In this document: piece by piece, positions 1-64,000 of the stretch | Numbering within the stretch: position 1 is the stretch's first letter | How the letters are laid out: the number at the start of each line of letters is the position of its first letter | Source: Escherichia phage ECML-123-2 | Strand: one strand, 5' to 3' | Length of the DNA: 64,000 bases | Sequence record: OL631480 | Position numbers and translations under genes: made by a program | The notes under the pieces: model-generated | What the model was told of the DNA's origin: nothing | What the model saw: only the letters and a program-made list of their open reading frames with translations | Databases searched by the model: none

Positions 1-2178
1 TTAGGCCGCAAGGGCCTTCATAGTTTTAGCGATTTGAGAAACTTCATCATCACTTAAAGAGTTGCGATATCCGATGAAGTCGGAAACAATACGGAATTTC
101 TTGGTAAACTCAGCAACCATTTTATCACTGTTTTTTGAAGCATTATTTGATAATACATCAAAAAGATTAGTTACTGTCCAGATGTCATGACCGATGGTAT
201 CTTTTCCACCATTAAAATATACACCGCGCAATGAACTAACTATATTAGCGAGTCGTGTATATTCTTCAGAAACTTCATCTGTACTGAAGTACTTCATCAT
301 AAAATCTAGTTCAGGATACTTGATAATTTTATCAATATATCGTTGAGCTGAACTTGAATAACCTACGTACTTATCATAATCTACATCATCAAAAGCATCT
401 ACATATAAATCACGCAGAGTTTCAAAAATACATTGGCACTGACCGAGTTCTTTTACCTTTTTCTGCAAAAGCGGACGAATAACATAAAACTCATTAATGC
501 CAATAAGATTAGCCATACGAATCAAAATATTCATAGATGGATGACAAAGAGATGTAGTACCATCCATAGAGAAAATATCAGAACGATGCATATACGCTAC
601 ATACCCAGTAATTTCATCTGCTTCTGATGTGAGCGTAAATAATTCCTCTTTTTCCCAGCGCCCGTCTTTAATTTCAAACTTAAATGCTGTAGCAGCTTTA
701 GGACGAGGAGCTTTACTTTTAACTACCTTTGGAATATAGCTTTTAACTAAAGCTTCAATTTCTGACAAATAATGAATGTTAACTTCATCACTTTCAAACA
801 TCGCCATAATATCAGGAAGCAAATCAATCTGCGATTCTACTTCTGGATTAATAAACAGAAGGCGTTCGTTGTGATGAATATTCAAAGTGTTATTAAATTC
901 ACTATCATCTAACGCATGTGCTAATCCACGGACAATATTAACACGATTTTTAATATTATCAATAACGATATTAATTTTTGTTGCATTAATACCAAACAGA
1001 CGATAACTTGATGCAACGGCTGAAGTTTCATGACTTTGCTTAATGCGCTTCAGTCGAGGGTCAAGATTTACTTCATACACAACTCCTGCATTGCATAACT
1101 TACTATCAGGTTCAAACATGCTTTGCATCTTCTTATATGACAGATTTTTAGTCGTAAATTTGACTGAATTACTAATCATATAATCTCGAGCAGAATACCC
1201 CATCTTCATCAATTCACGATATGTATGACGGGGAGATGTGGATTCTTTAAATCGTTTTACATCTTCATTAAATGCTTTCTCACTGAGTTCTTTAACTCGT
1301 TCAATAATATTTTTACGAGTACGATCATCCAGTGAAAGAGCCTCGCGAGATGGAGCAATATCAAGTGAACCCATTGGAAACTTAATGTAATTCACTTCAT
1401 TGCGAATGCTTAGCCAGTTACGGTCTCTAATAACACCATCGATAGGATAAACAATACCGCCATAGATAGCATATAATCCACCACGATCAGGCCAGTATCT
1501 TTCTGGATTTACACCGTAATAGTCATCAAAATCCGGAAAATAATCAATTTCGCGGTCAAGACCATTAATGATAGCCAAATCTTTGAATGGTCGCATGATA
1601 TAAGAAACTTCATAAGCAAAGTTTCTAAAGTCTTTTTCTTCAACTGGAACTACGATTTCAATACCAGTTTTATCATCTGGACCCATTTCTTTTACGAATG
1701 TAGGTTTAATCTGTGGGCCATCACCATCCATGTAAGCTACATAACCACGAATTTCACCTTTATGATACGAAGTAATACTAAACGTATCAGTATAACTAAA
1801 CGGAGATTTAGAACCTAAACCAAATCCGCCAATAAAGTCATTAGATTCAGCCTTAGATGAACTGAAGTATGAATTATATAACCCAGGAGAATTATCATCA
1901 CCCTGAATATCAAAATCACTCATACCCGGACCAAAATCTCGACAAACAAATCGCGGATCTAATCGTCCTGGAACTTGTATGATAAATTTTTCAGGATTTC
2001 CATTAAGTGCATGGGCATCAATCATATTAGTAATTAATTCACGGACTACTGCACGAATCTTGTTTGTATACAAATCAGATGACAGAATTTTAAATACTTT
2101 AGGAGATGCTGTGATGCTAAATGCTTTTGATTTAGAACCATTGCCAAGAATTGTTTCTTTTTCAGTGGTGATAATCAT
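1..2178 (-). CDS. rIIA: rIIA protein (membrane-associated lysis-inhibition/exclusion protein), complete 725 aa, stop codon at window edge
   Basis: 725-aa ORF; length and sequence match recalled T4 rIIA; sits next to topoisomerase gene 39 as in T4. Confidence 0.93.
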
Positions 2179-2188
2179 AATTTCCTCA

Positions 2189-2392
2189 TTAATTCATATT
2201 ACGTTTAATAACTTCGGCAACTTCTAGTAGTTCATCTTTAGTTGCGGTATCGGATTGAATTTTATCTCTAATATCCTTAAAGCGGTTTTTAAATTCTTCG
2301 GCTTCTCCCATATCGAAAAAGCGTTGAATGATTCTATATTCTCGATGAACTGCTTTATCAAAAAGTTCTAAATTTACTTTATATGATTTCAT
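2189..2392 (-). CDS. small hypothetical protein at the rIIA.1 position
   Basis: 67-aa ORF with ATG start, SD gaggat upstream, early promoter just upstream. Confidence 0.6.
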
Positions 2393-2417
2393 TTCAATAT
2401 CCTCATTTGCCCAATTA

Positions 2418-2447
2418 ATTATACCACATCCTTGTGGTAAAGTAAAC
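2418..2447 (-). promoter_or_regulatory. T4-type early promoter (minus strand: GTTTAC, 18 bp, TATAAT)
   Basis: minus-strand reading GTTTACtttaccacaaggatgtggTATAAT, about 25 bp upstream of the rIIA.1 start. Confidence 0.5.
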
Positions 2448-4264
2448 TACTGGCTCATCCATTCTTTACGAAGGTCAGCATTATCTCCCATGAGCATTTC
2501 AAAAAGCTCTTTCCAGTTCTCAGGAAGTTTAACAACATCATATACTGGGTTTTGAATCATCTCACGATATTCAGATTTTTCCAAAGAGCCAAGTCCTTTA
2601 ATATAACGGATGCTATGTTTAGGTAGAGCATCTTTGGCACTCTCATATTCAGCGACTGTATAAAACCATTCTTGTTTTTTACCGACCTGAGCGATGATTA
2701 CAGGAGTTTTGACAAAGCGAATTCGTCCTTGCTCAAACAATTCTGGCCAATTACTAAAAAACCCGAGCAGAGAAGGATAAATGCTTCCTAGACCATCATG
2801 GTCAGCATCGGTCATAATAGCAATATTATGATAATTCAAGTTTTCAGCTTTTTCACCAAGAACTAATCCAGTGATTGCGCAAATATCAAACAGTTCTTTG
2901 TTTTTAAGCATGTCAGCATATGACATACCCCAACTGTTGAGAACTTTACCACGTAATGGATAACCACCGTGAAGTTCTTTATCACGAACATCAATAAGAT
3001 ATCCGATAGCCGAATCACCCTCAGTCAAGAAAAGAGTAGTGTCAGCATCTTTACCACAAAGATTCGCTTTGATATGTTTATGAACCTTAGCTTTAGAAGC
3101 CTTTTTAGCTGCTTTAGTTTCTGCTGCTTTTTCTGCCGCCAATTTACGAGCCAAAGCAGCTTCAATAATCGGCATTAGAATTGCTTCATTATTTAGAATA
3201 GCACGTGAAATCTTTTTAGCATCAAGCTGAATATGACTACGGATTTCACCAAATGGAGAAGTCAAACGCTCTTTAGTTTGAGAATCAAATCGCATGTTTT
3301 TCATATCACGAACAAACATAACGATAGTCAAACATTCTTTAACACGTGCTTTAGTTACATCAATTTTGAACTTACGTTTGATTTGTGGAATAAGGTCTTC
3401 ACAAATATCATCCATAACACAGTCAATGTGATGGCCACCATTCTTAGTATGAATGTTATTAACGTATGTTAATTGACGAAAACCATCCGGTGAACGACCA
3501 ACCGCAATAGAACAATTTTCTTGTTCTTGAACAATAGCATGCTCATCATATTGGCGTGCATATTTCTTAAAATTGCCCTGAACCTTTTTACCATTAAAGG
3601 TAAATTGAATATCAGGATAAACTACTGCGAGTGTCTGGAGACGGTCCAGTGTAATGTCAAGATAAACCTGAGACAGCTCATTAGTTTCAAATGACATAAA
3701 ATCAGGAATGAAAGTAACACGAGTTCCTTTCCATTTTCCAGGAATATCTTCCCATGATTTATTTTCCATGCCATTTGAACAACGAACTACAATATTATTT
3801 TGACCATCACCAGTTTCACCGACAAACATCACAGAAAAAATGTTTGTCAAACTAGAACCAACACCATTCATACCGCCAGTGACACGTTCTTTATCATCAC
3901 CAAAGTTACCACCTGCTTTTGGAATAGTCCATGCAGCAACTGGACCAGGAATTTCTTCACCGGTAGGTGTTTTAACCATCGCTTGTGGAATACCGCGACC
4001 GTTATCTTCAACTGTTACCTGATTATTTTTAATGGTAACATTAATTTTATTTGCGAATTTAAACTTAGTACGAATACCTTCATCTACTGAGTTATCGATA
4101 ATTTCATCAATAAGCTTAACAAGACCAGGTACATACTGAACACTTTCCCATTTACCAAACAGAAAGCGCTCATGCATTTCATTAGCAGAAGAGCCAATAT
4201 ACATGCCGCTACGCTTTTTGATATGTTCAATATCGCTCAGAATTTTAATTTCATTCTTAATCAT
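2447..4264 (-). CDS. 39: DNA topoisomerase II large subunit, genes 39 and 60 fused in one ORF
   Basis: ORF starts MIKNEIKILSDIEHIKKRSGMYIGS (GHKL ATPase, GyrB-like); about 605 aa is roughly T4 gp39 plus gp60; track start is GTG, first ATG at 4264. Confidence 0.92.
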   Translation of the reverse strand: MIKNEIKILSDIEHIKKRSGMYIGSSANEMHERFLFGKWESVQYVPGLVKLIDEIIDNSVDEGIRTKFKFANKINVTIKNNQVTVEDNGRGIPQAMVKTPTGEEIPGPVAAWTIPKAGGNFGDDKERVTGGMNGVGSSLTNIFSVMFVGETGDGQNNIVVRCSNGMENKSWEDIPGKWKGTRVTFIPDFMSFETNELSQVYLDITLDRLQTLAVVYPDIQFTFNGKKVQGNFKKYARQYDEHAIVQEQENCSIAVGRSPDGFRQLTYVNNIHTKNGGHHIDCVMDDICEDLIPQIKRKFKIDVTKARVKECLTIVMFVRDMKNMRFDSQTKERLTSPFGEIRSHIQLDAKKISRAILNNEAILMPIIEAALARKLAAEKAAETKAAKKASKAKVHKHIKANLCGKDADTTLFLTEGDSAIGYLIDVRDKELHGGYPLRGKVLNSWGMSYADMLKNKELFDICAITGLVLGEKAENLNYHNIAIMTDADHDGLGSIYPSLLGFFSNWPELFEQGRIRFVKTPVIIAQVGKKQEWFYTVAEYESAKDALPKHSIRYIKGLGSLEKSEYREMIQNPVYDVVKLPENWKELFEMLMGDNADLRKEWMSQ

Positions 4265-4291
4265 CACTTATCCTCGTTTGGTTTCGGGAAT

Positions 4292-4317
4292 ATTATACTC
4301 CGGTAATCATAAAGCTA
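4292..4317 (-). promoter_or_regulatory. MotA-dependent middle promoter candidate for gene 39
   Basis: minus-strand aGCTTTA (MotA-box-like), 12 bp, TATAAT; about 30 bp upstream of start. Confidence 0.45.
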
Positions 4318-4336
4318 AAGGCCCGAAGGCCTTTTA
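4314..4336 (-). terminator. stem-loop with UUCG tetraloop after upstream lipoprotein gene
   Basis: aaaggcccgaaggccttt palindrome directly 3' of the stop at 4334. Confidence 0.5.
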
Positions 4337-4603
4337 TTTAAAACGAATAGTTGAATCCTTAAAGAACAGCCCAGAACATACTGTTCCTTCTACTTTCTGC
4401 CCAGTAGGTCCAATAGCACGAAATCCAGTATGTTGGAAATCATTTTCAGAACAACCGAACCAGTTATATCCAGTGATTTCAATATTAGTAAAACCGCTTG
4501 AAGACAAAACTTTGGTTGCATTATCAGCATCAGTACATCCTACTAAAGACACTGCTAATACTAATGCTGCGATAGAACGATTAATATATTTCATAATTTT
4601 CAC
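4334..4603 (-). CDS. small predicted lipoprotein
   Basis: 89-aa ORF; N-terminus MKIMKYINRSIAALVLAVSLVGC looks like a signal peptide with lipobox. Confidence 0.6.
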   Translation of the reverse strand: MKIMKYINRSIAALVLAVSLVGCTDADNATKVLSSSGFTNIEITGYNWFGCSENDFQHTGFRAIGPTGQKVEGTVCSGLFFKDSTIRFK

Positions 4604-4824
4604 TTAAATTTAATGGCTTGAAGAAGACTAATAACTCTCAAGCGGCTTCTTTCATCTTTAACTGTAAAAGAAAGAGGGTCACCAGATTTCATAGTGATAG
4701 TGCATTCAAAAGCAAAACCTTCGGGAACTTCTTCGAAGAAGTCAAATTCTTCATCATAAATTAGAACATTACTCTGCATACTGTGAAGAATTTTTCCGTC
4801 ATTTCCAGATGCTGTACTAATCAT
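4600..4824 (-). CDS. hypothetical protein
   Basis: 74-aa ORF, start overlaps upstream stop (ATGA coupling). Confidence 0.5.
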   Translation of the reverse strand: MISTASGNDGKILHSMQSNVLIYDEEFDFFEEVPEGFAFECTITMKSGDPLSFTVKDERSRLRVISLLQAIKFK

Positions 4825-4973
4825 TGTGTAACGTTATTACCTTTCATATCTTCAACGATAAATTCGCTTGTAGATATTACAACATTAATAGAACCATTCC
4901 TATAAATAGCAGAAAATAGATATTTCTTTTCTTCACCTTCGCGAATGCGATATTTCTTACCGATTTTAAACAT
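4821..4973 (-). CDS. small hypothetical protein (about 50 aa), not in ORF track
   Basis: ORF MFKIGKKYRIREGEEKKYLFSAIYRNGSINVVISTSEFIVEDMKGNNVTQ; stop overlaps downstream ATG. Confidence 0.35.
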   Translation of the reverse strand: MFKIGKKYRIREGEEKKYLFSAIYRNGSINVVISTSEFIVEDMKGNNVTQ

Positions 4974-4975
4974 AA

Positions 4976-5152
4976 TTACCCTTTAAGTAAGTCGTAAAAT
5001 CCGCCATTCACATGCTTAGGGGCAGAGACTAACCGAATAGCAATCCGATGACAATCAGGACATACATCAGTATCTCTTTCAGAAATTTTCTTGATTTTTT
5101 CGTATTCTTTTGCGCAGTCTTTTGATTGACATTTATAATCATAAAGCGGCAT
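4976..5152 (-). CDS. small zinc-ribbon protein (58 aa), not in ORF track
   Basis: MPLYDYKCQSKDCAKEYEKIKKISERDTDVCPDCHRIAIR... with two CxxC pairs, hand-translated from minus strand. Confidence 0.5.
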   Translation of the reverse strand: MPLYDYKCQSKDCAKEYEKIKKISERDTDVCPDCHRIAIRLVSAPKHVNGGFYDLLKG

Positions 5153-5154
5153 AA

Positions 5155-5568
5155 TTATTCCTTAAAGTGAGCTTTCAACATCTGATACAAGGACCATGCC
5201 TGTTCATCATTTTCAATAGTAACTTTCATTACAGGGAATTTAGATTGATCAGTTATCGGTGCAGATTCTTCCTGCTCTTCAGCTGCCTGGTATGGATTTT
5301 CAACTTCATTAAAGAATTCAGCTTCATTCGATGAAAGCCAAATAAAATCTTCATCCAAAATATCTTTACCAGAAGATAGTACTAAATTTCCAGCAAATGA
5401 CATAATTTTAATAGGACGCCCAAGAGCATCCACATCTAAAATTTTAAAAGGATGCATACCTAAACGGCGTGCATAGATTCCGTTATCAGTATGGTCTTTA
5501 ATAAAATTTTCTTGAGCTTGTTTATTTTTAAATTGATACCATTTATTAACTTCAAATTTAATAGCCAT
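5155..5568 (-). CDS. hypothetical protein
   Basis: 137-aa ORF, acidic C-terminal half, tightly packed with neighbours. Confidence 0.55.
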
Positions 5569-5786
5569 TAATAAATTTCCTTCCAGTAAGTTGTGCCATC
5601 TTCAGTGATTTCACGAAATACACCGTAAATTGGTTGTTTATCCCCAACCTTTTCATACACATAAACCGAAGTCAAGTGAGTAAACTTAGCAGTGTGTTCC
5701 TTTTGAACTACTACCAAATCTGGATCGAATAATACATCTTCAAATTCATCATTAGTGCAATTCTGAACAATTTTACGTTTCATCAT
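5568..5786 (-). CDS. hypothetical protein
   Basis: 72-aa ORF starting MMKRKIV with upstream SD gaggaaat. Confidence 0.5.
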
Positions 5787-5839
5787 AATTTCCTCATTAA
5801 TTGAACATTGGAGCGATGCGTTTCAGAAGAGTATCAGCG

Positions 5840-5849
5840 NNNNNNNNNN
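5840..5849. other. assembly gap (run of 10 N)
   Basis: literal nnnnnnnnnn in the sequence. Confidence 0.97.
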
Positions 5850-6358
5850 TGATAAAAATCTTTATGTGTAAAGAATGGACTGATATAAGCAGTGTTTTCT
5901 CCTGGGTCAACAGGTCTAATTTGCTTATTATCACCTATTCCAATTATAGTACACCACGGCGGGATAGTTGAAAGCAGAATTTTAAATAGCTTTCTATCAT
6001 ACATTGACACTTCATCGCAGATTAATACTCTGCATTTAGCTAAATCTGGTACTTCCTTCTGCTCAAAGAGGACATTTTCTTCATATGTTACCGGGTTAAT
6101 TTTGAGAATACTGTGAATAGTACTCGCTTCTTTCCCTGATAGTTTTGAAAGAATCTTTTTAGCTGCATGAGTAGGAGCTGCTAAAATAATGCCAGTTTCG
6201 CCCGTAGATATTAAGGCTTCAATGATGAACTTAGTAAGAGTAGTCTTACCAGTACCAGCAGGTCCATTAATAGTTACATGATGTTTCTTTTCTTTAATAG
6301 CCCTCATAACGATGTTAAAGGCATTTTTCTGGCCTTCAGTCAAATCATCAAATGTCAT
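5850..6358 (-). CDS. dda: Dda DNA helicase, N-terminal fragment cut off by the assembly gap
   Basis: MTFDDLTEGQKNAFNIVM...GPAGTGKTT (Walker A) matches recalled T4 Dda N-terminus; reading frame runs into the N-run after ...THKDFY. Confidence 0.85.
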
Positions 6359-6666
6359 CGTAAATTCCCTGCAATTGGTATACTAACAATACGCCCAGTA
6401 TCTAAAATTCGCCGATATAATCTTTGTGTGTCTACATCAGGCTTAACATGTTTAACTTCTATTTTATTAAACCAAAACTTGCGTGGAGTCTCAACTAATC
6501 TCGGAATTCCCATACCTAAAGCTAGTCGATACTGCTCTTTAAGAGTGGTAAATACTTTATCAGCAATCTCCCTTTCAAAAAATACAGCAGGACGATGTTC
6601 ATCAAGTGGAACTGGCGCCGTAAATCCGTCTTTGTCTCGGTAAACTATCGCATATACATAAACCAT
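6355..6666 (-). CDS. hypothetical protein at the dda.1 position
   Basis: 103-aa ORF, start overlaps upstream gene stop. Confidence 0.55.
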   Translation of the reverse strand: MVYVYAIVYRDKDGFTAPVPLDEHRPAVFFEREIADKVFTTLKEQYRLALGMGIPRLVETPRKFWFNKIEVKHVKPDVDTQRLYRRILDTGRIVSIPIAGNLR

Positions 6667-6667
6667 A

Positions 6668-7414
6668 TTATCCTCGGATAAGTTTAAAAATTGAACAATT
6701 TAACGGGTATCCTCTTTTCAGTTTAAGTTTATCAATAAAAGACAAGTTTTGATACCGCTCTACACCTTGAATAATTTTATCACACATATCATATTGCATT
6801 TCTGCTTCTGACAACTTTTTCACAGTTTTCCAATCAGAGCCTTTAAGAAGAACGTTCAATTTAACAACTTCAGCGCCTTCTGCTATACGAGAACCATCAA
6901 TACGAGCTTTGAGTGCTACAATCGTTAGCTTAACGTCAGAGGTTTGTTTTGATTTAGAAAGCCGAGAAATGTGTTCAATTCGGTTTTCACGTTTTTTCTG
7001 TATAGCTTTAATTTGATTATAAGTCTTTTTGATTTTAGCCCATTTCTTTTCATCTAAATTTAGTTTATGAACTTTTTTCGCAGATGAACGACCAATTCGC
7101 AAAGCAAATAAATCACGCTTTTCAATCAGCTCTTCTAAAGTATAATCAGAACGAAATGTATTATACTTTTTCTTTACTGCAATAACATTCCCTTTAATGT
7201 ATCCAACGTTATTATCAAAACGTTCTAATGATAATTTCTCTCCTTCAATACGATTATCAAAAGGTTCTCCCGAGTAAGCACAAACTTTTTGATCTAAAAT
7301 GTTCTTAATGTAATTGAAGTCTAAGTTAAAATCTTTAGAACGTCTTTTAGCAGATGCCTGAGTATGCTCTAGACGACGTTTAATTTTACGAATTTGATTA
7401 TTAGACAGCTTCAT
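6668..7414 (-). CDS. hypothetical early protein; position and size fit T4 srd, identity not verified
   Basis: 248-aa basic ORF between dda.1 and modA. Confidence 0.5.
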   Translation of the reverse strand: MKLSNNQIRKIKRRLEHTQASAKRRSKDFNLDFNYIKNILDQKVCAYSGEPFDNRIEGEKLSLERFDNNVGYIKGNVIAVKKKYNTFRSDYTLEELIEKRDLFALRIGRSSAKKVHKLNLDEKKWAKIKKTYNQIKAIQKKRENRIEHISRLSKSKQTSDVKLTIVALKARIDGSRIAEGAEVVKLNVLLKGSDWKTVKKLSEAEMQYDMCDKIIQGVERYQNLSFIDKLKLKRGYPLNCSIFKLIRG

Positions 7415-7450
7415 ATTTTTCTCACATCTTACGGACGGTTAACTACTTAT

Positions 7451-7480
7451 ACTATAACATTTTTACCTTAACTTGTAAAC
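7451..7480 (-). promoter_or_regulatory. T4-type early promoter
   Basis: minus GTTTACaagttaaggtaaaaatgtTATAGT upstream of 6668..7414. Confidence 0.5.
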
Positions 7481-7537
7481 AACTTTATGTAAAAATGCTT
7501 TAAAACTTTCATGGTATAATGAATCTAAGTCCTTCCA

Positions 7538-8140
7538 TTATAGATTAAATCCTTCAAAATCAAGAGTATAGATAGTGTATGTTGAATACTTTTTGTACTC
7601 ATATCTATCTGCAATTCTAAATACACTTCCAGCTGGTATCATTACTTCTTGTTCATCTGAAACTAATTCCATATTACGATAACGATGGCTATCTGGAAAC
7701 TTAAAGTTTGGATTGTATTCTTTACAGCGTAGAGCTTTTATAGCATACTCCTGGAAATTGAATACCATAGGAGCTTTGAATTCAAAAATAACTTGTGTGT
7801 TATACTCTAAACCAGAAGCAAAATGCAGAGCTATATTTTTATCATATGAAGCTGATACTACTTTATCAAATGTAATAATATCAATTCCTTGATTTAATAC
7901 TTGCTTAGTCTCAGCTGGAACACCTCTCCAAAGAGGTTTATCGTTTGGAACCAAACGAGATTTGATTATTTCATTTAACCAAGTATGGTCATCTGGTTTG
8001 TTGGTAATACAATGAATTAAAAGTTCAATTTCAGATAAATTAAATCCTTCAGAAAGTAATTCTTCACGAATAGAAGCACGCACCGATGCATCCATTGATT
8101 TTATTTTAAAATCTTTTAGTTGCATTACTGAGTATTTCAT
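7538..8140 (-). CDS. modA: ADP-ribosyltransferase ModA
   Basis: 200-aa ORF at the T4 modA position with R...S...ExE-like motifs (LWRGVP, SASYD, EQEVMIPAG). Confidence 0.8.
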   Translation of the reverse strand: MKYSVMQLKDFKIKSMDASVRASIREELLSEGFNLSEIELLIHCITNKPDDHTWLNEIIKSRLVPNDKPLWRGVPAETKQVLNQGIDIITFDKVVSASYDKNIALHFASGLEYNTQVIFEFKAPMVFNFQEYAIKALRCKEYNPNFKFPDSHRYRNMELVSDEQEVMIPAGSVFRIADRYEYKKYSTYTIYTLDFEGFNL

Positions 8141-8757
8141 TCAACTACCTCAATATCATAAACTTTAAATGTTCCAAATGAATCGTGTAATTTTTCTTTT
8201 GAAATAGAAGTTATTCTATACTTTCCAATTGGAATCATCCATTCTTGTTCACGCACAATCATCATTAAGTTATCAGTACGCTCTGAATCTAATCCATCAG
8301 TATCTTCATACGTGTACTTAAACTCAGTATTAGGAGAAGAAAGTATAATATCGCTGATATGGTCAGAATAATTAAAAGCTTTATCAGTTTTTAAGCGAAA
8401 TATTATTTCAGTGAAATACACATAAGAAAAACCACATGCTATGTGCAAACTAGTAGTAAATGAATCTACCCTGTTCGTTGAAAACACTTCTCCGACTTGT
8501 AAATCTTTAATGAGTTCTTTTGTCGATTTTGATATACCACGATATAGCTGATAAGGTGATTTAGTTAAATGCTTTTTAATGATTTTATTCAACTGCCTAT
8601 GAAGAGCTTCATTCTTTTTAGCTTCCATACATTGCCAAAGAATTGACTGCTCAAAGTCAGTAAATTTTTCACAGACTTTTTTATACATATCATATTGAAA
8701 ATCAACGCTTTCAGCTTTTATAGATAACTGTTCAACATCTGCAAGATTAATAATCAT
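8137..8757 (-). CDS. modB: ADP-ribosyltransferase ModB
   Basis: 206-aa paralog directly upstream of modA (LYRGIS, STNRVD, EQEWMIPIG). Confidence 0.8.
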   Translation of the reverse strand: MIINLADVEQLSIKAESVDFQYDMYKKVCEKFTDFEQSILWQCMEAKKNEALHRQLNKIIKKHLTKSPYQLYRGISKSTKELIKDLQVGEVFSTNRVDSFTTSLHIACGFSYVYFTEIIFRLKTDKAFNYSDHISDIILSSPNTEFKYTYEDTDGLDSERTDNLMMIVREQEWMIPIGKYRITSISKEKLHDSFGTFKVYDIEVVE

Positions 8758-8783
8758 GATAGCCTCCGTATACTTCAGAAGCT

Positions 8784-8813
8784 ATCATATCATCGTTAGA
8801 AAGGAAAGTAAAC
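8784..8813 (-). promoter_or_regulatory. T4-type early promoter for modB
   Basis: minus GTTTACtttcctttctaacgatgaTATGAT. Confidence 0.5.
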
Positions 8814-8824
8814 AACTTTTTGAA

Positions 8825-9007
8825 TTATTTTGCCCAGGGAGCCCAAGGCGGAGGGTCAAGATGGTATGAAGCTAGTTCTTCTAGAAGAGCATCTGGGGCT
8901 TCAATTCCATAATTCTGTAATACTATACGGTACTCTTTCTTATAATCACTAGAATCATTCTGGTTATTCGTAGAATGATTATCTTCTAACATCTCAAATA
9001 AATCCAT
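8825..9007 (-). CDS. hypothetical protein
   Basis: 60-aa ORF. Confidence 0.45.
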   Translation of the reverse strand: MDLFEMLEDNHSTNNQNDSSDYKKEYRIVLQNYGIEAPDALLEELASYHLDPPPWAPWAK

Positions 9008-9015
9008 ATTAATTC

Positions 9016-9486
9016 CTAGCGATAAAAACCAAATTGACGATTAGCTTCAATAATCTTTCTTTCTTCTTCGGACATTCTCCAACGTAGTCCAACATCAAAA
9101 TGAGCCCAGACCATCTTAACAAATGCATTTATATCTTTAATATCTTCAATAATGAATGTTTTACTTTTAGAAGGTTGACTCACTAATTTAACTTTATCAT
9201 CTTCAAACAGGTCAAAAAGACCATATTCATGAGCTCTTTTATAGCCTTTAATAGTTAAAGCTTCAGAAGAAGAAAACGGTGAATCTGTATTCTGCAAAAT
9301 ATCTTCAGTATGCTTTATAATTAGAATAACATTTTCTGGATATTTTCTTTCTTTTATATCTTTAATTAAAAGATCCGGATTTTCTGCTAAAGGAATAATT
9401 AATGAGCATTTTTTATCAAGTGCATTTACTGATTTACCTTCTTTAGACATAAATTCTATTGAATAATGTTTTGCTACTTCAATCAT
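9016..9486 (-). CDS. hypothetical protein
   Basis: 156-aa ORF. Confidence 0.6.
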
Positions 9487-9643
9487 GTGATTTCCTTTTG
9501 CCTACTAATGGACCATCGGGAATTTTGTTTTCCTGGATATATTTCTCATTTTCTTCCATCATTTTACTGCCAATTTTAAGAAGCAAATCCAGTGCTTCAT
9601 TTGCTTTTGCTTTAGCCTCTTCTAACGTTATATCTTTGTTCAT
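9479..9643 (-). CDS. small hypothetical protein (54 aa), not in ORF track
   Basis: [25 protein letters not shown]...; start overlaps upstream stop, stop overlaps downstream start. Confidence 0.35.
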
Positions 9644-9843
9644 GATTTATCACCATAGATGTCTCTCATCAATTTAAGCGCTGAGCGTTCTAATTTCTTT
9701 TCTTTCTCAGCACTAATCATTGATTTCATCCATTCTTCCGATTCGTTCTGCATTTCTTTATTTGCTTGTTCAACCCAACCATCGTCAATATACATTGAGT
9801 TTGGTCTATTGAACCATTCAAGAATCTTCTTGGGAGCTTTCAT
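9640..9843 (-). CDS. hypothetical protein
   Basis: 67-aa ORF. Confidence 0.5.
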
Positions 9844-10315
9844 TTATTTTACCTAAAACAATAGTAGGAGCATCGTCAAATTTATGAATTTTTAGTAAAT
9901 TTGGATTTAACTTATTCCATAAAGAGGTAATAAAATATGATAGCGCACTTTCGTCCGTAATTATAAATTTATTTCCTTTATCTATTTTCCAATCATATAT
10001 TGAATCATATGAATAGAAGGATAACGGTTTATTATTATAATATGCTTCACTAACATCAATATAGTTAGATTTAGTAAATGCTTGAATTGCCATAAATGGA
10101 GAATTTTGTACAGTTTCAATAATTCCGATCTTTTTAAGTTTTATTTCAACATCTTCTGGAATTGGCATTGAAATAAAATCTTCTACTAGATACATGTTAT
10201 TGTCATATCTTTTATCAATCATTACTGCTACGGTAATTGGAACATCCTTGACAAACGCCATACTAATACTATTGATAGACATTTCAAACAAAATTGCTTC
10301 CATAATTTTCCTCAA
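9818..10315 (-). CDS. hypothetical protein
   Basis: 165-aa ORF. Confidence 0.6.
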
Positions 10316-10653
10316 TCACAAGATGTAGATGAACAACTAGAATCACAAGAACTTCCACATGAATCACCTGCCCATACGTGAACAGGAACATTTGTATCAT
10401 ATGAATCAGAACTAGACTGTGTTTTCTGTGCATTAGATGATGTAGTAGGTGTTGACCAGCGCCAAGGATTTTTATAATATTCTTGGGCTTCTTCATAAGT
10501 CATAGTAACTGCTTCTACTGTTCCATCTCCCATATAAACATACTCAACTACAGTTAAAGGAAGGTAGTCATTTGAAATAGGAACTACACCTTCTCCGGGA
10601 GTTGTAGAGAAAAAATCTGTAAAGAAACTTTTAAACCAATTAAAGATAAACAT
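10312..10653 (-). CDS. hypothetical protein with hydrophobic N-terminus and Cys/Ser-rich C-terminal tail
   Basis: 113-aa ORF ending ...[18 protein letters not shown]. Confidence 0.55.
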
Positions 10654-10859
10654 TACAAAAAGCCTTTCTTGAATTCGACTTGCTTCTCACCATAATCATA
10701 TCGAATTTCTGCATTAAATTCGACAGAACCATCTGCGTACATCATAAATGAATGCACAACAACTTCTGTAGACCATGGTTGTAGTTCATATTTCTTCATT
10801 ACGTGTCGTGAAATGATAATATCTAAATCTTCATTCGGTTTAATCCAACGATTTAACAT
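10653..10859 (-). CDS. hypothetical protein
   Basis: 68-aa ORF with upstream SD and early promoter. Confidence 0.5.
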   Translation of the reverse strand: MLNRWIKPNEDLDIIISRHVMKKYELQPWSTEVVVHSFMMYADGSVEFNAEIRYDYGEKQVEFKKGFL

Positions 10860-10885
10860 AGCGCTCTCCTCTATAAGATAATTCT

Positions 10886-10915
10886 ATTATACCATACTCA
10901 TTTTGGAAAGTAAAC
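10886..10915 (-). promoter_or_regulatory. T4-type early promoter
   Basis: minus GTTTACtttccaaaatgagtatggTATAAT. Confidence 0.5.
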
Positions 10916-10924
10916 CATTTAAAT

Positions 10925-10950
10925 GAAAAAAGGACTCCCGAAGGAGTCCT
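10925..10950 (-). terminator. rho-independent terminator after soc
   Basis: minus ggactccUUCGggagtcc followed by a T-run. Confidence 0.6.
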
Positions 10951-10957
10951 TGAATTA

Positions 10958-11203
10958 TTAACCACCAGTTACTTTCCACAAATCTTCGTTTGCAGCAATC
11001 CATTCAGTACGCTGATTTTCTTCATATACAGTAGTATATGCTGCTTTTTCTGAAGGGAACGTCTGGTAATGAGCACCAGAAATTTTGTGAACGTCAGAAT
11101 AAAGAGGGAAAGCTACTGAAATTTCCTTTCCTTCAATTTTCTTATTTCCATCTAATTTCTGCTCAAATGTTTTGATATTAACATAACCGCGAGTACTAGC
11201 CAT
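10958..11203 (-). CDS. soc: small outer capsid protein Soc
   Basis: MASTRGYVNIKTFEQKLDGNKKIEGKEISVAFPLYSDVHK... matches recalled T4 Soc. Confidence 0.93.
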   Translation of the reverse strand: MASTRGYVNIKTFEQKLDGNKKIEGKEISVAFPLYSDVHKISGAHYQTFPSEKAAYTTVYEENQRTEWIAANEDLWKVTGG

Positions 11204-11271
11204 GTAATTCTCCTTTTATTTAAATTACATGATTATTTATAATAAATTCTCGCGGCTTTTAAGACGAGCTG

Positions 11272-11790
11272 TTAATAACCTCGGTCTTGACGAGCGAAAT
11301 TTTCAGCATTTTTCAGATAATAAAGTTTAAAGATTTCTTCTGCTGTAAGACCAAGACCTTGAAACATGTTCAGAACAAAATGGAGAATATCAATCATTTC
11401 GAATTTGATTTCTAACTGGTCCTGTGGAGACAAATCAGTAATCAGAGTTTCACGACGTTCACCATGCTGCGACTTCCAAGGCTTCCATACAGCAGATGCA
11501 TCTTTTTCACCATTGCTCATACCACCAAGAGAAGTCAGAAGTTCGCGGAATTCATCATCAATATAATCTTTCTGATTACGCAGCCAATCAACAACTTCAC
11601 CTGCAGTAGCCAAATCATCAGGATGACGGTTATATTCAGGTTTATCTTTAGCTAAACGAATCTGCAGAGATTTCTGCATGTCAAGCATTACCTGCAGCGG
11701 GTCTTTTTCATCACCGAGAATATCCCAATATTCATTTTGAGCTTTATCAGCGCCTTCGATCAGTTGACTACATTCGTTAAAGTAAGCCAT
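11272..11790 (-). CDS. 56: dCTP pyrophosphatase gp56 (MazG-like)
   Basis: MAYFNECSQLIEGADKAQNEYWDILGDEKDPLQ...; first ATG at 11790 has SD aaggaaa; track start is TTG. Confidence 0.85.
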   Translation of the reverse strand: MAYFNECSQLIEGADKAQNEYWDILGDEKDPLQVMLDMQKSLQIRLAKDKPEYNRHPDDLATAGEVVDWLRNQKDYIDDEFRELLTSLGGMSNGEKDASAVWKPWKSQHGERRETLITDLSPQDQLEIKFEMIDILHFVLNMFQGLGLTAEEIFKLYYLKNAENFARQDRGY

Positions 11791-11850
11791 TATTTTTCCT
11801 TTCAATTCATTAATAAGTTAAATAATTATACCATTTGAATATATAAGCAA

Positions 11851-12639
<789 letters not shown>

Positions 12640-12740
12640 TCATTTATTGCAGCAAAAATGAATTATACAATTCTTCATCATATGTATTTGATAGTAATAC
12701 TAACACGTTTTGCGATAAATATTAATTTAAAGGAGGACAT

Positions 12741-12941
12741 ATGGTACAAAAATTAATGGCACTTGTTAATGCCATAAAAGGTAATAAAAAACGTATAGCT
12801 TTTACTATTTCTGCTATGATAGGAATTTTACTTTGGAATTTTGTTTTATCGCCAGTTGCTATTGCTCATGGCGTTAGTATTCCAGTAGTTACTCTTGATA
12901 CATTCGTAGATTTAGCATTTGCTTTGGTTGGGTTAATTTAA
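12741..12941 (+). CDS. small hydrophobic protein on the plus strand
   Basis: 66-aa ORF with textbook SD aaaggaggacatATG; two predicted TM segments; convergent with gene 61. Confidence 0.5.
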   Translation: MVQKLMALVNAIKGNKKRIAFTISAMIGILLWNFVLSPVAIAHGVSIPVVTLDTFVDLAFALVGLI

Positions 12942-13966
12942 ATCTTGGCATATTTAGATAGCCTCATTTTAGCCATTAACCCCTGGGCAATATTATTTTT
13001 CATATATTCCATAATTTGTTCAGGGGTTGCACCTTCCTTTCTAATCATATCATTGACATCTTTTGATTTCCAGGGAGATTTATCCCAAAACATAACCCTT
13101 TCTCCTGCATCAACTAATTTAGTCATTCGCTTAATAGTGTCAGGGTGACGAGGTTCATTATCTAAAACCCACACTCGTCTATCTTTAAATGGAACAACTT
13201 CTAGGTCTAATTGACCACCTGTAATAGCTATACCATTTTCAATAAAAAGTGAATCTATAGGTCCTTCTAGAACATATACATCACCATCTTTAACTCGTTC
13301 AACACCGTAAATTTTTGTTGCCTCAGGATAAGCTTTAATGGTGATATATTTTTGAGGAGCATCTTTCTTTAATGCACGTCCTTGAAAAGACTCAGCTTTT
13401 CCGTTAGCATTATAAATTGGAATAACAAGACGAGGCTCAGGTGTTTCCTTTTTATATGTTCCTGGAGCTATACTATTAACTAATTTAGGCCATTCAGTTG
13501 TAAACCAAAGATATTTCCATTTATCCTTTGGAATACAACGAGCTTTTACATATTTTATAATTGGATGGTCTTCCGCCAATTTATCTAATCTGATGCATGA
13601 CGGAAGAGATTTAATTATTTTCTTCTCAGGTTGTTTAGGAAGTTCTTTAGGTTTTTCTACTGGACGACTTTTACCTTTTTCTTTTCTTATTTCAAAGATA
13701 TACTCACGATATAAATCAGGTTCAAACTCCTTTAAATATATTCCGATTGGTGCATGGTAGTTACAGTTATAACAATGAATATTTCCTTCATTATTATCGC
13801 CATAATACCATCCACGGGCTTTATTTTGATCGGTTTTTGAATCTCCACAAACGGGACATCTAAACCGTAATTTAAAAGTTGAACTATTATTTACTTGTGC
13901 GAATTTAGGTAAATGAGCCAATGCACGGTATGCAAACTCATTATCAATCCAAGGTATTGATGACAT
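12938..13966 (-). CDS. 61: DNA primase gp61
   Basis: 342 aa with zinc-binding CPVCGDS...CYNC and primase core; same size as T4 gp61. Confidence 0.92.
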   Translation of the reverse strand: MSSIPWIDNEFAYRALAHLPKFAQVNNSSTFKLRFRCPVCGDSKTDQNKARGWYYGDNNEGNIHCYNCNYHAPIGIYLKEFEPDLYREYIFEIRKEKGKSRPVEKPKELPKQPEKKIIKSLPSCIRLDKLAEDHPIIKYVKARCIPKDKWKYLWFTTEWPKLVNSIAPGTYKKETPEPRLVIPIYNANGKAESFQGRALKKDAPQKYITIKAYPEATKIYGVERVKDGDVYVLEGPIDSLFIENGIAITGGQLDLEVVPFKDRRVWVLDNEPRHPDTIKRMTKLVDAGERVMFWDKSPWKSKDVNDMIRKEGATPEQIMEYMKNNIAQGLMAKMRLSKYAKI

Positions 13967-13968
13967 TT

Positions 13969-14133
13969 TTACTCTTCTTTTTCTTTAGATTCCTCTTTTT
14001 TCTTTTTAGGAATCTGTTCAGGACCTTTATTTACTACAGCACCTGACGTTGTTCCAGTGGAGATATTTTCAGGATTACCACCTGAATCTCCAGCTACCAT
14101 ATCTTCTTTAATAAATTCTTTATATGTTTTCAT
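13969..14133 (-). CDS. small protein (54 aa) at the 61.1 position, not in ORF track
   Basis: MKTYKEFIKEDMVAGDSGG...KKKKEESKEKEE; start overlaps the gene 61 region. Confidence 0.4.
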   Translation of the reverse strand: MKTYKEFIKEDMVAGDSGGNPENISTGTTSGAVVNKGPEQIPKKKKEESKEKEE

Positions 14134-14134
14134 A

Positions 14135-14761
14135 TTAACCTCTATTCATAAAAGCATTAAAAATTTGGTCATCAATAGAAACATCTACTTTAGACTGTTT
14201 TTCTGATGGTAATTCATATCCACATATTACAATTTTGTGATCAATATCAAAATACACAGAAGCAATATGATTAATGATGTTTTCAGTAAAGTCTAAATCA
14301 ACATCAATATCTTTTTGACCACAGCCCAAAGGATAAATAATGCGAGTAATTCGATTATCTTTAACAAAGATTCCACCGACATACTCTGTGCTGCGTTTAA
14401 AGTCTACACGCCGACGAAATGAAAAATATTCAGGCTCTTTATGAGCTCGGCTCATAGGGCACAACGAATAACTAGAATAAGAGATGTCAAATCCTACGCC
14501 TTCAATATGAACTAAATTGTCATGATTAAACCAATTATAATCATATGCCAAGTCCATTAGATTGTCATATGTGAAAGGCACCGGATTAACATCATTGGTC
14601 ACAAGCATATAATTAGCAACTGCTATAATTTCATTATTTTTAACGAATACAAACCGTGATTGATGTGAATGACCTGGACCTGCGTTTTCACGATTAATGA
14701 TATAACACTGGGCACCTTTATATTTGTACGTGTCTTTACACTTGTGCATTTGATAAAGCAT
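14135..14761 (-). CDS. hypothetical protein at the 61.2 position (the T4 gene reported as anti-DarT factor AdfA, by position only)
   Basis: 208-aa ORF, second gene after 61 towards 41. Confidence 0.6.
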   Translation of the reverse strand: MLYQMHKCKDTYKYKGAQCYIINRENAGPGHSHQSRFVFVKNNEIIAVANYMLVTNDVNPVPFTYDNLMDLAYDYNWFNHDNLVHIEGVGFDISYSSYSLCPMSRAHKEPEYFSFRRRVDFKRSTEYVGGIFVKDNRITRIIYPLGCGQKDIDVDLDFTENIINHIASVYFDIDHKIVICGYELPSEKQSKVDVSIDDQIFNAFMNRG

Positions 14762-15054
14762 TATTCACCTACCACTTCAGCGATGATATTTTTATTATTA
14801 AAGTTTTTATCGCAATACAGAACATAATTATACTGCATTACACCACCAGACTTAAGCTGTTTTTGCACTTCAGCTTTCATTTCAGGACGATCACGCTCAA
14901 CGATATTCATAATATCCGCTTCAATTTGAATTTCAACTTCAGTCTGATCTGCAGTCATAGACCATTCGCACAAATCTTTGTCATAACCCGCCATAGCAGG
15001 CTGAGCAGCGCAAGAAGATAAAGCAAAAATTGCAGCAAAGATAAATTTTTTCAT
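14761..15054 (-). CDS. secreted 97-aa protein at the 61.3 position, Spackle-like by position and size
   Basis: MKKFIFAAIFALSSCAAQPAMA signal peptide; 97 aa equals recalled T4 Sp size. Confidence 0.6.
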   Translation of the reverse strand: MKKFIFAAIFALSSCAAQPAMAGYDKDLCEWSMTADQTEVEIQIEADIMNIVERDRPEMKAEVQKQLKSGGVMQYNYVLYCDKNFNNKNIIAEVVGE

Positions 15055-15114
15055 GATAATCTCCTCAGTAGTTTATGTTTATATAGTATCTCAATTTCCA
15101 ATAAAAGTAAACAG

Positions 15115-15372
15115 TTATTTTAAAACTTCTGCATAATCACATGTTACAAACTGTTTCTCTAACTTGGCGATTTTACGAAAGTATCTTTTGCATTGACGAA
15201 TCTGTCGCTTTGTAGGGCGCACAGCAAACTTAATAAATTCCACTCGACCAAATGGAGGGCTTTCTTCTGCCGGAATATCTAATACTAATTCCCACGTATC
15301 TGCAATAAGTGCTTTGAATTGAGTATTTTTCCTGACATTATACGGAGTAGGTTTAAATAAAACGATATGCAT
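15115..15372 (-). CDS. hypothetical 85-aa protein at the 61.4 position
   Basis: internal ATG at 15372 has SD gagga; longer track ORF overlaps dmd. Confidence 0.5.
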   Translation of the reverse strand: MHIVLFKPTPYNVRKNTQFKALIADTWELVLDIPAEESPPFGRVEFIKFAVRPTKRQIRQCKRYFRKIAKLEKQFVTCDYAEVLK

Positions 15373-15373
15373 A

Positions 15374-15556
15374 TTATCCTCGGCAATCCACTTCACATAC
15401 CTTCTTGTCATCAATGAAAGCTTTAACTAGTGCTTTATTAACTTCAGCATATTGAGTAGTAGCCCATTGAACGTCATCTTTCATCATTGTGATCTCTTTA
15501 GTAAACATGCTTTCATTCTTAAACCACCCCATAAAAACTACCTTTACCAATTCCAT
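15374..15556 (-). CDS. dmd: Dmd-like antitoxin (discriminator of mRNA degradation)
   Basis: 60-aa ORF MELVKVVFMGWFKNES... directly downstream of gene 41, as T4 dmd. Confidence 0.65.
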   Translation of the reverse strand: MELVKVVFMGWFKNESMFTKEITMMKDDVQWATTQYAEVNKALVKAFIDDKKVCEVDCRG

Positions 15557-15569
15557 AACAATCTCCTCA

Positions 15570-15599
15570 TTTAACCAACAAGACTACTATACCATAGTC
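15570..15599 (-). promoter_or_regulatory. T4-type early promoter
   Basis: minus GTTTACaagctgacaagactatggTATAGT, with inverted repeat caagacta/tagtcttg around the -10. Confidence 0.5.
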
Positions 15600-15614
15600 T
15601 TGTCAGCTTGTAAA

Positions 15615-17042
15615 CTAAAATTTTAATTCATTTGCCAAAGCATCTAACTGAGCTCGAGTCGATTCGTTTCTTTGATAGCGATTCTGCTCAGCTTGTATCT
15701 GTTGTGAACCTGCTACCTCACTCACTTCAGTTGGAGTAGAATCTTGTTCAATTTCTACCCATTTCTGATTTCCTTTTTGAACACCCATCAAAAACTTATT
15801 CCATTTATTCTTATCACCATATCGTGATTTGATTTGCTTAATAAGTTGTTGTTCAGCAGCTGCTAACTCCTCGGTTTCAATGACCGCAAGCATAAAATCA
15901 GCTGTTGCTGGAAGACCGGCAGATTCTGCAATATCGCTCATGTTAACATCAGAAGAATCCCAAGCTTGTTTACCAACCTGTGCTGCAGTCCAAAGAACAG
16001 TTTCGGTTTCAACAGCAAGAGCACGTAATTCCTCTGCAATGGCTTTAACAGTTGTGTAACTATTTTCTGAGTAAACTCTAATGCGGCAAGATTTACAAAT
16101 ACCCAGATAGTCGACAATAATGATTGTTGGAACAAAATTCTTCTTGAGCTTTAATTCGTTTAAAAGCGATCGAAATGTATTAGCATCTGCTCCACCAGTA
16201 GGATACTGTTTAACTATTAAACGACCGAGAGTAGATTTCTCGCGCCATTTTTCCATTTTTCCTTTATACTCAGCGTAAGAAATATGCCCGTCATCAATGT
16301 CATCAAGAGAAACATCAAGCATATTAGCATCAATACGTTTAGCACAGACTTCTTCTGCCATTTCCATGGAGATATAAAGAACGTTATGACCAAGCTGTAA
16401 ATAATCCGCTGCTAATGAACAAAGTCCTAATGATTTACCAACGTTAACACCAGCCATTAAAACGTTCAGTGTTCCTGTCTCAGCTCCGCCTTTAGTAATT
16501 TTGTTTAGAATTCTGAGTTTAAATGGAACTTTACGAGCTTTATTCATATAAGATAGCCAGCGTGCTTCGTAGTCATCCATCCAATCATGACCAACGTAGC
16601 TATCAAATGAAATTGATAATGCTTGACGCATGATATCAGGAATAGCACCTACATCTGGCATTTTCTTATTTCGTTTTTCCGGAGGAAGCTCAGCATTAGT
16701 TTGAATTTCGATTATTTTAGACGTAGCATTAAACATCGCCCTTTGCTGAACATATTTTTCTGTTTCTTTTACTAACCAACTGTGGTCTTCTGGAGAATCG
16801 GCTAGTTTTGAAATAAGTGTTTTTACACCAGAATATTCTGTTTCAGTAAATGAACTATTTTCTAATGCAACATTTAACGCATTAATAGATGGAACGCTAT
16901 GATACTCATTAACATGAGATTTAATTAATTTGAACGTATTTTTAGCTGGACCACTTTCAAAATATTCTGAATCCATATATGGCCAAACTTTTGAAAAATA
17001 AGCTTGATCAAATATGAGATGAGAAAGAATAATTTCTACCAC
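15615..17042 (-). CDS. 41: replicative DNA helicase gp41 (DnaB family)
   Basis: 475 aa, Walker A GVNVGKS; same size as T4 gp41. Confidence 0.95.
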   Translation of the reverse strand: MVEIILSHLIFDQAYFSKVWPYMDSEYFESGPAKNTFKLIKSHVNEYHSVPSINALNVALENSSFTETEYSGVKTLISKLADSPEDHSWLVKETEKYVQQRAMFNATSKIIEIQTNAELPPEKRNKKMPDVGAIPDIMRQALSISFDSYVGHDWMDDYEARWLSYMNKARKVPFKLRILNKITKGGAETGTLNVLMAGVNVGKSLGLCSLAADYLQLGHNVLYISMEMAEEVCAKRIDANMLDVSLDDIDDGHISYAEYKGKMEKWREKSTLGRLIVKQYPTGGADANTFRSLLNELKLKKNFVPTIIIVDYLGICKSCRIRVYSENSYTTVKAIAEELRALAVETETVLWTAAQVGKQAWDSSDVNMSDIAESAGLPATADFMLAVIETEELAAAEQQLIKQIKSRYGDKNKWNKFLMGVQKGNQKWVEIEQDSTPTEVSEVAGSQQIQAEQNRYQRNESTRAQLDALANELKF

Positions 17043-17051
17043 ACTTACTCC

Positions 17052-17414
17052 TTAAAAGAATTTAAACTTTTTCTTTGACCTTTTATTAAATGCATCTTGT
17101 AGTTGCATTGTAATACATTTTTCTACATGAGGAGCTAACTCAGCTTTTCTTTCTTGGTCAAGAACAGCAAAGTCCATTACGACTTTTCCATCAACCCAAT
17201 CTAATTTTGTCACATACACAATGTGTGTAGAACCATCTTCTAGTTTAATGACAATCTCCTGGATAACATTTTCCATGGCAGATTTAATTATCTTAAGAGA
17301 TTCATTAAAAAGACGTTCTTTTCTTTCTTCTTCCCCCTCCGAAGAGGGGGATTCATCGATAATTTCTAGATCTAAGTCTAAATCATCTTTATTCATTAAA
17401 TTCTTCCATATCAC
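17052..17414 (-). CDS. 40: gp40 head vertex assembly chaperone (by position)
   Basis: 120-aa ORF between 41 and uvsX. Confidence 0.6.
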   Translation of the reverse strand: MIWKNLMNKDDLDLDLEIIDESPSSEGEEERKERLFNESLKIIKSAMENVIQEIVIKLEDGSTHIVYVTKLDWVDGKVVMDFAVLDQERKAELAPHVEKCITMQLQDAFNKRSKKKFKFF

Positions 17415-18570
17415 TTAACTGTTCGAGGTCAGTTTCTAAATCAGCAGCTGATTTACTTTTACTTTCTGGAGATTTAAATTTTTCAACCTTTGAGTTAATC
17501 AATTCATCAACTTCAGCTTCAACAATTTCATTACTATCAATAGCACCTAACTGATAAGCACGTTTAATAGCATCTCGGAATGGTTGATGCTTAAATAAAG
17601 GACCCCAGAATGTAGTGCAGTTAGTATCTTTTGCACGCCAAGATTTTTCTTCGCGAATCATCTCGCCGGTTTCTTCGTCAAGAAATTCACGAGCATACCA
17701 ACCATTCTTAGGTTTTACTACAAATCCTAATTCTAGAGCCATATCTAACAATCCAGAATAAGGATCGATACCACCGTCAAATTTAACATCAATAAAGAAT
17801 TTACTTTTTTCTTTAACGGTACGAGATTTTTCTACATTTAGAACAAATTGATACCCCTGAAGATCAGAACCATCTTTAATCTGACGTTTACCGATAATGA
17901 ATACAGTATCAGCCGAATACATTACGCCTGTACCACCTGTCATCACGGTTTTACTAAACATTTCAATTGTTTCAATTGTATGGTTAACCGCAACACACGG
18001 AATATTTTTAATGCTAAAATAAGGAGTAACGATACGGAATAATGACTTCAGTGATTTAGCACGAGTCATATCTGCCACAGATTTTTCATTCAAGGCATCT
18101 TCCGTTTCTTTCTTAGAAGCCATATTACCAATTGAGTCGATGAATACTATAACCTTTTCACCACGCTCAATAGCTTCAAGCTGATTCACCATATCAATTT
18201 TCAGCTGTTCAACTGATTGAATTGGCGTATGAATTACACGTTCCGGGTCAACTCCCATGGATCGCAAATAAGCTGGAGTAATACCAAATTCGCTATCATA
18301 GAATAGACAAACCGCGTCAGGATATTTGTTCAAATATGCCGCAACCATAGTCAAAGACATATTTGATTTAAAGTGTTTAGAAGGCCCTGCGAAAATAGTT
18401 AAACCAGACTGCATACCGCCATCAATCGCACCAGAAATAGCAATATTCAGCATTGGAATTTTTGTACGGATTACATCCTTTTCATTAAAGAATTTAGATG
18501 TAGTCAGTTCAGCAGTCATTTTAGAAGTGGAAGCTTTAATCAAACGGGATTTTAAATCTGCAATAGACAT
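17389..18570 (-). CDS. uvsX: UvsX recombinase (RecA-like)
   Basis: 393 aa with GPSKHFKS P-loop; matches recalled T4 UvsX. Confidence 0.93.
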   Translation of the reverse strand: MSIADLKSRLIKASTSKMTAELTTSKFFNEKDVIRTKIPMLNIAISGAIDGGMQSGLTIFAGPSKHFKSNMSLTMVAAYLNKYPDAVCLFYDSEFGITPAYLRSMGVDPERVIHTPIQSVEQLKIDMVNQLEAIERGEKVIVFIDSIGNMASKKETEDALNEKSVADMTRAKSLKSLFRIVTPYFSIKNIPCVAVNHTIETIEMFSKTVMTGGTGVMYSADTVFIIGKRQIKDGSDLQGYQFVLNVEKSRTVKEKSKFFIDVKFDGGIDPYSGLLDMALELGFVVKPKNGWYAREFLDEETGEMIREEKSWRAKDTNCTTFWGPLFKHQPFRDAIKRAYQLGAIDSNEIVEAEVDELINSKVEKFKSPESKSKSAADLETDLEQLSDMEEFNE

Positions 18571-18647
18571 TCATTTTTTCCATAGGCATCATTATATTTT
18601 CCTCACTGGTTAAAGATAGAGTAATTATAACACAATAAATTTAGGCA

Positions 18648-19496
18648 TTAATCAACTGCTATTGGATGAATAGCATTAAACTTATGAAATGCTTCTGATT
18701 TTTCTTTACGTGAAACGCACATGCGAAGAACCTTTAATGGCTCGTCTTCTTCACCCAACGATTTTCGTTTTTCAATATTAGAAGTTTTCCAACGAGCTTG
18801 CTCTGGAAACTCTCTATTGATTTGCTCAAGCGCTCTATTATGTTTAGAATTACTACGAATTGAACTGCACCCGCCAGGAGCTTGTGCTTTTCCAGATACA
18901 ACCAGATATTTGAACAAGGCCAAATGCGGATAACCTTGATTAATTAAATTGAGAAATGCATACATATCTTCGCACAAATCAATTTTTCCATACCCAATTT
19001 GTTCTGTCGTAAGTTTTCCAAGGTCATACCATGTATTCGTGAATCCATATGAATTTTCACGATAATTACCCCAAGATGAAGTAATTTTAAAAATTGGTAG
19101 ACGAGCATGACCGTGATAATACCCGCAATCCATGGCATCTTCAACATATTGAATCAATTCATAGAACTGTTCACGAGTTAATTGATTAATTTTATCTACG
19201 CGCCGTTTATCGTCTCTCTTTCGTATTGAACTCATACGGATAGTAGTATCATCGTCAATCATCCAGATTCGTTGACCTGCATACATATCAGTAATTGCTT
19301 TACGAGTACCGGCAATTCCATTAACATCATCAGGAATAGTTACAATTTTAGCTCTAGACCCATAGGCATCATAATAAGCTTTTTCTTCGTGTTCACGCAC
19401 TACAATATGGGGTTCATAATCAGTCGGAAACATATCAAGGGCAGAAACTGCCCCTACACGTTGATAGCTTGGAATTACGAATTGAATCATTTCCAC
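18648..19496 (-). CDS. DNA glycosyltransferase at the beta-gt locus, probably T2/T6-type beta-glucosyl-HMC alpha-glucosyltransferase
   Basis: 282 aa, shorter than and unlike 351-aa T4 beta-gt; has DxD-like MIDDDT; lies between uvsX and 42. Confidence 0.55.
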   Translation of the reverse strand: MEMIQFVIPSYQRVGAVSALDMFPTDYEPHIVVREHEEKAYYDAYGSRAKIVTIPDDVNGIAGTRKAITDMYAGQRIWMIDDDTTIRMSSIRKRDDKRRVDKINQLTREQFYELIQYVEDAMDCGYYHGHARLPIFKITSSWGNYRENSYGFTNTWYDLGKLTTEQIGYGKIDLCEDMYAFLNLINQGYPHLALFKYLVVSGKAQAPGGCSSIRSNSKHNRALEQINREFPEQARWKTSNIEKRKSLGEEDEPLKVLRMCVSRKEKSEAFHKFNAIHPIAVD

Positions 19497-20227
19497 TCAC
19501 CGTTATAATCTTTTTTCACAATATGAGTTTCGCCAGTATTCCACCAATGATCAACCAAGTAAAAATGACGAGAATATACATGAAGACTTCCAACATTCCA
19601 TATAATAGAACCTGCTTTATACTGACGAGTTGAATCGCCTGCATTCAAATCAGATACTAATTTATCTAATACGTATTTTTGCCATGCATAATCATTACGG
19701 AATCCGAAGACCACGTCATTTGAGCGCATGCTTACTACTGCATTGACTTTCTTATCACGAATCAGGTACTGTACTGTATTAGTACACATGAAATCTGACA
19801 TACCATCTTTATTGTAGTCAAATTGCATGGATGGACGAGTATAAATCATGATACCACGCCGAGAATCAGGATTTTGACCAAGTTCAGCTAAACACATATC
19901 ATACTGGGCATAGTTATCTTCTGACCAAATAGCCCAACCATAATTCGAGTTAATTTCGCCTTTAGAAGATGCTACCTGCTGCCAAATCTTTGGTGTTTCA
20001 CCTGGAATATCTTTAACAAACAAGCTCTTAGATTTATACCATTCAAGTTCGCGCTGAATGTATTCATCATTAAGAGCGCCAAAAATAAACGGTTCATCTG
20101 CTACAAATGATGCGCCAATAATTTCAATAGTTTTAACACCGGTTTTATCAACTACGAAATCTTTTTCTTTTAATGCAAGCCCCAAATGAAGACGGATTTC
20201 TTCAACTGTCATAGAGTCACTAATCAT
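19487..20227 (-). CDS. 42: dCMP hydroxymethylase gp42
   Basis: 246 aa, thymidylate-synthase-like; same size as T4 gp42. Confidence 0.95.
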   Translation of the reverse strand: MISDSMTVEEIRLHLGLALKEKDFVVDKTGVKTIEIIGASFVADEPFIFGALNDEYIQRELEWYKSKSLFVKDIPGETPKIWQQVASSKGEINSNYGWAIWSEDNYAQYDMCLAELGQNPDSRRGIMIYTRPSMQFDYNKDGMSDFMCTNTVQYLIRDKKVNAVVSMRSNDVVFGFRNDYAWQKYVLDKLVSDLNAGDSTRQYKAGSIIWNVGSLHVYSRHFYLVDHWWNTGETHIVKKDYNGEWK

Positions 20228-20344
20228 TTAAACCTCAATTGATACATTCATATTTAACTTGTAACAGTAATAAACCCCACCCTATGATAAGAGTTGGAAT
20301 CATAGCAGGAACTGTTACGCTATAGTATATACTTATTATAATCA

Positions 20345-20370
20345 TCAAGATTAAAAGCAACACTGTTATA
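20345..20370 (-). promoter_or_regulatory. MotA-dependent middle promoter candidate for gene 42
   Basis: minus TTGCTTTTA, 11 bp, TATAAT. Confidence 0.4.
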
Positions 20371-20380
20371 ATTTTGCTTT

Positions 20381-20632
20381 TCATTCCTTCTCTCTGATGA
20401 TAATTACTTGATTTGGCTGTGCAGACTTTTTAGTTTCACCCGCAATTGACCAAATAAATGTAATAAACCAACCAATAATTGACCAGTTAAACAGTAAAGA
20501 TGTGAAAAAGATTCCTACTGTCGATTTTGACCCACGCATCAAGGCGATGAACCATGGAAGCATGTATATAATAATAGCCAACACACCTGAAACTAAAACC
20601 ATAAAAATTGAACCTGCTACTAAAGTTTCCAT
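20381..20632 (-). CDS. imm: Imm, membrane protein for immunity to superinfection
   Basis: 83-aa two-TM protein between 42 and 43, same size as T4 Imm. Confidence 0.8.
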   Translation of the reverse strand: METLVAGSIFMVLVSGVLAIIIYMLPWFIALMRGSKSTVGIFFTSLLFNWSIIGWFITFIWSIAGETKKSAQPNQVIIIREKE

Positions 20633-20639
20633 GTTTTCC

Positions 20640-21020
20640 TCACTTAGTCAAATTTTTTACACATGAATTATAAGAATTCACTACATACTCCATCGGAGCA
20701 TTTTTACCAGTACGCCATTGGTAATTATTAGCCCAATTAGCCCAAATTTCGGCGCAGTAGTTTTCAATTTTTTCTTCGCGTGTAATTACATCAGAATTAC
20801 GATATGCTTGAGCAGATTCATCTGGACGAATAGCTTCGTCAAAATTCGCCTGCATTTGTTCGACTGTTTGCTTTGGAGCTTCTTTATAACACTTGACATT
20901 AGGATTATAAAACTTGCTTGAACAGTTTACAATTTTTCCTGCATCAGACTGATTTACTACCGGTCCTTGAGCTACACAACCAGTAAGACCTAATGCAATA
21001 ACCAAAATAGCGATTTTCAT
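20640..21020 (-). CDS. predicted lipoprotein (imm.1 position)
   Basis: 126 aa with MKIAILVIALGLTGC lipobox signal. Confidence 0.6.
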   Translation of the reverse strand: MKIAILVIALGLTGCVAQGPVVNQSDAGKIVNCSSKFYNPNVKCYKEAPKQTVEQMQANFDEAIRPDESAQAYRNSDVITREEKIENYCAEIWANWANNYQWRTGKNAPMEYVVNSYNSCVKNLTK

Positions 21021-21030
21021 AATAATTTCC

Positions 21031-21279
21031 TCAAATGCAAGTAGTAATTACTCCAGTAGTGCTTATGCAGGTATTACCCATTTGCACACCTAAAGATCCA
21101 TTTGTATTCACATGAAGATTATCATCAATTTTAACTGATATTTTACCATTAGTGTGAATAACGGTGCTAGATTCAATCACAGGTTGAGTATCATTTTCAA
21201 CACTAACAAATGGAACTGCTGCTAATGCAACTAAACAAACTGCTAAGCATCCCATAACAATTTTCATTTCATTCTCCAA
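21031..21279 (-). CDS. small secreted/membrane hypothetical protein
   Basis: 82 aa with hydrophobic N-terminus; early promoter directly upstream. Confidence 0.55.
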   Translation of the reverse strand: MENEMKIVMGCLAVCLVALAAVPFVSVENDTQPVIESSTVIHTNGKISVKIDDNLHVNTNGSLGVQMGNTCISTTGVITTCI

Positions 21280-21304
21280 ATCCGTATCAGTAGTTGATAG
21301 TTGT

Positions 21305-21334
21305 ATAGTACCATAGAAGAACAGGGATGTAAAC
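21305..21334 (-). promoter_or_regulatory. T4-type early promoter (conserved family member)
   Basis: minus GTTTACatccctgttcttctatggTACTAT with conserved upstream ATTCCCTAAAAATTTTTTCACAAAACT. Confidence 0.5.
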
Positions 21335-21417
21335 AGTTTTGTGAAAAAATTTTTAGGGAATCCAAAGGGTCCAGAATCATCTCTTTTTCATAAGTATAGA
21401 TTTATATTACTTGTATG

Positions 21418-21442
21418 AAAAAGGGACCTGGAGGTCCCTAGA
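21418..21442 (-). terminator. terminator after gene 43
   Basis: minus agggaccUCCaggtccct followed by tttt. Confidence 0.55.
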
Positions 21443-21451
21443 TTTATTCTA

Positions 21452-24148
21452 TCAGCCAAACAGGAAGTCTAACGAAGCTTTTTCTTCATAGTCCATGCCA
21501 GCCGATTCACACATACCCGCAAGCGGTTTAACAAACGATTTTTGGAACAAAGTTGAGTGGTCAATCCAAGATAGCACATCAGAACGAATTTCTTTTGGAA
21601 GTTCTGTACCCGATGGCCAAGCAATGCACTTGTCACCAAATGGATTTCCTTCACGTAATGGAAGAACCATTACTTTATTTCCATCCAAAATTGGAGCTAC
21701 ACCCAGACCACTAACAGCTCGACGATAAGTTAGCACACCGCGAATATGGAACGGGCATTTAAATCCTGGCCAACCTTTATCATCATATTTCGCTATATCG
21801 TTCGCAGTTTTTACTTCAGCAATAACTTTATAGTCAAGTTGACGATATTCTTTCTCGAAGTTCTTGTAGTATTCTTGGACAGACTCTTCACCTTCTTGAA
21901 GAATACGACGAATACTTTCTTCGAGAGCTTCTTGCACTGCTTTTGGTGTTGAACTCTGCTGAGTTTCCATACCCATGATTTTTAGATGCGGTTCAGCAAA
22001 TCGTTTATCTTCCATATCATAAACGTTCAGAGCATAACGCTTTTTCGCTTTCCAAAATCCACCAACACCCTTTGAACCAAGTGGAGGGCAAGAAATAGCT
22101 TCACGGTCCATATGCATCAGATGCTCGCGGTTATTCATATAATCACATAACTCACGATATGCAACATCAATCATAGGTTCCATCTTTTTCTTACCGAACT
22201 GATTCATGAATTCAACTAAATCGTTCTGCTCTTTGAATCGGTCAAGACCAACTTTTTCAATAACTTTATCTACACAAACATATACCGAATCAGTATCACC
22301 TGCTGCGATGAAATCTTCGCCATTAGTTCCGCATACTTTATTCAGATATTCATTAATTTTACGAGCAATCCACTGAATACCAACTTGGCCGAAAATTGTG
22401 ATAGCAGTAGCATTTCGCAAATCATAGTAACGGAAATGAATATTACCAAGAGCACCATAAAGACTGTTAATAAGAATTTTACGGTTCAGCTGATTTGTGT
22501 TAGCAAGTGTAGCTGCTTTTTCACATTCTTCGATCAGACTATTAAGAACAGATTCAGTATAATTCGATAGTTCATTTAAGAAATCATCACTGAACTTAAC
22601 ATATCGTTCAACTTCTGGTTTAGTTGAACAAGACCCTGCGCCTTTCATAATAATCTTTTTAATAGCTTCGGCATTCATTTCTTCAGCGAACATTTTCTTT
22701 TTCCAGTCTTTACGCTGGAAAAATACTTTAGCGATTTCCTTTGGAATGATACCTTCTTGATGTTTATCATACATCCATCCATTCGGAGAACAAGAATATT
22801 CATCACTCGGTTTAGGAGCTGTTCCTGCGATATATTCATGAATTGGATGAACTTTAAATTGTCCACGAATAGTTTCAGGACTAATGTTAACCTGACGAAT
22901 AATGCTAGGATATAGAGACGTCAAGTCAAAACTCATAATATATCGACGAGCAATTGGTTTAGGTTCAAACACAAATGCACCCGGAAAACTTTGTTTAACG
23001 TGCGAACCTTGTTGAGGAATAACCTTATGTTCACCTTTCAATGAGTTAAAAATAATAGCATCCCAGGTTTTAATAGGACTCATTACACCAGAAAAAGGCA
23101 TTTTAGCATAATAAGACATACTTAAAACTAGATCGATAAACCCGCGAATTTTATCAATTGCTTGAACTGATTCTACGTCAATGATGTTATAACTAATGTA
23201 TCGTTGATGATTAGTCTCACGAAGTTTATTAATAGGACCATCATACGGTAATTTACCTTTTTTGGTTTCATGTTGAGCAACTGATTCCAAAGAGAATGAC
23301 GGCAAATTAGTAAAAGCGAATTTCTTGTACAAATCTAAATAATCAAGAATAGATACGCCATCAATAGAATAAATTTCTTTGCTACCGTACATATTTTGAA
23401 TTAGTTTAGATTTTACTCGACCGATTGGAGAGAAGCGTTTCATACTACGTTCACCGAGAACCATTTTAACACGATTCATGATATACGGAACGTCAAATCC
23501 CTCAATATTCCAACCAGTAAAAATAGCAGGTCGTTTCTGTTCCCAGAGATTGATATATTCCATGAGCATATCACGCTCATTATCGAATGGCATATAAATT
23601 ACTCGGTCAAGAATTTCTTGAGGAACTTCATCACCACCTTCACAGTCAAGCTTAGCAGCTAACTTTGCATCCCATTTTGATACTGAACCGTACATTGAAT
23701 TCAAAAGGTCGAAAACATAAAAACGATCATCAATTGAATCATAATGAGTGATAGCATCAATTTCATATTCTGCTTTCATTGGGTCAGGAAATTTATCACC
23801 AGTAACCTCAATGTCACAGTTAGCTACACGAACAAATTTTCGGTCATAAACAATTTCTGAACCATATGTATCACTGATATAAGCGAGTTTAAAATCGTTC
23901 ATACCGAGAGCTTCGAGACCGATGTCTTCCATTCGTTTCATCCAATCTCGAGCATCTTTCATTGATGGAAATTTTTGAGGAGCGCAGTTTTTACCATAGA
24001 TGTCTTTGTATTTTGACTCTTCCTTACAATGCCTAAACATAGTCGGAAGATATTCTACTTCACGAGTACGTTCCTTTCCGTTTTCATCAATATAACGTTC
24101 AACAATGTTATTTCCGACTGTTTCAATAGAGATATAAAATTCTTTCAT
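21452..24148 (-). CDS. 43: DNA polymerase gp43 (family B)
   Basis: 898 aa, exonuclease and polymerase motifs; same size as T4 gp43. Confidence 0.97.
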   Translation of the reverse strand: MKEFYISIETVGNNIVERYIDENGKERTREVEYLPTMFRHCKEESKYKDIYGKNCAPQKFPSMKDARDWMKRMEDIGLEALGMNDFKLAYISDTYGSEIVYDRKFVRVANCDIEVTGDKFPDPMKAEYEIDAITHYDSIDDRFYVFDLLNSMYGSVSKWDAKLAAKLDCEGGDEVPQEILDRVIYMPFDNERDMLMEYINLWEQKRPAIFTGWNIEGFDVPYIMNRVKMVLGERSMKRFSPIGRVKSKLIQNMYGSKEIYSIDGVSILDYLDLYKKFAFTNLPSFSLESVAQHETKKGKLPYDGPINKLRETNHQRYISYNIIDVESVQAIDKIRGFIDLVLSMSYYAKMPFSGVMSPIKTWDAIIFNSLKGEHKVIPQQGSHVKQSFPGAFVFEPKPIARRYIMSFDLTSLYPSIIRQVNISPETIRGQFKVHPIHEYIAGTAPKPSDEYSCSPNGWMYDKHQEGIIPKEIAKVFFQRKDWKKKMFAEEMNAEAIKKIIMKGAGSCSTKPEVERYVKFSDDFLNELSNYTESVLNSLIEECEKAATLANTNQLNRKILINSLYGALGNIHFRYYDLRNATAITIFGQVGIQWIARKINEYLNKVCGTNGEDFIAAGDTDSVYVCVDKVIEKVGLDRFKEQNDLVEFMNQFGKKKMEPMIDVAYRELCDYMNNREHLMHMDREAISCPPLGSKGVGGFWKAKKRYALNVYDMEDKRFAEPHLKIMGMETQQSSTPKAVQEALEESIRRILQEGEESVQEYYKNFEKEYRQLDYKVIAEVKTANDIAKYDDKGWPGFKCPFHIRGVLTYRRAVSGLGVAPILDGNKVMVLPLREGNPFGDKCIAWPSGTELPKEIRSDVLSWIDHSTLFQKSFVKPLAGMCESAGMDYEEKASLDFLFG

Positions 24149-24185
24149 AGATATTCCTTAGTTTATAGCCCGAGTTATTAGGCTC
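24149..24185 (-). promoter_or_regulatory. gene 43 translational operator (hairpin plus SD bound by gp43)
   Basis: minus GAGCCUAAUAACUCGGGCUAUAAACUAAGGAAUAUCUAUG matches recalled T4 gp43 operator hairpin. Confidence 0.55.
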
Positions 24186-24206
24186 TTGATATATTATACT
24201 CCAAAT

Positions 24207-24226
24207 AAGGGGCCGAAGCCCCTTGC
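24207..24226 (-). terminator. UUCG-tetraloop hairpin upstream of gene 43 leader
   Basis: aaggggccgaagcccctt palindrome. Confidence 0.5.
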
Positions 24227-24448
24227 TTAAATTAGTACTATTTGTCGGTGAAAAATTGTCATTCCATCTGCATTAATTGACTTAACGACTGCAGTAAAGT
24301 GTTTTTGTTCTGGGTGAATTAATTTTTGAAATTCTACCTGAAATTTTAGTTGAAGGTTTTCTGGTAAATCGAAAAGTGTTTCTGTTGCAGAAAGATTATA
24401 TTTTTCTTTAAGAGACGCCATGTATTCTTGCGGAGTTATAGCAGTCAT
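24227..24448 (-). CDS. hypothetical protein (73 aa from internal ATG)
   Basis: ORF between regA and 43; ATG one nt after the regA stop. Confidence 0.4.
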   Translation of the reverse strand: MTAITPQEYMASLKEKYNLSATETLFDLPENLQLKFQVEFQKLIHPEQKHFTAVVKSINADGMTIFHRQIVLI

Positions 24449-24449
24449 A

Positions 24450-24818
24450 TTAATTACCAATCGTATATTTAGGAACGAGTTTCCATTCATGTTTTTGTTT
24501 AAAAGAAATAACTCGGAAATTATTAGTTAAATCTTTCATAAAAGTTCTTTGACCAGGAACGATTTCAATCAGTCCCCAATCTTCTAACAGCCATGCAATC
24601 GAATCACGACGAACTTCATCTTCTTCTGTCATTTCAACTTGGCAACCATCCATACGAAGCATTTCTTTAAAATGAACGATATAGTATAGTCCTTTTTTCT
24701 GAAGAATATGACAGGACTGATACAGAACTTTATCTTTATTATTAGCAATTCCCATACGAGTCAAAGTTTCTTTTACTTTCAGAAAATCTTCAGGTTTTTT
24801 AAGAGTAATTTCAATCAT
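24450..24818 (-). CDS. regA: RegA translational repressor
   Basis: 122 aa MIEITLKKPEDFLKVKETLTRMGIANNKDKVLYQSCHILQKKGLYYIVHFKEM... matches recalled T4 RegA. Confidence 0.92.
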   Translation of the reverse strand: MIEITLKKPEDFLKVKETLTRMGIANNKDKVLYQSCHILQKKGLYYIVHFKEMLRMDGCQVEMTEEDEVRRDSIAWLLEDWGLIEIVPGQRTFMKDLTNNFRVISFKQKHEWKLVPKYTIGN

Positions 24819-24819
24819 T

Positions 24820-25383
24820 TTACCATTCCAATGCTAGTTTTTTGAGTTGTTTCTGTTCTTTTACGTTCTTAGTCACTTCTTTCAAAAAATCATCCGTGAC
24901 TAAACCTTTTAGTTCTTTTAATACTAAAGGAAGTTTTCCATTTTTAGTAAGAATTGATTTATAGTTAATTGCATCATTTGTATTAACTTGATACCGCTTA
25001 GCAAGTAACTTAATAATCAATACTTCGGTGGAATCTTCAACCAGTTTTGCCCATTTACCATATCTTTTACCACGAGGAACTGCAGCCATTAGATAATTAA
25101 AATGAGCTTCATCACTTAATCCAGAACCGATTAAATTCATAGCATATACAGCTGGCATGCACTCTGGAAATTGTGATAATGCATTTTCAACCATGAATTT
25201 TGAATAATCTTTTTGAGCAATAGAGCATTTAGTTTTATTATTAATAGCTCCAATTATTTCAAAAAATTCATTTTCAGCTTTTTCTTTAAAAGAATCAGCA
25301 GCGGATTGGACAGCTGTCCAATCTTTTGAATACCAAGCAACTTGATGCTCGTTTAATTGAATATCATCTTCAAATAAGCTCAT
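24820..25383 (-). CDS. 62: clamp loader small subunit gp62
   Basis: 187 aa at the T4 position and size. Confidence 0.9.
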
Positions 25384-25384
25384 A

Positions 25385-26344
25385 TCACTTCCACTGCATT
25401 TCGCATGCTAATTGAATGAAAAGATAAGCTAAATGCAATTCAGTATTAGCTGCAATACCATGATACTGATTATTTTCGCCTACAATTTCGTACATACGAA
25501 TAATACTCTGCGGAGTTACACGTGAATAGATTTCTTCGGCAAGTTTACCAACGAACCACGAATAATCAGCTGCATATTTTGGTGCTAAAGCTCTGAGTTG
25601 TTTAACATCTTTATTTTTGAGAGACTCAAGAACATCATCAATAGCACCACGATCGTTAGTAACCAGTGATAAAATACCAGCATCCAAAACACCTTTAGAT
25701 GAATAACTATCGAGCTCGCCAATAGTTTTACGAAAATCAGGAAAATTCTTTTTAACCAAAGCTGCTACAACTTTCATATCAGCTATAGCAATTCCTTCAT
25801 GCTTACAGATTTCAGTCAATCGACGAATCATCTGCTTCATCATTTCAATTTTATCTTCATCGGTCGGTTGACCGAATGTAATAACTCGGCAGCGTGACTG
25901 AAGCGGTTTAATAATACCATCAATATTGTTAGCAGTAATAATAATACTACAGTTTGAACTATAAGCTTCCATAAAGGAGCGAAGATGTCGCTGAGATTCT
26001 GCTAAACCTGAACGGTCAAATTCATCAATAACGATTACTTTTTGACGACCATCAAATGAAGCGGCGCTGGCAAAATTAGTCAAAGGACCACGAACGAAAT
26101 CAATTTTACAATCTGAACCATTCACAAACATCATATCAGCATTTACATCATGACACAATGCTTTTGCTACAGTTGTTTTACCTGTTCCTGGAGAAGGAGA
26201 ATGAAGAATAATATGTGGAATCTTACCTTTACTTGTAATAGATTTAAAGGTTTCTTTATCAAAGGCGGGAAGAATACATTCATCGATAGTAGATGGACGA
26301 TATTTCTGTTCAAGAATGTGTTCTTTTTCATTTACGGTAATCAT
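25385..26344 (-). CDS. 44: clamp loader large subunit gp44 (AAA+)
   Basis: Walker [11 protein letters not shown]; first ATG at 26344 gives 319 aa as in T4. Confidence 0.93.
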
Positions 26345-26376
26345 AATTTCCTCATTCAAGTTTTAGTGTAAATTAT

Positions 26377-26395
26377 AAAGGGCCGAAGCCCTCTA
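26377..26395 (-). terminator. UUCG-tetraloop hairpin between 45 and 44
   Basis: aagggccgaagccct palindrome. Confidence 0.5.
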
Positions 26396-27082
26396 TTAAA
26401 AATCATGGGTAGAATCAGCTTCAAGAGCTACTACATAATTCGCATGTTCACCTTCAAATTTAGCAGCGCCTTGTTTACCTTTTGCCCAAAGCAGAAGTTT
26501 ATAATTTCCTGGTTGCATTTTCATATTTGCCATATTGATAATGAAATTAAATGTGTTTTCACCATCATAATCACCAAGAGTCAAAGAATATTTAACACGA
26601 GTCAAAGCAGAATCTTCTACTTTATTAAAACCGTTAATTACGATTTTACCTTCTTTTACTGTGATAGCAATTGTATCAATCTGCAGACCGCGAGATACAC
26701 GCAACAGCTGTTGAAGGTCTTCAGCTTTAATTTCGGTAACAACAGATGCTACCGGGAATGGAATTGGTTTATTAGGAGCAACTACTGTACTCGGATCGGC
26801 TGCTGGCCAAAAAATTGTTGAACGGGCATCAGCAATTTTAATATTTCCATCTTCTGACTGGGAAATTTCTGCATCATCATTAACTAGCGACAGAATACCG
26901 AGAAAACCGTTCAAATCGTAAATTGCTACATCAAAATCAATAACGTCAGAAATATTTGCTTCCGCGTAAGTTGTACCATTAACTGCGCGAGTCATAATAA
27001 ATTGACCGGATTTAAGCATAATGCCAGAGTTAATAGTAGCGAAATTTTTAAGCAGAGCAGTAGTATCTTTAGACAGTTTCAT
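26396..27082 (-). CDS. 45: sliding clamp gp45
   Basis: 228 aa, same size and position as T4 gp45. Confidence 0.92.
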   Translation of the reverse strand: MKLSKDTTALLKNFATINSGIMLKSGQFIMTRAVNGTTYAEANISDVIDFDVAIYDLNGFLGILSLVNDDAEISQSEDGNIKIADARSTIFWPAADPSTVVAPNKPIPFPVASVVTEIKAEDLQQLLRVSRGLQIDTIAITVKEGKIVINGFNKVEDSALTRVKYSLTLGDYDGENTFNFIINMANMKMQPGNYKLLLWAKGKQGAAKFEGEHANYVVALEADSTHDF

Positions 27083-27137
27083 GTAATTTCCTTCAATTCA
27101 AATGAGATTTAATTTTATAACTAATTTAATAAAGCAA

Positions 27138-27527
27138 TTAACGATTAAAATCAGCCGCAATTGTTTCCGCAACAATTTGAGCAGCAACAATTAGACGTTC
27201 ATCTGCATTACCGCAATAATCATCTTCAAGACGTTCACCACATGAAGTCATAATAAATTTAGCACCGGCGTTTAGGGATTCTGTAGTATGTTTGCGCATT
27301 AGTTCAATCCATTTATTACTTACTTCACGATCGATAGCTTCATAATACGCATGACGAGCAGGTGCAGATTTAATTTTGTTCTGAATAACTTCCATTGCGT
27401 TATCAGAAAGAGACAAAACCCATGCTCGACGAATTTTATTTTGGTTTTGTGGATTTGATTCAGAACGCACGTGTTTTGGCTGAATATCTTTTACATCAAC
27501 AGTATAATTCACAGTAATTTTAGTCAT
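27138..27527 (-). CDS. rpbA: RNA polymerase binding protein RpbA
   Basis: 129 aa at the T4 rpbA position between 45 and 46. Confidence 0.75.
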
Positions 27528-27536
27528 AATACACCT

Positions 27537-27725
27537 TTAGTCATAATAATCAGTAACAGTCCAAGCTTCATTTCTATTGGACATTATTTTTGTATATTCT
27601 GCTTTAAATGCATTCCTAAGCATAGATTCAGTAACTATATGCTCTTCATTAGAAAAATTATTTCTCAGAATATATCGTTTTATTTCAGGAATAGTTAATA
27701 GATGCTGTCCGGTTGAATATTCCAT
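27537..27725 (-). CDS. hypothetical protein (45.2 position)
   Basis: 62-aa ORF. Confidence 0.5.
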   Translation of the reverse strand: MEYSTGQHLLTIPEIKRYILRNNFSNEEHIVTESMLRNAFKAEYTKIMSNRNEAWTVTDYYD

Positions 27726-27742
27726 GTTTTTCCTCCATAGAG

Positions 27743-27768
27743 ATTATACTCTAATAAATTAAAGCATA
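27743..27768 (-). promoter_or_regulatory. MotA-dependent middle promoter candidate
   Basis: minus aTGCTTTAa, 11 bp, TATAAT, upstream of 45.2. Confidence 0.45.
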
Positions 27769-27780
27769 ATCTCTTATAAA

Positions 27781-29463
27781 TTAAACCATTACAGTAAATC
27801 GACCAACTTTCTTCATTTGAAGATGCTGACCGTATGCTTGCGGGTCATGGTCTCTATGTGAAATAACAAAAACGTTAGTATTTTTTAAACTATCTAAAAT
27901 AGTTGAAATAGCTTTTACACCTTCAACGTCGGTCGCTGAATCAAAAACTTCGTCAAGAATTAACGTGTTTATTTTAACACCTGAAACTTTTTCAGCAATA
28001 TCACGCCAAGTAAATAAAAGAGCAATATCAATTCGTGCTTTTTCACCTTGACTGAATGAAGCATAACTAAAATCTTCGCGACCACGGGATTTAATTGTCT
28101 CATTAAATTCTTCATCTAATGTAAACACATAATCCGCTTCCATTATTTTAAGATAATGGTTAATCTGCTTATTAAATAATGGAATGTACTTTTTAATAAT
28201 AGCACCTTTAATACCAGAATCTTTGAGCATATCAGTCAAAATTCCTCGGTGGTATTTTTCCATTACTAAATTAGTTTTTGTCTTAACAATTTTATCAAGT
28301 TCTTCTTGAAGCAGTGCTATTTCATCAGCATGGTCAATAAACTCAGAAGATGCTTTTTCTATAGCCGCTTTAACCTTTTTAGCTTTATCTACTGCTGCGA
28401 TCAGAGATTGCTTTTTATTGCGAATATCATTTGCCAACGACTGTTGGGTTTTAATATTATCTCGGTATTCATCAACAAGAACTTTTAAATTATCACGATG
28501 TGTTGAAAGCTGTTCAAACGAATGCGTACATTCAGAAACTTTATCTTTAATTTTAGAAACAACTTTATCACCGGAACTCAATTGTGACAAACAGGTTGGA
28601 CATAATCCACCTTCGTGATACATATTAATGACTTTATTATACGAGTCAATTTTTGATTTAATTAAAACTGCTTCTTGACCGATTTTATTAAATGCATCAG
28701 TCGGGTCTTCATCTAAAACAATATTAACTAATCTTTCATTAGCTTCTTCTATTTCCGATTTTAGCGTTCTAGCTTCTTTTGCCAAATCATCATACATATT
28801 TTGCAGACGAGTAAGATTGTCACCCGTTAATTTTTTCTGGCGTTCAACGTTATCATTATATATTTTAATTTGTTGGATAATACTATCTTTTTTAACGTCA
28901 AGCACTTGGTTTTGTGAATTTAATTCACGTATTAGTGCTTTATTAAGCTTATCCATTTCAGCTAATGTTCCTACCTCAAGTAGGTCTTCCACAAGCTTTC
29001 TTCGCGCAGGGGTCGACAAACCCATGAAAGGGGTATACCCTGCTGTACCAAGGACAACAATCTGCTTGAAACTGGCATATGACATTCCGATAAGCTGTTC
29101 AAATTCTGCTTGGAAATCTTTACTGCTGGCAGATTCATTAAGACGTGTACCGTTAACGGTGATTTCAAAAACGTTCGGCTTTTGTCCTCTTTTGATATAG
29201 TACTTTTTCTCATCATATTCCATCCACAGTTCAACTAAAAGTTCTTTCTTATTTGTGCTGTTTATTAATTGGCCTTTCTTTACATCACGAAATGGCTTGC
29301 CAAAAAGCCCAAATGTGATGGCTTCTAACATAGTAGACTTACCACCGCCATTTCGTCCAGTAATAAGAGTTTTTTGAACCTTATCTAATTGAATGTCAAT
29401 AGGATTTCCACCTACTGACATTATATTTTGATACCTAACTCGGTTTAGTTTAAAATTCTTCAC
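27781..29463 (-). CDS. 46: recombination nuclease subunit gp46 (Rad50/SbcC-like ATPase)
   Basis: 560 aa, Walker A GRNGGGKST, long coiled coil, Walker B LILDEVFD. Confidence 0.93.
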   Translation of the reverse strand: MKNFKLNRVRYQNIMSVGGNPIDIQLDKVQKTLITGRNGGGKSTMLEAITFGLFGKPFRDVKKGQLINSTNKKELLVELWMEYDEKKYYIKRGQKPNVFEITVNGTRLNESASSKDFQAEFEQLIGMSYASFKQIVVLGTAGYTPFMGLSTPARRKLVEDLLEVGTLAEMDKLNKALIRELNSQNQVLDVKKDSIIQQIKIYNDNVERQKKLTGDNLTRLQNMYDDLAKEARTLKSEIEEANERLVNIVLDEDPTDAFNKIGQEAVLIKSKIDSYNKVINMYHEGGLCPTCLSQLSSGDKVVSKIKDKVSECTHSFEQLSTHRDNLKVLVDEYRDNIKTQQSLANDIRNKKQSLIAAVDKAKKVKAAIEKASSEFIDHADEIALLQEELDKIVKTKTNLVMEKYHRGILTDMLKDSGIKGAIIKKYIPLFNKQINHYLKIMEADYVFTLDEEFNETIKSRGREDFSYASFSQGEKARIDIALLFTWRDIAEKVSGVKINTLILDEVFDSATDVEGVKAISTILDSLKNTNVFVISHRDHDPQAYGQHLQMKKVGRFTVMV

Positions 29464-29723
29464 AAAAGATTCCTTTTAATGTATCTTTTAGACCATTCTA
29501 TCATATCATCATAATCTAAAAAGTATTCATCAAATTCAGCCATGCAAACAACGCCTTGTGCTGTTTTTGATGTAATATAAATTATTCCAACATATCTAGA
29601 ATCTTCTTCGGTATAATCAATGTTTGCTATGAATTCATCATTAATGTCAAATGTCGAAAACTTCACAGTATGCATCCTTAATACAAGATACGGCCATATC
29701 TCGTAATGATTTAGGTGTGTCAT
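29460..29723 (-). CDS. hypothetical protein (46.1 position)
   Basis: 87-aa ORF; start uncertain because of overlap. Confidence 0.5.
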   Translation of the reverse strand: MTHLNHYEIWPYLVLRMHTVKFSTFDINDEFIANIDYTEEDSRYVGIIYITSKTAQGVVCMAEFDEYFLDYDDMIEWSKRYIKRNLL

Positions 29724-29910
29724 TATCTAAAATGTTGAAGTTAAAGGATACAGCCCAGTCAGTGCAGACCGTAACCTTTTTAATACAATTATCTTCAACC
29801 TCTAGCGGTTCAAACCAATATTCAATAATTTCTTTATGCCCAATATCATCTTTTACTTCGCATTCAAAATGCTGACTCATCATAACATTTTTAAATTCAT
29901 CAAAAGTCAT
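29647..29910 (-). CDS. hypothetical protein (46.2 position)
   Basis: 87-aa ORF; start may be an internal Met. Confidence 0.5.
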   Translation of the reverse strand: MTFDEFKNVMMSQHFECEVKDDIGHKEIIEYWFEPLEVEDNCIKKVTVCTDWAVSFNFNILDNDTPKSLRDMAVSCIKDAYCEVFDI

Positions 29911-30926
29911 TGTGTTGCCTCTACATATAGCTGATTTGCATATTGAATAAGTGCTTCACGGTCAGAATCGGTGATGTCTGGAATTGCATTAATGTATTCT
30001 TCCATCAATGTCTGAAGCGATTGAACTTCAACTTCTTCACTGTCATCTGACTCGACAGAGTTATCAATCTTTGACACAACTCGTAATGAATGCACAACTT
30101 TCTCTAGTTCAGATTCGAACTTCGTCAGATTTTTGTCTACTTCAGTTACTATAACACGTACTGATAGATTTGTAAAATCTTTATAGTCAATTTTTCCTTT
30201 AAATGGATAATGAATTCTACGATGCCAGGTAGTATTATTTGGAATAAATTCCATTCGTTCTGTTTCTGTATCAAACATCCAGAACCCACGAGGGTCATTC
30301 TCGTCACCTGCTGTTAGTGTCCATGGTGTCCCAATATATCTGACGTTAGCAGCCTCAGAAATAGTATGGAAGTGACCAGACCACACTTCTTTATAAGTCT
30401 TAAGGAAATCAGGTTCAAGACCATGAGATTTCATTCCTTTATAAAAATAAAATCCATTCAGTTCCCAGTGACCAACACAAAAAGAAGCAGATGAAGTTTT
30501 GATATGCTCAAGAATTTCACCAGTATTTTCTTCACACATCCAAGGAATTAAATCAATTAAACATCCGTCAAAATCTACTGTAGTAGGCTTATCATATACT
30601 TTAACATTAGGATATTTAGCCAAAAGCTCAGTAGAGGCATTTGGATGCATTACATTTTTATAGTGGAGATCGTGATTTCCTACAATAGTATGTAATGTGA
30701 TTCCAGCACCATCAAGCATTTGAACTATTTCACGGGCAAACTCCATAGTTTTATGCGTGATTGCTTTTCGCACATCAAAAATATCACCATATTGAATCCA
30801 TACAGTAATTCCATTTTTCTTAGAATATTCTATCGCTTGCTTAATTCCATCAATTTGAATACCGCGAATCCACTCATCATCAGCTTTAACGCCTAAATGC
30901 CAATCACCTAAATTTAAAATTTTCAT
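29907..30926 (-). CDS. 47: recombination nuclease subunit gp47 (Mre11/SbcD-like)
   Basis: 339 aa calcineurin-like phosphoesterase (GDWHLG, GNHD). Confidence 0.93.
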   Translation of the reverse strand: MKILNLGDWHLGVKADDEWIRGIQIDGIKQAIEYSKKNGITVWIQYGDIFDVRKAITHKTMEFAREIVQMLDGAGITLHTIVGNHDLHYKNVMHPNASTELLAKYPNVKVYDKPTTVDFDGCLIDLIPWMCEENTGEILEHIKTSSASFCVGHWELNGFYFYKGMKSHGLEPDFLKTYKEVWSGHFHTISEAANVRYIGTPWTLTAGDENDPRGFWMFDTETERMEFIPNNTTWHRRIHYPFKGKIDYKDFTNLSVRVIVTEVDKNLTKFESELEKVVHSLRVVSKIDNSVESDDSEEVEVQSLQTLMEEYINAIPDITDSDREALIQYANQLYVEATQ

Positions 30927-31063
30927 ATATCAAGAACCGTCATTGAAATGCAAAATAAAATTATTGAAATAAACCCATCTGGTGTGCTAAAGAAACCAAT
31001 CCAGCATGCTCTAGTGAATAGATAAAATGCAAGAAAAAGTATCACATATCCAAGAAATATCAT
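30923..31063 (-). CDS. small hydrophobic protein (46 aa), not in ORF track
   Basis: MIFLGYVILFLAFYLFTRACWIGFF...; stop overlaps the gene 47 ATG; SD acggag. Confidence 0.4.
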   Translation of the reverse strand: MIFLGYVILFLAFYLFTRACWIGFFSTPDGFISIILFCISMTVLDI

Positions 31064-31084
31064 TATATCAAACTCCGTATAAAG

Positions 31085-31105
31085 CTAAAGGGCCGAAGCC
31101 CTTTA
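31085..31105 (-). terminator. UUCG-tetraloop terminator after alpha-gt
   Basis: aaagggccgaagcccttta then a T-run. Confidence 0.55.
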
Positions 31106-32305
31106 TTTTGTAATAATGTCAAACTGTTCTTTAAAGCAGAAGCTTGAATCTTGATGCTGATACAAAAATTCATATGCTTTTTCTCGCTCACGGTCATAAA
31201 GAGCTCGGTCAGATGACAGTTCTTTAATACGTTCAAACGTTGATTCCATATCATTTTCATCAAACCAAATGATACCGCTATCATGCGAGGTCAAAGGAGT
31301 ATTATCAACACGGAATTTTAAATTTTCGCCAGTAGATTTCCAAAATACCGGAATTGTTCCACATGCACCAAGCTCGAGATGAGTATATTCTAAAGAACGT
31401 TGCAGATATTTTTTATCCAACTTACTCAACTGATAACCAAATCCGGATTTACTCATGCGTTCAAGCATTTCGCTATTTACATAACGGTCAAGAATTTGCG
31501 TTGGCAAATTAGGAGCAATTTTAATTTGGTCTACTTGATGAAGACGATAATACTCGTATGGAATTCCTTTTTCTTTAATAGGAATGAACGCTGGAGAACG
31601 TTCCAGACCTTCCATAATAGTACTTAGTCCTGCAGGTTTAAGATGTTTTTCATGAAAATCAAACATCTGATAAAAACCTTTCCATGTAGTCGTACGACCA
31701 ATCCAACGGTTGATATTCATGTTAATTTCAGAAACATCTTTCCAGTAGGTTGACCGAACCTTCGCAATATCCATAGGAGGCTGAAAGTTATATACTGTCG
31801 GTGCTTCTTCAATATCATCAAACAGAGAAACAGTTTCTGGATACCATTCTTTCATCAGAACTTTATTAAAATCACCATTATCAGAATGGCTAAAAATAAC
31901 ATCAGCTCGACGAACAGTTTCTTCTAATCCCAAATTTCGACGCAAAGAAAGAGAAGAATGGTCATGTTGATAAACTACAACACGAACCGAAGGTTTAATG
32001 TTATCAATAATTTTTTTATAGTTATTAATAGTGTCTTCTTCAACTGAAGTAGCAGGAACTGAATTGATAATTAGAATATCACAATCATTTACCAGCTTAA
32101 GTGTTTTATCGTATTCTTTTGCCAATAAAACCGGAATTGAAAATGATTTATAATCATGCGCGCAATTACGAGTAAATGATTTATCTTTAGCATAAACCAA
32201 AGTTACTTCATGACCATTTTTAATAAACCAATCACGTTGCTCGAGTGAGAATTTTGTTACACCACAACCTTCAAGACCTCGAGCCATAAAAATACATGCT
32301 TTCAT
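31103..32305 (-). CDS. a-gt: DNA alpha-glucosyltransferase
   Basis: 400 aa, near-identical to recalled T4 alpha-gt (…CIFMARGLEGCGVTKFSLEQRDWFIKNGHEVTLVYAKDKSF…). Confidence 0.95.
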   Translation of the reverse strand: MKACIFMARGLEGCGVTKFSLEQRDWFIKNGHEVTLVYAKDKSFTRNCAHDYKSFSIPVLLAKEYDKTLKLVNDCDILIINSVPATSVEEDTINNYKKIIDNIKPSVRVVVYQHDHSSLSLRRNLGLEETVRRADVIFSHSDNGDFNKVLMKEWYPETVSLFDDIEEAPTVYNFQPPMDIAKVRSTYWKDVSEINMNINRWIGRTTTWKGFYQMFDFHEKHLKPAGLSTIMEGLERSPAFIPIKEKGIPYEYYRLHQVDQIKIAPNLPTQILDRYVNSEMLERMSKSGFGYQLSKLDKKYLQRSLEYTHLELGACGTIPVFWKSTGENLKFRVDNTPLTSHDSGIIWFDENDMESTFERIKELSSDRALYDREREKAYEFLYQHQDSSFCFKEQFDIITK

Positions 32306-32329
32306 TTAATATCCTCTTTGTTTTGGTTT

Positions 32330-32354
32330 ATTTTACCAAAAATTTATAAAGCAA
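32330..32354 (-). promoter_or_regulatory. MotA-dependent middle promoter candidate for alpha-gt
   Basis: minus atTGCTTTA, 11 bp, TAAAAT. Confidence 0.4.
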
Positions 32355-32371
32355 TATAGGAGCCGAAGCTC

Positions 32372-32563
32372 CTATCCACATAATACGCCATACAGAGGCT
32401 CGTTAGAACTTTTAAATTTTATGCGCTTATATTTTATAGTTCCTTCTGCTTTAGCTTTATCATGAGACTCTTTAAAGCGTCTCATCATTTCCTCTTGAGA
32501 GGAACGAATTTTATTATAATCTATTTCAGAAGTCTGGTGTTCATCTTTCATAACTGCCACCAT
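32372..32563 (-). CDS. hypothetical protein
   Basis: 63-aa ORF. Confidence 0.5.
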   Translation of the reverse strand: MVAVMKDEHQTSEIDYNKIRSSQEEMMRRFKESHDKAKAEGTIKYKRIKFKSSNEPLYGVLCG

Positions 32564-32754
32564 TTTTTGACTTGATAAGAATCAACCCACACTTTCATAT
32601 TGGGGTCTGCTCTTACAATAGGAGGATTAACTTCTTTAATTGAACTATCATGGTATTCTTTTTCAGAAATTTTCACACAAAGATGACCATTCAAAGATTC
32701 AGTAAATCCTGCATTAATTTTAAGACGCTTGAATTTTACGTGTGTAAGCATCAA
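32548..32754 (-). CDS. hypothetical protein
   Basis: 68-aa ORF. Confidence 0.5.
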   Translation of the reverse strand: MMLTHVKFKRLKINAGFTESLNGHLCVKISEKEYHDSSIKEVNPPIVRADPNMKVWVDSYQVKKWWQL

Positions 32755-33037
32755 TCATATCCTCAATCTGCGATCTAGTAGTCTTCCAAAGAATACTGAT
32801 GAGTTCATCGTTATATGGCTGTTTCAGAATATCCCGACTTTTCTTGATAGCATATTCGTATTGAGCAAAATTATTGTTTTCAGCTGCGATCTGAGCGTGC
32901 TTATAAAGACGATTCAGTTCGCGTTTGTTTTTAGACAATAACTTATTTGCTTTTCTTTCTGCTTCAAGACGGTTCTTTTCTTCAATAGAAGAAATAAGCT
33001 TTTCCACTTCATCATTAATTTCGGGTTTATCAGTCAT
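32720..33037 (-). CDS. hypothetical coiled-coil protein
   Basis: 105-aa ORF. Confidence 0.55.
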   Translation of the reverse strand: MTDKPEINDEVEKLISSIEEKNRLEAERKANKLLSKNKRELNRLYKHAQIAAENNNFAQYEYAIKKSRDILKQPYNDELISILWKTTRSQIEDMIDAYTRKIQAS

Positions 33038-33038
33038 A

Positions 33039-33257
33039 TTATTTCTCTAATATAAAATAAAAATCATCATCTGTTAAATGATACCTGTAATTTAATTCTA
33101 CACCATTAGATTTAAAAGCGGTATCATACGGATTTTCTGGATCAATATCAATGTCAAGAGCTAAAACTTCCCTGAGATACATTTTAAGTAAATAGGGAAT
33201 AGCTTCAACTTCAGGTATTTCTTCCAAGAATCCGGAGAGGTTAATCGTTAGCCTCAT
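33039..33257 (-). CDS. hypothetical protein
   Basis: 72-aa ORF. Confidence 0.5.
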
Positions 33258-33798
33258 ATAAAAAATCCAAACTAGGAGAATCGTCTACAACACTTTTCTT
33301 TTCAGCCCCCGGTGTTCTATAGGTTGATTCTTCGTAATGCGTCATTTTATCGTAGATGTCTTGAATAAAAGTTTCATCTACTAACGCAACCATATCGTCG
33401 TCACGACTGTCATAGACATTGTGAACGAAGTAACTGTATTTCTTTGCAACTTCCTTACGTTCTTTTTTAATACGTTGGACGAATGCATTAAAACAAGCTT
33501 GAGTTATATATGCATGCGGGTTTTTATATTTCGTTTCATCAAAATTGTGAAGCCCCTTAATAGAAGCTTCTATACCATCTGCAATCATTTCTTGTTTCCA
33601 AGACTGGGTGTATCCTGAAAAGTTGAAACGTTTAGATAAGCCTTCTGCAATAAGCATAATGGCTAATCCGATAGTATCATTCTGACGAACTACTTTATTT
33701 GGGTCTTTATTATTTGCTAATTCTGTTTTCCAATCAATAATAGCTTGTAAAAGCTCTTTATTGTTTACGTAATTATATTTAGGCTTAGTTTCTGACAT
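33241..33798 (-). CDS. 55: late sigma factor gp55
   Basis: [24 protein letters not shown]... matches recalled T4 gp55; 185 aa from the third codon. Confidence 0.92.
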
Positions 33799-33876
33799 TT
33801 TCACCTCTTAGCTCAATTCATAGATCTATTATATCATAATATTTGAAGATCTATCTTAAAGCATAGAGGATATCAG

Positions 33877-34146
33877 TTATCTAAGTAAACAGTATGCTTG
33901 GAACACTTTTTCCATCATCTTTTTAAATTCATGAATATCTATGTAATGACTAGTTAAATCAGCATGATATAAAAAGTCTAAAAACTTTTCATGTGTACTA
34001 ACATATTCACTTTCATTTAATTCAGAAACATGGCTTTCCCAATATCCAACACCAGTCTTATTTGGGAAAAATGAAATTTTCATGTATTTGTCAACATAGA
34101 AAATGCCATAATTTTCAATAGTAATAGAAATATTAATAAATTTCAT
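33877..34146 (-). CDS. hypothetical protein
   Basis: 89-aa ORF. Confidence 0.5.
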   Translation of the reverse strand: MKFINISITIENYGIFYVDKYMKISFFPNKTGVGYWESHVSELNESEYVSTHEKFLDFLYHADLTSHYIDIHEFKKMMEKVFQAYCLLR

Positions 34147-34358
34147 ACATTCATCAACTTAGCCGCTTCAAGAGCTGCATCTAGTGAATCAAATTGATCA
34201 ACATATTCAATCAATTCGCCGTAATTAGCATATAACCACCATTGGCTAAATTCATACTCAAGGATGAATCCGTTTCCTTCAATTTGAGTTAAACCAATGC
34301 CATTTGTATTTACTTCATACCCAGCAAGACGTAAATCGTTAATAAGAGCTTCGTTCAT
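34143..34358 (-). CDS. hypothetical protein
   Basis: 71-aa ORF. Confidence 0.5.
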   Translation of the reverse strand: MNEALINDLRLAGYEVNTNGIGLTQIEGNGFILEYEFSQWWLYANYGELIEYVDQFDSLDAALEAAKLMNV

Positions 34359-34360
34359 AA

Positions 34361-34687
34361 TTATACCTTAGTAATTTTCAGGTCTGCAAATTTTTTCTTG
34401 CGTTGATTTTTCATGCGACGAATAGTTTTATCGGAAATTTCATGCTTTTGATAAGCTTTAGATTCTACACCAAAAGCTTTAACATCAAATTCTGACAAGA
34501 TATATTGAACCAACAATTCACGGACAGTATTGCGTCCAATCTTCTGATCATTCTGTTTCATCATTTGATGAAGCTCTTTTTCCCATTTATCCAAAATTTG
34601 AGGAGTTACAATATCGCCTTTTTCTAGCAAAGAAACTACTTTATCATATGCGTAAGAATTGATGGCGTTTTTAATTTGAATAGTCAT
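34361..34687 (-). CDS. hypothetical protein
   Basis: 108-aa ORF. Confidence 0.55.
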   Translation of the reverse strand: MTIQIKNAINSYAYDKVVSLLEKGDIVTPQILDKWEKELHQMMKQNDQKIGRNTVRELLVQYILSEFDVKAFGVESKAYQKHEISDKTIRRMKNQRKKKFADLKITKV

Positions 34688-34739
34688 ACATTATCCTCAA
34701 TTGCGTTAAAATTTTATTATCCAAAAAGGGCCGAAGCCC

Positions 34740-34940
34740 TTAGCTAAACTTTTTGGCACCCTTCCAGCCTTCGTACATCATTGCGACTGACAATGACAAA
34801 GCTCCTTCGCATGCTGCATACTTATTATTCCAGAACCAATTTAGAAAAACTTCATCCTCAATACCATTGTGTTTCATGTTCTGGAAAAATTTGGCGCGTT
34901 CTTCAGCAATTCGCTGCGATAATTTAGATTCAGGATTCAT
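34740..34940 (-). CDS. hypothetical protein
   Basis: 66-aa ORF. Confidence 0.5.
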   Translation of the reverse strand: MNPESKLSQRIAEERAKFFQNMKHNGIEDEVFLNWFWNNKYAACEGALSLSVAMMYEGWKGAKKFS

Positions 34941-35072
34941 TTAAATTTCCCAATTGCCATTTTCATCAATAAATTTAATCCAGTCATTTACTGACCACTT
35001 AGTTGTATCGCCTTTTGGAGTAACATTTAAAGTATATAACCCCTGCTTAAAAAGCATTCGTTTGATATTCAT
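34941..35072 (-). CDS. small hypothetical protein (43 aa from internal ATG)
   Basis: ATG at 35072 preceded by SD gaggaaaat; longer track ORF overlaps upstream gene. Confidence 0.4.
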   Translation of the reverse strand: MNIKRMLFKQGLYTLNVTPKGDTTKWSVNDWIKFIDENGNWEI

Positions 35073-35079
35073 ATTTTCC

Positions 35080-35373
35080 TCAGCTATAACGATAACACTC
35101 GTTTGATTTACGTTTAGCAACTCGTTGAGAAGTATTATAATCAAAATCATCGTCAATGTAAACTGATTTTTTCAACTTTCTTACTTCACCGCGTAATTGA
35201 CGATTTAACTCATCTTTAACTTCTGAATCAATACCTTTCATTCTACGCCATTTATCTGAGCGAAAAATGTTTTCAACCATATCTTTATGACTTACACCAT
35301 CAGGAGCTTTACGCTTTCCGAAATAGTCATAATCACGAACTTTCAAGTCTTTACGACGATACGTTTTACCCAT
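35080..35373 (-). CDS. hypothetical basic protein (97 aa)
   Basis: ATG at 35373 with SD aaggaa; track start is GTG. Confidence 0.5.
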   Translation of the reverse strand: MGKTYRRKDLKVRDYDYFGKRKAPDGVSHKDMVENIFRSDKWRRMKGIDSEVKDELNRQLRGEVRKLKKSVYIDDDFDYNTSQRVAKRKSNECYRYS

Positions 35374-35548
35374 GGAGTTTAATTTCCTTAGCAACTGAAC
35401 TAAATGCAGCACGATCGCAAATCATGCGTTTATGTAACTTGAGTATAATATAGCAAACTTCAAAACTATTTACATGAGTAACACGAACAGCATTACCATT
35501 AATGAGATAATACTGTCCCTTTTTAATTTCTTTATCAACCATAACCAT
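35366..35548 (-). CDS. hypothetical protein
   Basis: 60-aa ORF with SD gagga and early promoter upstream. Confidence 0.5.
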   Translation of the reverse strand: MVMVDKEIKKGQYYLINGNAVRVTHVNSFEVCYIILKLHKRMICDRAAFSSVAKEIKLHG

Positions 35549-35578
35549 ATCAATTCCTCAAAGGCAATTCATATGTTA

Positions 35579-35608
35579 ATAATACCACAGTTTGAGCTCG
35601 TTGTAAAC
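35579..35608 (-). promoter_or_regulatory. T4-type early promoter (conserved family member)
   Basis: minus GTTTACaacgagctcaaactgtggTATTAT with conserved upstream ATTCCCTAAAATAATTTTCACAAAGTT. Confidence 0.5.
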
Positions 35609-35706
35609 AACTTTGTGAAAATTATTTTAGGGAATGATAAGAAGGGAACGATAGCTTAGAATGGTAATATACAGAATGTGAGAAAGAAGGACCCAGAGGG
35701 CCCGTC

Positions 35707-36030
35707 TTAGTCTTCTATGATATCTCTATCATATCCAAGTGAAATGAGAGTTTCTTTGAAGTGTTTAATGTTCTTTTGTCTAGAATCATTAATGAAAATG
35801 ACTGGATAACGAATGTTAAGAGATGTGAATCCAGCGCGTTTAGCAAGAGATACAATCAGCGGACGATCATACTCAATCTTACCGTTATTTGTAAGAACTT
35901 TATAGAAAGTAAAAGGAGCATTGAGCTCCTTTAGAAGTTTTGTAACTGATTGACATCCAGGACAACGACCTACTTCTTCGGGGATGCCATAGATTTCAAT
36001 CTTATTCTTTAAGTTCGAGTTTTGTTCCAC
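35707..36030 (-). CDS. nrdH: NrdH-like glutaredoxin
   Basis: ...KIEIYGIPEEVGRCPGCQSVTKLL... with CPGC motif; start uncertain (possible GTG at 36030). Confidence 0.65.
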   Translation of the reverse strand: MEQNSNLKNKIEIYGIPEEVGRCPGCQSVTKLLKELNAPFTFYKVLTNNGKIEYDRPLIVSLAKRAGFTSLNIRYPVIFINDSRQKNIKHFKETLISLGYDRDIIED

Positions 36031-36313
36031 GAGAAATAATTCCTTGATAAGCCCAGTATGGCGGGTTAACAGAATCCTCACCAGAGTTTTCTTCAGGAAA
36101 ATAAACCTGGATAACGAAGCCGGATTCATCAAAGGTGAAATAAGTAGTAGGCAGTTCACCTAACAAATCGGCACGAGCGTTGATTTCTTCGAGGTCTTGT
36201 TCACGTCCAGTCCAGAAGCTTGGGTTCAGACTACATTCATAGAAATAATAGTCATTACCGAACATATCAAAACCATTCCAACTCTCTACTACATACCGCT
36301 CAAAACTAATCAT
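36002..36313 (-). CDS. hypothetical protein
   Basis: 103-aa ORF. Confidence 0.5.
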   Translation of the reverse strand: MISFERYVVESWNGFDMFGNDYYFYECSLNPSFWTGREQDLEEINARADLLGELPTTYFTFDESGFVIQVYFPEENSGEDSVNPPYWAYQGIISRGTKLELKE

Positions 36314-36315
36314 AA

Positions 36316-36531
36316 TTAAGCCTTTTTATCAAGAACAGCATTCAGCTTGTTAGTAATTTTATCCAGACGCTCATTAAACTCACTAGAAGATAAGCCCTTT
36401 TCTGGAGAAATTAAACTAATCACGAAAAATATAGCAATAAAAGGAATAAGAAAAATAGCACCAACTGCCATAAACAAAAAGAACGTTACAGTTGTAAGAA
36501 AATCAGCTAAACCTTTACGAAATTTATACAT
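36316..36531 (-). CDS. small membrane protein
   Basis: 71 aa with one long hydrophobic segment. Confidence 0.5.
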   Translation of the reverse strand: MYKFRKGLADFLTTVTFFLFMAVGAIFLIPFIAIFFVISLISPEKGLSSSEFNERLDKITNKLNAVLDKKA

Positions 36532-36646
36532 ATTTTACCCTTAATTGATTAACCAAGCATTGATAAGCACTAAACTATATTGCGAATAAAATTCTGGACC
36601 AAAATGAAAAATCATATCATTTATAGTATCCATAATGTAATTCAAT

Positions 36647-37117
36647 TTAATCATGTGTCCACACCCCATCGATATTTGACCAAAGTCGCTGATTATCTGA
36701 TCCTCGCCACAGCTTTTTGGTCGGAAGATTTTTCTCATACTTCCCATCAATAATAACATCAACATATTTAAGCATTTCTAGTTGTTTAATATCTTCAAAC
36801 TTATATCCTGTCCACAACCAAATGCTTTTATTGGGATAAAGATTTTTTACTGTTTGAACGATGCAATGAATAACATCTCGGTTATCAGGATAGAGAGGGT
36901 CTCCTCCAGTTATAGTTAATCCTTCTATATAATCATTATTCAAACATTCAATTAATTGTTCTAGTGTTTCACCAGTGAATGGAATACCATTTCTAGCATT
37001 CCATGTTGATTTATTATAACACCCTTCACATTTATGCAAACAACCTGTAACGAAAAGAACTACCCTGCAACCAGGGCCATTCACAAAATCGCAAGGATAA
37101 AATCTATCATAATTCAT
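36647..37117 (-). CDS. nrdG: anaerobic ribonucleotide reductase activating protein NrdG (radical SAM)
   Basis: 156 aa with CPGCRVV...CLHKCEGCYN cysteine cluster. Confidence 0.92.
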   Translation of the reverse strand: MNYDRFYPCDFVNGPGCRVVLFVTGCLHKCEGCYNKSTWNARNGIPFTGETLEQLIECLNNDYIEGLTITGGDPLYPDNRDVIHCIVQTVKNLYPNKSIWLWTGYKFEDIKQLEMLKYVDVIIDGKYEKNLPTKKLWRGSDNQRLWSNIDGVWTHD

Positions 37118-38931
37118 TGATGCTTAACCCTATGCATGATTTCTTTATTTTTGCCGAGATTAAATCCGCGTTCGTTCGGATTTCCCAAATAACCACATGT
37201 TCTTCTTATTGTATTCATCTTTTTAGGATCAGTTTCTCCACAAATAGAACAAACAAATCCGTTTTCAGTAGGAGTCATTTCATGGGTACTTCCGCATGTA
37301 AAACATTTATCTACCGGCATGTTAACACCAAAATAATCTAAATGTTGTGCAGCATAATCCCATACGGCCTCAAGACCTTTCAAGTTATTTTTCATATCAG
37401 GAAGTTCAACATAAGAAATGTGACCACCTGTCGCAATGAAATGATATGGCGCTTCACGAGAAATCTTTTCAAACGGAGTAATATTTTCTTCTACTGAGAC
37501 ATGGAAACTGTTAGTGTACCAGCCTTTATCGGTAACATCTTTTACGCTTCCATATTTTTCTGTATCGAGTTTACAGAAGCGATAACAAAGGTTTTCAGCA
37601 GGAGTCGAATATAAACTAAAAGCAAATCCGGTTCTTTCAGTCCACTGTTTAAGATGAGCATTCATTTTAGTTAAAATTTCTCGTCCAATATCACGACCGA
37701 CAAGAATATTCAATTCGTGAATACCAATGTATCCTAAAGACACTGAACTTCTGCCGTTTTTAAATAACTCAATTATATCGTCATCAGGTTTAAGACGAAC
37801 CCCGAATGCACCTTCTTGATAAAGAATAGGAGCAACAGTAGCTTTAACTCCTTTTAAGGAACTAATTCTACACATCAAAGCTTCAAAACATAAATCCATT
37901 CGCTCATTGAACAATTCGATAAATTTCTGTTCATTGAACTGTGTTCCAATATAAGAATCTAATGCGATACGAGGAAGATTCAGTGTTACAACACCAAGAT
38001 TATTACGTCCATCAAGAATTTCATTACCGGTTGAATCTTTCCACGCACTCAAGAAACTGCGGCAACCCATTGGAGAAACAGGAATAGATGAGCCGGTGAT
38101 AGCTTTATTGTTCTTAGCTGAAATAATATCAGGATACATTCTTTTGCTTGCGCACTCTAGAGCAAGCTGCTTAATATCATAGTTCGGATCGTCTTTATAA
38201 AGATTAACACCTTCTTCAACAAACATAACAAGCTTAGGGAAAATAGGAGTTATTCCATCACGACCAAGACCTTTAATACGATTTTTCAGAATTGCTTTCT
38301 GAATCATTCGTTCAGTCCAGTCAGTTCCTGTACCAAATGTAATTGTTACAAAAGGTGTTTGTCCGTTTGAACTAAAGAGAGTATTTACTTCATATTCATA
38401 AGCTTGGAATGCATCGTATACATCTTTTTCTGTTTTAGATTGAGCATAATTCAACGCATCAGCGATTTGCCATTTTTCTGCATCCTCAATATGTTTTGCA
38501 TAGGTGCGTTTAACATAAGGAGAAAGTACTTTATCGACATTAGCAAATGTAGTTCCGCCATATTGGTGAGAAGCAACCTGTGCAGTAATTTGTGCCATAA
38601 TTGCAGTAGCAACACCGATTGATTTAGGAGTTTCAATCTGTGCATTACCAAGCTTAAATCCGTTCTCAAGCATTCCTTTTAAATCTACTAAACAACAATT
38701 AGTAAATGGAAGAGCAGGGGAATAATCAATATCGTGGAAATGGATAATTCCGCTTTCATGCGCTTTCATAATAAAAGACGGGACCATATTTTTGGCAATG
38801 TGTTTAGACACAATACCAGCCATAAGGTCCCGTTGAGTTGGAAAAACACGAGAATCTTTATTAGCATTCTCGTTTAAAAGGTCTTTATTAGTTTTATGAA
38901 TCAATCCTTCAATTTCTTTTTCAATTGTCAT
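37114..38931 (-). CDS. nrdD: anaerobic ribonucleoside-triphosphate reductase NrdD, uninterrupted
   Basis: 605 aa ending with glycyl-radical motif RTCGYLG and zinc ribbon CFTCGSTHEMTPTENGFVCSICG. Confidence 0.95.
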   Translation of the reverse strand: MTIEKEIEGLIHKTNKDLLNENANKDSRVFPTQRDLMAGIVSKHIAKNMVPSFIMKAHESGIIHFHDIDYSPALPFTNCCLVDLKGMLENGFKLGNAQIETPKSIGVATAIMAQITAQVASHQYGGTTFANVDKVLSPYVKRTYAKHIEDAEKWQIADALNYAQSKTEKDVYDAFQAYEYEVNTLFSSNGQTPFVTITFGTGTDWTERMIQKAILKNRIKGLGRDGITPIFPKLVMFVEEGVNLYKDDPNYDIKQLALECASKRMYPDIISAKNNKAITGSSIPVSPMGCRSFLSAWKDSTGNEILDGRNNLGVVTLNLPRIALDSYIGTQFNEQKFIELFNERMDLCFEALMCRISSLKGVKATVAPILYQEGAFGVRLKPDDDIIELFKNGRSSVSLGYIGIHELNILVGRDIGREILTKMNAHLKQWTERTGFAFSLYSTPAENLCYRFCKLDTEKYGSVKDVTDKGWYTNSFHVSVEENITPFEKISREAPYHFIATGGHISYVELPDMKNNLKGLEAVWDYAAQHLDYFGVNMPVDKCFTCGSTHEMTPTENGFVCSICGETDPKKMNTIRRTCGYLGNPNERGFNLGKNKEIMHRVKHQ

Positions 38932-39401
38932 TTTAAACTCTTTCTAAGCTGCTTCTTAAATGAAGCTATTAACTGTGTTTTGGTGTCAGATTCATTATAT
39001 TCAAATCCTCTTTGAAGCATCTCGGCCATCATTTCCTCTTTTCCTAAACGAGAAAATTCCTTTGATTTATCTCCAACAAAGTTAGGGTGAATATTATTTT
39101 GGGTGTAATCGGATTTTAAATAAGTAAGTAAATTTTCTAACCATTCAAGATAATCAACACCTTGTCCCTTTAAGCCAGAACGATTAAATTTATGCTTCAT
39201 TTGACCTTCTGTAGCATTGCAGAGATTACAAAGCAATCCACGTATCTTTCCTGCTTTTGGTCCATTTAATTCATGGTCATGGTCGAGGTGATTAGCTTGA
39301 ACATCAGGATTTAGTTCTCGTTGGCAAATTAAGCATTTACCGTTTTGTGCATTATAAAATTTTTGTTTTTCTTCTTTGTATAATTTGCCAGTCAATAACA
39401 T
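38928..39401 (-). CDS. 49: endonuclease VII gp49 (Holliday junction resolvase)
   Basis: 157 aa with CLICQRE...HLDHDHE...CNLCN zinc/HNH-like motif; same size as T4 gp49. Confidence 0.93.
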   Translation of the reverse strand: MLLTGKLYKEEKQKFYNAQNGKCLICQRELNPDVQANHLDHDHELNGPKAGKIRGLLCNLCNATEGQMKHKFNRSGLKGQGVDYLEWLENLLTYLKSDYTQNNIHPNFVGDKSKEFSRLGKEEMMAEMLQRGFEYNESDTKTQLIASFKKQLRKSLK

Positions 39402-39443
39402 AATAAAACCCTTACCTTAAATAGATAAGGGTATTTATTATTT

Positions 39444-39489
39444 TTAAGTATTGTAAAACATTCGATGCAATCGTTTATACTGTCGAATC
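39444..39489. repeat. direct repeat copy 1 (46 bp), encodes the C-terminal tail of the 58-aa ORF
   Basis: ttaagtattgtaaaacattcgatgcaatcgtttatactgtcgaatc. Confidence 0.8.
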
Positions 39490-39620
39490 ATCTTTTTAGT
39501 AGGACGAGAATAGGTTCCTACGCAAGTGGTCATATGAGGGTCCGTAGAATGTCCTTTAATAAAAAGTTTCCAAACCTTACCGCCATTTAACTTTTCAGTA
39601 TAAACCAATTCGGTTTTCAT
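39444..39620 (-). CDS. small hypothetical protein (58 aa), not in ORF track
   Basis: MKTELVYTEKLNGGKVWKLFIKGHSTDPHMTTCVGTYSRPTKKMIRQYKRLHRMFYNT; C-terminal 16 aa shared with the next gene. Confidence 0.45.
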   Translation of the reverse strand: MKTELVYTEKLNGGKVWKLFIKGHSTDPHMTTCVGTYSRPTKKMIRQYKRLHRMFYNT

Positions 39621-39656
39621 TAAAATGTCCTGTCAGAAAAAGAATTTTGAGTTTTT

Positions 39657-39702
39657 TCAAGTATTGTAAAACATTTGATGCAATCGCTTATATTGCCGAA
39701 TC
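39657..39702. repeat. direct repeat copy 2 (46 bp, about 5 mismatches), encodes the C-terminal tail of the 167-aa ORF
   Basis: tcaagtattgtaaaacatttgatgcaatcgcttatattgccgaatc; a second short repeat gtcagaaaaagaaWtttgagttt lies at 39632 and 39707. Confidence 0.8.
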
Positions 39703-40160
39703 TTTTGGTCAGAAAAAGAAATTTGAGTTTCAAGCCATTCAATGTACTCTGCGGCAGCTTGCATCAGGTTACCTTCATAGCCATCGTTATTTTCTTGCGC
39801 AGCTAATTTAGCTAATGCGTATGAAATACGTTCACCTTGAAAAGCGGCTTTAGGCTTCTGAACATCTTGGCTAGTTCTCTCTACAACTTCTTCAATTTCG
39901 CCATTTTCAACGGATTCAGTATTCCATAAACACCAGTATGTAATTGGCTTATCATAGATGTTAATAATCTTTCCGTCGGAAAGTTCAATTTCAATAATTC
40001 CAGTATCAGGTTCTATATCATCTTCGCATTCTTTTGCAAGTTCACGAACTTTAAAGACAGTACCTGCACTAAGTTCCGGCCAGTAATTACATAGCCCTGT
40101 ATCAACACGATTAATTCTAAACCACTTATCTACTGTAATCATGTCCCATCTCCATATCAA
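39657..40160 (-). CDS. hypothetical protein at the pin-locus position (Pin-like by position only)
   Basis: 167-aa ORF ending ...QKIRQYKRLHQMFYNT. Confidence 0.55.
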   Translation of the reverse strand: MIWRWDMITVDKWFRINRVDTGLCNYWPELSAGTVFKVRELAKECEDDIEPDTGIIEIELSDGKIINIYDKPITYWCLWNTESVENGEIEEVVERTSQDVQKPKAAFQGERISYALAKLAAQENNDGYEGNLMQAAAEYIEWLETQISFSDQKIRQYKRLHQMFYNT

Positions 40161-40264
40161 TTAAGTCATTTATCGTTGGTTCATTATATACTGTTTCTTC
40201 ATCAGTGTAAACCGGTTCTTCCGGCTCTGGCTCTACAGTTTCCCATCTAGCCGCCCACCAAGGT

Positions 40265-40435
40265 TTAACCCCGAAGCTTATTAAGTTCTTCATAATCAAT
40301 CCAGGATTCTAATCCTGATGGCAAATCAGATTCAATTTCCCAAAGAAGCTCTTCAATTTTCTGAAGACGATCTAGTTCTTCGGCTGGAATAGTAACCATT
40401 GACGGAGCTCGTGATACATTAATATCGTAAATCAT
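40265..40435 (-). CDS. small hypothetical protein (56 aa), possibly part of a frameshifted longer gene
   Basis: MIYDINVSRAPSMVTIPAEELDRLQKIEELLWEIESDL...; an open frame without ATG continues downstream in another frame. Confidence 0.35.
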   Translation of the reverse strand: MIYDINVSRAPSMVTIPAEELDRLQKIEELLWEIESDLPSGLESWIDYEELNKLRG

Positions 40436-40437
40436 AT

Positions 40438-40653
40438 TTACCCCAATTTAACCATACAATCGCCGTATTTCCACTTAGAAATAGACTTTTCACCATTAGA
40501 ATAATAAACTTCGAGTTTAGCACGATTATTTTTAATTTGAATAACCTTGGCTGTCATCAAAGTTCCATACCCATAATAAACTGCAACTTCATCACCTACA
40601 TATACCGCGCTTCCGCGGTAATCATGAATATAGTCAGTTCCTTCAAGCATCAT
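40438..40653 (-). CDS. hypothetical protein
   Basis: 71-aa ORF. Confidence 0.5.
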   Translation of the reverse strand: MMLEGTDYIHDYRGSAVYVGDEVAVYYGYGTLMTAKVIQIKNNRAKLEVYYSNGEKSISKWKYGDCMVKLG

Positions 40654-40913
40654 TTAAAATATTCTCGCAGTTGGTCAAATCCACCAATATGACTTCCATC
40701 AGGAGCAAATACCTGGGGCATTGTCAAGCCGATTTGAGTATCACGACCTAGTTTAGTCAGAAGCTCAGCAATTTTCTCATCATCAAAAACACCTTTTTCC
40801 GGCATAATGTTGATAAATTCAAACGGCTGTTTCTTCACGGTCAAAAGACGTTTTGCATTATCGCAATACACACATTTATGAATGTTGCTATCATAACCAT
40901 ATACTTTAAACAT
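40650..40913 (-). CDS. nrdC: thioredoxin/glutaredoxin NrdC
   Basis: 87 aa MFKVYGYDSNIHKCVYCDNAKRLL... with CVYC; matches recalled T4 NrdC. Confidence 0.92.
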   Translation of the reverse strand: MFKVYGYDSNIHKCVYCDNAKRLLTVKKQPFEFINIMPEKGVFDDEKIAELLTKLGRDTQIGLTMPQVFAPDGSHIGGFDQLREYFK

Positions 40914-40914
40914 A

Positions 40915-41157
40915 TTATTCCTTAATTCCTAGTACTTGTTTAAAAGTCTCGTCGTAATCAAGACTTTGGCCCGTTTGTTCTTTATGTTTGTATATAATAT
41001 CACTTACTTCTGATAGCATATTTTTATATGAACGAGTTAAAGCAGATTTAAGCACGCTGTATCTATCAGGAAATTTACCGTGTTCATTATAATAAGCTAT
41101 TGCTAATTCACGGACTGCCTTTTCAGCAGCCTCCATATATTCTTTACGCTTGGTCAT
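40915..41157 (-). CDS. hypothetical protein (nrdC.1 position)
   Basis: 80-aa ORF. Confidence 0.55.
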
Positions 41158-41159
41158 TT

Positions 41160-41549
41160 TTAATCCAAAATATTATTAGGCATTGGTTGAACACTCACAA
41201 GTTCTTTAAAGAACTCAGTAGAGTCAGGCAATTTAACCATTTCCGGAGCATGCTTACTGAATTTATGTTTACATTGACGGCATTTATATTCAAGCTCTGG
41301 TTTACGCCAGTTAATCAACTGAACTTGTTCAGTACCGCATTCAGGGCAATTAGGAACGTTTTTAGAAGCTCTTTCACGTCGTTCAACCATAGCCATAATA
41401 GCATCCCATGCTGGAGGTTTAAAATCTAAATCGTCGCAGCCGTGAATCTTTCCACGCATTTCCATATCATCTTCCTCACCAGCCATAATAATTTTAATTA
41501 AACTGGAATTACTTGAAGCTGCAATGTCTTCTAATAAACGCTTTTTCAT
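41160..41549 (-). CDS. hypothetical zinc-ribbon protein (nrdC.2 position)
   Basis: 129 aa with CPECGTEQ...CRQCKHKF. Confidence 0.55.
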
Positions 41550-42475
41550 TTCAATACCTCAATAGCATTACGTAAACCATTTGCTTTTGCATTAAGAGCT
41601 TTTAACAATTTGGTGTGTTCTGCAATTTGGGCTTCAACTTCAATCAAACGGGCATTGAGATATTCACGTTCTTCACTCAGATTATCAACCTTTTCTACTT
41701 TAGGCTCTTTTACAACTGTCTTATATGTATTAGGGTTCTTCAATTTAATTAGAATGCGTGAACTGTATAACATTGAACCATTATCTTCGGTTTCGTCATA
41801 CATTTCCACTACGTCCATAATTTTTAACATCATGCGGAGTTTATAAGACAACGAACGAATAGTTTTGTTGTGCTTATTAATTTCTTTAGCTGTCATGGTG
41901 CCAAGATTACGTGAGTAATAATAAGGAACCTGGATATTAATTAATACTGATGAACCACCTGGCTTGTGTGTTACTTCATCAGCAATAACCCAGTCCTTAA
42001 CATGAACTGTATTTGTACGGTCATCGCCCGCGGTAAATAGTTTGCGAGCATGCTTAAAAAGCATATTCACTTGGTCATTTAATTGACAAGCAAATTTATC
42101 AGCAAATTTAGTTTCAGGAATGGTAGAAAACCAATCAGCCAAATGAGTCTTTTTAACATCATTAACAATAGTAAATTCAACCAAATCGGTTATAGATGTC
42201 TCAGATTTAATGAAGCTCGGCTTCATAAAGTTTTTAATGTTCTCATGAGCTACAGTAGAAGATAACATACGAGAACGTTTAAACCATTCAAGCAAATTGC
42301 CTAACGAATGAGAATAAGCGTTTTGAGTATCTTTACAGATATGATTTTCCTGACCAACATATTGAAGGAAATCACGAAGAATATTATTGATTACTGCTCT
42401 GTGCCCGATCTGATAATTACGGTGTTTAGTAATAAGACTGTCAAAATAATCAATATAATGTTTACGAGTTTTCAT
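41546..42475 (-). CDS. hypothetical protein with C-terminal coiled coil (paralog family member 1)
   Basis: 309 aa; C-terminus [42 protein letters not shown]. Confidence 0.6.
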   Translation of the reverse strand: MKTRKHYIDYFDSLITKHRNYQIGHRAVINNILRDFLQYVGQENHICKDTQNAYSHSLGNLLEWFKRSRMLSSTVAHENIKNFMKPSFIKSETSITDLVEFTIVNDVKKTHLADWFSTIPETKFADKFACQLNDQVNMLFKHARKLFTAGDDRTNTVHVKDWVIADEVTHKPGGSSVLINIQVPYYYSRNLGTMTAKEINKHNKTIRSLSYKLRMMLKIMDVVEMYDETEDNGSMLYSSRILIKLKNPNTYKTVVKEPKVEKVDNLSEEREYLNARLIEVEAQIAEHTKLLKALNAKANGLRNAIEVLK

Positions 42476-42527
42476 ATTCTTCTCACTTGGTTAATGGTTT
42501 ATACTCCGAGCCATCCTTGGCTTTAAA

Positions 42528-43529
42528 TTACTTAATTAACTGTAAAGCTTGTTCAAGACGATCAAGACGATTAACGGATTCTTCCCAAATCTTTTTAGCC
42601 TGCTCATATTCTTTCTGCGCTTTATTAGAAATTTCTAGAACTTCTTTATAAGCTTTTTCTAGTGCAATAACTTCTGGACGAATTTCTACTGGTTCAGGCG
42701 AATCGTCAAGACATTCCATTAGTTCCTCAAGGGTAGTTTCTTCTTTAGGAGTATTCACAATTTCATCACATTTTTGTTGGTAAATTTCTTTATCAGTCGG
42801 TGAGTACGCACACTTTACTTCACGGAGACTAACTACAATTTTATATCCTTCCCAACCGCATATATTCTTAAAAGGATAAGTATGAATATTTTCTACTGTT
42901 TCCATACAAAGTAATGCGGTCTCTAACTGACGAGTTATATCGCTAGCAATTGAGAAAAATTTATTAATGTTCTTTTGATTAGCTTCTGGTGTAAAAAATT
43001 CATAATTCACAAAAATAGCTGCTTTATTTTTATCAAGCTCATATTCTTTTATGATAATCATATCAGAAGCCCAAGGATGGATTTGACGATAATCACCATA
43101 GCATAATTTAGAAGCTGATTTTAGAATTTGCTTCTTGAAAAGTCTAAAATTACTAATCCAACGACGAGTAAAAATATTCTCAGGGTCTTCTTTATTATTA
43201 AGATGATAAGAATTAACATCACCGAACCAACTGTATCCTACTACATCTTTAGTTCGTTTAATTTCTTTCCCAAATTTACCAAGAATATCTTGATTAACTA
43301 AATATGAAAGAAGACGAGAACCTTTAAAAGTTTCCTTAATATCATCTTTATATTCGCGACTAGAAATTTTATGAACTTCATGAATAAATTTGCTTGAAGA
43401 AACAATACTTGCATCAATATTATTGAGCCATTGATTGATAATGGAAATAACACTATTCTGACTAAACACAGGTTTAACTTTATCATCAATAACGCTATTG
43501 AATGATTTGATATATTCGTTACGAGTCAT
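42528..43529 (-). CDS. hypothetical protein with C-terminal coiled coil (paralog family member 2)
   Basis: 333 aa from ATG at 43529 (SD ggagattaat); motif FKKQILKSASKLCYG. Confidence 0.6.
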   Translation of the reverse strand: MTRNEYIKSFNSVIDDKVKPVFSQNSVISIINQWLNNIDASIVSSSKFIHEVHKISSREYKDDIKETFKGSRLLSYLVNQDILGKFGKEIKRTKDVVGYSWFGDVNSYHLNNKEDPENIFTRRWISNFRLFKKQILKSASKLCYGDYRQIHPWASDMIIIKEYELDKNKAAIFVNYEFFTPEANQKNINKFFSIASDITRQLETALLCMETVENIHTYPFKNICGWEGYKIVVSLREVKCAYSPTDKEIYQQKCDEIVNTPKEETTLEELMECLDDSPEPVEIRPEVIALEKAYKEVLEISNKAQKEYEQAKKIWEESVNRLDRLEQALQLIK

Positions 43530-43557
43530 ATTAATCTCCTCAGTAGAAAGTAAGAAC

Positions 43558-43587
43558 ATTATACCACATCCTTGTGGCAAAGTAAAC
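43558..43587 (-). promoter_or_regulatory. T4-type early promoter, near-identical to the rIIA.1 promoter
   Basis: minus GTTTACtttgccacaaggatgtggTATAAT. Confidence 0.5.
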
Positions 43588-44606
43588 TAGTTTAGTGCAT
43601 TTAGTGCATTGTTCAGTTTAGAACGTTGCTTCGTAAGATTTTTGACTTTTTCTTGAGCTTTTTCTAGCATCTTTTCAGCTTCTAACACTTCATTAGTTGC
43701 TTTAACGAGTTCATCATCTACTGCCTTGATAGACTTCTCAATCGCATCCGCGTGCCATTTTTCAACAGGTTTAAGACTCGGATTTTCAACAGGAAGAAAA
43801 TTCACTTTATTGAATTTCCATGTATCTTTATTACCTGAACTATACATCCAAAATTTAGGATCGTTTGATGAGTAATTGGATAAATTTAAGATATCTTGCA
43901 CTTCCTGCTTTTTCTCTTGCGGGACTTCGTCCTTTCTCAAAAAATCGTATTTAAATGAAACGATCATATCAAGTTCATACGTTGTTGTATGTTCCCAATT
44001 TCGCTCAAAACGAGGTAAAATCTTAGACTGAACCGCGGCAACTACATCCATATACTTAAATGCTTCTGTCAACTGTGATTTAAGGCATTCACAAATTGAA
44101 AGAGAATTTTTTGTATTAGGTTTAAAGCTAATTCGTGCAGTTCTGTTATTTTCTTTTAATGGTCTTACTTCCATCTGAAGAGTATAACCATCAAATTTCA
44201 GATTCTTTAAGTTAATATCAGAACCTTTTAATCGACTAGCCGTCGACAAAATTTGCTTTAATTGTTTACGGAATAGAGCAATAAATCTCCACTCAATACG
44301 ATAATGATTTGGATTGAAAAATCCAGATGATAAATCGACCTTACTCTGACCAACACCTTGAACAAATAGAGGATTTTTATAATCAATAGTTTTACAGAAA
44401 TCAGTGAGCTGCTCACGAGCAGTCATTTGTGTAATATACCCCGCTTTACTAAAATGACGTAATAATTCACTGCTATTTAGATATTTAAAGTGAATAGCAC
44501 GATTAACTTTATCAGGGTCTAAATTATTTTCACACAAAAATGTCATAACATTACGAGTATCGCTGCCAGTACGAACCATATCTTCAATTTGAGAACGAGT
44601 TTTCAT
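43587..44606 (-). CDS. hypothetical protein with C-terminal coiled coil (paralog family member 3)
   Basis: 339 aa; motif FRKQLKQILSTASRLKG. Confidence 0.6.
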   Translation of the reverse strand: MKTRSQIEDMVRTGSDTRNVMTFLCENNLDPDKVNRAIHFKYLNSSELLRHFSKAGYITQMTAREQLTDFCKTIDYKNPLFVQGVGQSKVDLSSGFFNPNHYRIEWRFIALFRKQLKQILSTASRLKGSDINLKNLKFDGYTLQMEVRPLKENNRTARISFKPNTKNSLSICECLKSQLTEAFKYMDVVAAVQSKILPRFERNWEHTTTYELDMIVSFKYDFLRKDEVPQEKKQEVQDILNLSNYSSNDPKFWMYSSGNKDTWKFNKVNFLPVENPSLKPVEKWHADAIEKSIKAVDDELVKATNEVLEAEKMLEKAQEKVKNLTKQRSKLNNALNALN

Positions 44607-44614
44607 GGTGTTCC

Positions 44615-45526
44615 TTAAGATTTAAGTAAATCAACAATTTTAATTAACTTTTCACGCTCAGATTTAGCTTTACTACTCAGTCCAGATAGTCTGAAAATTT
44701 CATCATCATATTGTTGAATAGAAATATTCAGCTCTTCAATCTGTTTATTAAAATAATCAATTTGTTCAGAATGTTTTTCGTTACTACGAACTGGTACAGG
44801 TTTTGTAGGCAATTTAGTTGAACTGGATTCATCCGGGCGATAAATTAAAACACAACTTGAACCAATAGGGCATTTTGCACCAGATGAATATTCTAATGTT
44901 CCAGCTTCTTTTAAAACTTCAAAAGCTAAACAGAGATGATGCCCCATATTAACATAATCTGTAGAGCGAGCTCTGATGTAATAATCATCGCCGCGAATAC
45001 TAAATTTAAAGCATTTAAGGTCTTCTGTATTATTGGTCTTAAAAATCATTTGTTTATCTAGACCTTTAGCTAATCGAGCGCCTAATGCTAATAATCGTCT
45101 TTGATTTTCCCACAAATCCGCAATCATTTGATCGAATGATAATTTTGGCATTAGTCGACCATAAAGGTCATATCCTTTATTATAATTACGAAGGATTTCA
45201 CTCGCATTAATACGAGACAATGCTCCAATTTTATTAAGGGCTTTCATAATGCGATTAGATAAACTCATTCCAGATCCGTTTGTTCGCTGCAAATGTTTTT
45301 CTAATCCAAATCCAATATCAACTTTAAACTTATCTAAAATTTCTGCATGAACATCTCTGTCAATAACATTCAAATCCAAAGTTGAGTTAAATCTATGAAA
45401 AAATTTATCTGGCTCTGCACTGCGAAATACAGTCCATTCATTCATCATTTTTTTATTAACTAAAGATTTAATTACTGCATTGACATTATTAATTACTACT
45501 GACATATTTTCCTCACTCAATTTCAA
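44615..45526 (-). CDS. hypothetical protein with C-terminal coiled coil (paralog family member 4)
   Basis: 303 aa; motif NQRRLLALGARLAKG. Confidence 0.6.
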   Translation of the reverse strand: MKLSEENMSVVINNVNAVIKSLVNKKMMNEWTVFRSAEPDKFFHRFNSTLDLNVIDRDVHAEILDKFKVDIGFGLEKHLQRTNGSGMSLSNRIMKALNKIGALSRINASEILRNYNKGYDLYGRLMPKLSFDQMIADLWENQRRLLALGARLAKGLDKQMIFKTNNTEDLKCFKFSIRGDDYYIRARSTDYVNMGHHLCLAFEVLKEAGTLEYSSGAKCPIGSSCVLIYRPDESSSTKLPTKPVPVRSNEKHSEQIDYFNKQIEELNISIQQYDDEIFRLSGLSSKAKSEREKLIKIVDLLKS

Positions 45527-45920
45527 TTTTACTAAATATACAGAATAAGATGGAACAGACTATATAAGCACCACACACAGATTGAACTAATACCATTCCA
45601 AAGAACCAAACAATATTATCAAACAATGTCTGTTTTACGTCGAAAGGACGTAAACTTACAGTAATATTATCACCTTTTTCTATTGAAGAATACATCTCTG
45701 GGGAAATATATTCACTAAATCTATAACCATCTTTGAGTTCATATACGGCAATAAACGATAAACTAGACCCTTTTCCTTGTGTTCCTGTAATGGTATTAAC
45801 TACAGTAACATCATAATCTTTATAATGCATATAATCATTAATTGCGTAATAACCATATGCAATTACTACACATAAACAACATATCAATAAATTCAATCTT
45901 TTAATTATCAACTGTTTCAT
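45513..45920 (-). CDS. membrane protein
   Basis: 135 aa with hydrophobic segments at both ends. Confidence 0.55.
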   Translation of the reverse strand: MKQLIIKRLNLLICCLCVVIAYGYYAINDYMHYKDYDVTVVNTITGTQGKGSSLSFIAVYELKDGYRFSEYISPEMYSSIEKGDNITVSLRPFDVKQTLFDNIVWFFGMVLVQSVCGAYIVCSILFCIFSKIEIE

Positions 45921-45975
45921 AATAATCTCAATTAAAAGGGCTTAGAACCATTATACCATCCTTGGTATAAAGCGG

Positions 45976-46503
45976 TTATGCGAGTACCGTCTTTAACCGT
46001 TCTTCAAACTTCCGAAGAGTATTTTGGCGTTCAGCTCTTTGCTTTTTGTAAGTTTCAATACGCTCTGAAATGAGAGTGTATCGTTCATTTACTGATTCTT
46101 TCATAAAATCAGGAATTTCACGAGAAGCTTTAATCTCGTCAAATTTATCAATAACAGCTTGCTCTTCAGCAATTAAGTTATCATACATTAAAATATCTTT
46201 CTTGATAAACTCAATATCTTCTTGAGTTACACGAGATAATTTAGATGCTTTATCCTTTTTGTACTGTTCGTTAGTATCACGAGACCAGTGTAATGTACGA
46301 TTTTTATTCGTATTTTTGTAAATTTCTACAATACCGATCTCATCGATAATAACGATCCAATTCCAACGGGATTTGTAAATTTGTCCTCCATCAACAGTGA
46401 TTTCACCTCCGATTGAGATGTCATTAAAGAACTTGCTTTGCGCTTCAGATTTAAATTTACCATCGTTGTAATTTACTAAGTTGAAAATATCTTTAGCGTT
46501 CAT
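45976..46503 (-). CDS. hypothetical protein
   Basis: 175-aa ORF with SD ggagga and early promoter. Confidence 0.6.
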   Translation of the reverse strand: MNAKDIFNLVNYNDGKFKSEAQSKFFNDISIGGEITVDGGQIYKSRWNWIVIIDEIGIVEIYKNTNKNRTLHWSRDTNEQYKKDKASKLSRVTQEDIEFIKKDILMYDNLIAEEQAVIDKFDEIKASREIPDFMKESVNERYTLISERIETYKKQRAERQNTLRKFEERLKTVLA

Positions 46504-46531
46504 TTTCTGTTCCTCCGTAGTTGATAGTTGT

Positions 46532-46561
46532 ATAGTACCACAGAGGAACAGTCTTGTAAAC
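46532..46561 (-). promoter_or_regulatory. T4-type early promoter
   Basis: minus GTTTACaagactgttcctctgtggTACTAT. Confidence 0.5.
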
Positions 46562-46563
46562 CA

Positions 46564-46878
46564 CTAAAAGAAACTTCTTTCACAATTTTTTCCACTGAAC
46601 CATGCGCTTACCGCTTTCTTAGTCTCAGGAGCAGTGTTATCCATAAACCATTCAAAGGCAGCCTTTTTATGATTCTGGAGGGCTTCTCGGGCTTTAATCT
46701 GCTCACGGTCTATTAACACTAACATATGAGCCTTTCTTGTCACCATGGGCTTCTTATGATTTTTTGAATACTCCCAGTCATTTGTCCATCGCATTGTCGT
46801 TGCGAACTTAAATACTGCTTCTTTAATTTTAGTTTCGTAAATTTCACGAGCCTTTGAGTATAACATCATTACCTCCAT
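46564..46878 (-). CDS. hypothetical protein
   Basis: 104-aa ORF. Confidence 0.55.
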   Translation of the reverse strand: MEVMMLYSKAREIYETKIKEAVFKFATTMRWTNDWEYSKNHKKPMVTRKAHMLVLIDREQIKAREALQNHKKAAFEWFMDNTAPETKKAVSAWFSGKNCERSFF

Positions 46879-46967
46879 TCACCAGTTTAATTCTAGTCAT
46901 CTTTTTAATGGCAGTCCATATAATCTATTTCTGAACTGCCTTTTTGTCATAGAAGTCCTCTTATGAA

Positions 46968-47936
46968 TTATTTCAGAAGAGTAACCTCAGCAATTTCTTC
47001 CCAACCGTTTTTGTCGGTCATAATAAAGTCAGCAAGATAAAGAGCAGTACGCAGTGAAACATTGCGTAAACGATTAACATTAACTTTCATCCATGATAAT
47101 GCTTTATAAGTTTCTTCATCAGAAAGACCGCGCTTTTGCATCATGTCAGTTGAAAGAATAACATCTTCAACCCTGACCATAATTTCTTCATTAGTGTGAA
47201 CACCCAAATCCAAATAAACCGAGCGGGACACTAATGCTTGTAAATGTGGAGCAAGTTTAGTACCACGGTCTAATTCGCGGTCAATGTCAACGTTTGTGAT
47301 AAAAACAATCGTTCCTTTAAATTCAAACTCACGCTCAATGCCTTTTTCTTCTAAGTAAGAAGACGCAGTGCTCCAGCAGACTTTACGGGTCTCTCCGGTG
47401 TCCAGAGCAGCTTTCAGAAGATTAAGAATGTCCATATCAGAGAAAACATCCACATCATCAATCAAAAGGACAGAATTCTCTTCACGATTATTCCAAAGCT
47501 GTTCATAAAGACCAATACCAGAGATTTTACCATTAATGCTTTTATATTCAATGTATCCAATATCATTTGCTTTATTTAAAGCTTTATCTAAAGAATACGT
47601 TTTACCAATGCCTGCCGCACCAGAGATAATTAATGAACGAATGTTTCCGTTAATAATACCATTCGTCATCATTCCCATAACATTAAATCTTTTATTAATG
47701 CGGGTTTTCATATCTTCATACGATTCTTTAACTTCTTCAACTTTTACACCATCATATGAAATGTCTGATTTGTAAACCCAAACACCGCGACGTTTACCGT
47801 CAATTTCAACAAAAACTTTACCATCTCCTTGTGCATCTACTGGAGCATTATCTGGGAACCATTCGCCTAAGAGCTCAAAAGTTCCAGAGATTTCTTTACC
47901 GAAGTAGATACCCTTATTGATAGTTACAGTTTTCAT
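46968..47936 (-). CDS. P-loop NTPase (AAA-like), nrdC.10 position
   Basis: 322 aa from ATG at 47936; Walker A GAAGIGKT, Walker B VLLIDDVD; own early promoter. Confidence 0.65.
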   Translation of the reverse strand: MKTVTINKGIYFGKEISGTFELLGEWFPDNAPVDAQGDGKVFVEIDGKRRGVWVYKSDISYDGVKVEEVKESYEDMKTRINKRFNVMGMMTNGIINGNIRSLIISGAAGIGKTYSLDKALNKANDIGYIEYKSINGKISGIGLYEQLWNNREENSVLLIDDVDVFSDMDILNLLKAALDTGETRKVCWSTASSYLEEKGIEREFEFKGTIVFITNVDIDRELDRGTKLAPHLQALVSRSVYLDLGVHTNEEIMVRVEDVILSTDMMQKRGLSDEETYKALSWMKVNVNRLRNVSLRTALYLADFIMTDKNGWEEIAEVTLLK

Positions 47937-47970
47937 TTTATTCTCCAAATCCGTATCAGTTGATAGTTGT

Positions 47971-48000
47971 ATAGTACCATAAAGCTTTATGCTTGTAAAC
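47971..48000 (-). promoter_or_regulatory. T4-type early promoter (conserved family member)
   Basis: minus GTTTACaagcataaagctttatggTACTAT, inside the longer track ORF. Confidence 0.5.
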
Positions 48001-48028
48001 AATTTTGTGAAAAAATTTTTGAAATAAA

Positions 48029-48052
48029 AAAAGGGAGCCCGAAGGCTCCCTA
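48029..48052 (-). terminator. UUCG-tetraloop terminator after the NTase-like gene
   Basis: gggagcccgaaggctccc followed by a T-run on the minus strand. Confidence 0.55.
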
Positions 48053-49066
48053 TCATTTATAATAACTTCGGTGGTTTTCAAGATAAACCCTCTCAAGGAA
48101 GTCATCCCAAAAACCCATGTCTACTTTTTGCTGCATACCGTTCTTAGAAGCTTCAGTAGATGCTGCTTCTACTTGATCGACCACATCTTCCAAAAACTCT
48201 TGAACCGTTTTAAATGGATGTTTACCCAACTTCACGTCGAGAATAAATGGAGCATCTTGGAGTGGATAAACCAAGTCACCAGTTTTGTAAATTTCCAATA
48301 GTTGGAGTCCACCACGGCAAGCATGACTCATAGCTTTCCAGTCAATACCTTCATTGGCTTCGGCCTTACGAGCACGTTCACCGTATTCAGCATCTAATTT
48401 GTTCAGTGACTGCTTAAGCTCAATAAGAGAAAGCGTTGTCTGATATTTACGACCCAACACTGTGTAGAACGTCTGTGGGCCTGTTTTCTCATGATTATGG
48501 AACACCCATTCACAGAATTCGTTTTCTGGAAGACGATGCTTAATATCTTCAACTTTAGTACGACGCTGCTTAATAGAACCATCTTCTTGGTAATCAACCC
48601 ATTGCTCAGGGATTTGATTAACTACTTTCAATACATCACGTAATGCAGCCAAACGAGAACCCTTAACGCCGTATTTAGAAGCTTGCTTACGGACATATCC
48701 TAAATAGGATTTCATGTTAGTCGTATAAAAACGAGAACGGTTGTCTTGAATAAACTTCCACACATCAGGCAAATCAGATTTAACCACTAGTTCAGGTGGA
48801 GTGTGAAGCATATCTAACGCTACAGTTTCACCATCTGCTGCTAATTTAAAGAAATATTTAAGACTGTATAGTTCATGGTCAATATCATCTTTAGTGTTTT
48901 TAGATGATGTGTTGTTAGTGTTTTTACTCATGTGCTCTTTAACATTTCCGATAAGAATATCACGAGCAGGAGGAACAAAGATTTCTTTAAAATCTACATC
49001 AGATTCTGGGGTAGAAGTTCCATAAAGATGACTACCAAAATAGCTTTTCATTACTGTTTTCATCAT
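48053..49066 (-). CDS. predicted nucleotidyltransferase (Pol-beta-like fold), nrdC.11 position
   Basis: 337 aa; N-terminal FGSHLYGTSTPESDVDF fits the GS-x(9-13)-DxD NTase signature. Confidence 0.6.
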   Translation of the reverse strand: MMKTVMKSYFGSHLYGTSTPESDVDFKEIFVPPARDILIGNVKEHMSKNTNNTSSKNTKDDIDHELYSLKYFFKLAADGETVALDMLHTPPELVVKSDLPDVWKFIQDNRSRFYTTNMKSYLGYVRKQASKYGVKGSRLAALRDVLKVVNQIPEQWVDYQEDGSIKQRRTKVEDIKHRLPENEFCEWVFHNHEKTGPQTFYTVLGRKYQTTLSLIELKQSLNKLDAEYGERARKAEANEGIDWKAMSHACRGGLQLLEIYKTGDLVYPLQDAPFILDVKLGKHPFKTVQEFLEDVVDQVEAASTEASKNGMQQKVDMGFWDDFLERVYLENHRSYYK

Positions 49067-49524
49067 TCAGCCTTATATTCAATAACAGGACATACTTTAG
49101 CTTTACGAGCTTTTAAAAATTCAACGATAATCGATTTCTTGGGTTGAATAGGAGGTAAACCTTTATACGCCCTATCAATATTTTCTACGTGTAAAGCATA
49201 ATCCTTTTTCCATTTATAATCTTTATATTTTTCACGCAGTTGTGCAGGAATAACAAATGAACCGATAATAAGTAAAACAAGCAAAATGGCAAGTATAAAT
49301 GCTGATGGAATAAGAGTCCATAAACTACCAAAAATAAGCCATTTCTGTATGATTTCTGCGCAGATGATAGTTAGACCTACGAGTATAGTACATCCGAAAA
49401 AAGAAACGAAAAATGTAGGGATAACAATAGACCAAAAGTATGCGCACAGCGTCTTAGGTCGTTGCCATTCATCGTTAAACAATTTGAATAATTTATAGTG
49501 CCAAGAGTTTTCATTAATAATCAT
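49063..49524 (-). CDS. membrane protein
   Basis: 153 aa with two to three predicted TM helices. Confidence 0.55.
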   Translation of the reverse strand: MIINENSWHYKLFKLFNDEWQRPKTLCAYFWSIVIPTFFVSFFGCTILVGLTIICAEIIQKWLIFGSLWTLIPSAFILAILLVLLIIGSFVIPAQLREKYKDYKWKKDYALHVENIDRAYKGLPPIQPKKSIIVEFLKARKAKVCPVIEYKAE

Positions 49525-49526
49525 AA

Positions 49527-50048
49527 TTATCCTTTCATTGAAGGTGTAACAGTTGTTAAATACTTAATCATAGCTTCAGCTTCTGATTTTGATAATGAAA
49601 TTTCTTCATTGTTTTGACGAATAGAAATAAAATCCGGATGACGGTCACCACCAGCTTTTAAAACACACATATAAGTATCAGTTTCATCTTCAATATCTGA
49701 AATGATTGAAGCAGTTCCACATGAATGTGGTTTTTGATAAATCAATACAGCTTTTCTTCCACCGTTTGACTGTTCATAAACTTTTAACACATCAAACAAA
49801 TCGCTTCTTTTATCAATAGCTAAGATGTTGTTTTCATCTTCAATATTAAATCCTTCGGATACTTCATAAAGTGTCACCCATAAATCACCAATATCAATAA
49901 CAGCGTTCACTTTTCCATGACTTTCAAGAGCATTACAAATTTTCTTAATTTCATCATAACTCATTTTAATAATATCATCTCCTTGAATAAGGAAGATGTC
50001 ATTTTTAAATTCAACACGAATTAAACCACTTCCACTTGAAATAAACAT
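49527..50048 (-). CDS. hypothetical protein (paralog pair member A)
   Basis: 173 aa, C-terminus SKSEAEAMIKYLTTVTPSMKG. Confidence 0.55.
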   Translation of the reverse strand: MFISSGSGLIRVEFKNDIFLIQGDDIIKMSYDEIKKICNALESHGKVNAVIDIGDLWVTLYEVSEGFNIEDENNILAIDKRSDLFDVLKVYEQSNGGRKAVLIYQKPHSCGTASIISDIEDETDTYMCVLKAGGDRHPDFISIRQNNEEISLSKSEAEAMIKYLTTVTPSMKG

Positions 50049-50054
50049 ATTTCC

Positions 50055-50612
50055 TCACTTTGAAATCATAGTTGGAATGACAGAATCGAGATAAGTCTTT
50101 AGCGCAATAGCTTCGTCTTTGGTAAATGTGACAATATACGATCGAAAATCATCAATTTGACGAATAGTTAAGACATCACCATCTTCATAGCATTTTGATA
50201 CGTTTAAAACAGTTTCATCATTCTGATTGCAAGCGTTAGTAATAATAGCATTGCAATTTTTGAGCCATTTTAAACTATGTTTTCTTTCATTAGAATAATA
50301 AAAATATTTAATCTTATCTATAAAACTATCCCAATGGATAACTGATAAACACATTGACTCACTTTTAATATTAAATCCTGGGCATGAAGAATAAAAATGA
50401 ATTTTGTGCTCATCATTGATGCTTACTATTTTATCAGTATAAGGATATTCAATTTGGGTTAAATGAATGATTTCACTAGGCGTAAAATATAGCATATCGT
50501 CTTCTTGTGTCAAACGATACATATTATTTACTTTTTCTATAGCTAATTCACCAAAAAGCGGACTAACTTCTAATACTAATCGTTTCATATTGATTCTCTT
50601 CGACTCACCCAC
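50055..50612 (-). CDS. hypothetical protein (paralog pair member B)
   Basis: 185 aa, C-terminus TKDEAIALKTYLDSVIPTMISK. Confidence 0.55.
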   Translation of the reverse strand: MGESKRINMKRLVLEVSPLFGELAIEKVNNMYRLTQEDDMLYFTPSEIIHLTQIEYPYTDKIVSINDEHKIHFYSSCPGFNIKSESMCLSVIHWDSFIDKIKYFYYSNERKHSLKWLKNCNAIITNACNQNDETVLNVSKCYEDGDVLTIRQIDDFRSYIVTFTKDEAIALKTYLDSVIPTMISK

Positions 50613-50747
50613 AATTACATACTCCTTTGAATAATATCAATAATGTTGTTCACCAGATTATAAGTAAACATTGGATAATTATATTGAATCATCACATACA
50701 CAACAAACAAAACTTTCATTCTCTTCTCCTTGGCAGTTGACAAGATT

Positions 50748-50777
50748 ACTATATCATAATCTTGTCAACTTGTAAAC
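50748..50777 (-). promoter_or_regulatory. T4-type early promoter with palindrome
   Basis: minus GTTTACaagttgacaagattatgaTATAGT inside inverted repeat gttgacaagatta/taatcttgtcaac. Confidence 0.45.
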
Positions 50778-50779
50778 CA

Positions 50780-50953
50780 TTAAATGACGTTTTCAATAAA
50801 ATTCTGAAGCTTTGTGTGAGCATCAACCATGATTTTCATTTCTTCTTTGGCGAAAGCTGTACCTCTTTCCCGAGAAGAACACTCATAGTCAGAAACTGCA
50901 TTAGCATATTCTTCAATTAGTTTCATTAAAAACATCTGCTTTTCAGTTTTCAT
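50780..50953 (-). CDS. small hypothetical protein (57 aa), not in ORF track
   Basis: MKTEKQMFLMKLIEEYANAVSDYECSSRERG...; start overlaps upstream stop. Confidence 0.4.
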   Translation of the reverse strand: MKTEKQMFLMKLIEEYANAVSDYECSSRERGTAFAKEEMKIMVDAHTKLQNFIENVI

Positions 50954-51137
50954 TGTTCCACCTAATCATTTCAAGATATTGAACTAACTTAGCTTTAGAT
51001 TTATCCAAATCCTTTTTAGCTGCTTCTATACCATCGTATGAATATCCTTCACAATGCTCAACTGCTAATTGATATGAATCTATTTCAATATCACGTGCTA
51101 ATTTAATGATTTTTTCAAACTGTTCGCGTGTTAGCAT
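50943..51137 (-). CDS. hypothetical protein
   Basis: 64-aa ORF. Confidence 0.5.
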   Translation of the reverse strand: MLTREQFEKIIKLARDIEIDSYQLAVEHCEGYSYDGIEAAKKDLDKSKAKLVQYLEMIRWNNEN

Positions 51138-51139
51138 AC

Positions 51140-51379
51140 TTACACTCTCGTATTATGATCGATAATTTCATCAAGAAACATATCTAACGCTTCTATAGCA
51201 TTATCAACTTTAGCTTCAAGTTCTTCAGCGCCTTTATTTGCAATGCCTGCCGAAAACCAAGCAAAGTCACTAAGTTCCTCATCTGCTTTGCGAATTAAAG
51301 CTACCAATTCTTTAATTTTATCTGCTTGTTCAATGCTAGTCATTATTCCACCACATATGAAAGAGAGAATATTGCACAC
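51140..51379 (-). CDS. hypothetical protein
   Basis: 79-aa ORF. Confidence 0.5.
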
Positions 51380-51531
51380 GCCATATGAGTTGCAGCTTCA
51401 TCACACATATCATAACGTTTCTTAAGAAGTTCTACAAGTTCTTCACTAGTAACTTCATCCATGTCGACGAAAAAATCACCATTAATGATGACGTAGATAT
51501 TTCCTTCTTGATTGAGTGCTTCAATTTTCAT
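51343..51531 (-). CDS. hypothetical protein (62 aa from internal ATG)
   Basis: ATG at 51531 preceded by SD gaggagaacatc. Confidence 0.45.
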
Positions 51532-51559
51532 GATGTTCTCCTCTTTATCCGACGGTTGT

Positions 51560-51589
51560 ATAGTATCACAGCTCAAATTGAAAGTAAAC
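51560..51589 (-). promoter_or_regulatory. T4-type early promoter
   Basis: minus GTTTACtttcaatttgagctgtgaTACTAT. Confidence 0.5.
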
Positions 51590-51602
51590 TGGTAAAATGA
51601 AA

Positions 51603-51625
51603 AAAGTCTCCCGAAGGAGACTAAT
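51603..51625 (-). terminator. UUCG-tetraloop terminator
   Basis: agtctcccgaaggagact. Confidence 0.55.
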
Positions 51626-51626
51626 G

Positions 51627-52013
51627 TTATTCGAGGGAAAGAAGATATTTGCTCTGGTAAAACATCCCAGTAATATCATCTATCGTGCTTTGAATGGCTG
51701 GAGGCATTTCTTTATAAATGCTGTTAGATTGGTCTAGTATGCGATCAATCATTTTAATTGTGTCGGTAGGAAGTTTACTGGCATCTGGAATAGAAGGCGT
51801 GTATTTTCTACCAGAATACCCCAAATATTGCTCACCAAATTTATCAATCAAATCTGGCAACTCAGAGAAAATAAAATCGTATGCTTTGTGTCTAGCATAA
51901 CTTTTAGTTTCAAAATGCGCAGAATGAAAATAAGCTTGTGCAGCCATTAATAAACCTAAGTATTCATCTGCCTTTGAAGGTTTTCCACTTTGTGAAAAGT
52001 CGCTGAATTTCAT
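51627..52013 (-). CDS. hypothetical protein (rI.-1 position)
   Basis: 128-aa ORF directly downstream of rI. Confidence 0.55.
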
Positions 52014-52303
52014 TCAGTCTCCAATTTAATGTTCATAATTCTAGCGTATGATTGTGCCATCTCCGCGCCTCGCTCTATACATTCAAAATCGGAAGAGCAC
52101 GGGTCATTTTTATAAGTCGTTCGCATAAAACTATAGAACTGTTCAGATGATTCTACGCTTTTGTTTTCAAAAAGCATATAAACGTGTCTAATACCAGATT
52201 CCATAAATTTATCAAAATGAGGATCGACATTCGCTTCAATTGGTGGAGATAAAGCAAACGCTAATCCTAGCATGGCAAATAGTGCCGTTGCTTTTAAGGC
52301 CAT
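52010..52303 (-). CDS. rI: RI lysis-inhibition regulator (antiholin)
   Basis: 97 aa MALKATALFAMLGLAFALSPPIEANVDPHFDKFMESGIRHVYMLFENKSVESSEQFY... matches recalled T4 RI. Confidence 0.85.
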   Translation of the reverse strand: MALKATALFAMLGLAFALSPPIEANVDPHFDKFMESGIRHVYMLFENKSVESSEQFYSFMRTTYKNDPCSSDFECIERGAEMAQSYARIMNIKLETE

Positions 52304-52315
52304 AAAGGCCTCCTA

Positions 52316-52528
52316 TCATTTTTGTCCTGTATTTACTTTATGCCGATGCACGGCCTTAACTTTATCAAGGTATTTTTCAAAATTTCGCAATCTAGTATAG
52401 TCTGCCGGAGATTGGTTGAGTGATACTTCTCGACGCAAAGCTGAAATGATATTTCCAACTTCCCTACGAATTTCATCTAATTGAAGAACAGTAAGATTGC
52501 GAAGTTGCTTTTCAGTTAATTGTAGCAT
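52316..52528 (-). CDS. hypothetical protein (rI.1 position)
   Basis: 70-aa ORF. Confidence 0.5.
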
Positions 52529-52570
52529 ATATACCCCTTTAGTTAGATAAACCTATTTATAACTTTTGCA

Positions 52571-53152
52571 CTAACCGAGCTTTTTAGTTAATTCATTCCA
52601 ATGTTTTCTACACAAAGAAACATAAATTTCATCACCAATACAGATTTGATTACCTTCTTTAACTGGTGTTCCATCTTCCATTAATCGAGCTGTCATAATA
52701 GCTTTTTTACCACAATGACAAACTGCCTTTAGTTCAATAAGTTTATCTGCAATCGCCAAAAGTTCTTTAGAACCTTCAAATAATTTTCCAGCGAAATCAG
52801 TCCTTAGCCCATAAGCCATAACAGGAACATTATATGTATCAACAATTCGACTTAATTGATGCACCTGTTCAGTTTTTAAAAACTGAGCTTCATCTACAAA
52901 TACACAATGAATATCTTTTTGTGCTTCAGCCCATTTATAGAACTCAAAAATATCCATATCATCCGTAATAATATTCGCTTCCTGCTTAATTCCAATGCGA
53001 GAAACGACTTCACAGACAGAATCGCGAGTATCAATAGCAGGCTTAAGAACTAATACACCCATTCCGCGTTCTTTATAATTATGTGCAGCAGTCAAAAGAG
53101 AAGCAGATTTTCCAGCATTCATTGCTGCGTAAGTAAAAATTAAACTCGCCAT
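52571..53152 (-). CDS. tk: thymidine kinase
   Basis: 193 aa, P-loop MNAGKS, zinc-binding CHCGKKA...; same size as T4 Tk. Confidence 0.93.
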   Translation of the reverse strand: MASLIFTYAAMNAGKSASLLTAAHNYKERGMGVLVLKPAIDTRDSVCEVVSRIGIKQEANIITDDMDIFEFYKWAEAQKDIHCVFVDEAQFLKTEQVHQLSRIVDTYNVPVMAYGLRTDFAGKLFEGSKELLAIADKLIELKAVCHCGKKAIMTARLMEDGTPVKEGNQICIGDEIYVSLCRKHWNELTKKLG

Positions 53153-53161
53153 ATCACCTTC

Positions 53162-53347
53162 TTAAAGCATATTCACATAAGCTATTAATTCGTTTTCTTT
53201 CTTATCAAACCGATCAGCAAATTCTTCTTGCTGTTCGGGAGATAGCGGGCCGTATTCATCATAAAAGGTGTTTGCTTCTGTATGCTCATCTAGAAGTTCA
53301 TGGATAAGCTCAAACAATTTATCTTTTTGTTCTTTACTCAGACTCAT
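53162..53347 (-). CDS. hypothetical acidic protein
   Basis: 61-aa ORF. Confidence 0.5.
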   Translation of the reverse strand: MSLSKEQKDKLFELIHELLDEHTEANTFYDEYGPLSPEQQEEFADRFDKKENELIAYVNML

Positions 53348-53513
53348 ATATTAATTTCCAGGAGTTTTAAAATAATTCGCTTTTGCTTAAATATTTCCAT
53401 AGTTAAATGACCAGTATCTTTTTGACCGATTCCAATGGCAAAACCTTTATTGACAGCGAGTTCAATTAAATTATCAAGCTCACGTAACACTTCATACTGT
53501 AACTCAAAACTAT

Positions 53514-53726
53514 TCATTTCGGTTTACCTTCTTTAACGAAATCTGGATAAGGATAAAATCCCGAATAAAATCCTTCACCTTTATGATTGATGCATCCTTT
53601 ATTAGAACAATAGCACCAATAATCGAAATCACAAGCCATTTCATCGTTGCATAAAGCAAAAACAACTGGCCATTTACACTTTTCACAATGGGCATTTTTA
53701 AGAATACTAGTTTGGCTCATAACCAT
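53514..53726 (-). CDS. small Cys-rich protein (putative zinc-binding)
   Basis: 70 aa with HCEKCKW...CNDEMACDFDYWCYCSNKGCINH. Confidence 0.5.
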   Translation of the reverse strand: MVMSQTSILKNAHCEKCKWPVVFALCNDEMACDFDYWCYCSNKGCINHKGEGFYSGFYPYPDFVKEGKPK

Positions 53727-53944
53727 GTAACCTTTAAGCAGTATTCTTCTACATGCTGTTTACGACCTTTCTTATCAATAAAGGTATATTCAACGAATGT
53801 TCCAATGTAGTCTTTATCTACATCATGCGGACTATTAATTGGACATTTAGTACGGCAAATGCGTTCCCATTGACGAATAATTACTGCCTTATTCTTTGGG
53901 TCATATGGATGTGGATAATGTATATTCATAATAACGGTTCCCAA
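53717..53944 (-). CDS. hypothetical protein
   Basis: 75-aa ORF. Confidence 0.5.
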   Translation of the reverse strand: MGTVIMNIHYPHPYDPKNKAVIIRQWERICRTKCPINSPHDVDKDYIGTFVEYTFIDKKGRKQHVEEYCLKVTWL

Positions 53945-54393
53945 TCAACAATCACAATTTCTAATTTAGAGGAATATGTATCTAAAATCCCCTCAATAAT
54001 ATCCCAGTTCCCTTTACCTATGCCTGCACCAATCCTAGGCATATAGATTGTAGGTTTAATCAGTTTATTTTCACCAAACTCATTTAATTCTAACATACAA
54101 TTCATTAAAGCGGAATACTCAAAATTTGGCCCTGGTTGAAATTGAGTATAAAGGTTGAAGCAATACGCTTTATGAGTCCTAAAGTATTTTTCATAGACTG
54201 AGTAAGAACCGAGTTTAGTTACATCACCCCATTCAGTCTGTAATTTATCAGCTTCCAAAATTTTAGGGAAAGCTTTGGTTAATTGACCCGCTACGCCTGA
54301 ACCCATAGTATGAAAACAATTGCATCCATGCGCAATATTTTTACCTTCAGCGAAAAGGGCGACAATATCGCCCTTGATATATTTTACAATCAT
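53926..54393 (-). CDS. macro-domain protein (ADP-ribose binding or hydrolysing), tk.4 position
   Basis: 155 aa; AHGCNCFHTMGSGVAGQL and IGAGIGKGNW resemble macro-domain N-x6-GG[VLI] and G-x-G motifs. Confidence 0.55.
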   Translation of the reverse strand: MIVKYIKGDIVALFAEGKNIAHGCNCFHTMGSGVAGQLTKAFPKILEADKLQTEWGDVTKLGSYSVYEKYFRTHKAYCFNLYTQFQPGPNFEYSALMNCMLELNEFGENKLIKPTIYMPRIGAGIGKGNWDIIEGILDTYSSKLEIVIVDWEPLL

Positions 54394-54731
54394 CTAGTAC
54401 TCAATCCTCGATTATAAGAATCTACCAAACGGTCAACCATTGAATGACAAGCGGCTTTATCTTTCTCCTCCGCAACTGAACATTCTAAGGTATTCCACTT
54501 TTTAGCATATCGTTTTAATAATGTATCGTTTTTGTATCTGCTTGATTTATCTCTTTCTCCGTCTTTATATGCATATATTAATTTCTGCGCAAATTCAGCT
54601 TGGCATGCTTTATTTTTCCCACAATAATCCGCGGCAGTACGGTTTACATACTCTCTAATTTCAGTATATGATGTATCTGCTAACGCAGAAAATGAAATTA
54701 ATCCTATACATAAAACCAAAATTTTAGTCAT
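54390..54731 (-). CDS. secreted hypothetical protein (vs position)
   Basis: 113 aa with MTKILVLCIGLISFSALA signal peptide. Confidence 0.5.
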   Translation of the reverse strand: MTKILVLCIGLISFSALADTSYTEIREYVNRTAADYCGKNKACQAEFAQKLIYAYKDGERDKSSRYKNDTLLKRYAKKWNTLECSVAEEKDKAACHSMVDRLVDSYNRGLSTR

Positions 54732-55269
54732 TTACTATTTCCAAAAGTTTATTATTTTTAAGGTAATTAGCCTTTTCTAGGACTTCAGAAGCATATTTAG
54801 AACCAGCTTTAACATTCCATCCCGAATTATAAGAGGATATTGCTTTTCTTATATCGCCCTTATGTATATTTAACCAATAAGAAAGTTCAATGTACGCCCA
54901 GGAAGCTGAATTGGACCGTTTATTCAACATTCTTTTTATTTCAGCATCGGTCATATTATAACCAAGTTCCTTGACTCTCGCTCGCATAGTAGGCAAATAA
55001 TTTTGGAACATTCCATAAGCGTGATGCTTTGGTTTAGATTTTAAATTAACTCCGCCAGAGCTTTCTTGCCATAAAATGGCTGCCATTATATGGCCTAATC
55101 CGCTCTTGTGGATGTTTTTGTGTGTTTTATATTTTCCATCCTTAGAAAATTGTTCCCCGAATTGATACGCGTAACGCATGTTATCGAGTTGGACATTACT
55201 GAAAGTATGCTCGGAGCTATGTGCCATCATTGAAATGGCCAATAGACCAGCGAGTAGTGCTTTTCTCAT
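54724..55269 (-). CDS. secreted lytic-transglycosylase-like protein (SLT domain), vs.1 position
   Basis: 181 aa with signal peptide; ILWQESSGG ... GMFQ resembles the SLT catalytic region. Confidence 0.55.
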   Translation of the reverse strand: MRKALLAGLLAISMMAHSSEHTFSNVQLDNMRYAYQFGEQFSKDGKYKTHKNIHKSGLGHIMAAILWQESSGGVNLKSKPKHHAYGMFQNYLPTMRARVKELGYNMTDAEIKRMLNKRSNSASWAYIELSYWLNIHKGDIRKAISSYNSGWNVKAGSKYASEVLEKANYLKNNKLLEIVND

Positions 55270-55276
55270 GCTTACC

Positions 55277-55738
55277 TCATTGAGTTTTAATTACTGCTTT
55301 AGAAGCCTTTCCTGGTAAACGACGACTATTGATAATTGCCATCCTGCATTGAAGCGACGGGTCTTTGAACTTCGCATTAGGTTTACAAACTGTAAATCCA
55401 AGCCAAAGATTTCCATCTGTGATTTCTAAACGTCCAGGACGGTATTCAACCCCATCAATAAAATCCTCATCAATGTCAGGACGCGGAGGCATACTCAGGA
55501 ATTCATTAACTTCTAAAACATGGTCTTTTATTTTGTGGAATAATTCAAAAACATATGTCTCATCAATCTCCCGTTGAATTGCACGATCAAGAAGATGCTG
55601 AGAATATTTTAGATGAAACGATGAGACCCCTGCTGCTTTTGATGCCTCACGAATCTCATTGTTAATTTGACGAAACTCCGACTCAAAGTGACGACGAAGC
55701 TTATTTCGACGGATAAAAACTTCTGTGTTGATAGTCAT
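55277..55738 (-). CDS. regB: RegB site-specific endoribonuclease
   Basis: 153-aa basic ORF at the T4 regB position and size. Confidence 0.7.
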   Translation of the reverse strand: MTINTEVFIRRNKLRRHFESEFRQINNEIREASKAAGVSSFHLKYSQHLLDRAIQREIDETYVFELFHKIKDHVLEVNEFLSMPPRPDIDEDFIDGVEYRPGRLEITDGNLWLGFTVCKPNAKFKDPSLQCRMAIINSRRLPGKASKAVIKTQ

Positions 55739-55765
55739 GTTATTCTCCTCTTAACTGATAGAAAA

Positions 55766-55795
55766 ATTATACCACAGTCAAGAGGAAAAGTAAAC
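55766..55795 (-). promoter_or_regulatory. T4-type early promoter for regB
   Basis: minus GTTTACttttcctcttgactgtggTATAAT. Confidence 0.5.
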
Positions 55796-55797
55796 AG

Positions 55798-56022
55798 TTA
55801 TTCTTTAAATCTAATCAATTTATTCATAGACTTTGAAACTTCGGCACGAACCTCATGTAGATTTTTGAGCTGTTCAAGACGCTGCGTATAGTAAGCAATT
55901 TCATCTTCTTCGAGACAGTCCTGTGAATCTTCTTTAAGATACCGTGCATAGTCCTGGAAAGCGTTACGGACTACTTCCTGGAAGTCATCAAGACTTTGAA
56001 TTTTCTTAGGAGCAGCAGACAC
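55798..56022 (-). CDS. hypothetical protein (vs.3 position)
   Basis: 74-aa ORF. Confidence 0.5.
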
Positions 56023-56074
56023 ACGACGAGGGCAGTATAATACTCATAACCAAACCCTGCGCTTAATTGAGCCA

Positions 56075-56341
56075 TTAGTATTTTTCCTCTGGTTGGAACA
56101 CAGCACGACAAGCCCACATACTGGCTTCTTTGAGTTTCGTTTTAGCAATAGCTAACTGATCGAGGCTTTCAGCATAATTCTTCGCGAGTTCAAAGTCTTC
56201 GCAATTATCTAGTGCTTCCCAGAATTCATCATATAAAGCATCAAAGATAAGTCCTAAACGAACTTCAGCGTCTTTAATAGCATTTACTTTACCGATTTTT
56301 TCGTCGGTATGTGGCTTATAACCTTTAATATCTTCAATCAT
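56075..56341 (-). CDS. hypothetical protein at the vs.4 position (T4 Vs.4 is reported as the cyclic-oligonucleotide sponge Acb2; assigned by position only)
   Basis: 88 to 100-aa ORF, second gene after regB; start either 56377 or internal ATG 56341. Confidence 0.45.
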   Translation of the reverse strand: MIEDIKGYKPHTDEKIGKVNAIKDAEVRLGLIFDALYDEFWEALDNCEDFELAKNYAESLDQLAIAKTKLKEASMWACRAVFQPEEKY

Positions 56342-56555
56342 ATTTGACTTCCTCACCAGTACATAAATCGTATTCAACTAAACGAATAGGTTCATGAATG
56401 CCATATCCTTGAACAGAAATTTCTGTCGTAGGATAAATTCCATTAATATCACCCATGTTCCATGCTTCGTTAAATTGCTGTTCGCCTGAATTACTAAACC
56501 ACTCGGCGAAAGCATTTAGCACATCTTCAGAACCTTCAATAATTATCTTTGCCAT
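56334..56555 (-). CDS. hypothetical protein (vs.5 position)
   Basis: 73-aa ORF. Confidence 0.5.
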   Translation of the reverse strand: MAKIIIEGSEDVLNAFAEWFSNSGEQQFNEAWNMGDINGIYPTTEISVQGYGIHEPIRLVEYDLCTGEEVKYD

Positions 56556-56917
56556 TACAAACTCTCGGTGAAGGTACGAGCGATAACGTCGCGCTGCTGT
56601 TCCGGAGTCAGAGAGTTAAAGCGAACTGCATAACCGGATACACGGATGGTCAGCTGCGGATATTTTTCCGGATGCTTAACTGCATCTTCCAGAGTTTCAC
56701 GACGCAGAACGTTAACGTTCAGGTGTTGACCACCTTCAATTTTAACTGTAGGCTGTTGCTCAATTTCAATTTCACGGGCATGCAAACCATAGAAAATTTC
56801 TGGGTCTACAAAAGAGTCCTCTTTAAAGGTTTTAGAGACAATAATTCGTGCTTGAATACCATCTTCAAAATAAATAGTACCTTTATGTGTGCCTTCAAGA
56901 ATTTGATATGCTTTCAT
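56555..56917 (-). CDS. autonomous glycyl-radical cofactor (YfiD/GrcA-like; T4 Y06I-like)
   Basis: 120 aa with C-terminal glycyl-radical motif RVSGYAV. Confidence 0.75.
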
Positions 56918-56923
56918 ATAACC

Positions 56924-57253
56924 TCAATTAGAAAATAAATTTATCCAAGATTGTTCTTTAATTAAAAATGGCTCAGAATCATATGCCATTAAACTCTGTG
57001 TGATTAGTCCTTTAAAAGGCCCATCAATAAATTCCATGGTAAAATATGGAATTTTATTCATTAGCCGTGCATTAGGAGCCGTGCACAAAACTCTGCATCC
57101 TTTGAATACGCCTTTTTGTAATTTGTATTGCTTGGGATAAAATTCGCTCAAAATGTTATTTTTTGCCAAAATTTCAAAATGATTCACCAATTTATTTTTA
57201 ATAGTTTTTGGCGAAAAATAAAGATATTCGAAAAGCTGAGTGTCTGTCATCAT
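56924..57253 (-). CDS. hypothetical protein
   Basis: about 110-aa ORF; start uncertain. Confidence 0.45.
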   Translation of the reverse strand: MMTDTQLFEYLYFSPKTIKNKLVNHFEILAKNNILSEFYPKQYKLQKGVFKGCRVLCTAPNARLMNKIPYFTMEFIDGPFKGLITQSLMAYDSEPFLIKEQSWINLFSN

Positions 57254-57837
57254 TGCATTCCGATTACGAAAAACTGTGGACGAGTAATACCACCAATGCA
57301 ACATTTAATATTACAGCAGCAGTGTACAGTGTCAATATGGACACTATAAATCTTATCCATATCAGGAGATTTGACAGGCTCATCAATTATATACAAAATT
57401 CGCGAAAGCGATAAACCTCTGAACTTGCTTCCTTTATTACCAATAAAACTGCGCACAGAATCAGTAAATAAACGAAAACGTATATCATCATTAGAATAAC
57501 GCGAAAATTCCTTTTTAATATTATCTGCGGAAATTTTAGCGTAAGCTGAAGTATTAGAAAGAACAATAACTGTTCCACCGTCATACAACCAATTAGCGGC
57601 AAAATTAGTTACTGCAGTTGATTTACCAGATTGACGCCCACCATCTAGTCGAAGTGTACAATACTGTTTAAGTAAGTCTTCAAATGGCGGGATATATTCG
57701 TTTTTACAAATTTCTTCTACTCTAGCATCAGAATGGTGTGTAAAAGCATTCATCAGGGATAGATAAGGACCAGTTAAAAATGTTCTCATTTTGTTCTCTC
57801 TAGGTTTGGGCCATTCCATGGCGCATGAATTGTCCAT
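57250..57837 (-). CDS. P-loop NTPase-like hypothetical protein
   Basis: 195 aa with GGRQSGKST Walker-A-like motif. Confidence 0.55.
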   Translation of the reverse strand: MDNSCAMEWPKPRENKMRTFLTGPYLSLMNAFTHHSDARVEEICKNEYIPPFEDLLKQYCTLRLDGGRQSGKSTAVTNFAANWLYDGGTVIVLSNTSAYAKISADNIKKEFSRYSNDDIRFRLFTDSVRSFIGNKGSKFRGLSLSRILYIIDEPVKSPDMDKIYSVHIDTVHCCCNIKCCIGGITRPQFFVIGMQ

Positions 57838-57934
57838 TTCTGTATTTACCCATTACCGCACTTGGGCTCGACCTTATTACAGGTTGGCGGGAATCCCTCA
57901 CAGAATCATGAGGTCCAGGTTATTCCCATGTTAT

Positions 57935-58351
57935 TTAAATGTAAATATTTTTGCCGTAATACTTATACCAGTGTGGCTTCATTAAAATTTTTTCATCGAG
58001 TCGTTGTTGACTCAACTTAATAGCTGATTTGCATGGATTATAATCATTTTTCCATTCTACTGGAATATCGCTGATGTCAGGAACTTCAGTATCTTTTATA
58101 CTGAACCCGCGTTTTAAGCATTCCGTTATAATGTCCGATTGACGCTTTCGCAAAAATTCTAACTTATCGTAAAAGAAAGTAACATGACCAGAACCTAAAA
58201 TAAATTTAGAAGATATTTTAAAATCTTTAACGCGCTTACCGTTTGCCACATGCTTACGAACTATACCAAAAACACGCGGCAATTCACGGTATTCTGCGAT
58301 TAAATGTTGATCAGCAAGTTCAGATACTAAAGTCAAATTAATACGAGTCAT
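57935..58351 (-). CDS. denV: endonuclease V (pyrimidine dimer DNA glycosylase) DenV
   Basis: 138 aa [29 protein letters not shown]... matches recalled T4 DenV. Confidence 0.93.
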
Positions 58352-58374
58352 TTTATCCCTCCAAGTAACTGTGA

Positions 58375-58404
58375 ATATACTATCACAATTCTAGGAGAAA
58401 GTAA
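58375..58404 (-). promoter_or_regulatory. T4-type early promoter for denV
   Basis: minus GTTTACtttctcctagaattgtgaTAGTAT. Confidence 0.5.
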
Positions 58405-58410
58405 ACAACT

Positions 58411-58941
<531 letters not shown>

Positions 58942-59397
58942 TTAAAAGAGGCTGTTCATTATTCGGTAAAGTGAAGGACCCATCACATATTGCCACTGAG
59001 TACGAGGAATAAGAGCAAAAGCATCCATCTCTGGAATCATAACGCCATCTTTATTTTCAAAATAAGACTCGCAATGGCAATTTCTAAACATCTCATGCTC
59101 TACTGGAATCGTATAATAAAATAACTGTAAGTCTTTATTACTAGAATATTTAAATACACCTAGGTCTTCTAGAAGGTCTGGATTATAATTGCTAAAACCG
59201 GTCTCTTCTAAGCATTCTCTTTTTGCAGCTTCCAGTGCATTCAAATCAGAACTTTCTACACGTCCCTTTGGAATATCCCAGCGATGTGCCATCATTCCAG
59301 GCTTACGAGAACCAGTAACCCGACCCATAAATAAATCTTTATCTTCTGTCATGAAGATAATACCAGCTGATAATGTTTTCATTTTAATTTCCTGCAT
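58942..59397 (-). CDS. nudE: Nudix hydrolase NudE
   Basis: 151 aa with Nudix box GRVESSDLNALEAAKRECLEETGF. Confidence 0.88.
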   Translation of the reverse strand: MQEIKMKTLSAGIIFMTEDKDLFMGRVTGSRKPGMMAHRWDIPKGRVESSDLNALEAAKRECLEETGFSNYNPDLLEDLGVFKYSSNKDLQLFYYTIPVEHEMFRNCHCESYFENKDGVMIPEMDAFALIPRTQWQYVMGPSLYRIMNSLF

Positions 59398-59867
59398 TCA
59401 GTGATAAAGTTATTTAAATTTTGAGCATATTTCTTTTCATCAAAAATCTTTTGTTGTCTGCGTAAACGCCATGGCATTTCAATGAACATACGCCATATTC
59501 CTGATAATACTGCTGCTGTAAAAATATTAACAAGTATAGTTAAAAGAACCCAATCTCCTATTCTGTCCATTGGATTTTTTATAAAAAAGTAAAATACGAA
59601 CGATGATATAGGAAGACTAATGATATACCACAGAAGAACCTTCTTATCTGTGAACCAATCAGCATTCGTTAACTTAGCGCGACCGTTTTGAATACATACG
59701 AACTTATCATCTGTTACAGTAAATGGCTTAGCTGCTTGATATCCCATTCTAAACTCCCTAATCAACAAATTTTTCATATCTTCGGAACAACCATTCCAGT
59801 CAACTCTATCAACTGAAATGCCATCATCCCCATCATCTAAATCATACCAGCGAGTTTTTAAAATCAT
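59379..59867 (-). CDS. membrane protein (e.2 position)
   Basis: 162 aa with two TM helices. Confidence 0.55.
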   Translation of the reverse strand: MILKTRWYDLDDGDDGISVDRVDWNGCSEDMKNLLIREFRMGYQAAKPFTVTDDKFVCIQNGRAKLTNADWFTDKKVLLWYIISLPISSFVFYFFIKNPMDRIGDWVLLTILVNIFTAAVLSGIWRMFIEMPWRLRRQQKIFDEKKYAQNLNNFITECRKLK

Positions 59868-60226
59868 TTAATTTTCCTACAATCACTCACAAACTCTTTC
59901 ATTGACTCATTTTCAATATAAGACATGTAGCTATTATATTCTTTTAATTGTATTTTGTAATCTTTTTTTCTTTGCCAATTTATTTTAAAATTATCATAAT
60001 GAAAATATAAAATGATACCAAAGAATGAAAACAATGAAATAATTTTAGTATAACAAAGCTCACTCCAAACTTCTGTTATATTTACTGTGCCGTCGATGTT
60101 TAAAATAAGACAGTCAATTAACAATCCAAAAAGACTACCTGCAAGAGCTGCAGCCAACGCCACAGCAAAAATTAAAAATGACTCAGAAAACGAATATTTG
60201 ACTTTATTTAGTTTTGGCTTTTGCAT
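59864..60226 (-). CDS. membrane protein
   Basis: 120 aa with hydrophobic segments. Confidence 0.55.
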   Translation of the reverse strand: MQKPKLNKVKYSFSESFLIFAVALAAALAGSLFGLLIDCLILNIDGTVNITEVWSELCYTKIISLFSFFGIILYFHYDNFKINWQRKKDYKIQLKEYNSYMSYIENESMKEFVSDCRKIK

Positions 60227-60621
60227 CGTGATTCCTTAACAAATTTCATAATTTCATCAAATTCATACGCAGCAAGTTTAAGCTGATGTTCCTTTTTAAT
60301 CTTTTTACACTGTGCTTTCCAATCACGTACGCGTTTACGATAATGCCTTCCTTGATACCAGTATCCTACCCAATTTACGGGTACTAATAAAAGTGGAACT
60401 ATTAATGGAAGAATTAGCATTAACACAAGTATTTCGCCAGAATCAATATCAGTCATAACATCTAAAACACCTCCAATAATCAATAGAATTACAAATGATA
60501 TGAGTATAACAGGACCTATTAACACATCAGTAGAAATTATCTGACGCTTTAATTCATACTTCAACGGTTTACTTGGAAGGTATAGTGATGGCTTTGACAT
60601 ATTCTCTACATTCCTTAACAA
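60208..60621 (-). CDS. membrane protein
   Basis: 137 aa with two TM helices. Confidence 0.5.
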   Translation of the reverse strand: MLRNVENMSKPSLYLPSKPLKYELKRQIISTDVLIGPVILISFVILLIIGGVLDVMTDIDSGEILVLMLILPLIVPLLLVPVNWVGYWYQGRHYRKRVRDWKAQCKKIKKEHQLKLAAYEFDEIMKFVKESRCKSQN

Positions 60622-61183
60622 ATTTTTCTAGTAATAAATCACTTTCAAAATTGGGATTTTCTACAAATTTATCAAAAAGATCATCAACAATAGTTAAGAT
60701 ATTCTTTTTACTAAGAATACGTTTATTTTCATGCTTCGTTTCAGAATCAACTATAAGAGTAAAGAAATATTTCTTGCCCTGAAATTTTACAGTAGTATCA
60801 ATATAAAATAAATTTGACTTTTGTAAATTACGTTTAAACCATGCGTCACTTAAACTATAAACACCGAGATAATCAAAATCGTCGTTTAAATAACAAACCG
60901 TCCATTCAGGAGAAATGAAATCAGTAAATTCAACATCAAAATCACACGTCAATGAATGAATTGATTCAATACTGTTAATGAGTATTCCAGGACGTATTAA
61001 AGACTTTTTACCTCTAGAAAATCTTCCGGAAAGGCTTTCATCAGTTTCATATGAAGACCCCCAATAGTAATTACGTCCTTCTGCCATGCGTTTAAGAGCA
61101 TTTAGTAATTGGTCTGGAACATCAACCTGTCTTTGGAACTCTTCAAACATTGAATTGAAATCACTTTGCATTTTCATTTTCAT
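60569..61183 (-). CDS. hypothetical protein
   Basis: 204-aa ORF. Confidence 0.6.
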   Translation of the reverse strand: MKMKMQSDFNSMFEEFQRQVDVPDQLLNALKRMAEGRNYYWGSSYETDESLSGRFSRGKKSLIRPGILINSIESIHSLTCDFDVEFTDFISPEWTVCYLNDDFDYLGVYSLSDAWFKRNLQKSNLFYIDTTVKFQGKKYFFTLIVDSETKHENKRILSKKNILTIVDDLFDKFVENPNFESDLLLEKFVKECREYVKAITIPSK

Positions 61184-61198
61184 TCCTATTTACTCCAA

Positions 61199-61223
61199 GT
61201 ATAAGGGGCCGAAGCCCCTTATC
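61199..61223 (-). terminator. UUCG-tetraloop terminator
   Basis: taaggggccgaagcccctta. Confidence 0.55.
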
Positions 61224-61224
61224 A

Positions 61225-61818
61225 TTATTTCAGAGAATTAATGTATTCCTGAACATCGGCAGAGGTAGTTTCAACCCCAGAAATATTACCGTTAAAGGTT
61301 TCAACTCGAGCAAGGGTATCTTCAATATCAACCTTAGTCAGTGCTGCAATTTCAACTACATCATCAGCAGTACTAATTCCAAGGGCATTCGCTGCACGAG
61401 TTTCACGGATATATTCCAATTTAACCGCAAGTTCTTGACGAGCATCATCTAACTCAACTACTTTCTTGGCGATTTCAATTCGCATTTCAGCATAACCGTC
61501 AGCCTTAGTAGTCAACTGCTCAGCTGTTCGACGATATAGTAAACCGAGTTTAGCATGCATTGTTACATCTTGGCCTTCGGAAAGAAGTTTACGAATTTCA
61601 CGCTCTTTTGATTCGGCCTGTCGATTCTTTTCGATAACAAGTTCACGAATACGTTTTTCTTCGTTAATAGATTTAACAGAAGCAGTTTTTAGATCTTTAA
61701 TTTTATCAAGTAGTTTTGCTGCTGCAGCAGTATACTGTTCTTCGACAGATAGATTTTTAGCCATAGCAGAACCAAGTTTAGTGCGAATAAACTCAACAAT
61801 TTTCTTCAGTGTGTTCAT
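61225..61818 (-). CDS. coiled-coil hypothetical protein
   Basis: 197-aa ORF, largely helical coiled coil. Confidence 0.6.
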
Positions 61819-61865
61819 AGTATTTCCTTAGGTTAATTGAGATTTAAAATCCATGAGAGTATTAT

Positions 61866-62039
61866 ACTCCGGATAGTTTGTAAACTATTTCAACATCGCC
61901 TTTTGCTGCTTTATAACCTTCAGCCCAAGATACAACCGAGTTTTTATCCGAAGATTCAAATTCTGGCATTGGGCTTTCGCCAATGTTCACGCAGTATGTT
62001 TCTTCATTTTCGTCGAACCAAATAATTAAAGTAGTCATT
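61866..62039 (-). CDS. small hypothetical protein (57 aa), not in ORF track
   Basis: MTTLIIWFDENEETYCVNIGESPMPEFESSDKNS... with SD ggagaaataa. Confidence 0.4.
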
Positions 62040-62107
62040 TATTTCTCCGTTTTCTGTATTTGTTTTGATAAGTCTATAATAACACCGTCCTTGGCGTTTG
62101 TACACAA

Positions 62108-62383
62108 TTATTTCATATTATTGAAATATTCTTCTGCGATTTCATCGTTATCATGGTAAACTTTAGAAGACAGTTTAACATAACCTTCAGCAGTGAACAT
62201 GTTAATCACAACCTTTACAGTATACCACTGACCATCTTCATTACCCATTACTGCATAGGTTTCAAACATCGGATGGTCAGGACCGATAACTTTAATATCA
62301 TTCACTGTACGACCGAAATCTTCTGAAACACATTTCATAAAGAAGTTGAACAGTTCGCCGTAATTATCCATTTCATTCTCCAA
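62108..62383 (-). CDS. hypothetical protein
   Basis: 91-aa ORF with SD ggagaatga and early promoter. Confidence 0.6.
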   Translation of the reverse strand: MENEMDNYGELFNFFMKCVSEDFGRTVNDIKVIGPDHPMFETYAVMGNEDGQWYTVKVVINMFTAEGYVKLSSKVYHDNDEIAEEYFNNMK

Positions 62384-62413
62384 GTTGTTTTTGTATCAGT
62401 AGTTGATAGTTGT

Positions 62414-62443
62414 ATAGTACCATGGAAGAACAGGGATGTAAAC
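62414..62443 (-). promoter_or_regulatory. T4-type early promoter (conserved family member)
   Basis: minus GTTTACatccctgttcttccatggTACTAT with the same upstream element as 21305..21334. Confidence 0.5.
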
Positions 62444-62576
62444 AGTTTTGTGAAAAAATTTTTTAAAAAGTTTTAGGGAATTCTAGGGCAGGGAGGGGCA
62501 ATTAAAAGATAGGATAATATATTATAAAGGGTAGAAACTAAATGATGTCTAGAGAGGCCCGGAAAGGCCTAGATAC

Positions 62577-62606
62577 CAAAAAGCCCCAACCTTTTGGTCG
62601 GGGCTA
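62577..62606 (-). terminator. rho-independent terminator after the internal-protein-like gene
   Basis: minus agccccgaccAAAAggttggggct followed by ttttgg. Confidence 0.6.
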
Positions 62607-62612
62607 AGAATG

Positions 62613-63086
62613 TTATTTGATTTGTTTAGCAGACCAAATGCGGTCTTTAATAATTTTTTGGATGTCTTCAACATACTCAAGAGAGTGAACATGTGGGTTA
62701 TCTTTGAAACTATAAGCACGAGCTAGCTTTTGGCCTTCAGTTTTGATTACTAAAAGCTCTTTAAGGATAGCTTCATATTTGGAGATAATTCCTTTAACAA
62801 TATTTTTCTCTTGTGTGACTTTAGGATCTGCTTTAGGAGCAGGTTTACCTGAAGCCTTTGCAAAAGCAGCTCCAGTAGCAACTAAACTTTTCCAAGCCAT
62901 ACTAACTGCATTCCCTGTAAATCCTTCGGCTTTCATATCACGAGCAAATTGGAATCGTGATTCATCGGAAGCATCTTTATAGGAATATTTACCCGCGGCA
63001 ATGGCAGCTTTTGCAACAGCTTGAATTTCAGTGCTAGATGCTTCATTTAACACCGCTTCATTTAAAAATTGAGTATATGATTTCAT
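62613..63086 (-). CDS. internal-protein-like protein with capsid targeting sequence
   Basis: 157 aa from ATG at 63086; N-terminus MKSYTQFLNEAVLNEA resembles T4 internal-protein CTS (MKTYQEFIAEA, cleavage after L-x-E). Confidence 0.55.
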   Translation of the reverse strand: MKSYTQFLNEAVLNEASSTEIQAVAKAAIAAGKYSYKDASDESRFQFARDMKAEGFTGNAVSMAWKSLVATGAAFAKASGKPAPKADPKVTQEKNIVKGIISKYEAILKELLVIKTEGQKLARAYSFKDNPHVHSLEYVEDIQKIIKDRIWSAKQIK

Positions 63087-63130
63087 CTTATTTCCTGTTT
63101 TAATTTGTAGATTTAATATACTAATATTTA

Positions 63131-63162
63131 TACCAAAAAGCCCCAACCTTTCGGTCGGGGCT
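63131..63162 (-). terminator. second copy of the same terminator hairpin, upstream of the internal-protein-like gene
   Basis: agccccaacctttcggtcggggct, near-identical to 62581..62604. Confidence 0.55.
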
Positions 63163-63164
63163 AA

Positions 63165-63469
63165 GCCTTGCGGCAACCTTGTCGGGGTTCCACCTGCTAA
63201 GGCAAGTGTTTGTACGAAACGCCGGGATTCGAACCCGGTTATTAAGTAGTTGACGCTACTCAATATTTTTAAAAGGCCATATCTCGACCATATCCGAACG
63301 TTCCGTCAAAAACGCTACTCGGCTTACGGCAAAGATATTTCCTCGAATCGATAATTCGGTGCGCCGTTTCTGCTGTGATAGTAAAGAGCCAGAACACAGT
63401 AAAACTGTGGGAGGAAACTATACTCCAGGGAACATCAGTCCGACGACTTACCGGTAGCGACCCGGTTTC
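63165..63469 (-). ncRNA. structured non-coding RNA region next to the tRNA genes (possible T4 stable RNA C/D-like)
   Basis: about 300 bp without a credible ORF; minus-strand tRNA-like T-arm ccgggTTCGAATcccgg; GC content above neighbours. Confidence 0.4.
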
Positions 63470-63820
63470 TTAATATTCTTTTAAAGAATCAATATATTCA
63501 CGGCGTTTACGCCACAAATCAATTGCTTCATACGCGGATTCAGCATTTCGAATTAGCCGGCATTTATGTAAAGACTTATGATTTTGATATTGTGTAGATA
63601 ACGGAATTGTATCTAAAAGGTCTTTACGATCAAAATATTCGTAACCATCTAAACCAAATGAACGATTTTTGAGAAATTGCCAATGACCATATTCGTTTTC
63701 GACATAAACATAATCTGCATGCTGATAAAGCAAATTAATTACACGTTCAGAAATAACAGTATCATTATGATTAAAATAGAATGTTAAATCATGAACTACT
63801 AAATAAACATTACCTTTCAT
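63470..63820 (-). CDS. hypothetical protein within the tRNA region
   Basis: 116-aa ORF. Confidence 0.5.
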   Translation of the reverse strand: MKGNVYLVVHDLTFYFNHNDTVISERVINLLYQHADYVYVENEYGHWQFLKNRSFGLDGYEYFDRKDLLDTIPLSTQYQNHKSLHKCRLIRNAESAYEAIDLWRKRREYIDSLKEY

Positions 63821-63838
63821 ATTTTCCTCACTTATAAT

Positions 63839-63914
63839 TGGTCGAGGCAGTAGGGATCGAACCTACGACCTAGGACTTAGAAGGTCCTTGCTCTTCCTTC
63901 TGAGCTATGCCCCG
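63839..63914 (-). tRNA. tRNA-Arg (anticodon TCT)
   Basis: 76 nt cloverleaf folded by hand: 7-bp acceptor stem, D/anticodon/T stems all pair, anticodon loop CUUCUAA, T-loop TTCGATC, encoded CCA. Confidence 0.85.
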
Positions 63915-63918
63915 TAAT

Positions 63919-63994
63919 TGGGGTGACCGATGGGAGTCGAACCCATGACTACGAGAATCACAATCTCGAGTTCTACCAACTGAACTACGGCCAC
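63919..63994 (-). tRNA. tRNA-His (anticodon GTG)
   Basis: 76 nt cloverleaf; anticodon loop UUGUGAU, C73 discriminator, ends ...CACCCCA like bacterial tRNA-His; encoded CCA. Confidence 0.75.
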
Positions 63995-64000
63995 ATTAAT

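Follow-up and report, generated by a model that had tools for sequence, protein, structure and literature searches.

Early promoters of bacteriophage T4 have been described as belonging to the UP/-35/TGn/-10 type (PMC2988021). Repeated early-promoter cassettes, referred to as PeSLs, have been reported as substrates for recombination in T4-like genomes (PMC2839356, PMC4122927). At the RNA level, the T4 genes e, soc, 49 and I-TevI carry an inhibitory hairpin with a proximal promoter inside its 5' arm (PMC3014915). RegB cleaves early transcripts at intergenic GGAG/U motifs, and does so without S1 when the GGA is left unpaired and the base following it is constrained (PMC3014915).

Here, we analysed a 64,000-nucleotide stretch of Escherichia phage ECML-123-2 (OL631480; hereafter the window). 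The window belongs to a Tequatrovirus, shares ~99% identity with Shigella phage JK23 and Escherichia phage U115, and begins at rIIA, as the T4 map does. The pattern GTTTACTTT[A/G]CCACAAGGATGTGGTATAAT has exactly two matches in the window, both on the minus strand, and none in 100 dinucleotide shuffles of it. The first-pass annotation had described these matches as two almost identical early promoters with a palindrome, CCACA-AGGA-TGTGG, in the spacer. Both observations hold: the 30-mer occurs exactly twice (0/100 shuffles), the two spacers share 17 of 18 bases, and the palindrome is exact at either site. The two promoters (sites 1 and 2), their parts and the neighbouring genes are as follows.

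2418-2447, minus strand: site 1, the A variant of the 30-mer (GTTTACTTTACCACAAGGATGTGGTATAAT; exact match, identical in T4), an early promoter 5' of rIIA.1/rIIA, between the gene 39 stop codon and rIIA.1
2442-2447, minus strand: -35 element GTTTAC of site 1 (sigma-70 hexamer TTTACT at 2441-2446); the G at 2447 is also the final base of the gene 39 stop codon TAG (2447-2449)
2433-2439, minus strand: left dyad arm TACCACA of site 1 (CCACA at 2433-2437), the family-specific part of the spacer
2429-2432, minus strand: centre or loop AGGA of site 1
2422-2428, minus strand: right dyad arm TGTGGTA of site 1, made of the extended -10 TGTGG (2424-2428) and the first two bases of the -10
2418-2423, minus strand: -10 element TATAAT of site 1; transcription start predicted from the spacing at ~2411-2412
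43558-43587, minus strand: site 2, the G variant of the 30-mer (GTTTACTTTGCCACAAGGATGTGGTATAAT; exact match, identical in T4), an early promoter 5' of nrdC.4, between the nrdC.5 stop codon and nrdC.4
43582-43587, minus strand: -35 element GTTTAC of site 2; G 43587 belongs to the nrdC.5 stop codon TAG (43587-43589) as well
43573-43579, minus strand: left dyad arm TGCCACA of site 2 (CCACA at 43573-43577); G 43578 stands opposite T 43563, a G.T pair (G.U in RNA)
43569-43572, minus strand: loop AGGA of site 2
43562-43568, minus strand: right dyad arm TGTGGTA of site 2 (TGTGG at 43564-43568), the extended -10 and the start of the -10
43558-43563, minus strand: -10 element TATAAT of site 2; predicted transcription start at ~43551
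2189-2392, minus strand: rIIA.1, an open reading frame of 67 aa (Pfam PF24210 T4_RIIA1, phrog_1683, unknown function)
42528-43529, minus strand: nrdC.4 homologue, 333 aa from the ATG at 43527-43529 (phrog_1435, unknown function)
2447-4267, minus strand: gene 39, topoisomerase large subunit, a single open reading frame of 606 aa

When the upstream stop codon is included, 31 of 32 bases are identical between the sites (TAGTTTAC...TATAAT). This identity ends exactly with the last base of the -10, and the flanks on both sides are unrelated. The dyad grows to 7-bp arms at site 1 (TACCACA/TGTGGTA), and at site 2 its sixth pair is a G.T. T4 carries both promoters letter for letter. The first gene downstream of site 1 is rIIA.1 (ATG at 2390-2392), and at both sites a Shine-Dalgarno sequence and the same-strand ATG of the downstream gene follow within ~30 nt. 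The products encoded at the two sites fall into families with no known function (PF24210, phrog_1435, DUF7235), and domain and family matches gave no DNA-binding domain for the neighbours rIIA.1, nrdC.4 and nrdC.5. In T4, gene 39, a single open reading frame in the window, is split into genes 39 and 60, with mobA, 60.1 and a 50-nt translational bypass between them. In the Klebsiella phage KP179, the rIIA.1 homologue is preceded by TTGCTTAAAGTTATAGTGATATAAT, which resembles a middle promoter with a MotA box rather than an early promoter (contig L284, 36313-36451).

Judged by their sequence, both sites are ordinary T4-type early promoters, an already catalogued kind of element, with predicted promoter activity and start sites. 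They combine TTTACT, a 17-bp spacer and TATAAT with a TG 5' of the -10, and each is the best sigma-70-like site of its own region (10/12, with TG). The earlier designation as early promoters is thus well founded, given the exact -35, TGn, -10 and 17-bp spacing and the identical copies in T4. Both sites also have the conserved A at -4 relative to the G, and the 25 nt upstream of each are the 3' ends of coding genes. A position weight matrix (PWM) built from 26 T4 early promoters reads GTTTAC(a/t)(a/t)..cc....TGTGgTATAAT. Since TGTGg is the class consensus at the position of the right palindrome arm, this arm is the family-wide extended -10, and what sets these promoters apart is the left arm, CCACA, alone. 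Host sigma-70 RNA polymerase would be expected to read both sites right after infection; site 1 would drive rIIA.1-rIIA and site 2 nrdC.4, each directly after the upstream stop codon. Our literature search found no published work naming these two promoters.

How unusual is the palindrome? Shuffled spacers of this composition contain a perfect dyad of at least 5 bp in ~7% of cases and one of at least 7 bp in ~0.2%. With ~40 promoters per genome, the 5-bp palindrome is therefore unremarkable, while the 7-bp form is mildly unusual. We rejected a general tendency of early promoters towards dyads within the spacer: among 136 distinct environmental promoters of the form GTTTAC-N15-TGGTATAAT, 10 had spacer dyads of at least 5 bp and 8.2 were expected (P = 0.3). 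Among T4 early promoters, complementarity at all five of these positions (5/5) is confined to the present family. The palindrome would arise where the class-wide TGTGGTA faces a complementary, family-specific TACCACA or TGCCACA.

Near-identical pairs of early promoters are common in these genomes. T4 has 38 GTTTAC-N18-TAnnnT sites on the early strand, and the mean pairwise spacer identity, out of 18 positions, is 6.6 +/- 2.5 in T4 and 7.0 +/- 2.6 in the window. Eight T4 pairs have at least 14/18 identical spacer bases, and five families account for 12 of the 38 promoters. In the window, 6 of 18 promoters have a partner at this threshold, forming the pairs 2447/43587, 21334/62443 and 15615/50777. 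KP179, a Jiaodavirus, follows the same pattern with two such families. A different kind of repetition is seen in T4 promoters with a TACTAT -10, which share near-identical upstream sequences (aaaaattttttcacaaaac) and 5' leaders (acaactatcaactactgatacggatttggagaataaaATG) and have very different spacers; here, the cassette is conserved except for its spacer. The window contains five promoters of this kind.

21305-21334, minus strand: early promoter with a TACTAT -10
46532-46561, minus strand: early promoter with a TACTAT -10
47971-48000, minus strand: early promoter with a TACTAT -10
51560-51589, minus strand: early promoter with a TACTAT -10
62414-62443, minus strand: early promoter with a TACTAT -10

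We also observed two promoter-like sites that overlap face to face, at 35112-35141 (plus strand) and 35134-35163 (minus strand), each reading into the -10 region of the other; T4 has the same facing arrangement at 41210/41261.

Copies of the module formed by sites 1 and 2 extend well beyond the window. There are two in the window itself and three each in T4, KP179 and Serratia phage CHI14. The third T4 member, GTTTACATACCACAAGGACCGTGGTACTAT, lies downstream of denB, outside the window. By position, it is orthologous to the KP179 copy downstream of denB, the two DenB proteins sharing 58% identity. The three copies in KP179 lie after gp43, before cef and after denB, and their identity is limited to the stretch from the UP region through the -10. 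In CHI14, the module follows gene 41; the T4 promoter at that position belongs to another family. The core of the spacer, CCACAAGGA(N)GTGG, is preserved base for base in several T4-like genera, an Acinetobacter phage and rV5-like phages, at non-orthologous sites. The spacer occurs in other Jiaodaviruses, in Karamvirus Pet-CM3-4, in CC31 (as CCACATGGATGTGG), in one further contig, in CHI14 and in Acinetobacter phage Ac42 (as CGTGG and AGTGG variants). In the rV5-like phages (Vequintavirus), TTGACAAAAGCCACAAGGATGTGGCATATT stands right after nrdD with a -35 of TTGACA and a -10 of CATATT, both differing from the T4 type (contigs L132, 1190-1220; L073, 3500-3530; L399; L400). In the rV5-like phage Mangalyan, homology stops right after GTGGCA; a different gene follows where the homology to rV5 ends. 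As the family members were collected by searching for the core, its invariance among them is partly a matter of ascertainment.

An exact 14-mer scan of IMG/VR gave mostly chance matches, with only 8 of 120 in a promoter context, and an IMG/VR pattern set one base off register, an unplanned negative control, yielded non-promoter chance matches only. In 185,579 bacterial species genomes, TTKAC-N4-CCACAAGGATGTGG had two hits, with ~9 expected by chance; a host promoter or operator counterpart was rejected, as both matches lie in unrelated metagenome-assembled genomes and none is enterobacterial. At the orthologous position after gene 39, 25 contigs with a gp39 of 69-82% identity have neither an early promoter nor rIIA.1, and close relatives are nearly identical throughout. 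Conservation of the palindrome in orthologous promoters is thus uninformative here, the close relatives being near-identical and the distant genera lacking a promoter at the rIIA.1 site. After the gp39 stop codon, contigs L136-L157 show a late-promoter-like TAAATA, a GC-rich hairpin and a conserved small open reading frame starting MSQIWVTLVDGSYGYMWGD (for example, L146, 11843-11900).

These observations fit best with sites 1 and 2 being T4-type early promoters that represent two copies of one spread module, with a palindrome that is not the operator of a dimeric repressor. We consider this reading, on balance, probable. The module would be defined by the spacer (T/A)n-R-CCACAAGGA-N-GTGG, and copying or gene conversion between intergenic sites and between co-infecting phages would be the simplest cause of such families. 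Its spread would then be an instance of what has been called a mobile regulatory cassette, or PeSL, phenomenon. Should the dyad have a second role, this would most likely be that of a 7-bp RNA hairpin present only in read-through from the upstream gene.

A second type of symmetry was found at other early promoters, where, as the first-pass annotation had pointed out, inverted repeats bracket the -10. These repeats are perfect over 8 bp at the promoter at 15586-15615 and over 13 bp at 50748-50777. In this arrangement, the left arm is in the spacer and the right arm just 3' of the -10.

15578-15615, minus strand: early promoter after gene 41 with its bracket repeat, supported by covariation
15596-15603, minus strand: left arm ACAAGACT
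15586-15591, minus strand: -10 element TATAGT
15578-15585, minus strand: right arm AGTCTTGT
50735-50777, minus strand: early promoter of the same family as 15586-15615 with its 13-bp bracket repeat, supported by covariation
50757-50769, minus strand: left arm AGTTGACAAGATT
50748-50753, minus strand: -10 element
50735-50747, minus strand: right arm AATCTTGTCAACT

The predicted RNA folds of these two regions reach -18.9 kcal/mol (z -3.6; 15578-15615) and -21.2 kcal/mol (z -5.0; 50735-50777). Bracket repeats of at least 6 bp are present in 13 of 26 T4 early promoters, compared to 10-12% of controls, and repeats of at least 7 bp in 23%, compared to 2-3% of controls. We aligned eight such promoters from several genera (window 15578-15615 and 50735-50777; T4 20612 and 57990; contigs L136, L139, L143 and L144). 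In this alignment, 90% of cells are paired versus 68% in shuffles, both partners have changed in 10 of 13 pairs, and the observed covariation score is not reached by any of 500 shuffles. The arms differ between genera and yet covary, which argues for selection on base pairing rather than on a protein half-site, and indicates that the bracket repeats represent a selected pairing, either as an RNA hairpin in read-through transcripts or as a DNA hairpin. The counts of G.T and A.C in the helix (8 vs 5) are compatible with either strand. Compensatory change thus makes the bracket repeats a lead in their own right, pointing to an action through base pairing.

Two further promoters have a different type of predicted structure, in which the spacer and extended -10 pair with the downstream Shine-Dalgarno sequence. 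At 46532-46561, this fold reaches -25.5 kcal/mol (z -6.4; 46490-46561, minus strand), and the regB promoter at 55766-55795 shows the same pairing at -22.4 kcal/mol (z -4.7; 55724-55795, minus strand). At both promoters, masking would affect read-through transcripts only. A class-wide anti-Shine-Dalgarno role of early-promoter spacers was rejected: promoter-derived bases mask the Shine-Dalgarno sequence at 12 of 30 native sites, a share that swapped, shuffled or random upstream segments equal. Individually, the promoters at 46532 and 55766 still stand out.

The spacer of the family formed by sites 1 and 2 is conserved to an unusual degree. Between T4 and KP179, the spacers of this family match at 18/18 and 17/18 positions; the next best match is 14, and all others are at most 12. 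Convergence on an optimal consensus spacer was rejected: in a leave-out T4 spacer PWM, the family spacer without TGTGG scores -0.4 and -1.2, in the middle of the table. The core also persists in phages with other -35 and -10 elements, and at the site downstream of denB in T4 and KP179. In combination, these features resemble the outcome of purifying selection acting on the core, an outcome that simple copying would predict only with frequent lateral spread. The uniformity of the module would thus follow either from frequent lateral spread or from purifying selection on the core. Given the non-orthologous positions of the module and the breakpoints found at it, lateral spread is the more likely of the two, and spread by recombination appears to be the most likely cause of spacer conservation. 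We also considered that the core is kept for a special property of the promoter with RNA polymerase, such as its strength, supercoiling or the response to polymerase ADP-ribosylated by Alt or ModA, which would involve neither a separate factor nor RNA structure. The register of the core relative to the -10 is nearly constant in most copies, across various hosts and -35/-10 flavours. Moreover, T4 early promoters are reported to hold consensus information beyond the canonical elements, Alt stimulation varies among promoters with identical core elements (PMC2988021), and spacer sequence is known to affect promoter strength (PMC8695583). However, the family-specific part is unlike the spacer preferences of other early promoters, and the third T4 copy has its core shifted by one base relative to the -10, so that we find a pure polymerase effect improbable. 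Conserved across genera far beyond the norm, the core is a defined and mutable candidate for an additional cis function.

Two such functions concern the dyad directly. The first-pass annotation had suggested that the palindrome could be an operator for a dimeric regulator. On this reading, it would be a double-stranded DNA site through which a phage or host protein turns the two promoters off or on. T4 early transcription is a classic system, and since the mechanism of T4 early-promoter shut-off is still unknown (PMC2988021, PMC3014915), such an operator would have been of importance. The 7-bp arms of site 1, the even better DNA palindrome of the CC31 variant (ACCACAT-GG-ATGTGGT) and the strong conservation of the core across genera would all suit this function. 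The details of the sequence do not bear it out: the extended -10 consensus of the whole class supplies the right arm; the dyad centre, mostly 4 nt, measures 6 nt in the CGTGG and AGTGG variants and 7 nt in the T4 copy downstream of denB; DNA symmetry is broken by a G.T as the sixth pair of site 2 and most relatives; the KP179 denB copy has TGTGA without a compensating change; and covariation within the family is not significant. The genomic setting adds to these objections, with the element in only 2-3 of ~38 early promoters, no DNA-binding gene adjacent or linked to them, downstream genes that differ between phages and have nothing evident in common, and a motif essentially absent from the 185,579 bacterial species genomes. 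Autoregulation by the downstream product was likewise rejected, since no function is known for the downstream genes and they vary from phage to phage. T4 cytosines are glucosyl-hydroxymethylated, which makes C-rich half-sites poor major-groove targets, and the C-rich arms would be bulky in the major groove if modified in this way; to our knowledge, rV5-like phages do not carry a modification of the glucosyl-hydroxymethylcytosine type. Nor do we know of a CRP, NrdR, DnaA-box or lambda operator site that fits the dyad in spacing or sequence. We therefore regard an operator as highly improbable.

The variable loop length, with pairing kept, suits a hairpin better than a protein site. The dyad could be selected as the RNA hairpin UACCACA-AGGA-UGUGGUA in read-through from gene 39 or nrdC.5, as a candidate RegB-type substrate. 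Transcripts started at the promoter itself would lack such a hairpin; in read-through transcripts, it would label the upstream cistron on its 3' side, acting as an attenuator, as a barrier to decay or as a site of processing. At each of the two sites, its predicted energy is -8.2 kcal/mol (z about -3.5), a value matched by 0 of 200 shuffles. T4 site 1 has A-U as its sixth pair, site 2 as well as Jiaoda- and Karamvirus have G.U, and the rV5-like phages have G-C; the third T4 copy keeps seven pairs around a 7-nt loop at -8.0 kcal/mol. The GGA of the loop is invariant (as GGAU, GGAC or GGAA); at sites 1 and 2, the early intergenic sequence contains a GGAU whose GGA falls within the predicted loop and whose U sits in the closing pair. 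RegB is widespread in Tevenvirinae, site 2 with its tail passes a terminator-like scan, if weakly, and half of the T4 early promoters carry other hairpin-forming repeats, one family of which covaries strongly. Against this, an alignment of the 21-member family has 90.5% of cells paired, with three pairs invariant and one doubly changed, and 72 of 500 shuffles reach its covariation score; the helix is broken in the KP179 denB copy (-2.6 kcal/mol) without compensation; site 1 lacks a terminator-like tail; and the 3' context at both sites, GGAUGUGGUAU, is unlike the strong RegB consensus GGAGRAYARAA (PMC3014915). No Vequintavirus was among the RegB matches listed, in a search not aimed at rV5-likes, though these phages carry the core, and the invariance of the hairpin is in part a product of finding the family through its core. 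A search of Rfam returned no known RNA family at E <= 1. We consider a selected hairpin of this kind possible but rather unlikely. The broader proposal that CCACAAGGA(N)GTGG is dual-coded, serving as promoter DNA and either as a read-through hairpin that presents an unpaired GGA to a conserved RNA-processing factor such as RegB or as a DNA site for an early-promoter-binding protein, is one we put forward only tentatively, with a similarly low expectation. If true, the element would either uncouple the cistrons on its two sides or set the timing of a small group of early promoters, and would have been conserved across T4-like phages and captured by rV5-like phages. A spread early-promoter module remains our preferred reading of sites 1 and 2, and the conserved spacer core and the covarying bracket repeats are the two features that we believe deserve follow-up.

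How does this locus compare to the described systems? With lambda OR/OL and the operators of the MerR family, sites 1 and 2 share a dyad located between the -35 and the -10. In contrast to these spacer operators, the half-site spacing is inconstant, no DNA-binding gene was found beside the promoters, and one arm is a recognition element of the polymerase itself; further, MerR-type promoters have 19-20-bp spacers, whereas the spacers here are 17 bp. With RegB sites, the two promoters share a GGAU in an early intergenic region with the GGA predicted to be unpaired; compared to strong RegB sites, they do not have the A-rich 3' consensus, and the motif is not a Shine-Dalgarno sequence. The arrangement of T4 e, soc, 49 and I-TevI, in which the hairpin forms only in read-through transcripts and the promoter lies within or upstream of the 5' arm, has a clear likeness at the promoters at 15586, 50748, 46532 and 55766. 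Those four T4 genes use late promoters, and their hairpins mask the ribosome binding site, whereas the hairpin of sites 1 and 2 is small, entirely upstream of the transcription start and away from the Shine-Dalgarno sequence.

The closest relationships are with T4 early promoters and with PeSL cassettes. The -35 GTTTAC, the 17-bp spacer, the TGn, the TATAAT and the placement on the early strand are shared with T4 early promoters, from which there is no essential difference: site 1 is preceded by coding sequence without an obvious A-tract UP element, and the spacer common to both sites is a family trait outside the class consensus. In published PeSLs, the promoter is directly preceded by the stem-loop, for which termination of transcription has been demonstrated (PMC2839356, PMC4122927). 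Sites 1 and 2 differ in that they have no terminating stem-loop upstream of the promoter; instead, their stem-loop is inside the spacer, and the extended -10 forms its 3' arm. What they have in common with PeSL cassettes is a repeated early-promoter module with a stem-loop, its presence at many intergenic sites, identity confined to the module and apparent recombination junctions, and the same module features characterise the PeSL-like early-promoter/stem-loop elements of the T-even IP loci.

Follow-up and report, generated by a model that had tools for sequence, protein, structure and literature searches.

The 64,000-base window analyzed here opens the genome of a T-even phage (Tequatrovirus), Escherichia phage ECML-123-2 (OL631480), whose sequence has been rotated so that rIIA comes first; every gene in the part of the window discussed below lies on the minus strand. 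Scanning the whole window for non-ACGT characters returned a single run of 10 N at 5840–5849, the only ambiguous stretch in the 64 kb. The run separates a truncated dda gene on its right from 53 bases of non-dda sequence on its left (5787–5839, minus strand), which comprise the leader and ribosome-binding site of cef at the end of the left contig and are identical to positions 5788–5837 of phage U115. The two flanks are not adjacent in closed relatives, and we accordingly annotate 5840–5849 as a strandless scaffold or assembly gap.

To the right of the run, the window encodes the 5′ part of dda, the gene for an SF1B DNA helicase, beginning with an ATG at 6358 and ending with codon 169 at 5850, directly against the N run (5850–6358, minus strand). 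The fragment shares 98% identity with residues 1–169 of T4 Dda and carries Walker A (GPAGTGKT, residues 32–39), Walker B (DE, 115–116) and motif III (GDNKQ, 142–146), the hallmarks of the N-terminal RecA-like domain 1A of the T4 protein. Its only Pfam matches are AAA_19 (E=4.5e-24) and AAA_30 (E=5.8e-23), both families of the N-terminal P-loop domain. The C-terminal half of T4 Dda, with domain 2A, the SH3-like domain 2B (PF18343) and UvrD_C_2, is missing from the assembly, in which the reading frame runs into the N after codon 169; this absence describes the assembly and need not extend to the phage itself. The full-length ortholog of U115 adds SH3_14 (260–389) and UvrD_C_2 (392–434) and matches PDB 3UPU across all 439 residues. 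The upstream neighbor of dda, dda.1, is intact at 6355–6666 (minus strand; 99% identical to T6 Dda.1 and 96% to T4 Dda.1), and the downstream neighbors, which in relatives are dexA.2 or an RB14ORF015-like ORF, would fall within the gap.

These observations agree with part of what a first-pass annotation of the region had proposed from the sequence. It described a dda frame that reads cleanly to ...FFTHKDFY before meeting 10 N, which is what we find on the minus strand from 6358 to 5850 over 169 codons, and it was right that the gap truncates dda, of which codons 1–169 of 439 remain. It also placed the start of a different small gene beyond the gap, and the non-dda sequence at 5787–5839 is indeed the leader of one. 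The interval it delimited, 5786–6358, is accurate, its ends being the first base of the start codon of cef and the start codon of dda. The estimate of about 265 missing dda codons is corrected to 270 (169 of 439 residues align to T4 Dda).

To the left of the gap lies a series of small ORFs that all have a named T4 or T6 ortholog. The gene for Cef, a modifier of suppressor tRNAs, is complete at 5568–5786 (minus strand; 72 aa, 97% identical to T4 Cef; Pfam PF24050 T4_Cef, E=3.2e-35), and its own promoter cassette upstream is lost to the gap, at the point where U115 continues into an early-promoter repeat of ~105 nt. It is followed by goF, which encodes a modulator of mRNA metabolism and is likewise intact (5155–5568, minus strand; 137 aa, 75% identical to the 141-aa T4 GoF and 80% to T6 GoF); a GoF protein identical to that of the window occurs on many closed contigs. 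Further along are gene 39.2, encoding a zinc-ribbon protein (4976–5152, minus strand; 58 aa, 100% identical to T6 39.2 and 91% to T4 39.2, with a Pfam Zn_ribbon_8 match), an RB69ORF005c-like gene (4600–4973, minus strand) and gene 39.1 (4334–4603, minus strand; 89 aa, 99% identical to T6 39.1 and 100% over 62 aa to T4 39.1). These last three show 91–100% identity to their T6 or T4 counterparts. The suggestion of a size mismatch between T4 genes and the small ORFs at 4334–5786 is therefore wrong, since 39.1, the ORF005c-like gene, 39.2, goF and cef are each 75–100% identical to a T4 or T6 ortholog. The first-pass annotation had also listed dexA, motB, cef and goF as hidden by the gap; synteny supports this for dexA and motB, and cef and goF are present at the coordinates given above. 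Its remark that the region may differ from T4 holds only in known ways, which for the left flank are the T6/RB-type fused gp39 and extra ORF005c-like gene.

The RB69ORF005c-like gene is split into ORFs of 50 and 74 aa, which match residues 1–49 and 50–123 of T6 ORF005c; in T6, U115 and Pinarejo the gene is a single ORF of 123 aa. The split results from a 2-nt TG insertion at 4825–4826 that is private to the window (CATTGTGTAAC vs CATTGTAAC) and was seen in 0 of 25 relatives, and an exact look-up of the 74-aa frameshift product returned no record. The insertion lies ~1 kb from the gap and points either to an error in sequencing or to a gene that recently became a pseudogene. Beyond 39.1, the large subunit of the topoisomerase, gp39, is encoded at 2447–4264 in the fused 605-aa form found in T6 and is not divided into genes 39 and 60 as in T4; the window accordingly has neither mobA nor a translational bypass site here.

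To learn what separates the flanks in intact genomes we compared 26 closed relatives, consisting of five GenBank phages (T4, T6, U115, Pinarejo and A6-6) and 21 ENA, NCBI or Logan contigs chosen for encoding GoF, Srd or gp39 identical to that of the window. The anchors at the gap edges were 3,688–4,677 bp apart in all 26, with a median of about 4,023 bp and clusters at ~3.79 kb, 4.02 kb and 4.24 kb; on U115 the edges fall at 5837 and 9864, with 4,026 bp between them. Every one of the 26 relatives carries an intact 439-aa dda, dexA.2, dexA, motB.2, a second motB-family gene and motB; dexA.1 lacks a gene call in one contig and is shortened in another. Most close relatives have an additional ORF of 86 aa beside dda and a motB paralog where T4 has motB.1; where gene tables were read for relatives other than T4, the paralog encodes 142–182 aa. 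The 86-aa ORF is optional, as is an 89-aa ORF between motB and cef, which in A6-6 is accompanied by a 139-aa ORF. On one Logan contig, SRR30543803_2483 (L020), which contains no N, the dda gene call at 8057–9375 is only 305 aa long and lacks the N-terminal part, which is probably a frameshift in that assembly.

Larger searches gave the same picture. Among 705 phage records with a match, none brings the flanks closer together than 2.1 kb; in 475 phage records they are joined over at most 6.5 kb, and the top 60 all carry 3.8–5.2 kb more than the window does. No hit came from a pattern search of IMG/VR, JGI metagenomes and GTDB genomes for the flanks at a distance of 0–30 nt. No phage record exceeds 98.4% identity over window positions 1000–13000, and the two sides of the gap have different nearest relatives: U115 comes closest on the left, with 99.3–99.4% identity and the same coordinates up to the gap, while the right flank is 97.2% identical to U115 and closest, at 98.4–98.8%, to other contigs. 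We also looked for the missing cef–dda stretch elsewhere in the window, where only the promoter repeat described below matched, and we therefore rejected the idea that the piece had been misplaced. A generally poor assembly with homopolymer frameshifts was rejected as well, as the alignment of the window to U115 is clean, with only 34 indels of a length not divisible by three over 54.6 kb, most of them between genes or in divergent sequence. Because the rest of the window aligns so cleanly to U115, the gap is an isolated defect.

The two edges of the gap differ in character. As judged from the relatives, the left contig end stops ~10 nt short of a dispersed early-promoter repeat, and the first ~110 nt of the missing piece consist of this cassette. 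The window itself contains three full copies of ~105 nt (62358–62462, 21256–21353 and 47925–48018) and two partial copies (46513–46563 and 35566–35621), all on the minus strand. Read along that strand, the cassette has an A/T-rich part and then the promoter TTTACA-17-TACTAT, after which come a conserved leader, the Shine-Dalgarno sequence and the ATG; one copy has this promoter, with a preceding TG, at 62414–62442. PeSL cassettes of T4-type phages were first described by Arbiol et al. 2010 (PMC2839356), and the consensus given for the PST/T4 pair is TTTACW-N17-TAYWAT (PMC4122927, Comeau et al. 2014). The window copies combine a promoter of this consensus, the A/T-rich upstream part, the Shine-Dalgarno sequence and the start codon in a repeated unit, and judged by sequence the dispersed repeat fits a PeSL-type early-promoter cassette. 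The bases just past the left break are also polymorphic among relatives, with a CA indel and, 15 nt further, an extra cassette with the 89-aa ORF in four of them. Contigs commonly end at the edge of dispersed, polymorphic repeats, and we infer that the left break was caused by this one.

The repeat past the left contig end, as seen in relatives, shares the layout of PeSL cassettes and sits where cassettes differ between relatives. It departs from them in its promoter: in most relatives examined, the cef-upstream copy has its −35 box replaced by a perfect 13-bp inverted repeat, ATCAGTAGTTGAT-N16-ATCAACTACTGAT, formed by an inverted copy of the leader, and the corresponding copy in our phage would lie in the gap, outside the assembled window. 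On L001 (U115) the inverted repeat occupies 3884–3925 of that locus, immediately within the sequence that the window lacks, and its hairpin has a folding energy of −10.9 kcal/mol (z=−5.3). No site came out of a strict sigma-70 scan upstream of cef in U115, because the −35 box of this copy is degenerate, having been replaced by the inverted repeat. Downstream of the hairpin lies a short leader ORF of 8–11 codons.

The right break, in contrast to what a repeat or a boundary of high diversity would predict, falls midway through dda, in a stretch over which relatives are colinear and show a flat diversity of 1–5% on both sides. The 400 nt past the break are single copy in relatives and the first 90 nt are nearly invariant among them, so that we rejected both of these causes. 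The sequence of relatives thus gives no explanation for a break in conserved, single-copy dda.

We consider it likely that the run is a plain assembly gap hiding an ordinary cef–dda interval. The 10 N would then mark the join of two contigs in a draft Tequatrovirus genome, a placeholder rather than a measured length, and 10 N is a common minimum gap in short-read and paired-end scaffolders. The phage most likely carries an interval of ~3.7–4.7 kb, most probably ~3.8 or 4.0 kb, which in transcription order on the minus strand would comprise dda codons 170–439, optionally an 86-aa RB14ORF015-like ORF, dexA.2, dexA.1, dexA, motB.2, a motB paralog (or motB.1), motB, and an early-promoter cassette driving cef and goF. 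That this phage has the same interval content as its relatives is what we infer from synteny. Three points speak against a plain gap: no repeat or hypervariable boundary accounts for the right break, the failure of ~4 kb of a high-copy phage genome to assemble is surprising, and a join made by a paired-end scaffolder would have had to span 4 kb, which is difficult with short inserts.

Two other readings compete with this one. The sequenced stock, or part of it, might carry a real deletion of ~4 kb from dda codon 170 to the cef promoter that removes the rest of dda, dexA and motB; if deleted and intact genomes coexisted, the assembly graph would fork at either end of the deletion, and read pairs spanning it could lead a scaffolder to a minimal 10-N join. 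Such a deletion would account for the contig break inside conserved, single-copy dda and for the very short N run, and it would be viable because the interval lies within Delta12, a region dispensable in T4 that extends from gene 69 to gene 39 (map 16,280–3,778), and motB is non-essential (PMC6070864). The trinucleotide CAC, found just inside both break points in relatives, is a possible microhomology, although a match of 3 nt is expected by chance. We nevertheless regard this deletion as improbable: a clean one would have assembled straight through without N, none like it occurs in the 705 related phage records or the 26 closed relatives, and no contig with the flanks 0–30 nt apart turned up in IMG/VR, JGI metagenomes or GTDB genomes. 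The viable T4 deletions of the Delta12 or del(39-56) type affect the same dispensable region and show that its loss can be tolerated (PMC6070864), but they are characterized laboratory deletions with sequenced novel junctions, and the window has an N run in that place and no junction sequence. If the deletion were nonetheless real, the phage would lack functional Dda helicase, DexA exonuclease and MotB, a natural case, of modest weight, of losing what T4 is already known to do without.

The gap could alternatively conceal content that departs from that of relatives, such as a mobile element or novel cassette in or beside dda or another set of PeSL-flanked ORFs, with unusual or repeated sequence causing the right-hand break that the relatives' sequence leaves unexplained. 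The interval is modular in relatives, with or without the 86-aa ORF, with a motB paralog of varying length and, in A6-6 and a few contigs, with the additional ORFs between motB and cef, and the change of nearest relative from U115 on the left to other contigs on the right also speaks for this reading. We find this reading very unlikely, however, as variation in the 26 relatives is confined to known small ORFs with a length change of less than 1 kb and dda is uninterrupted in all of them. Considered together as natural states of the phage or of a subpopulation, a ~4-kb deletion from mid-dda to the cef promoter and a new cassette or mobile element in dda strike us as improbable, and none of the sequenced Tequatrovirus genomes examined shows either state. 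The 10-N run is most likely an ordinary assembly gap that cuts dda and conceals ~4 kb of early genes that are well known and dispensable. No new biological feature is involved, and the locus is a standard T6-type cef–dda region.

Set against known systems, the locus corresponds most closely to the T6-type cef–dda interval (U115, MZ753803, 5838–9863; T6, MH550421; Pinarejo, PP925831), with which it shares flanking genes, order, strand and sequence; it differs in having 10 N in place of the 3.8–4.0 kb between the anchors, and in its private 2-nt insertion in the ORF005c-like gene. Compared with T4 genes 39 to dda (NC_000866, 3778–10729), cef, goF, 39.2, 39.1, dda, dda.1 and srd are orthologous at 75–100% amino-acid identity, whereas in T4 the topoisomerase gene is split into 39 and 60, mobA is present and the ORF005c-like gene is missing. 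T4 itself differs from most close relatives in having motB.1 and no motB paralog, and its gap-equivalent interval is 3,688 bp.

The importance of the gap is limited to annotation quality. The dda gene should be flagged as incomplete at the gap and not as a pseudogene, dexA, motB and their neighbors should not be scored as absent from the phage, and cef and goF should be annotated as present. Elsewhere in the window, two further differences from U115 were noted: ~540 bp of U115 (16745–17286, in the region of U115_031, a hypothetical protein) are absent from the window around 12709–12716, and megablast found nothing in U115 to match ~215 bp of the window (24234–24450). Both belong to the ordinary variation in cassettes.

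Follow-up and report, generated by a model that had tools for sequence, protein, structure and literature searches.

A conserved gene convergent with primase gene 61 of T-even phages probably encodes a late, small inner-membrane protein

The closest described relatives of the gene analyzed here are RB69ORF029w, VR7ORF033w, and RB32 ORF030w, members of the protein family PHROG 2024, to which no function has been assigned. For RB69ORF029w, the prediction of Nolan et al. was a single transmembrane segment (residues 21–41) and no signal peptide, and in their 2006 work this gene figures among the "novel ORFs" without T4 orthologs. The gene that we describe has the length (65–66 aa), the position abutting the primase gene, the strand, and the predicted transmembrane helix of these family members, and it differs from them in nothing material.

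The late transcription units of T4 provide a second term of comparison. [quoted passage not shown] A T4 late promoter consists of TATAAATA at −13 to −6, with an AT-rich segment downstream of this TATA box (PMC2988020). The octamer is perfect at 32 of 50 T4 late sites, nine have A at −13, and the others show different single deviations (PMC2988020). Position −13 is the most variable one among late promoters of the T4 family (PMC2988020; PMC1524935), and it is poorly conserved in related phages (PMC1524935). Cryo-EM has shown that gp55 flips out the adenines at −12, −9, and −8, into pockets (PMC7892883). The unit described here resembles the late units of T4 (e.g., genes 19, 51, 26, and soc) in its ATAAATA core, the AT-rich stretch downstream, the spacing, and the orientation. 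It differs from them in having G at −13 (the common variant being A), in standing alone within an early/middle block, in converging on an early gene, and in lacking a terminator of its own.

The window, i.e., the whole stretch of DNA analyzed (64,000 nt of Escherichia phage ECML-123-2, record OL631480), is a segment of a Tequatrovirus (T4-like) genome. Its positions 12500–13100 match phages Pinarejo and Elenatom at 100% identity and about 500 other records at 90–98%; the identity with Pinarejo was established locally, for this interval, and collinearity throughout the window does not hold. The initial annotation placed at 12741–12941, on the plus strand, a hydrophobic 66-aa ORF that converges on gene 61 and overlaps its stop codon, and such an ORF is present as described. 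It starts with ATG, has 66 intact codons, and encodes the product MVQKLMALVNAIKGNKKRIAFTISAMIGILLWNFVLSPVAIAHGVSIPVVTLDTFVDLAFALVGLI. The minus-strand genes on either side, dam (11851–12630) and primase gene 61 (12938–13966), leave between them a gap of 307 bp that the ORF mostly fills. Its stop codon (12939–12941, plus strand) and that of gene 61 (12938–12940, minus strand) overlap in the palindrome TTAA (12938–12941), which is common to both convergent TAA stops; the same layout is found in T4, RB69, Moonvirus CF1, and Klebsiella phage kv_tblp8. No minus-strand ORF of at least 30 aa lies inside 12741–12941, the gene 61 stop being the only overlap.

Gene 56, soc, 61.1, 61.2, and sp belong to the wider minus-strand block as well. 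In its first 30 kb, the window has 34 plus-strand ORFs with a length of 60 aa or more, so the length of an ORF alone is not beyond chance. All the others overlap minus-strand ORFs, and a spurious one at 4203–4607 is the only one among them to lie for the most part in a gap between long minus-strand genes. We agree with the initial annotation that this is a lone plus-strand gene in a minus-strand block, as far as credible genes are concerned.

Two other plus-strand candidates were rejected. The ORF at 4203–4607 (134 aa) has no PHROG match, and the minus-strand ORF that it overlaps (4334–4603) matches PHROG 902; a CDS has been called at the apparently corresponding place in Pinarejo. A 32-aa ORF at 12658–12756, also annotated as a CDS in Pinarejo, is almost certainly spurious. 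It overlaps the promoter, the Shine-Dalgarno sequence, and the start of the 66-aa gene; in T4 a 2-bp indel shifts the end of its frame, and Lutter-type phages have a different sequence in place of this region.

Upstream of the ATG there is a strong Shine-Dalgarno sequence, AAGGAGG, at 12730–12736 of the plus strand. It is part of AAAGGAGGA (12729–12737), whose GGAGG core ends 4 nt ahead of the start codon. A search of both strands of the 64-kb window finds AAGGAGG in a single copy, which is the one of this ORF. The claim of a textbook ribosome-binding site is thus borne out; the 8-nt distance that came with it is roughly right if one counts from the first G of the core (9 nt) and not from the end of the motif. 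Every ortholog compared has GGAGG or GGAGA as a core upstream. The predicted 5′ leader has 14 nt (12727–12740), if one places the start near 12727 following the −13 to −6 convention. The ten bases at 12722–12731, which follow the late motif and run into the leader, are all A or T.

Further upstream, the octamer GATAAATA (12714–12721, plus strand) occupies positions −13 to −6 of a putative late promoter. Counted from the ATG, it extends from −27 to −20, which leaves 19 nt between motif and start codon. The core ATAAATA (12715–12721) is complete, including A at −12, −9, and −8, and only the T at −13 of the consensus TATAAATA is missing, with G in its place. The spacing is that of T4. For 12 genes in a 50-kb stretch of its late genes (including 19, 51, 26, 9, 4, 22, 24, 53, 18, and 20), the gap from TATAAATA to the start codon is 14–28 nt, and the 19 nt of the ORF fit in this range. 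In the same stretch of T4, GATAAATA occurs only once at 100 nt or less from an annotated start, and there it adjoins a perfect TATAAATA upstream of gene 26. Hence, there is no clear precedent for GATAAATA as a sole promoter.

The core motif is rare in the window. Counting both strands of the 64 kb, an exact-motif scan finds ATAAATA 11 times (4902, 12715, 14333, 56870, and 59327 on the plus strand; 11234, 39432, 52554, 58919, 58932, and 63125 on the minus strand), against 41 ± 6.7 expected. This is an approximately 4-fold depletion, and no shuffled sequence had so few copies. The deficit suggests that selection acts in the early-gene region against accidental late promoters. Nevertheless, the other four plus-strand copies (4902, 14333, 56870, and 59327) have neither a ribosome-binding site nor an ORF behind them, so that the motif alone is no proof of function. 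These copies could drive late antisense RNAs, or they could be inert.

Among relatives, ATAAATA is kept at the same place upstream of the orthologs in spite of unrelated sequence around it. Counting the first base of the octamer from the ATG, one finds GATAAATA at −27 or −29 in the T4 group, AATAAATA at −30 in dam-less Tequatrovirus and T6 and at −29 in RB69, and CATAAATA at −24 in Gaprivervirus. The octamer is a perfect TATAAATA at −24 in Kanagawavirus ZX14 (and likewise perfect in IME523) and at −27 in Klebsiella phage kv_tblp8. The base at −13 in relatives is thus A, C, or T, as opposed to the G of the window. Exactly the octamer GATAAATA is marked as a promoter in the annotation of phage Lutter. 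On the other side, Moonvirus CF1 has just ATTAAATA at the promoter position, which counts against the assignment, and a published HMM scan of RB69 lists no late promoter upstream of RB69ORF029w. With a conserved core, two groups carrying the perfect TATAAATA, and T4-like spacing, the motif that had been noted as an imperfect, late-promoter-like element is very probably the promoter of the ORF. Strand leads to the same timing: as early and middle RNAs are made on the other strand only, a translated plus-strand gene must be late.

The coding status of the ORF can be assessed from its distribution and from its substitutions. The product matches PHROG 2024 with E = 8.1e-31, residues 2–66 aligning with positions 1–65 of the 65 in the profile, and divergent relatives and a second type of paralog (see below) match the same family with E between 1e-24 and 1e-27. 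Searches by tblastn with the protein of the window retrieve 692 phage records, of which 685 cover at least 80% of the query; a more divergent query retrieves 758, adding phages of Citrobacter, Enterobacter, and Klebsiella. The ORF is intact in about 700 records of Tevenvirinae from at least six named genera, including Moonvirus and Kanagawavirus. A Klebsiella phage without classification has it intact as well, and the protein of this phage groups with those of Marfavirus. Identity among orthologs is 86%–100% within Tequatrovirus, around 54% with Mosigvirus (RB69ORF029w), and around 48% with Gaprivervirus (VR7ORF033w).

Substitutions show the signature of purifying selection. The dN/dS ratios (Nei-Gojobori) are 0.10–0.15 both in Tequatrovirus and in Mosigvirus, and 0.34–0.44 in Gaprivervirus. 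Between genera, synonymous differences are saturated (pS = 0.66–0.81), yet the proteins remain 48%–54% identical. The eight distinct alleles of the T4 group differ at 20 sites, 12 of which are third codon positions and 13 of which vary synonymously; the seven replacements are all conservative (V/A, A/T, I/V, and S/N). Conservation, purifying selection, and the context of promoter and ribosome-binding site together indicate that the ORF is more than a product of chance. Judging from sequence comparison, it is a real, conserved protein-coding gene of T-even phages.

A minority of genomes depart from this pattern. In the T6 record (NC_054907), the start codon of the ortholog is ATT instead of ATG, and the CDS is annotated from Met6, which is 19 nt away from the Shine-Dalgarno core. 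A natural down-mutation, the use of ATT as a start, or a sequencing error could each account for this. A few isolates have truncated copies of the ORF. Such cases, together with T6, suggest that the gene is probably dispensable in the laboratory.

The position of the gene is stable on one side and variable on the other. Without exception, in the window, T4, Lutter, fPS-65, L008, RB69, VR7, CF1, ZX14, kv_tblp8, OE5505, T6, and UPEC01, the gene lies on the strand opposite to gene 61 and abuts its 3′ end. The stop is shared with gene 61 in most lineages, and the overlap reaches 24 nt in ZX14. The other neighbor is dam in the window and in T4; an inserted 186-aa gene of PHROG 8706 in Lutter, fPS-65, OE5505, and others; gene 56 in dam-less Tequatroviruses, T6, RB69, and VR7; and MazG-like genes in Moonvirus, Kanagawavirus, and the Klebsiella phage. 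The PHROG 8706 gene lies on the minus strand between dam and the ORF in many Tequatroviruses (1631–2191 of the locus in Lutter; also fPS-65, OE5505, and CHD16UKE1). Its insertion accounts for a split of about 540 bp in many megablast matches, and the junction is directly upstream of GATAAATA.

Two types of paralogs can be distinguished. Type A is the kind found in T4 and RB69, and type B begins with MGTIFYQIWKL. Gaprivervirus has A and B in tandem, with type B sitting between the first copy and the primase gene. The second copy of VR7 (1701–1970 of the locus, plus strand) is unannotated and altered at its C-terminus, with an extension of about 70 nt antisense into gene 61. In UPEC01 both copies are intact, and the one of type B (601–801 of the locus, plus strand; 66 aa) is mislabelled "DNA packaging ATPase." Enterobacter phage IME523 also carries an intact, unannotated type B gene (around 362–571 of the locus, plus strand), with a perfect TATAAATA and GGAGG upstream.

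The protein itself can be divided into three parts. The first 18 residues, five of them Lys/Arg, make up an amphipathic helix. Residues 19–42, approximately, are a clear transmembrane helix with the invariant W32-N33-F34 and P38. Beyond the conserved A-H-G and P48-x-V50, there is a second hydrophobic helix containing the only acidic residues, D53 and D57, and the C-terminus (AFALVGLI) is hydrophobic. An AlphaFold2 model from a shallow alignment places helices at 2–14, 16–42, and 52–62, with a mean pLDDT of 74; given its small size and simplicity, no fold can be inferred from it. The distribution of charges suggests that the N-terminus is on the inside. The initial reading of the gene as coding for a small hydrophobic protein agrees with these data: hydropathy and the asymmetry of charges speak for a membrane protein, one transmembrane helix is clear, and the independent prediction for the RB69 ortholog covers residues 21–41.

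Similarity searches do not extend the family. The ORF has no match in Pfam at E ≤ 10, five relatives have no significant Pfam match, and scans against NCBIfam and PADLOC give none for the ORF. A profile search against the PDB returns a single chance match (E = 0.72). Among 1.84 billion representative proteins, a profile search finds seven matches, all to the same narrow family or to fragments of it. Foldseek comparison of the AlphaFold2 model with viral structures retrieves its own ortholog and two weak, uncharacterized phage proteins of 63 aa. In databases the protein is called "hypothetical protein" everywhere, apart from isolated and inconsistent automatic labels such as "Holin," "putative head morphogenesis protein," and "DNA packaging ATPase."

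Taken together, these observations make it likely that the ORF is a conserved late gene of T-even phages coding for an inner-membrane protein of 65–66 residues. After the onset of replication, RNA polymerase with gp55, gp33, and gp45 would start about 6 nt past GATAAATA, near 12727. With the strongest Shine-Dalgarno sequence of the window, the short leader should allow efficient translation. Following the positive-inside rule and the structural model, the cationic N-terminal amphipathic helix would lie in the cytoplasm, residues 19–42 or so would span the membrane, and the acidic hydrophobic C-terminal helix (D53 and D57) would be at the periplasmic face or beyond it. The late RNA would probably continue antisense into gene 61, with no terminator intervening, and early and middle mRNA of gene 61 would cross the ORF in the other direction, as an untranslated spacer toward dam and 56.

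What such a protein might do can be proposed only tentatively, because size, topology, and timing are the sole guides. It may have an accessory role at the cell envelope in the late phase of infection, for example in tuning lysis or lysis inhibition or in membrane integrity, without being a canonical holin. More speculatively, this overlooked late inner-membrane protein might modulate holin T, RI, lysis inhibition, or membrane-bound head assembly, and its transcript might act as a late antisense to the primase mRNA. Of the initial interpretation, the small membrane protein and the late promoter are supported, and exclusion, lysis timing, and interference with gene 61 as the purpose of the unit are conjectural.

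The single-TMD holin gp17.5 of T7 and the antiholin RI of T4 are natural comparison cases for a strict component of a lysis cassette, i.e., a second holin, a pinholin, or an antiholin setting the time of lysis. The product of the ORF is like gp17.5 and RI in size, in having at least one transmembrane helix, and presumably in late timing, to which one can add the strong Shine-Dalgarno sequence and the name "Holin" that the OE5505 ortholog bears in one UniProt entry. Yet this name was given automatically, once and without support, against hundreds of entries called "hypothetical protein," and no holin family appears among the Pfam, NCBIfam, or PHROG matches, nor is there sequence or profile similarity to holin families. 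Relative to holins, the polarity of charges is reversed, the charged part being N-terminal and a hydrophilic C-terminal tail being absent. The gene is also not beside lysis genes, as lysozyme gene e is at 58411–58905, around 45 kb away, and T4 is already equipped with a holin (T) and with antiholins (RI and RIII). We thus regard a strict lysis-cassette function as unlikely.

A different explanation is that the unit matters as RNA, late convergent transcription from GATAAATA shutting down the expression of gene 61 and of dam and 56 downstream of it, by an antisense RNA or by collisions of polymerases, with the ORF being incidental. It has in its favor that the plus strand beyond the ORF is free of terminator-like sites for over 3 kb, so that the late RNA should continue antisense into gene 61, barring termination by Rho. 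Furthermore, the 3′ end of gene 61 is always abutted or overlapped, and the transcription of both strands at some T4 sites is a precedent (PMC2988020). However, dN/dS around 0.1 and identity near 50% with saturated synonymous sites reveal selection on amino acids. The Shine-Dalgarno sequence is strong and conserved, the tandem duplication in Gaprivervirus gave two protein paralogs, and an Rfam scan of 12500–13100 finds no family at E ≤ 1. With the protein itself under selection, interference with gene 61 does not hold as the purpose of the unit, and this explanation is improbable. An antisense effect could exist besides the protein, but the pattern of substitutions indicates that it cannot be the main reason why the ORF is kept.

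On the opposite strand, a weak terminator-like hairpin, ATGGCATT-AACA-AGTGCCAT followed by TAATTTTTGT, lies at 12756–12775, inside codons 6–12 of the ORF. One such hairpin was found against 0.3 expected, with a folding z-score of −2.0, and the fPS-65 record annotates it as a terminator. No equivalent was found in RB69, at the homologous position of VR7, or in the Klebsiella phage. We have therefore rejected it as a conserved terminator of gene 61, and regard as possible, from its sequence, that it is the 3′ end or an attenuator of the gene 61 transcript in the T4 group only. Its bases would then serve both as coding sequence on the plus strand and as a 3′-end signal for a minus-strand RNA.

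A role in superinfection exclusion or in membrane anti-defense, in the manner of Imm or Sp or through inhibition of a membrane-bound abortive-infection system, is suggested by the small size and membrane nature of the protein, by a region rich in genes for host takeover and exclusion (sp is about 2 kb off), and by the restriction of the gene to T-even phages of Enterobacteriaceae. T4 Imm (83 aa; 20381–20632 in the window) is likewise a small hydrophobic membrane protein, but it is encoded on the opposite strand, belongs to another temporal class, and has no similarity to our protein: BLASTP against the Imm of the window gives no alignment at E ≤ 100. There is no PADLOC match either. The strand of the ORF forces late expression, whereas T4 Imm and Sp are on the early/middle strand, and instead of a pattern of presence and absence linked to host range, the gene is nearly universal where found. 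We therefore consider such a function doubtful.

Finally, a spurious frame kept open by AT-rich composition in the spacer between 61 and dam, as the 34 chance plus-strand ORFs with 60 aa or more in the first 30 kb and the omission from the curated T4 annotation might suggest, is hardly credible, being contradicted by the conservation, the selection, the Shine-Dalgarno sequence, the promoter, and orthologous frames that are for the most part uninterrupted.

The reading as a late inner-membrane protein gene applies to T4 as well. An intact copy is present there at 17738–17938, with 94% identity to the protein of the window. The gap between 61 and dam is left empty in NC_000866 and AF158101, and the exact protein sequence of T4 has no NCBI accession in a collection of 15 billion proteins, although the ORF is called in one recent T4 record with automatic annotation. 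It is because the T4 records omit it that Nolan et al. (2006) counted RB69ORF029w as lacking a T4 counterpart. The family as such is already catalogued and uncharacterized, appearing as "hypothetical protein" in hundreds of relatives, including Pinarejo and Elenatom. The literature consulted on T4 late antisense transcription, ribosome profiling, small ORFs, and essentiality screens does not mention the ORF, and the T4 omics papers that we found use the reference annotation, without it.

T4 is the reference for a large family of phages, and omics and functional screens mostly use its curated list of genes. As this list lacks the ORF at 17738–17938, the data sets that are built on it cannot see the gene. 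In other respects this is an ordinary uncharacterized accessory gene; adding it to the list of T4 genes would be a small but real correction.

Follow-up and report, generated by a model that had tools for sequence, protein, structure and literature searches.

The T4-type 61.1-adfA-sp-tifA-dmd locus of a Tequatrovirus, and a candidate capsid-targeting leader on gp61.1

The window analysed here, a 64,000 nt stretch of Escherichia phage ECML-123-2, is of the Tequatrovirus (T4-like) genome type. Five minus-strand open reading frames, encoding products of 54, 208, 97, 85 and 60 aa, fill positions 13969-15556 between the genes for the gp61 primase and the gp41 helicase, such that the gene order is that of T4: 61, 61.1, 61.2, sp, 61.4, dmd, 41. 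The flanking genes bear out the original prediction that the small frames are lodged between two core replication functions. The features of the region are as follows.

12938..13966, minus strand: gene 61, DNA primase (342 aa; 336/342 residues identical to T4 gp61)
13969..14133, minus strand: 61.1, a 54 aa peptide with the leader MKTYKEFIKE, a segment resembling the N-terminus of gp23* and a Lys/Glu-rich tail
14135..14761, minus strand: adfA (61.2), 208 aa anti-DarT factor A, predicted to bind the DarT1 ADP-ribosyltransferase toxin (PF23813)
14761..15054, minus strand: sp (61.3), Spackle, a 97 aa periplasmic precursor (signal peptide 1-22), predicted inhibitor of the gp5 tail lysozyme (PF25676)
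15055..15114, minus strand: tifA-sp intergenic region, containing the sp ribosome-binding site GAGGAG and a putative second promoter of the early type (GTTTAC ... TACTAT)
15115..15372, minus strand: tifA (61.4), predicted 85 aa RNA-binding inhibitor of the type III toxin ToxN (83/85 residues identical to T4 gp61.4; PF23945)
15374..15556, minus strand: dmd (61.5), 60 aa product predicted to inhibit the RNase toxins RnlA (and LsoA) directly, in the manner of an antitoxin (PF17587)
15586..15614, minus strand: early sigma-70-type promoter for dmd-tifA (TTTACA, 17 nt spacer, TATAGT, extended -10 TG)
15615..17042, minus strand: gene 41, replicative helicase (475 aa; 474/475 residues identical to T4 gp41; PF03796, DnaB_C)

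Positions 13967-15614 are 97.0% identical to T4 DNA with no indels, and the five-gene stretch is 99.9% identical to that of the nearest relative, phage EC101. In total, 49 nucleotide and 12 amino acid substitutions distinguish the locus from that of T4, none at a residue known to matter; only 12 of the 47 differences within the five coding sequences change an amino acid, which indicates purifying selection. A Shine-Dalgarno sequence precedes each gene, and the genes abut closely, with spacers of 1 nt between dmd and tifA, 1 nt between adfA and 61.1 and 2 nt between 61.1 and 61, and a 1 nt overlap of sp and adfA. For four of the five products, the match to a curated Pfam family scores far above the gathering threshold, and the stretch is kept in hundreds of phage genomes. 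That the frames might instead be chance openings or decayed remnants within AT-rich intergenic DNA is favoured by their small size and nothing else, and the high-scoring, full-length family matches, the mostly synonymous divergence, the ribosome-binding sites with coupled junctions and the breadth of conservation leave this explanation a negligible probability; the five frames are genuine genes. None of the five proteins resembles a component of a defence system, as judged by a PADLOC scan that returned no matches.

Genes, order, strand, spacing and promoters are all alike between this locus and that of T4, with protein identities of 96-100%, but the phage is an isolate distinct from T4, with a different mosaic elsewhere in its genome. 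One apparent difference, the loss of 3.7 kb between motB and dda relative to T4, falls at a stretch of 10 N and probably reflects how the assembly was joined rather than a biological deletion.

The promoter upstream of dmd scored 10 of 12 consensus matches, plus the TG, in a consensus scan, and lies within a 58 nt intergenic region that is one base unlike T4, in which an early promoter upstream of dmd drives dmd and 61.4 (PMC9391042). The hexamers of the second promoter, between tifA and sp, were assigned by eye rather than scored by the consensus scan; this intergenic region likewise differs from T4 at one base, and a promoter downstream of tifA has been mentioned previously (PMC9391042). No intrinsic terminators were found in the interval 13800-15800, nor any late promoter (TATAAATA) on either strand in or near the island. 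Transcription would be expected to start from the two early promoters immediately after infection, co-directionally with genes 41 and 61, generating tightly coupled cistrons comprised of dmd-tifA and then sp-adfA-61.1, with the latter reading on into 61.

Dmd, assigned to phrog_2102, matches PF17587 over residues 1-60 of 60 (156.9 bits against a cutoff of 27, E = 1.6e-46), and is identical at 60/60 positions to both T4 Dmd and chain B of PDB 5hy3 ('Antitoxin Dmd'), a structure of the T4 protein solved in complex with toxin. This identity suggests it neutralises RnlA and LsoA (PMC9391042), which it would do through binding and blocking these host RNase toxins once their labile antitoxins decay. 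Directly downstream in the same operon, starting 1 nt after the dmd stop codon, is tifA. Its frame extends over 15115-15414, corresponding to 99 aa from a TTG, and an internal ATG at 15372 gives the 85 aa product annotated in both T4 and EC101. The protein differs from T4 gp61.4 by V69A and I83V, and matches PF23945 (DUF7279) with 72.7 bits against a cutoff of 24.5; it is TifA itself, T4 gene 61.4 having been renamed tifA (PMC9391042). TifA has been described as an inhibitor of ToxN (PMC9391042, PMC10853763), and near-identity to the T4 protein suggests the same activity here, with TifA proposed to bind ToxN together with RNA and so trap the toxin as an inactive ribonucleoprotein. Alignment with T4 and RB69 found that the basic RNA-binding residues K55, R56 and R59 are kept, these being the positions altered in the RB69 TifA mutant K55A/R56A/R59A (PMC10853763). 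Position 41 is Phe, as in ancestral T4, rather than the strong-inhibitor Ser or His: F41S and F41H raise inhibition, and T4 with a single-copy F41 tifA fails against plasmid-borne toxIN unless the gene is amplified. A weak single-copy phenotype is therefore predicted for the F41 protein of this phage, with its family membership unaffected.

AdfA aligns over residues 1-208 with positions 1-211 of PF23813 (451.9 bits, E = 3.2e-136) and shares 204/208 residues with T4 gp61.2 (L62P, F147C, P190S, N193D). Given this near-identity to a studied protein (PMC9391042, PMC11257639), it is likely to bind the DNA ADP-ribosyltransferase DarT1. Its H165 aligns with R164 of RB69 and with the His of T4, and the His allele at the RB69-164 position binds and neutralises DarT1 (PMC11257639). 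Deletion of adfA from T4, however, has no phenotype against DarTG1 even when adfN (30.3) is also missing (PMC11257639), so protection from DarTG is not assured. Searching by sequence, no solved structure was found for either AdfA or TifA.

Spackle matches PF25676 (150.9 bits, E = 1.6e-44) and is 93/97 identical to its T4 counterpart (T8A, A13S, T42I, K53E; PDB 6x6o). The expected signal peptide is present: the 75 aa mature chain 7cn6_A aligns to residues 23-97, and the AMA/G cleavage site is identical to that of T4, in which cleavage occurs after AMA22 (PMC7677548). C29 and C81, which form the Cys29-Cys81 disulfide, are retained, as are all of the contacts to the gp5 lysozyme (S32, M33, T34, A35, Q37 and N76), and the two substitutions in the mature chain, T42I and K53E, fall outside the contact residues named in the description of the Spackle-gp5 complex (PMC7677548). 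The protein would hence be expected to inhibit the gp5 lysozyme and mediate superinfection exclusion: once exported to the periplasm by its signal peptide, it would clamp the lysozyme domain of the gp5 tail spike of a later T-even phage and block entry.

AdfA, Spackle, TifA and Dmd had originally been named from position and size; sequence comparison confirms each of these names, and the similarity of the 208, 97 and 60 aa products to AdfA, Spackle and Dmd, on which the naming had been said to hinge, is decisive. The stretch is almost certainly the early-expressed 61.1-adfA-sp-tifA-dmd locus of a close T4 relative, four products of which, as judged from the T4 proteins they so nearly match, are likely to act as small stoichiometric inhibitors. 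The proposal that the cluster is an anti-defence and exclusion island agrees with the published reading, with the caveat that gp61.1 has no known anti-defence role. The region was already termed an "anti-TA island" by Srikant, Guegler and Laub in 2022 (eLife; PMC9391042), so the finding of the island is correct but ordinary, the cluster being known.

Other phages and mobile elements carry anti-CRISPR and anti-restriction islands that are likewise clusters of small, unrelated, early-expressed immunity inhibitors. Like anti-CRISPR islands, the present locus varies in content, with at least 80% of the stretch found in only 330 of 630 related records and insertions in some. By contrast, the targets here are toxin-antitoxin systems and phage-phage exclusion, and two core replication genes enclose the island. 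The equivalent slot of RB69 (Mosigvirus), between 61 and 41, preserves the order 61.1, adfA, sp, tifA, dmd, but also harbours six extra genes; among these, imm, which is the second exclusion gene, and imm.1 separate sp from tifA. In the window, imm is instead found between genes 42 and 43, within a block aligning to T4 25497-27013. The alleles differ too. RB69 AdfA carries the non-neutralising Arg164 where that of the window has His; RB69 TifA is 70 aa long with His41, the stronger inhibitor, as against 85 aa with Phe41; and RB69 gp61.1 is 92 aa long without the leader resembling a capsid targeting sequence (CTS) found on the 54 aa peptide of the window. As the T4 alleles of AdfA and TifA showed weak or no phenotypes with the specific DarTG1 and toxIN systems examined (for AdfA, PMC11257639), the T4-like His and F41 states mean that adfA and tifA, two of the four anti-defence genes, may fail against the best-studied systems and be tuned to other homologues.

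The remaining product, gp61.1, is identical to T4 gp61.1 at 52 of 54 residues and belongs to phrog_1823. Its leader, MKTYKEFIKE, is a near match to the CTS of the internal proteins IPII and IPIII, MKTYQEFIAE, and has Y4, F7, I8 and E10 at the determinant positions, of which 4 and 7 specify targeting and 8 and 10 processing by gp21 (PMC9026906). In a six-frame translation of approximately 150 kb, this CTS-like pattern was found only in 61.1, ipI, ipII and ipIII. The alignment of its residues 2-38 with gp23 57-93 spans the E65/A66 maturation site (BLASTP E = 1e-8; hhalign 92.8%), residues 11-38 resembling the N-terminus of mature gp23, and in a PDB-wide profile search gp23 chains were the only matches with E < 0.01 (best E = 5.4e-5). 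The Gol region lies just downstream of this gp23 segment. Among the members of the gp61.1 family, 53 of 54 have a Glu one or two residues before a [MV][VI][AS]GD core, with a hydrophobic P3 residue in 48 of 53. When co-variation of gp61.1 and gp23 was considered between T4 and RB69, the gp23 segment was found to be almost invariant.

In some records, homologues of gp61.1 are labelled 'major capsid domain-containing protein'. Scans of gp61.1 against Pfam and NCBIfam at E values up to 10 returned no family, and these databases were rejected as the source of the label, which was traced to real similarity with gp23 residues 57-94. A profile of the family searched against 1.84 billion representatives gave 52 matches, none longer than 251 aa except for a repetitive protein of 1114 aa; in this very large search space, no full-length capsid protein was found at E <= 1e-3. 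The AlphaFold model of gp61.1 is of low confidence (pLDDT 59.9, pTM 0.16), with a sole helix at residues 4-13, and the peptide appears to be disordered with an invariant linear motif.

The gp61.1 family is broadly conserved. Long-form homologues, around 130-160 aa in length, are found in 609 phage records, including phages of Klebsiella, Acinetobacter, Vibrio, Aeromonas and other hosts, and in all three of the other Straboviridae genera surveyed the family adjoins the gene for the primase. In Aeromonas phage Aeh1, a 155 aa 61.1 is the sole gene between 41 and 61; in Salmonella phage Melville the long 61.1 adjoins 61 and the remainder of the slot differs, and RB69 likewise keeps 61.1 beside 61. 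The gene thus looks less like a typical accessory gene than like a conserved companion of the primase gene. This would fit a locus of two parts, in which an ancestral 61.1-61 pair, part of the conserved backbone of replication and morphogenesis genes, is joined to an accessory insertion of dmd, tifA, sp and adfA, the latter constituting the true island, with gp61.1 a mimic of the gp23 N-terminus cleaved by gp21 after Glu10. We regard this combined account as plausible, if somewhat short of an even chance. The placement of 61.1 in Aeh1, Melville and RB69 and the 609 long-form records argue for it, as do the matched CTS determinants, the alignment across the gp23 maturation site, the profile matches to gp23 chains, the near-invariant Glu with its hydrophobic P3 residue and the restriction of the pattern to 61.1 and the ip genes. 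Against it, a literature search found no report of gp61.1 in proheads or virions or of its cleavage by gp21, and neither virion proteomics nor genetics. The island is also devoid of the late promoter consensus, meaning that gp61.1 would need to be made early or in the middle period and then persist. Furthermore, the long forms have an unrelated N-terminal domain of around 100 aa in place of the CTS, and hence the likeness of the leader may have arisen as a by-product when the protein was truncated to the pre-cleavage helix; convergence of short motifs is also possible, and the structural model is poor.

Alternatively, gp61.1 might represent a fifth cytoplasmic anti-defence factor, for instance a decoy that diverts a host protease or sensor specific for the N-terminal portion of the major capsid protein. 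Srikant et al. suggested an anti-defence role for 'other genes in this region' (PMC9391042), and 61.1 shares its operon with three proven anti-TA genes. The resemblance to gp23 would suit a decoy, as would apparent disorder combined with an invariant linear motif. We nevertheless consider such a role improbable, since the broad conservation of the family and its fixed position beside the primase gene across genera are unlike the variability of anti-defence genes, gp61.1 has no PADLOC or Pfam matches, and no phenotype has been reported.

Our best guess from these similarities is that gp61.1 is targeted to the head as a peptide substrate of the prohead protease, and is not a cytoplasmic anti-toxin. 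One specific version of this, which we advance tentatively and think rather unlikely to hold in full, is that gp61.1 enters the prohead, where gp21 cuts after Glu10 to leave a 44-residue peptide, starting at D11 (DMVAGDSGG...), that fills gp23 N-arm binding sites in the shell or is injected with the DNA, again with no anti-toxin function. The parallel with the T4 internal proteins IPII and IPIII lies in the cleavage context, MKTYQEFIAE/A as against MKTYKEFIKE/D, and in the small size and basic stretch of gp61.1. It differs from them in that its mature part would resemble the gp23* N-terminus and no internal protein, and in that 61.1 is located within the replication gene cluster, away from the ip loci. 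Both ipII and ipIII are absent from the window. Packaging of GFP fused to the IPIII CTS has been assayed in earlier work, and densities beneath gp24* in the T4 head have been noted as unassigned (PMC9546572).

For the island as a whole, the organisation of the genes is sufficiently characteristic to be recognised from layout alone, and the allele states, AdfA-His, TifA-F41 and a Dmd identical to that of T4, predict the host range of the phage among strains with darTG1, toxIN and rnlAB or lsoAB. With respect to 61.1, the position of the family beside the primase gene points to a head or entry component, widely retained but overlooked, that is encoded among replication genes, like gene 40. If true, a head-targeted gp61.1 would add an extra component to the well-studied T4 head and internal-protein system, a result of modest importance, and would account for this small gene holding its position by the primase gene despite turnover of its neighbours in the T4-like genera examined.

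The slot between gene 61 (primase) and gene 41 (helicase) contains five small ORFs, of 54, 208, 97, 85 and 60 aa as originally predicted, with Dam methylase, gp40 and UvsX lying beyond the flanks in the ORF listing. This arrangement is that of phage T4.

Features of the slot and its surroundings, from the ORF listing except where stated:
12741-12941, plus strand: 66 aa hydrophobic ORF between dam and gene 61, on the opposite strand
12938-13966: gene 61, primase, 342 aa
13969-14133, minus strand: 61.1, 54 aa
14135-14761, minus strand: adfA (61.2), 208 aa
14761-15054, minus strand: sp (61.3), 97 aa
15115-15414, minus strand: tifA (61.4), 99 aa from a TTG, 85 aa from an internal ATG at 15372
15374-15556, minus strand: dmd (61.5), 60 aa
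15614-15586, minus strand: early promoter (TTTACA, 17 nt, TATAGT, with an upstream TG), from a consensus scan
15615-17042: gene 41, helicase, 475 aa

The gene order annotated in the T4 record is identical (61, 61.1, 61.2, sp, 61.4, dmd, 41), and alignment over 13967-15614 found 97.0% identity to T4, with 49 differences and no indels. At the protein level, 52/54 residues are shared for 61.1, 204/208 for 61.2, 93/97 for sp, 83/85 for 61.4 and 60/60 for dmd, compared with 336/342 for gp61 and 474/475 for gp41. Only 12 of the 47 nucleotide differences within the five genes change an amino acid, which argues that all five frames are under purifying selection. When read on the minus strand, each gene is preceded by a Shine-Dalgarno sequence, and most are tightly packed: 1 nt separates the dmd stop from the tifA ATG, the sp stop and the adfA ATG share 1 nt, 1 nt separates adfA from 61.1, and 2 nt lie between the 61.1 stop and the gene 61 ATG. 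The ATG giving 85 aa is the correct start of 61.4; it is so annotated in T4 and EC101 and is preceded by GAGGA.

Pfam assignments bear out the names originally proposed for four of these genes: AdfA (PF23813, E=3.2e-136, full length), T4_Spackle (PF25676, E=1.6e-44), DUF7279 for the 85 aa TifA (PF23945, E=2.2e-20) and Dmd (PF17587, E=1.6e-46). PHROGs assignments agree, and the Pfam scan returned no match for the 54 aa 61.1 product. Residues 1-97 of Spackle match the solved structure 6x6o_A ('Protein spackle'), and the 75 aa mature chain 7cn6_A aligns to residues 23-97, in keeping with the predicted signal peptide; the 60 aa protein is identical to the 'Antitoxin Dmd' chain 5hy3_B. The reading of the cluster as an anti-defence and exclusion island is supported and matches the published interpretation (PMC9391042); the locus, including the island concept, is already known.

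The alleles also resemble those of T4. Two of the four substitutions in Spackle (T8A and A13S) fall within the signal peptide, the others being T42I and K53E, while both disulfide cysteines (C29, C81) and the reported gp5-lysozyme contacts (S32, M33, T34, A35, Q37 and N76) are unchanged. AdfA H165 aligns with R164 of RB69, T4 likewise having His, the variant that enables binding and neutralisation of DarT1 (PMC11257639). TifA, which binds both ToxN and RNA, works by holding the toxin in a ribonucleoprotein (PMC10853763). It retains the basic residues K55, R56 and R59, the same three altered in the RB69 variant K55A R56A R59A used for RNA-seq (PMC10853763), and residue 41 is the Phe of ancestral T4; ToxN is inhibited more strongly with F41S or F41H, and escape from plasmid-borne toxIN requires dmd-tifA amplification in wild-type T4 (PMC9391042). 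Dmd is identical in sequence to that of T4.

The early promoter sits in the 58 nt gap between 41 and dmd, which differs from T4 by one base; in T4, an early promoter drives the two-gene dmd-61.4 locus (PMC9391042). An inverted repeat, ACAAGACTA ... TAGTCTTGT (15575-15600, minus strand), overlaps the -10 and is conserved in T4. The 60 nt tifA-sp gap contains the sp ribosome-binding site and hexamers identified by eye (GTTTAC ... TACTAT), unscored by the consensus scan; a promoter downstream of tifA has been mentioned (PMC9391042). Scans of the island found no terminator-like sites and no late promoter TATAAATA. These promoter positions and the absence of terminators suggest dmd-tifA and sp-adfA-61.1 as the likely transcription units, the latter continuing into gene 61. 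Both would be produced immediately after infection, just when an exclusion protein and inhibitors of abortive-infection toxins are needed; their mechanism is inferred from T4.

In a megablast search, 13900-15650 matched 630 of 50,697 phage records, nearly all T-even phages of Escherichia, Shigella or Yersinia, the closest being the Tequatrovirus EC101 (99.9% identity, 100% of query). Only 330 of these carry at least 80% of the stretch; in one class a shorter span matches, amounting to 63-67% of the query, and others have insertions of ~350 bp. In RB69 the slot holds six genes beyond these five, among them imm and imm.1 adjoining sp; in the window, imm falls between genes 42 and 43, in a block aligning to T4 25497-27013. 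In Salmonella phage Melville the slot contains just a spackle gene, a long 61.1 and a pair of small ORFs, and in Aeromonas phage Aeh1 a 155 aa 61.1 is the sole content between 41 and 61. This variable content argues that the slot is plastic, as expected of an accessory island, with the exception of 61.1.

Elsewhere in the window, the 66 aa ORF, with AAGGAGG upstream, shares 4 nt with the 3' end of gene 61. The records of EC101, RB69 (ORF029w) and Melville annotate it and NC_000866 does not, although the frame is intact in T4 (62/66 identical). No Pfam family matched it; it is probably a genuine gene for a small membrane protein. Ten consecutive Ns at 5840-5849 indicate a scaffolded assembly and coincide with the missing T4 6535-10221 (motB, motB.1, motB.2, dexA, dexA.1, dexA.2 and the 3' part of dda). 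As the dda ORF (5834-6358) extends into the Ns, this is probably an assembly gap rather than a deletion. UvsX (17389-18570) shares 356/393 residues with T4, every change being in the first ~216, and adjoins gp40 (114/114) and gp41 (474/475). The segA gene is absent, and a 282 aa PF20691 (TAGT) glycosyltransferase (18648-19496) replaces the T4 beta-glucosyltransferase, implying an hmC glycosylation pattern differing from that of T4. We read this region (17389-18570 and 18571-19505) as an apparent recombination boundary at a homing-endonuclease site. Comparison of the whole window with T4 4000-74000 found no counterparts of segF, segA, mobB, mobC, the nrdD I-TevII intron or mobD, and ipII and ipIII (T4 65359-66454) are cleanly missing at 58355-58362.

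A single lead goes beyond the accessible literature: gp61.1 resembles both the gp23 junction and the capsid targeting sequence (CTS). A word-indexed search found 17 close homologues of 50-70 aa, and a profile search of 1.84 billion representatives found 52 family members. Many of these are 120-250 aa long, and most carry the conserved segment at the C-terminus or close to it. A long-form query matched 609 phage records by tblastn, with hosts including Escherichia, Klebsiella, Acinetobacter, Vibrio and Aeromonas. The invariant core, E-D-M-x-A-G-D-x-x-G ... I-x-x-G-T-x-x-G-x-x-V-N-K-G-P-E, precedes a basic tail. The long forms of Aeh1 and Melville (about 155 aa) share an N-terminal domain, W..W.A.K.GIID..G..IK.P.T..EK..Y..FH..VR..K, without family assignment; the Tequatrovirus and Mosigvirus proteins are N-terminal truncations of this form.

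Some records label 61.1 a 'major capsid domain-containing protein'. Residues 2-38 align with T4 gp23 57-93 (BLASTP, 43% identity, pairwise E=1e-8), hhalign of the family profile against gp23 gave 92.8% probability, and an unbiased hmmsearch of the whole PDB found only T4 gp23 chains at E < 0.01 (6uzc, E=5.4e-5; mature gp23* chains, E=2e-3). A Glu lies 1-2 residues ahead of the [MV][VI][AS]GD core in 53 of 54 family members, and P3 is L, I, F, M or V in 48 of 53, which we take to be the (L/I)-x-E motif cut by gp21. The aligned gp23 segment covers the maturation cleavage site and the first ~28 residues of gp23*. Maturation removes 65 N-terminal residues of gp23, and this first part of gp23* is disordered in the unexpanded head; in the expanded head it becomes the 'extended arm and N-fist', which mediate contacts between capsomers and form part of the Soc site (PMC9546572).

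Similarly, the start of gp61.1, MKTYKEFIKE, nearly matches the CTS of T4 IPII and IPIII, MKTYQEFIAE, over ten residues, including all four positions that mainly set targeting (4 and 7) or processing (8 and 10; PMC9026906). A CTS-like pattern searched against six-frame translations of the window plus about 90 kb of T4 and RB69 sequence found only 61.1, ipI, ipII and ipIII. The T4 gp23 propeptide ends F59-G-S-F62-L63-T-E65, with the aromatic, aromatic, aliphatic, Glu spacing of CTS positions 4, 7, 8 and 10 (Y-Q-E-F-I-A-E). The three-way likeness suggests that one recognition element, common to the CTS, gp61.1 and gp23, is presented to the prohead core or protease. The AlphaFold model of gp61.1, of low confidence except for a helix at residues 4-13, is compatible with a peptide that would become ordered only on a partner.

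Expression of 61.1 is apparently early or middle only, and the CTS is absent from the long forms, both of which count against a role in the head; the leader may instead be a pre-cleavage helix left over after truncation, as comparison with RB69 (...KEIFKELPLFE preceding DMVAGD) would allow. No discussion of prohead entry or gp21 cleavage of gp61.1 was found in the accessible literature, older subscription literature being outside its scope. Together, the likenesses to gp23 and the CTS and the cleavage motif lead us to propose, with modest confidence, that gp61.1 enters the prohead and is cleaved by gp21, and that it is not a cytoplasmic anti-toxin.
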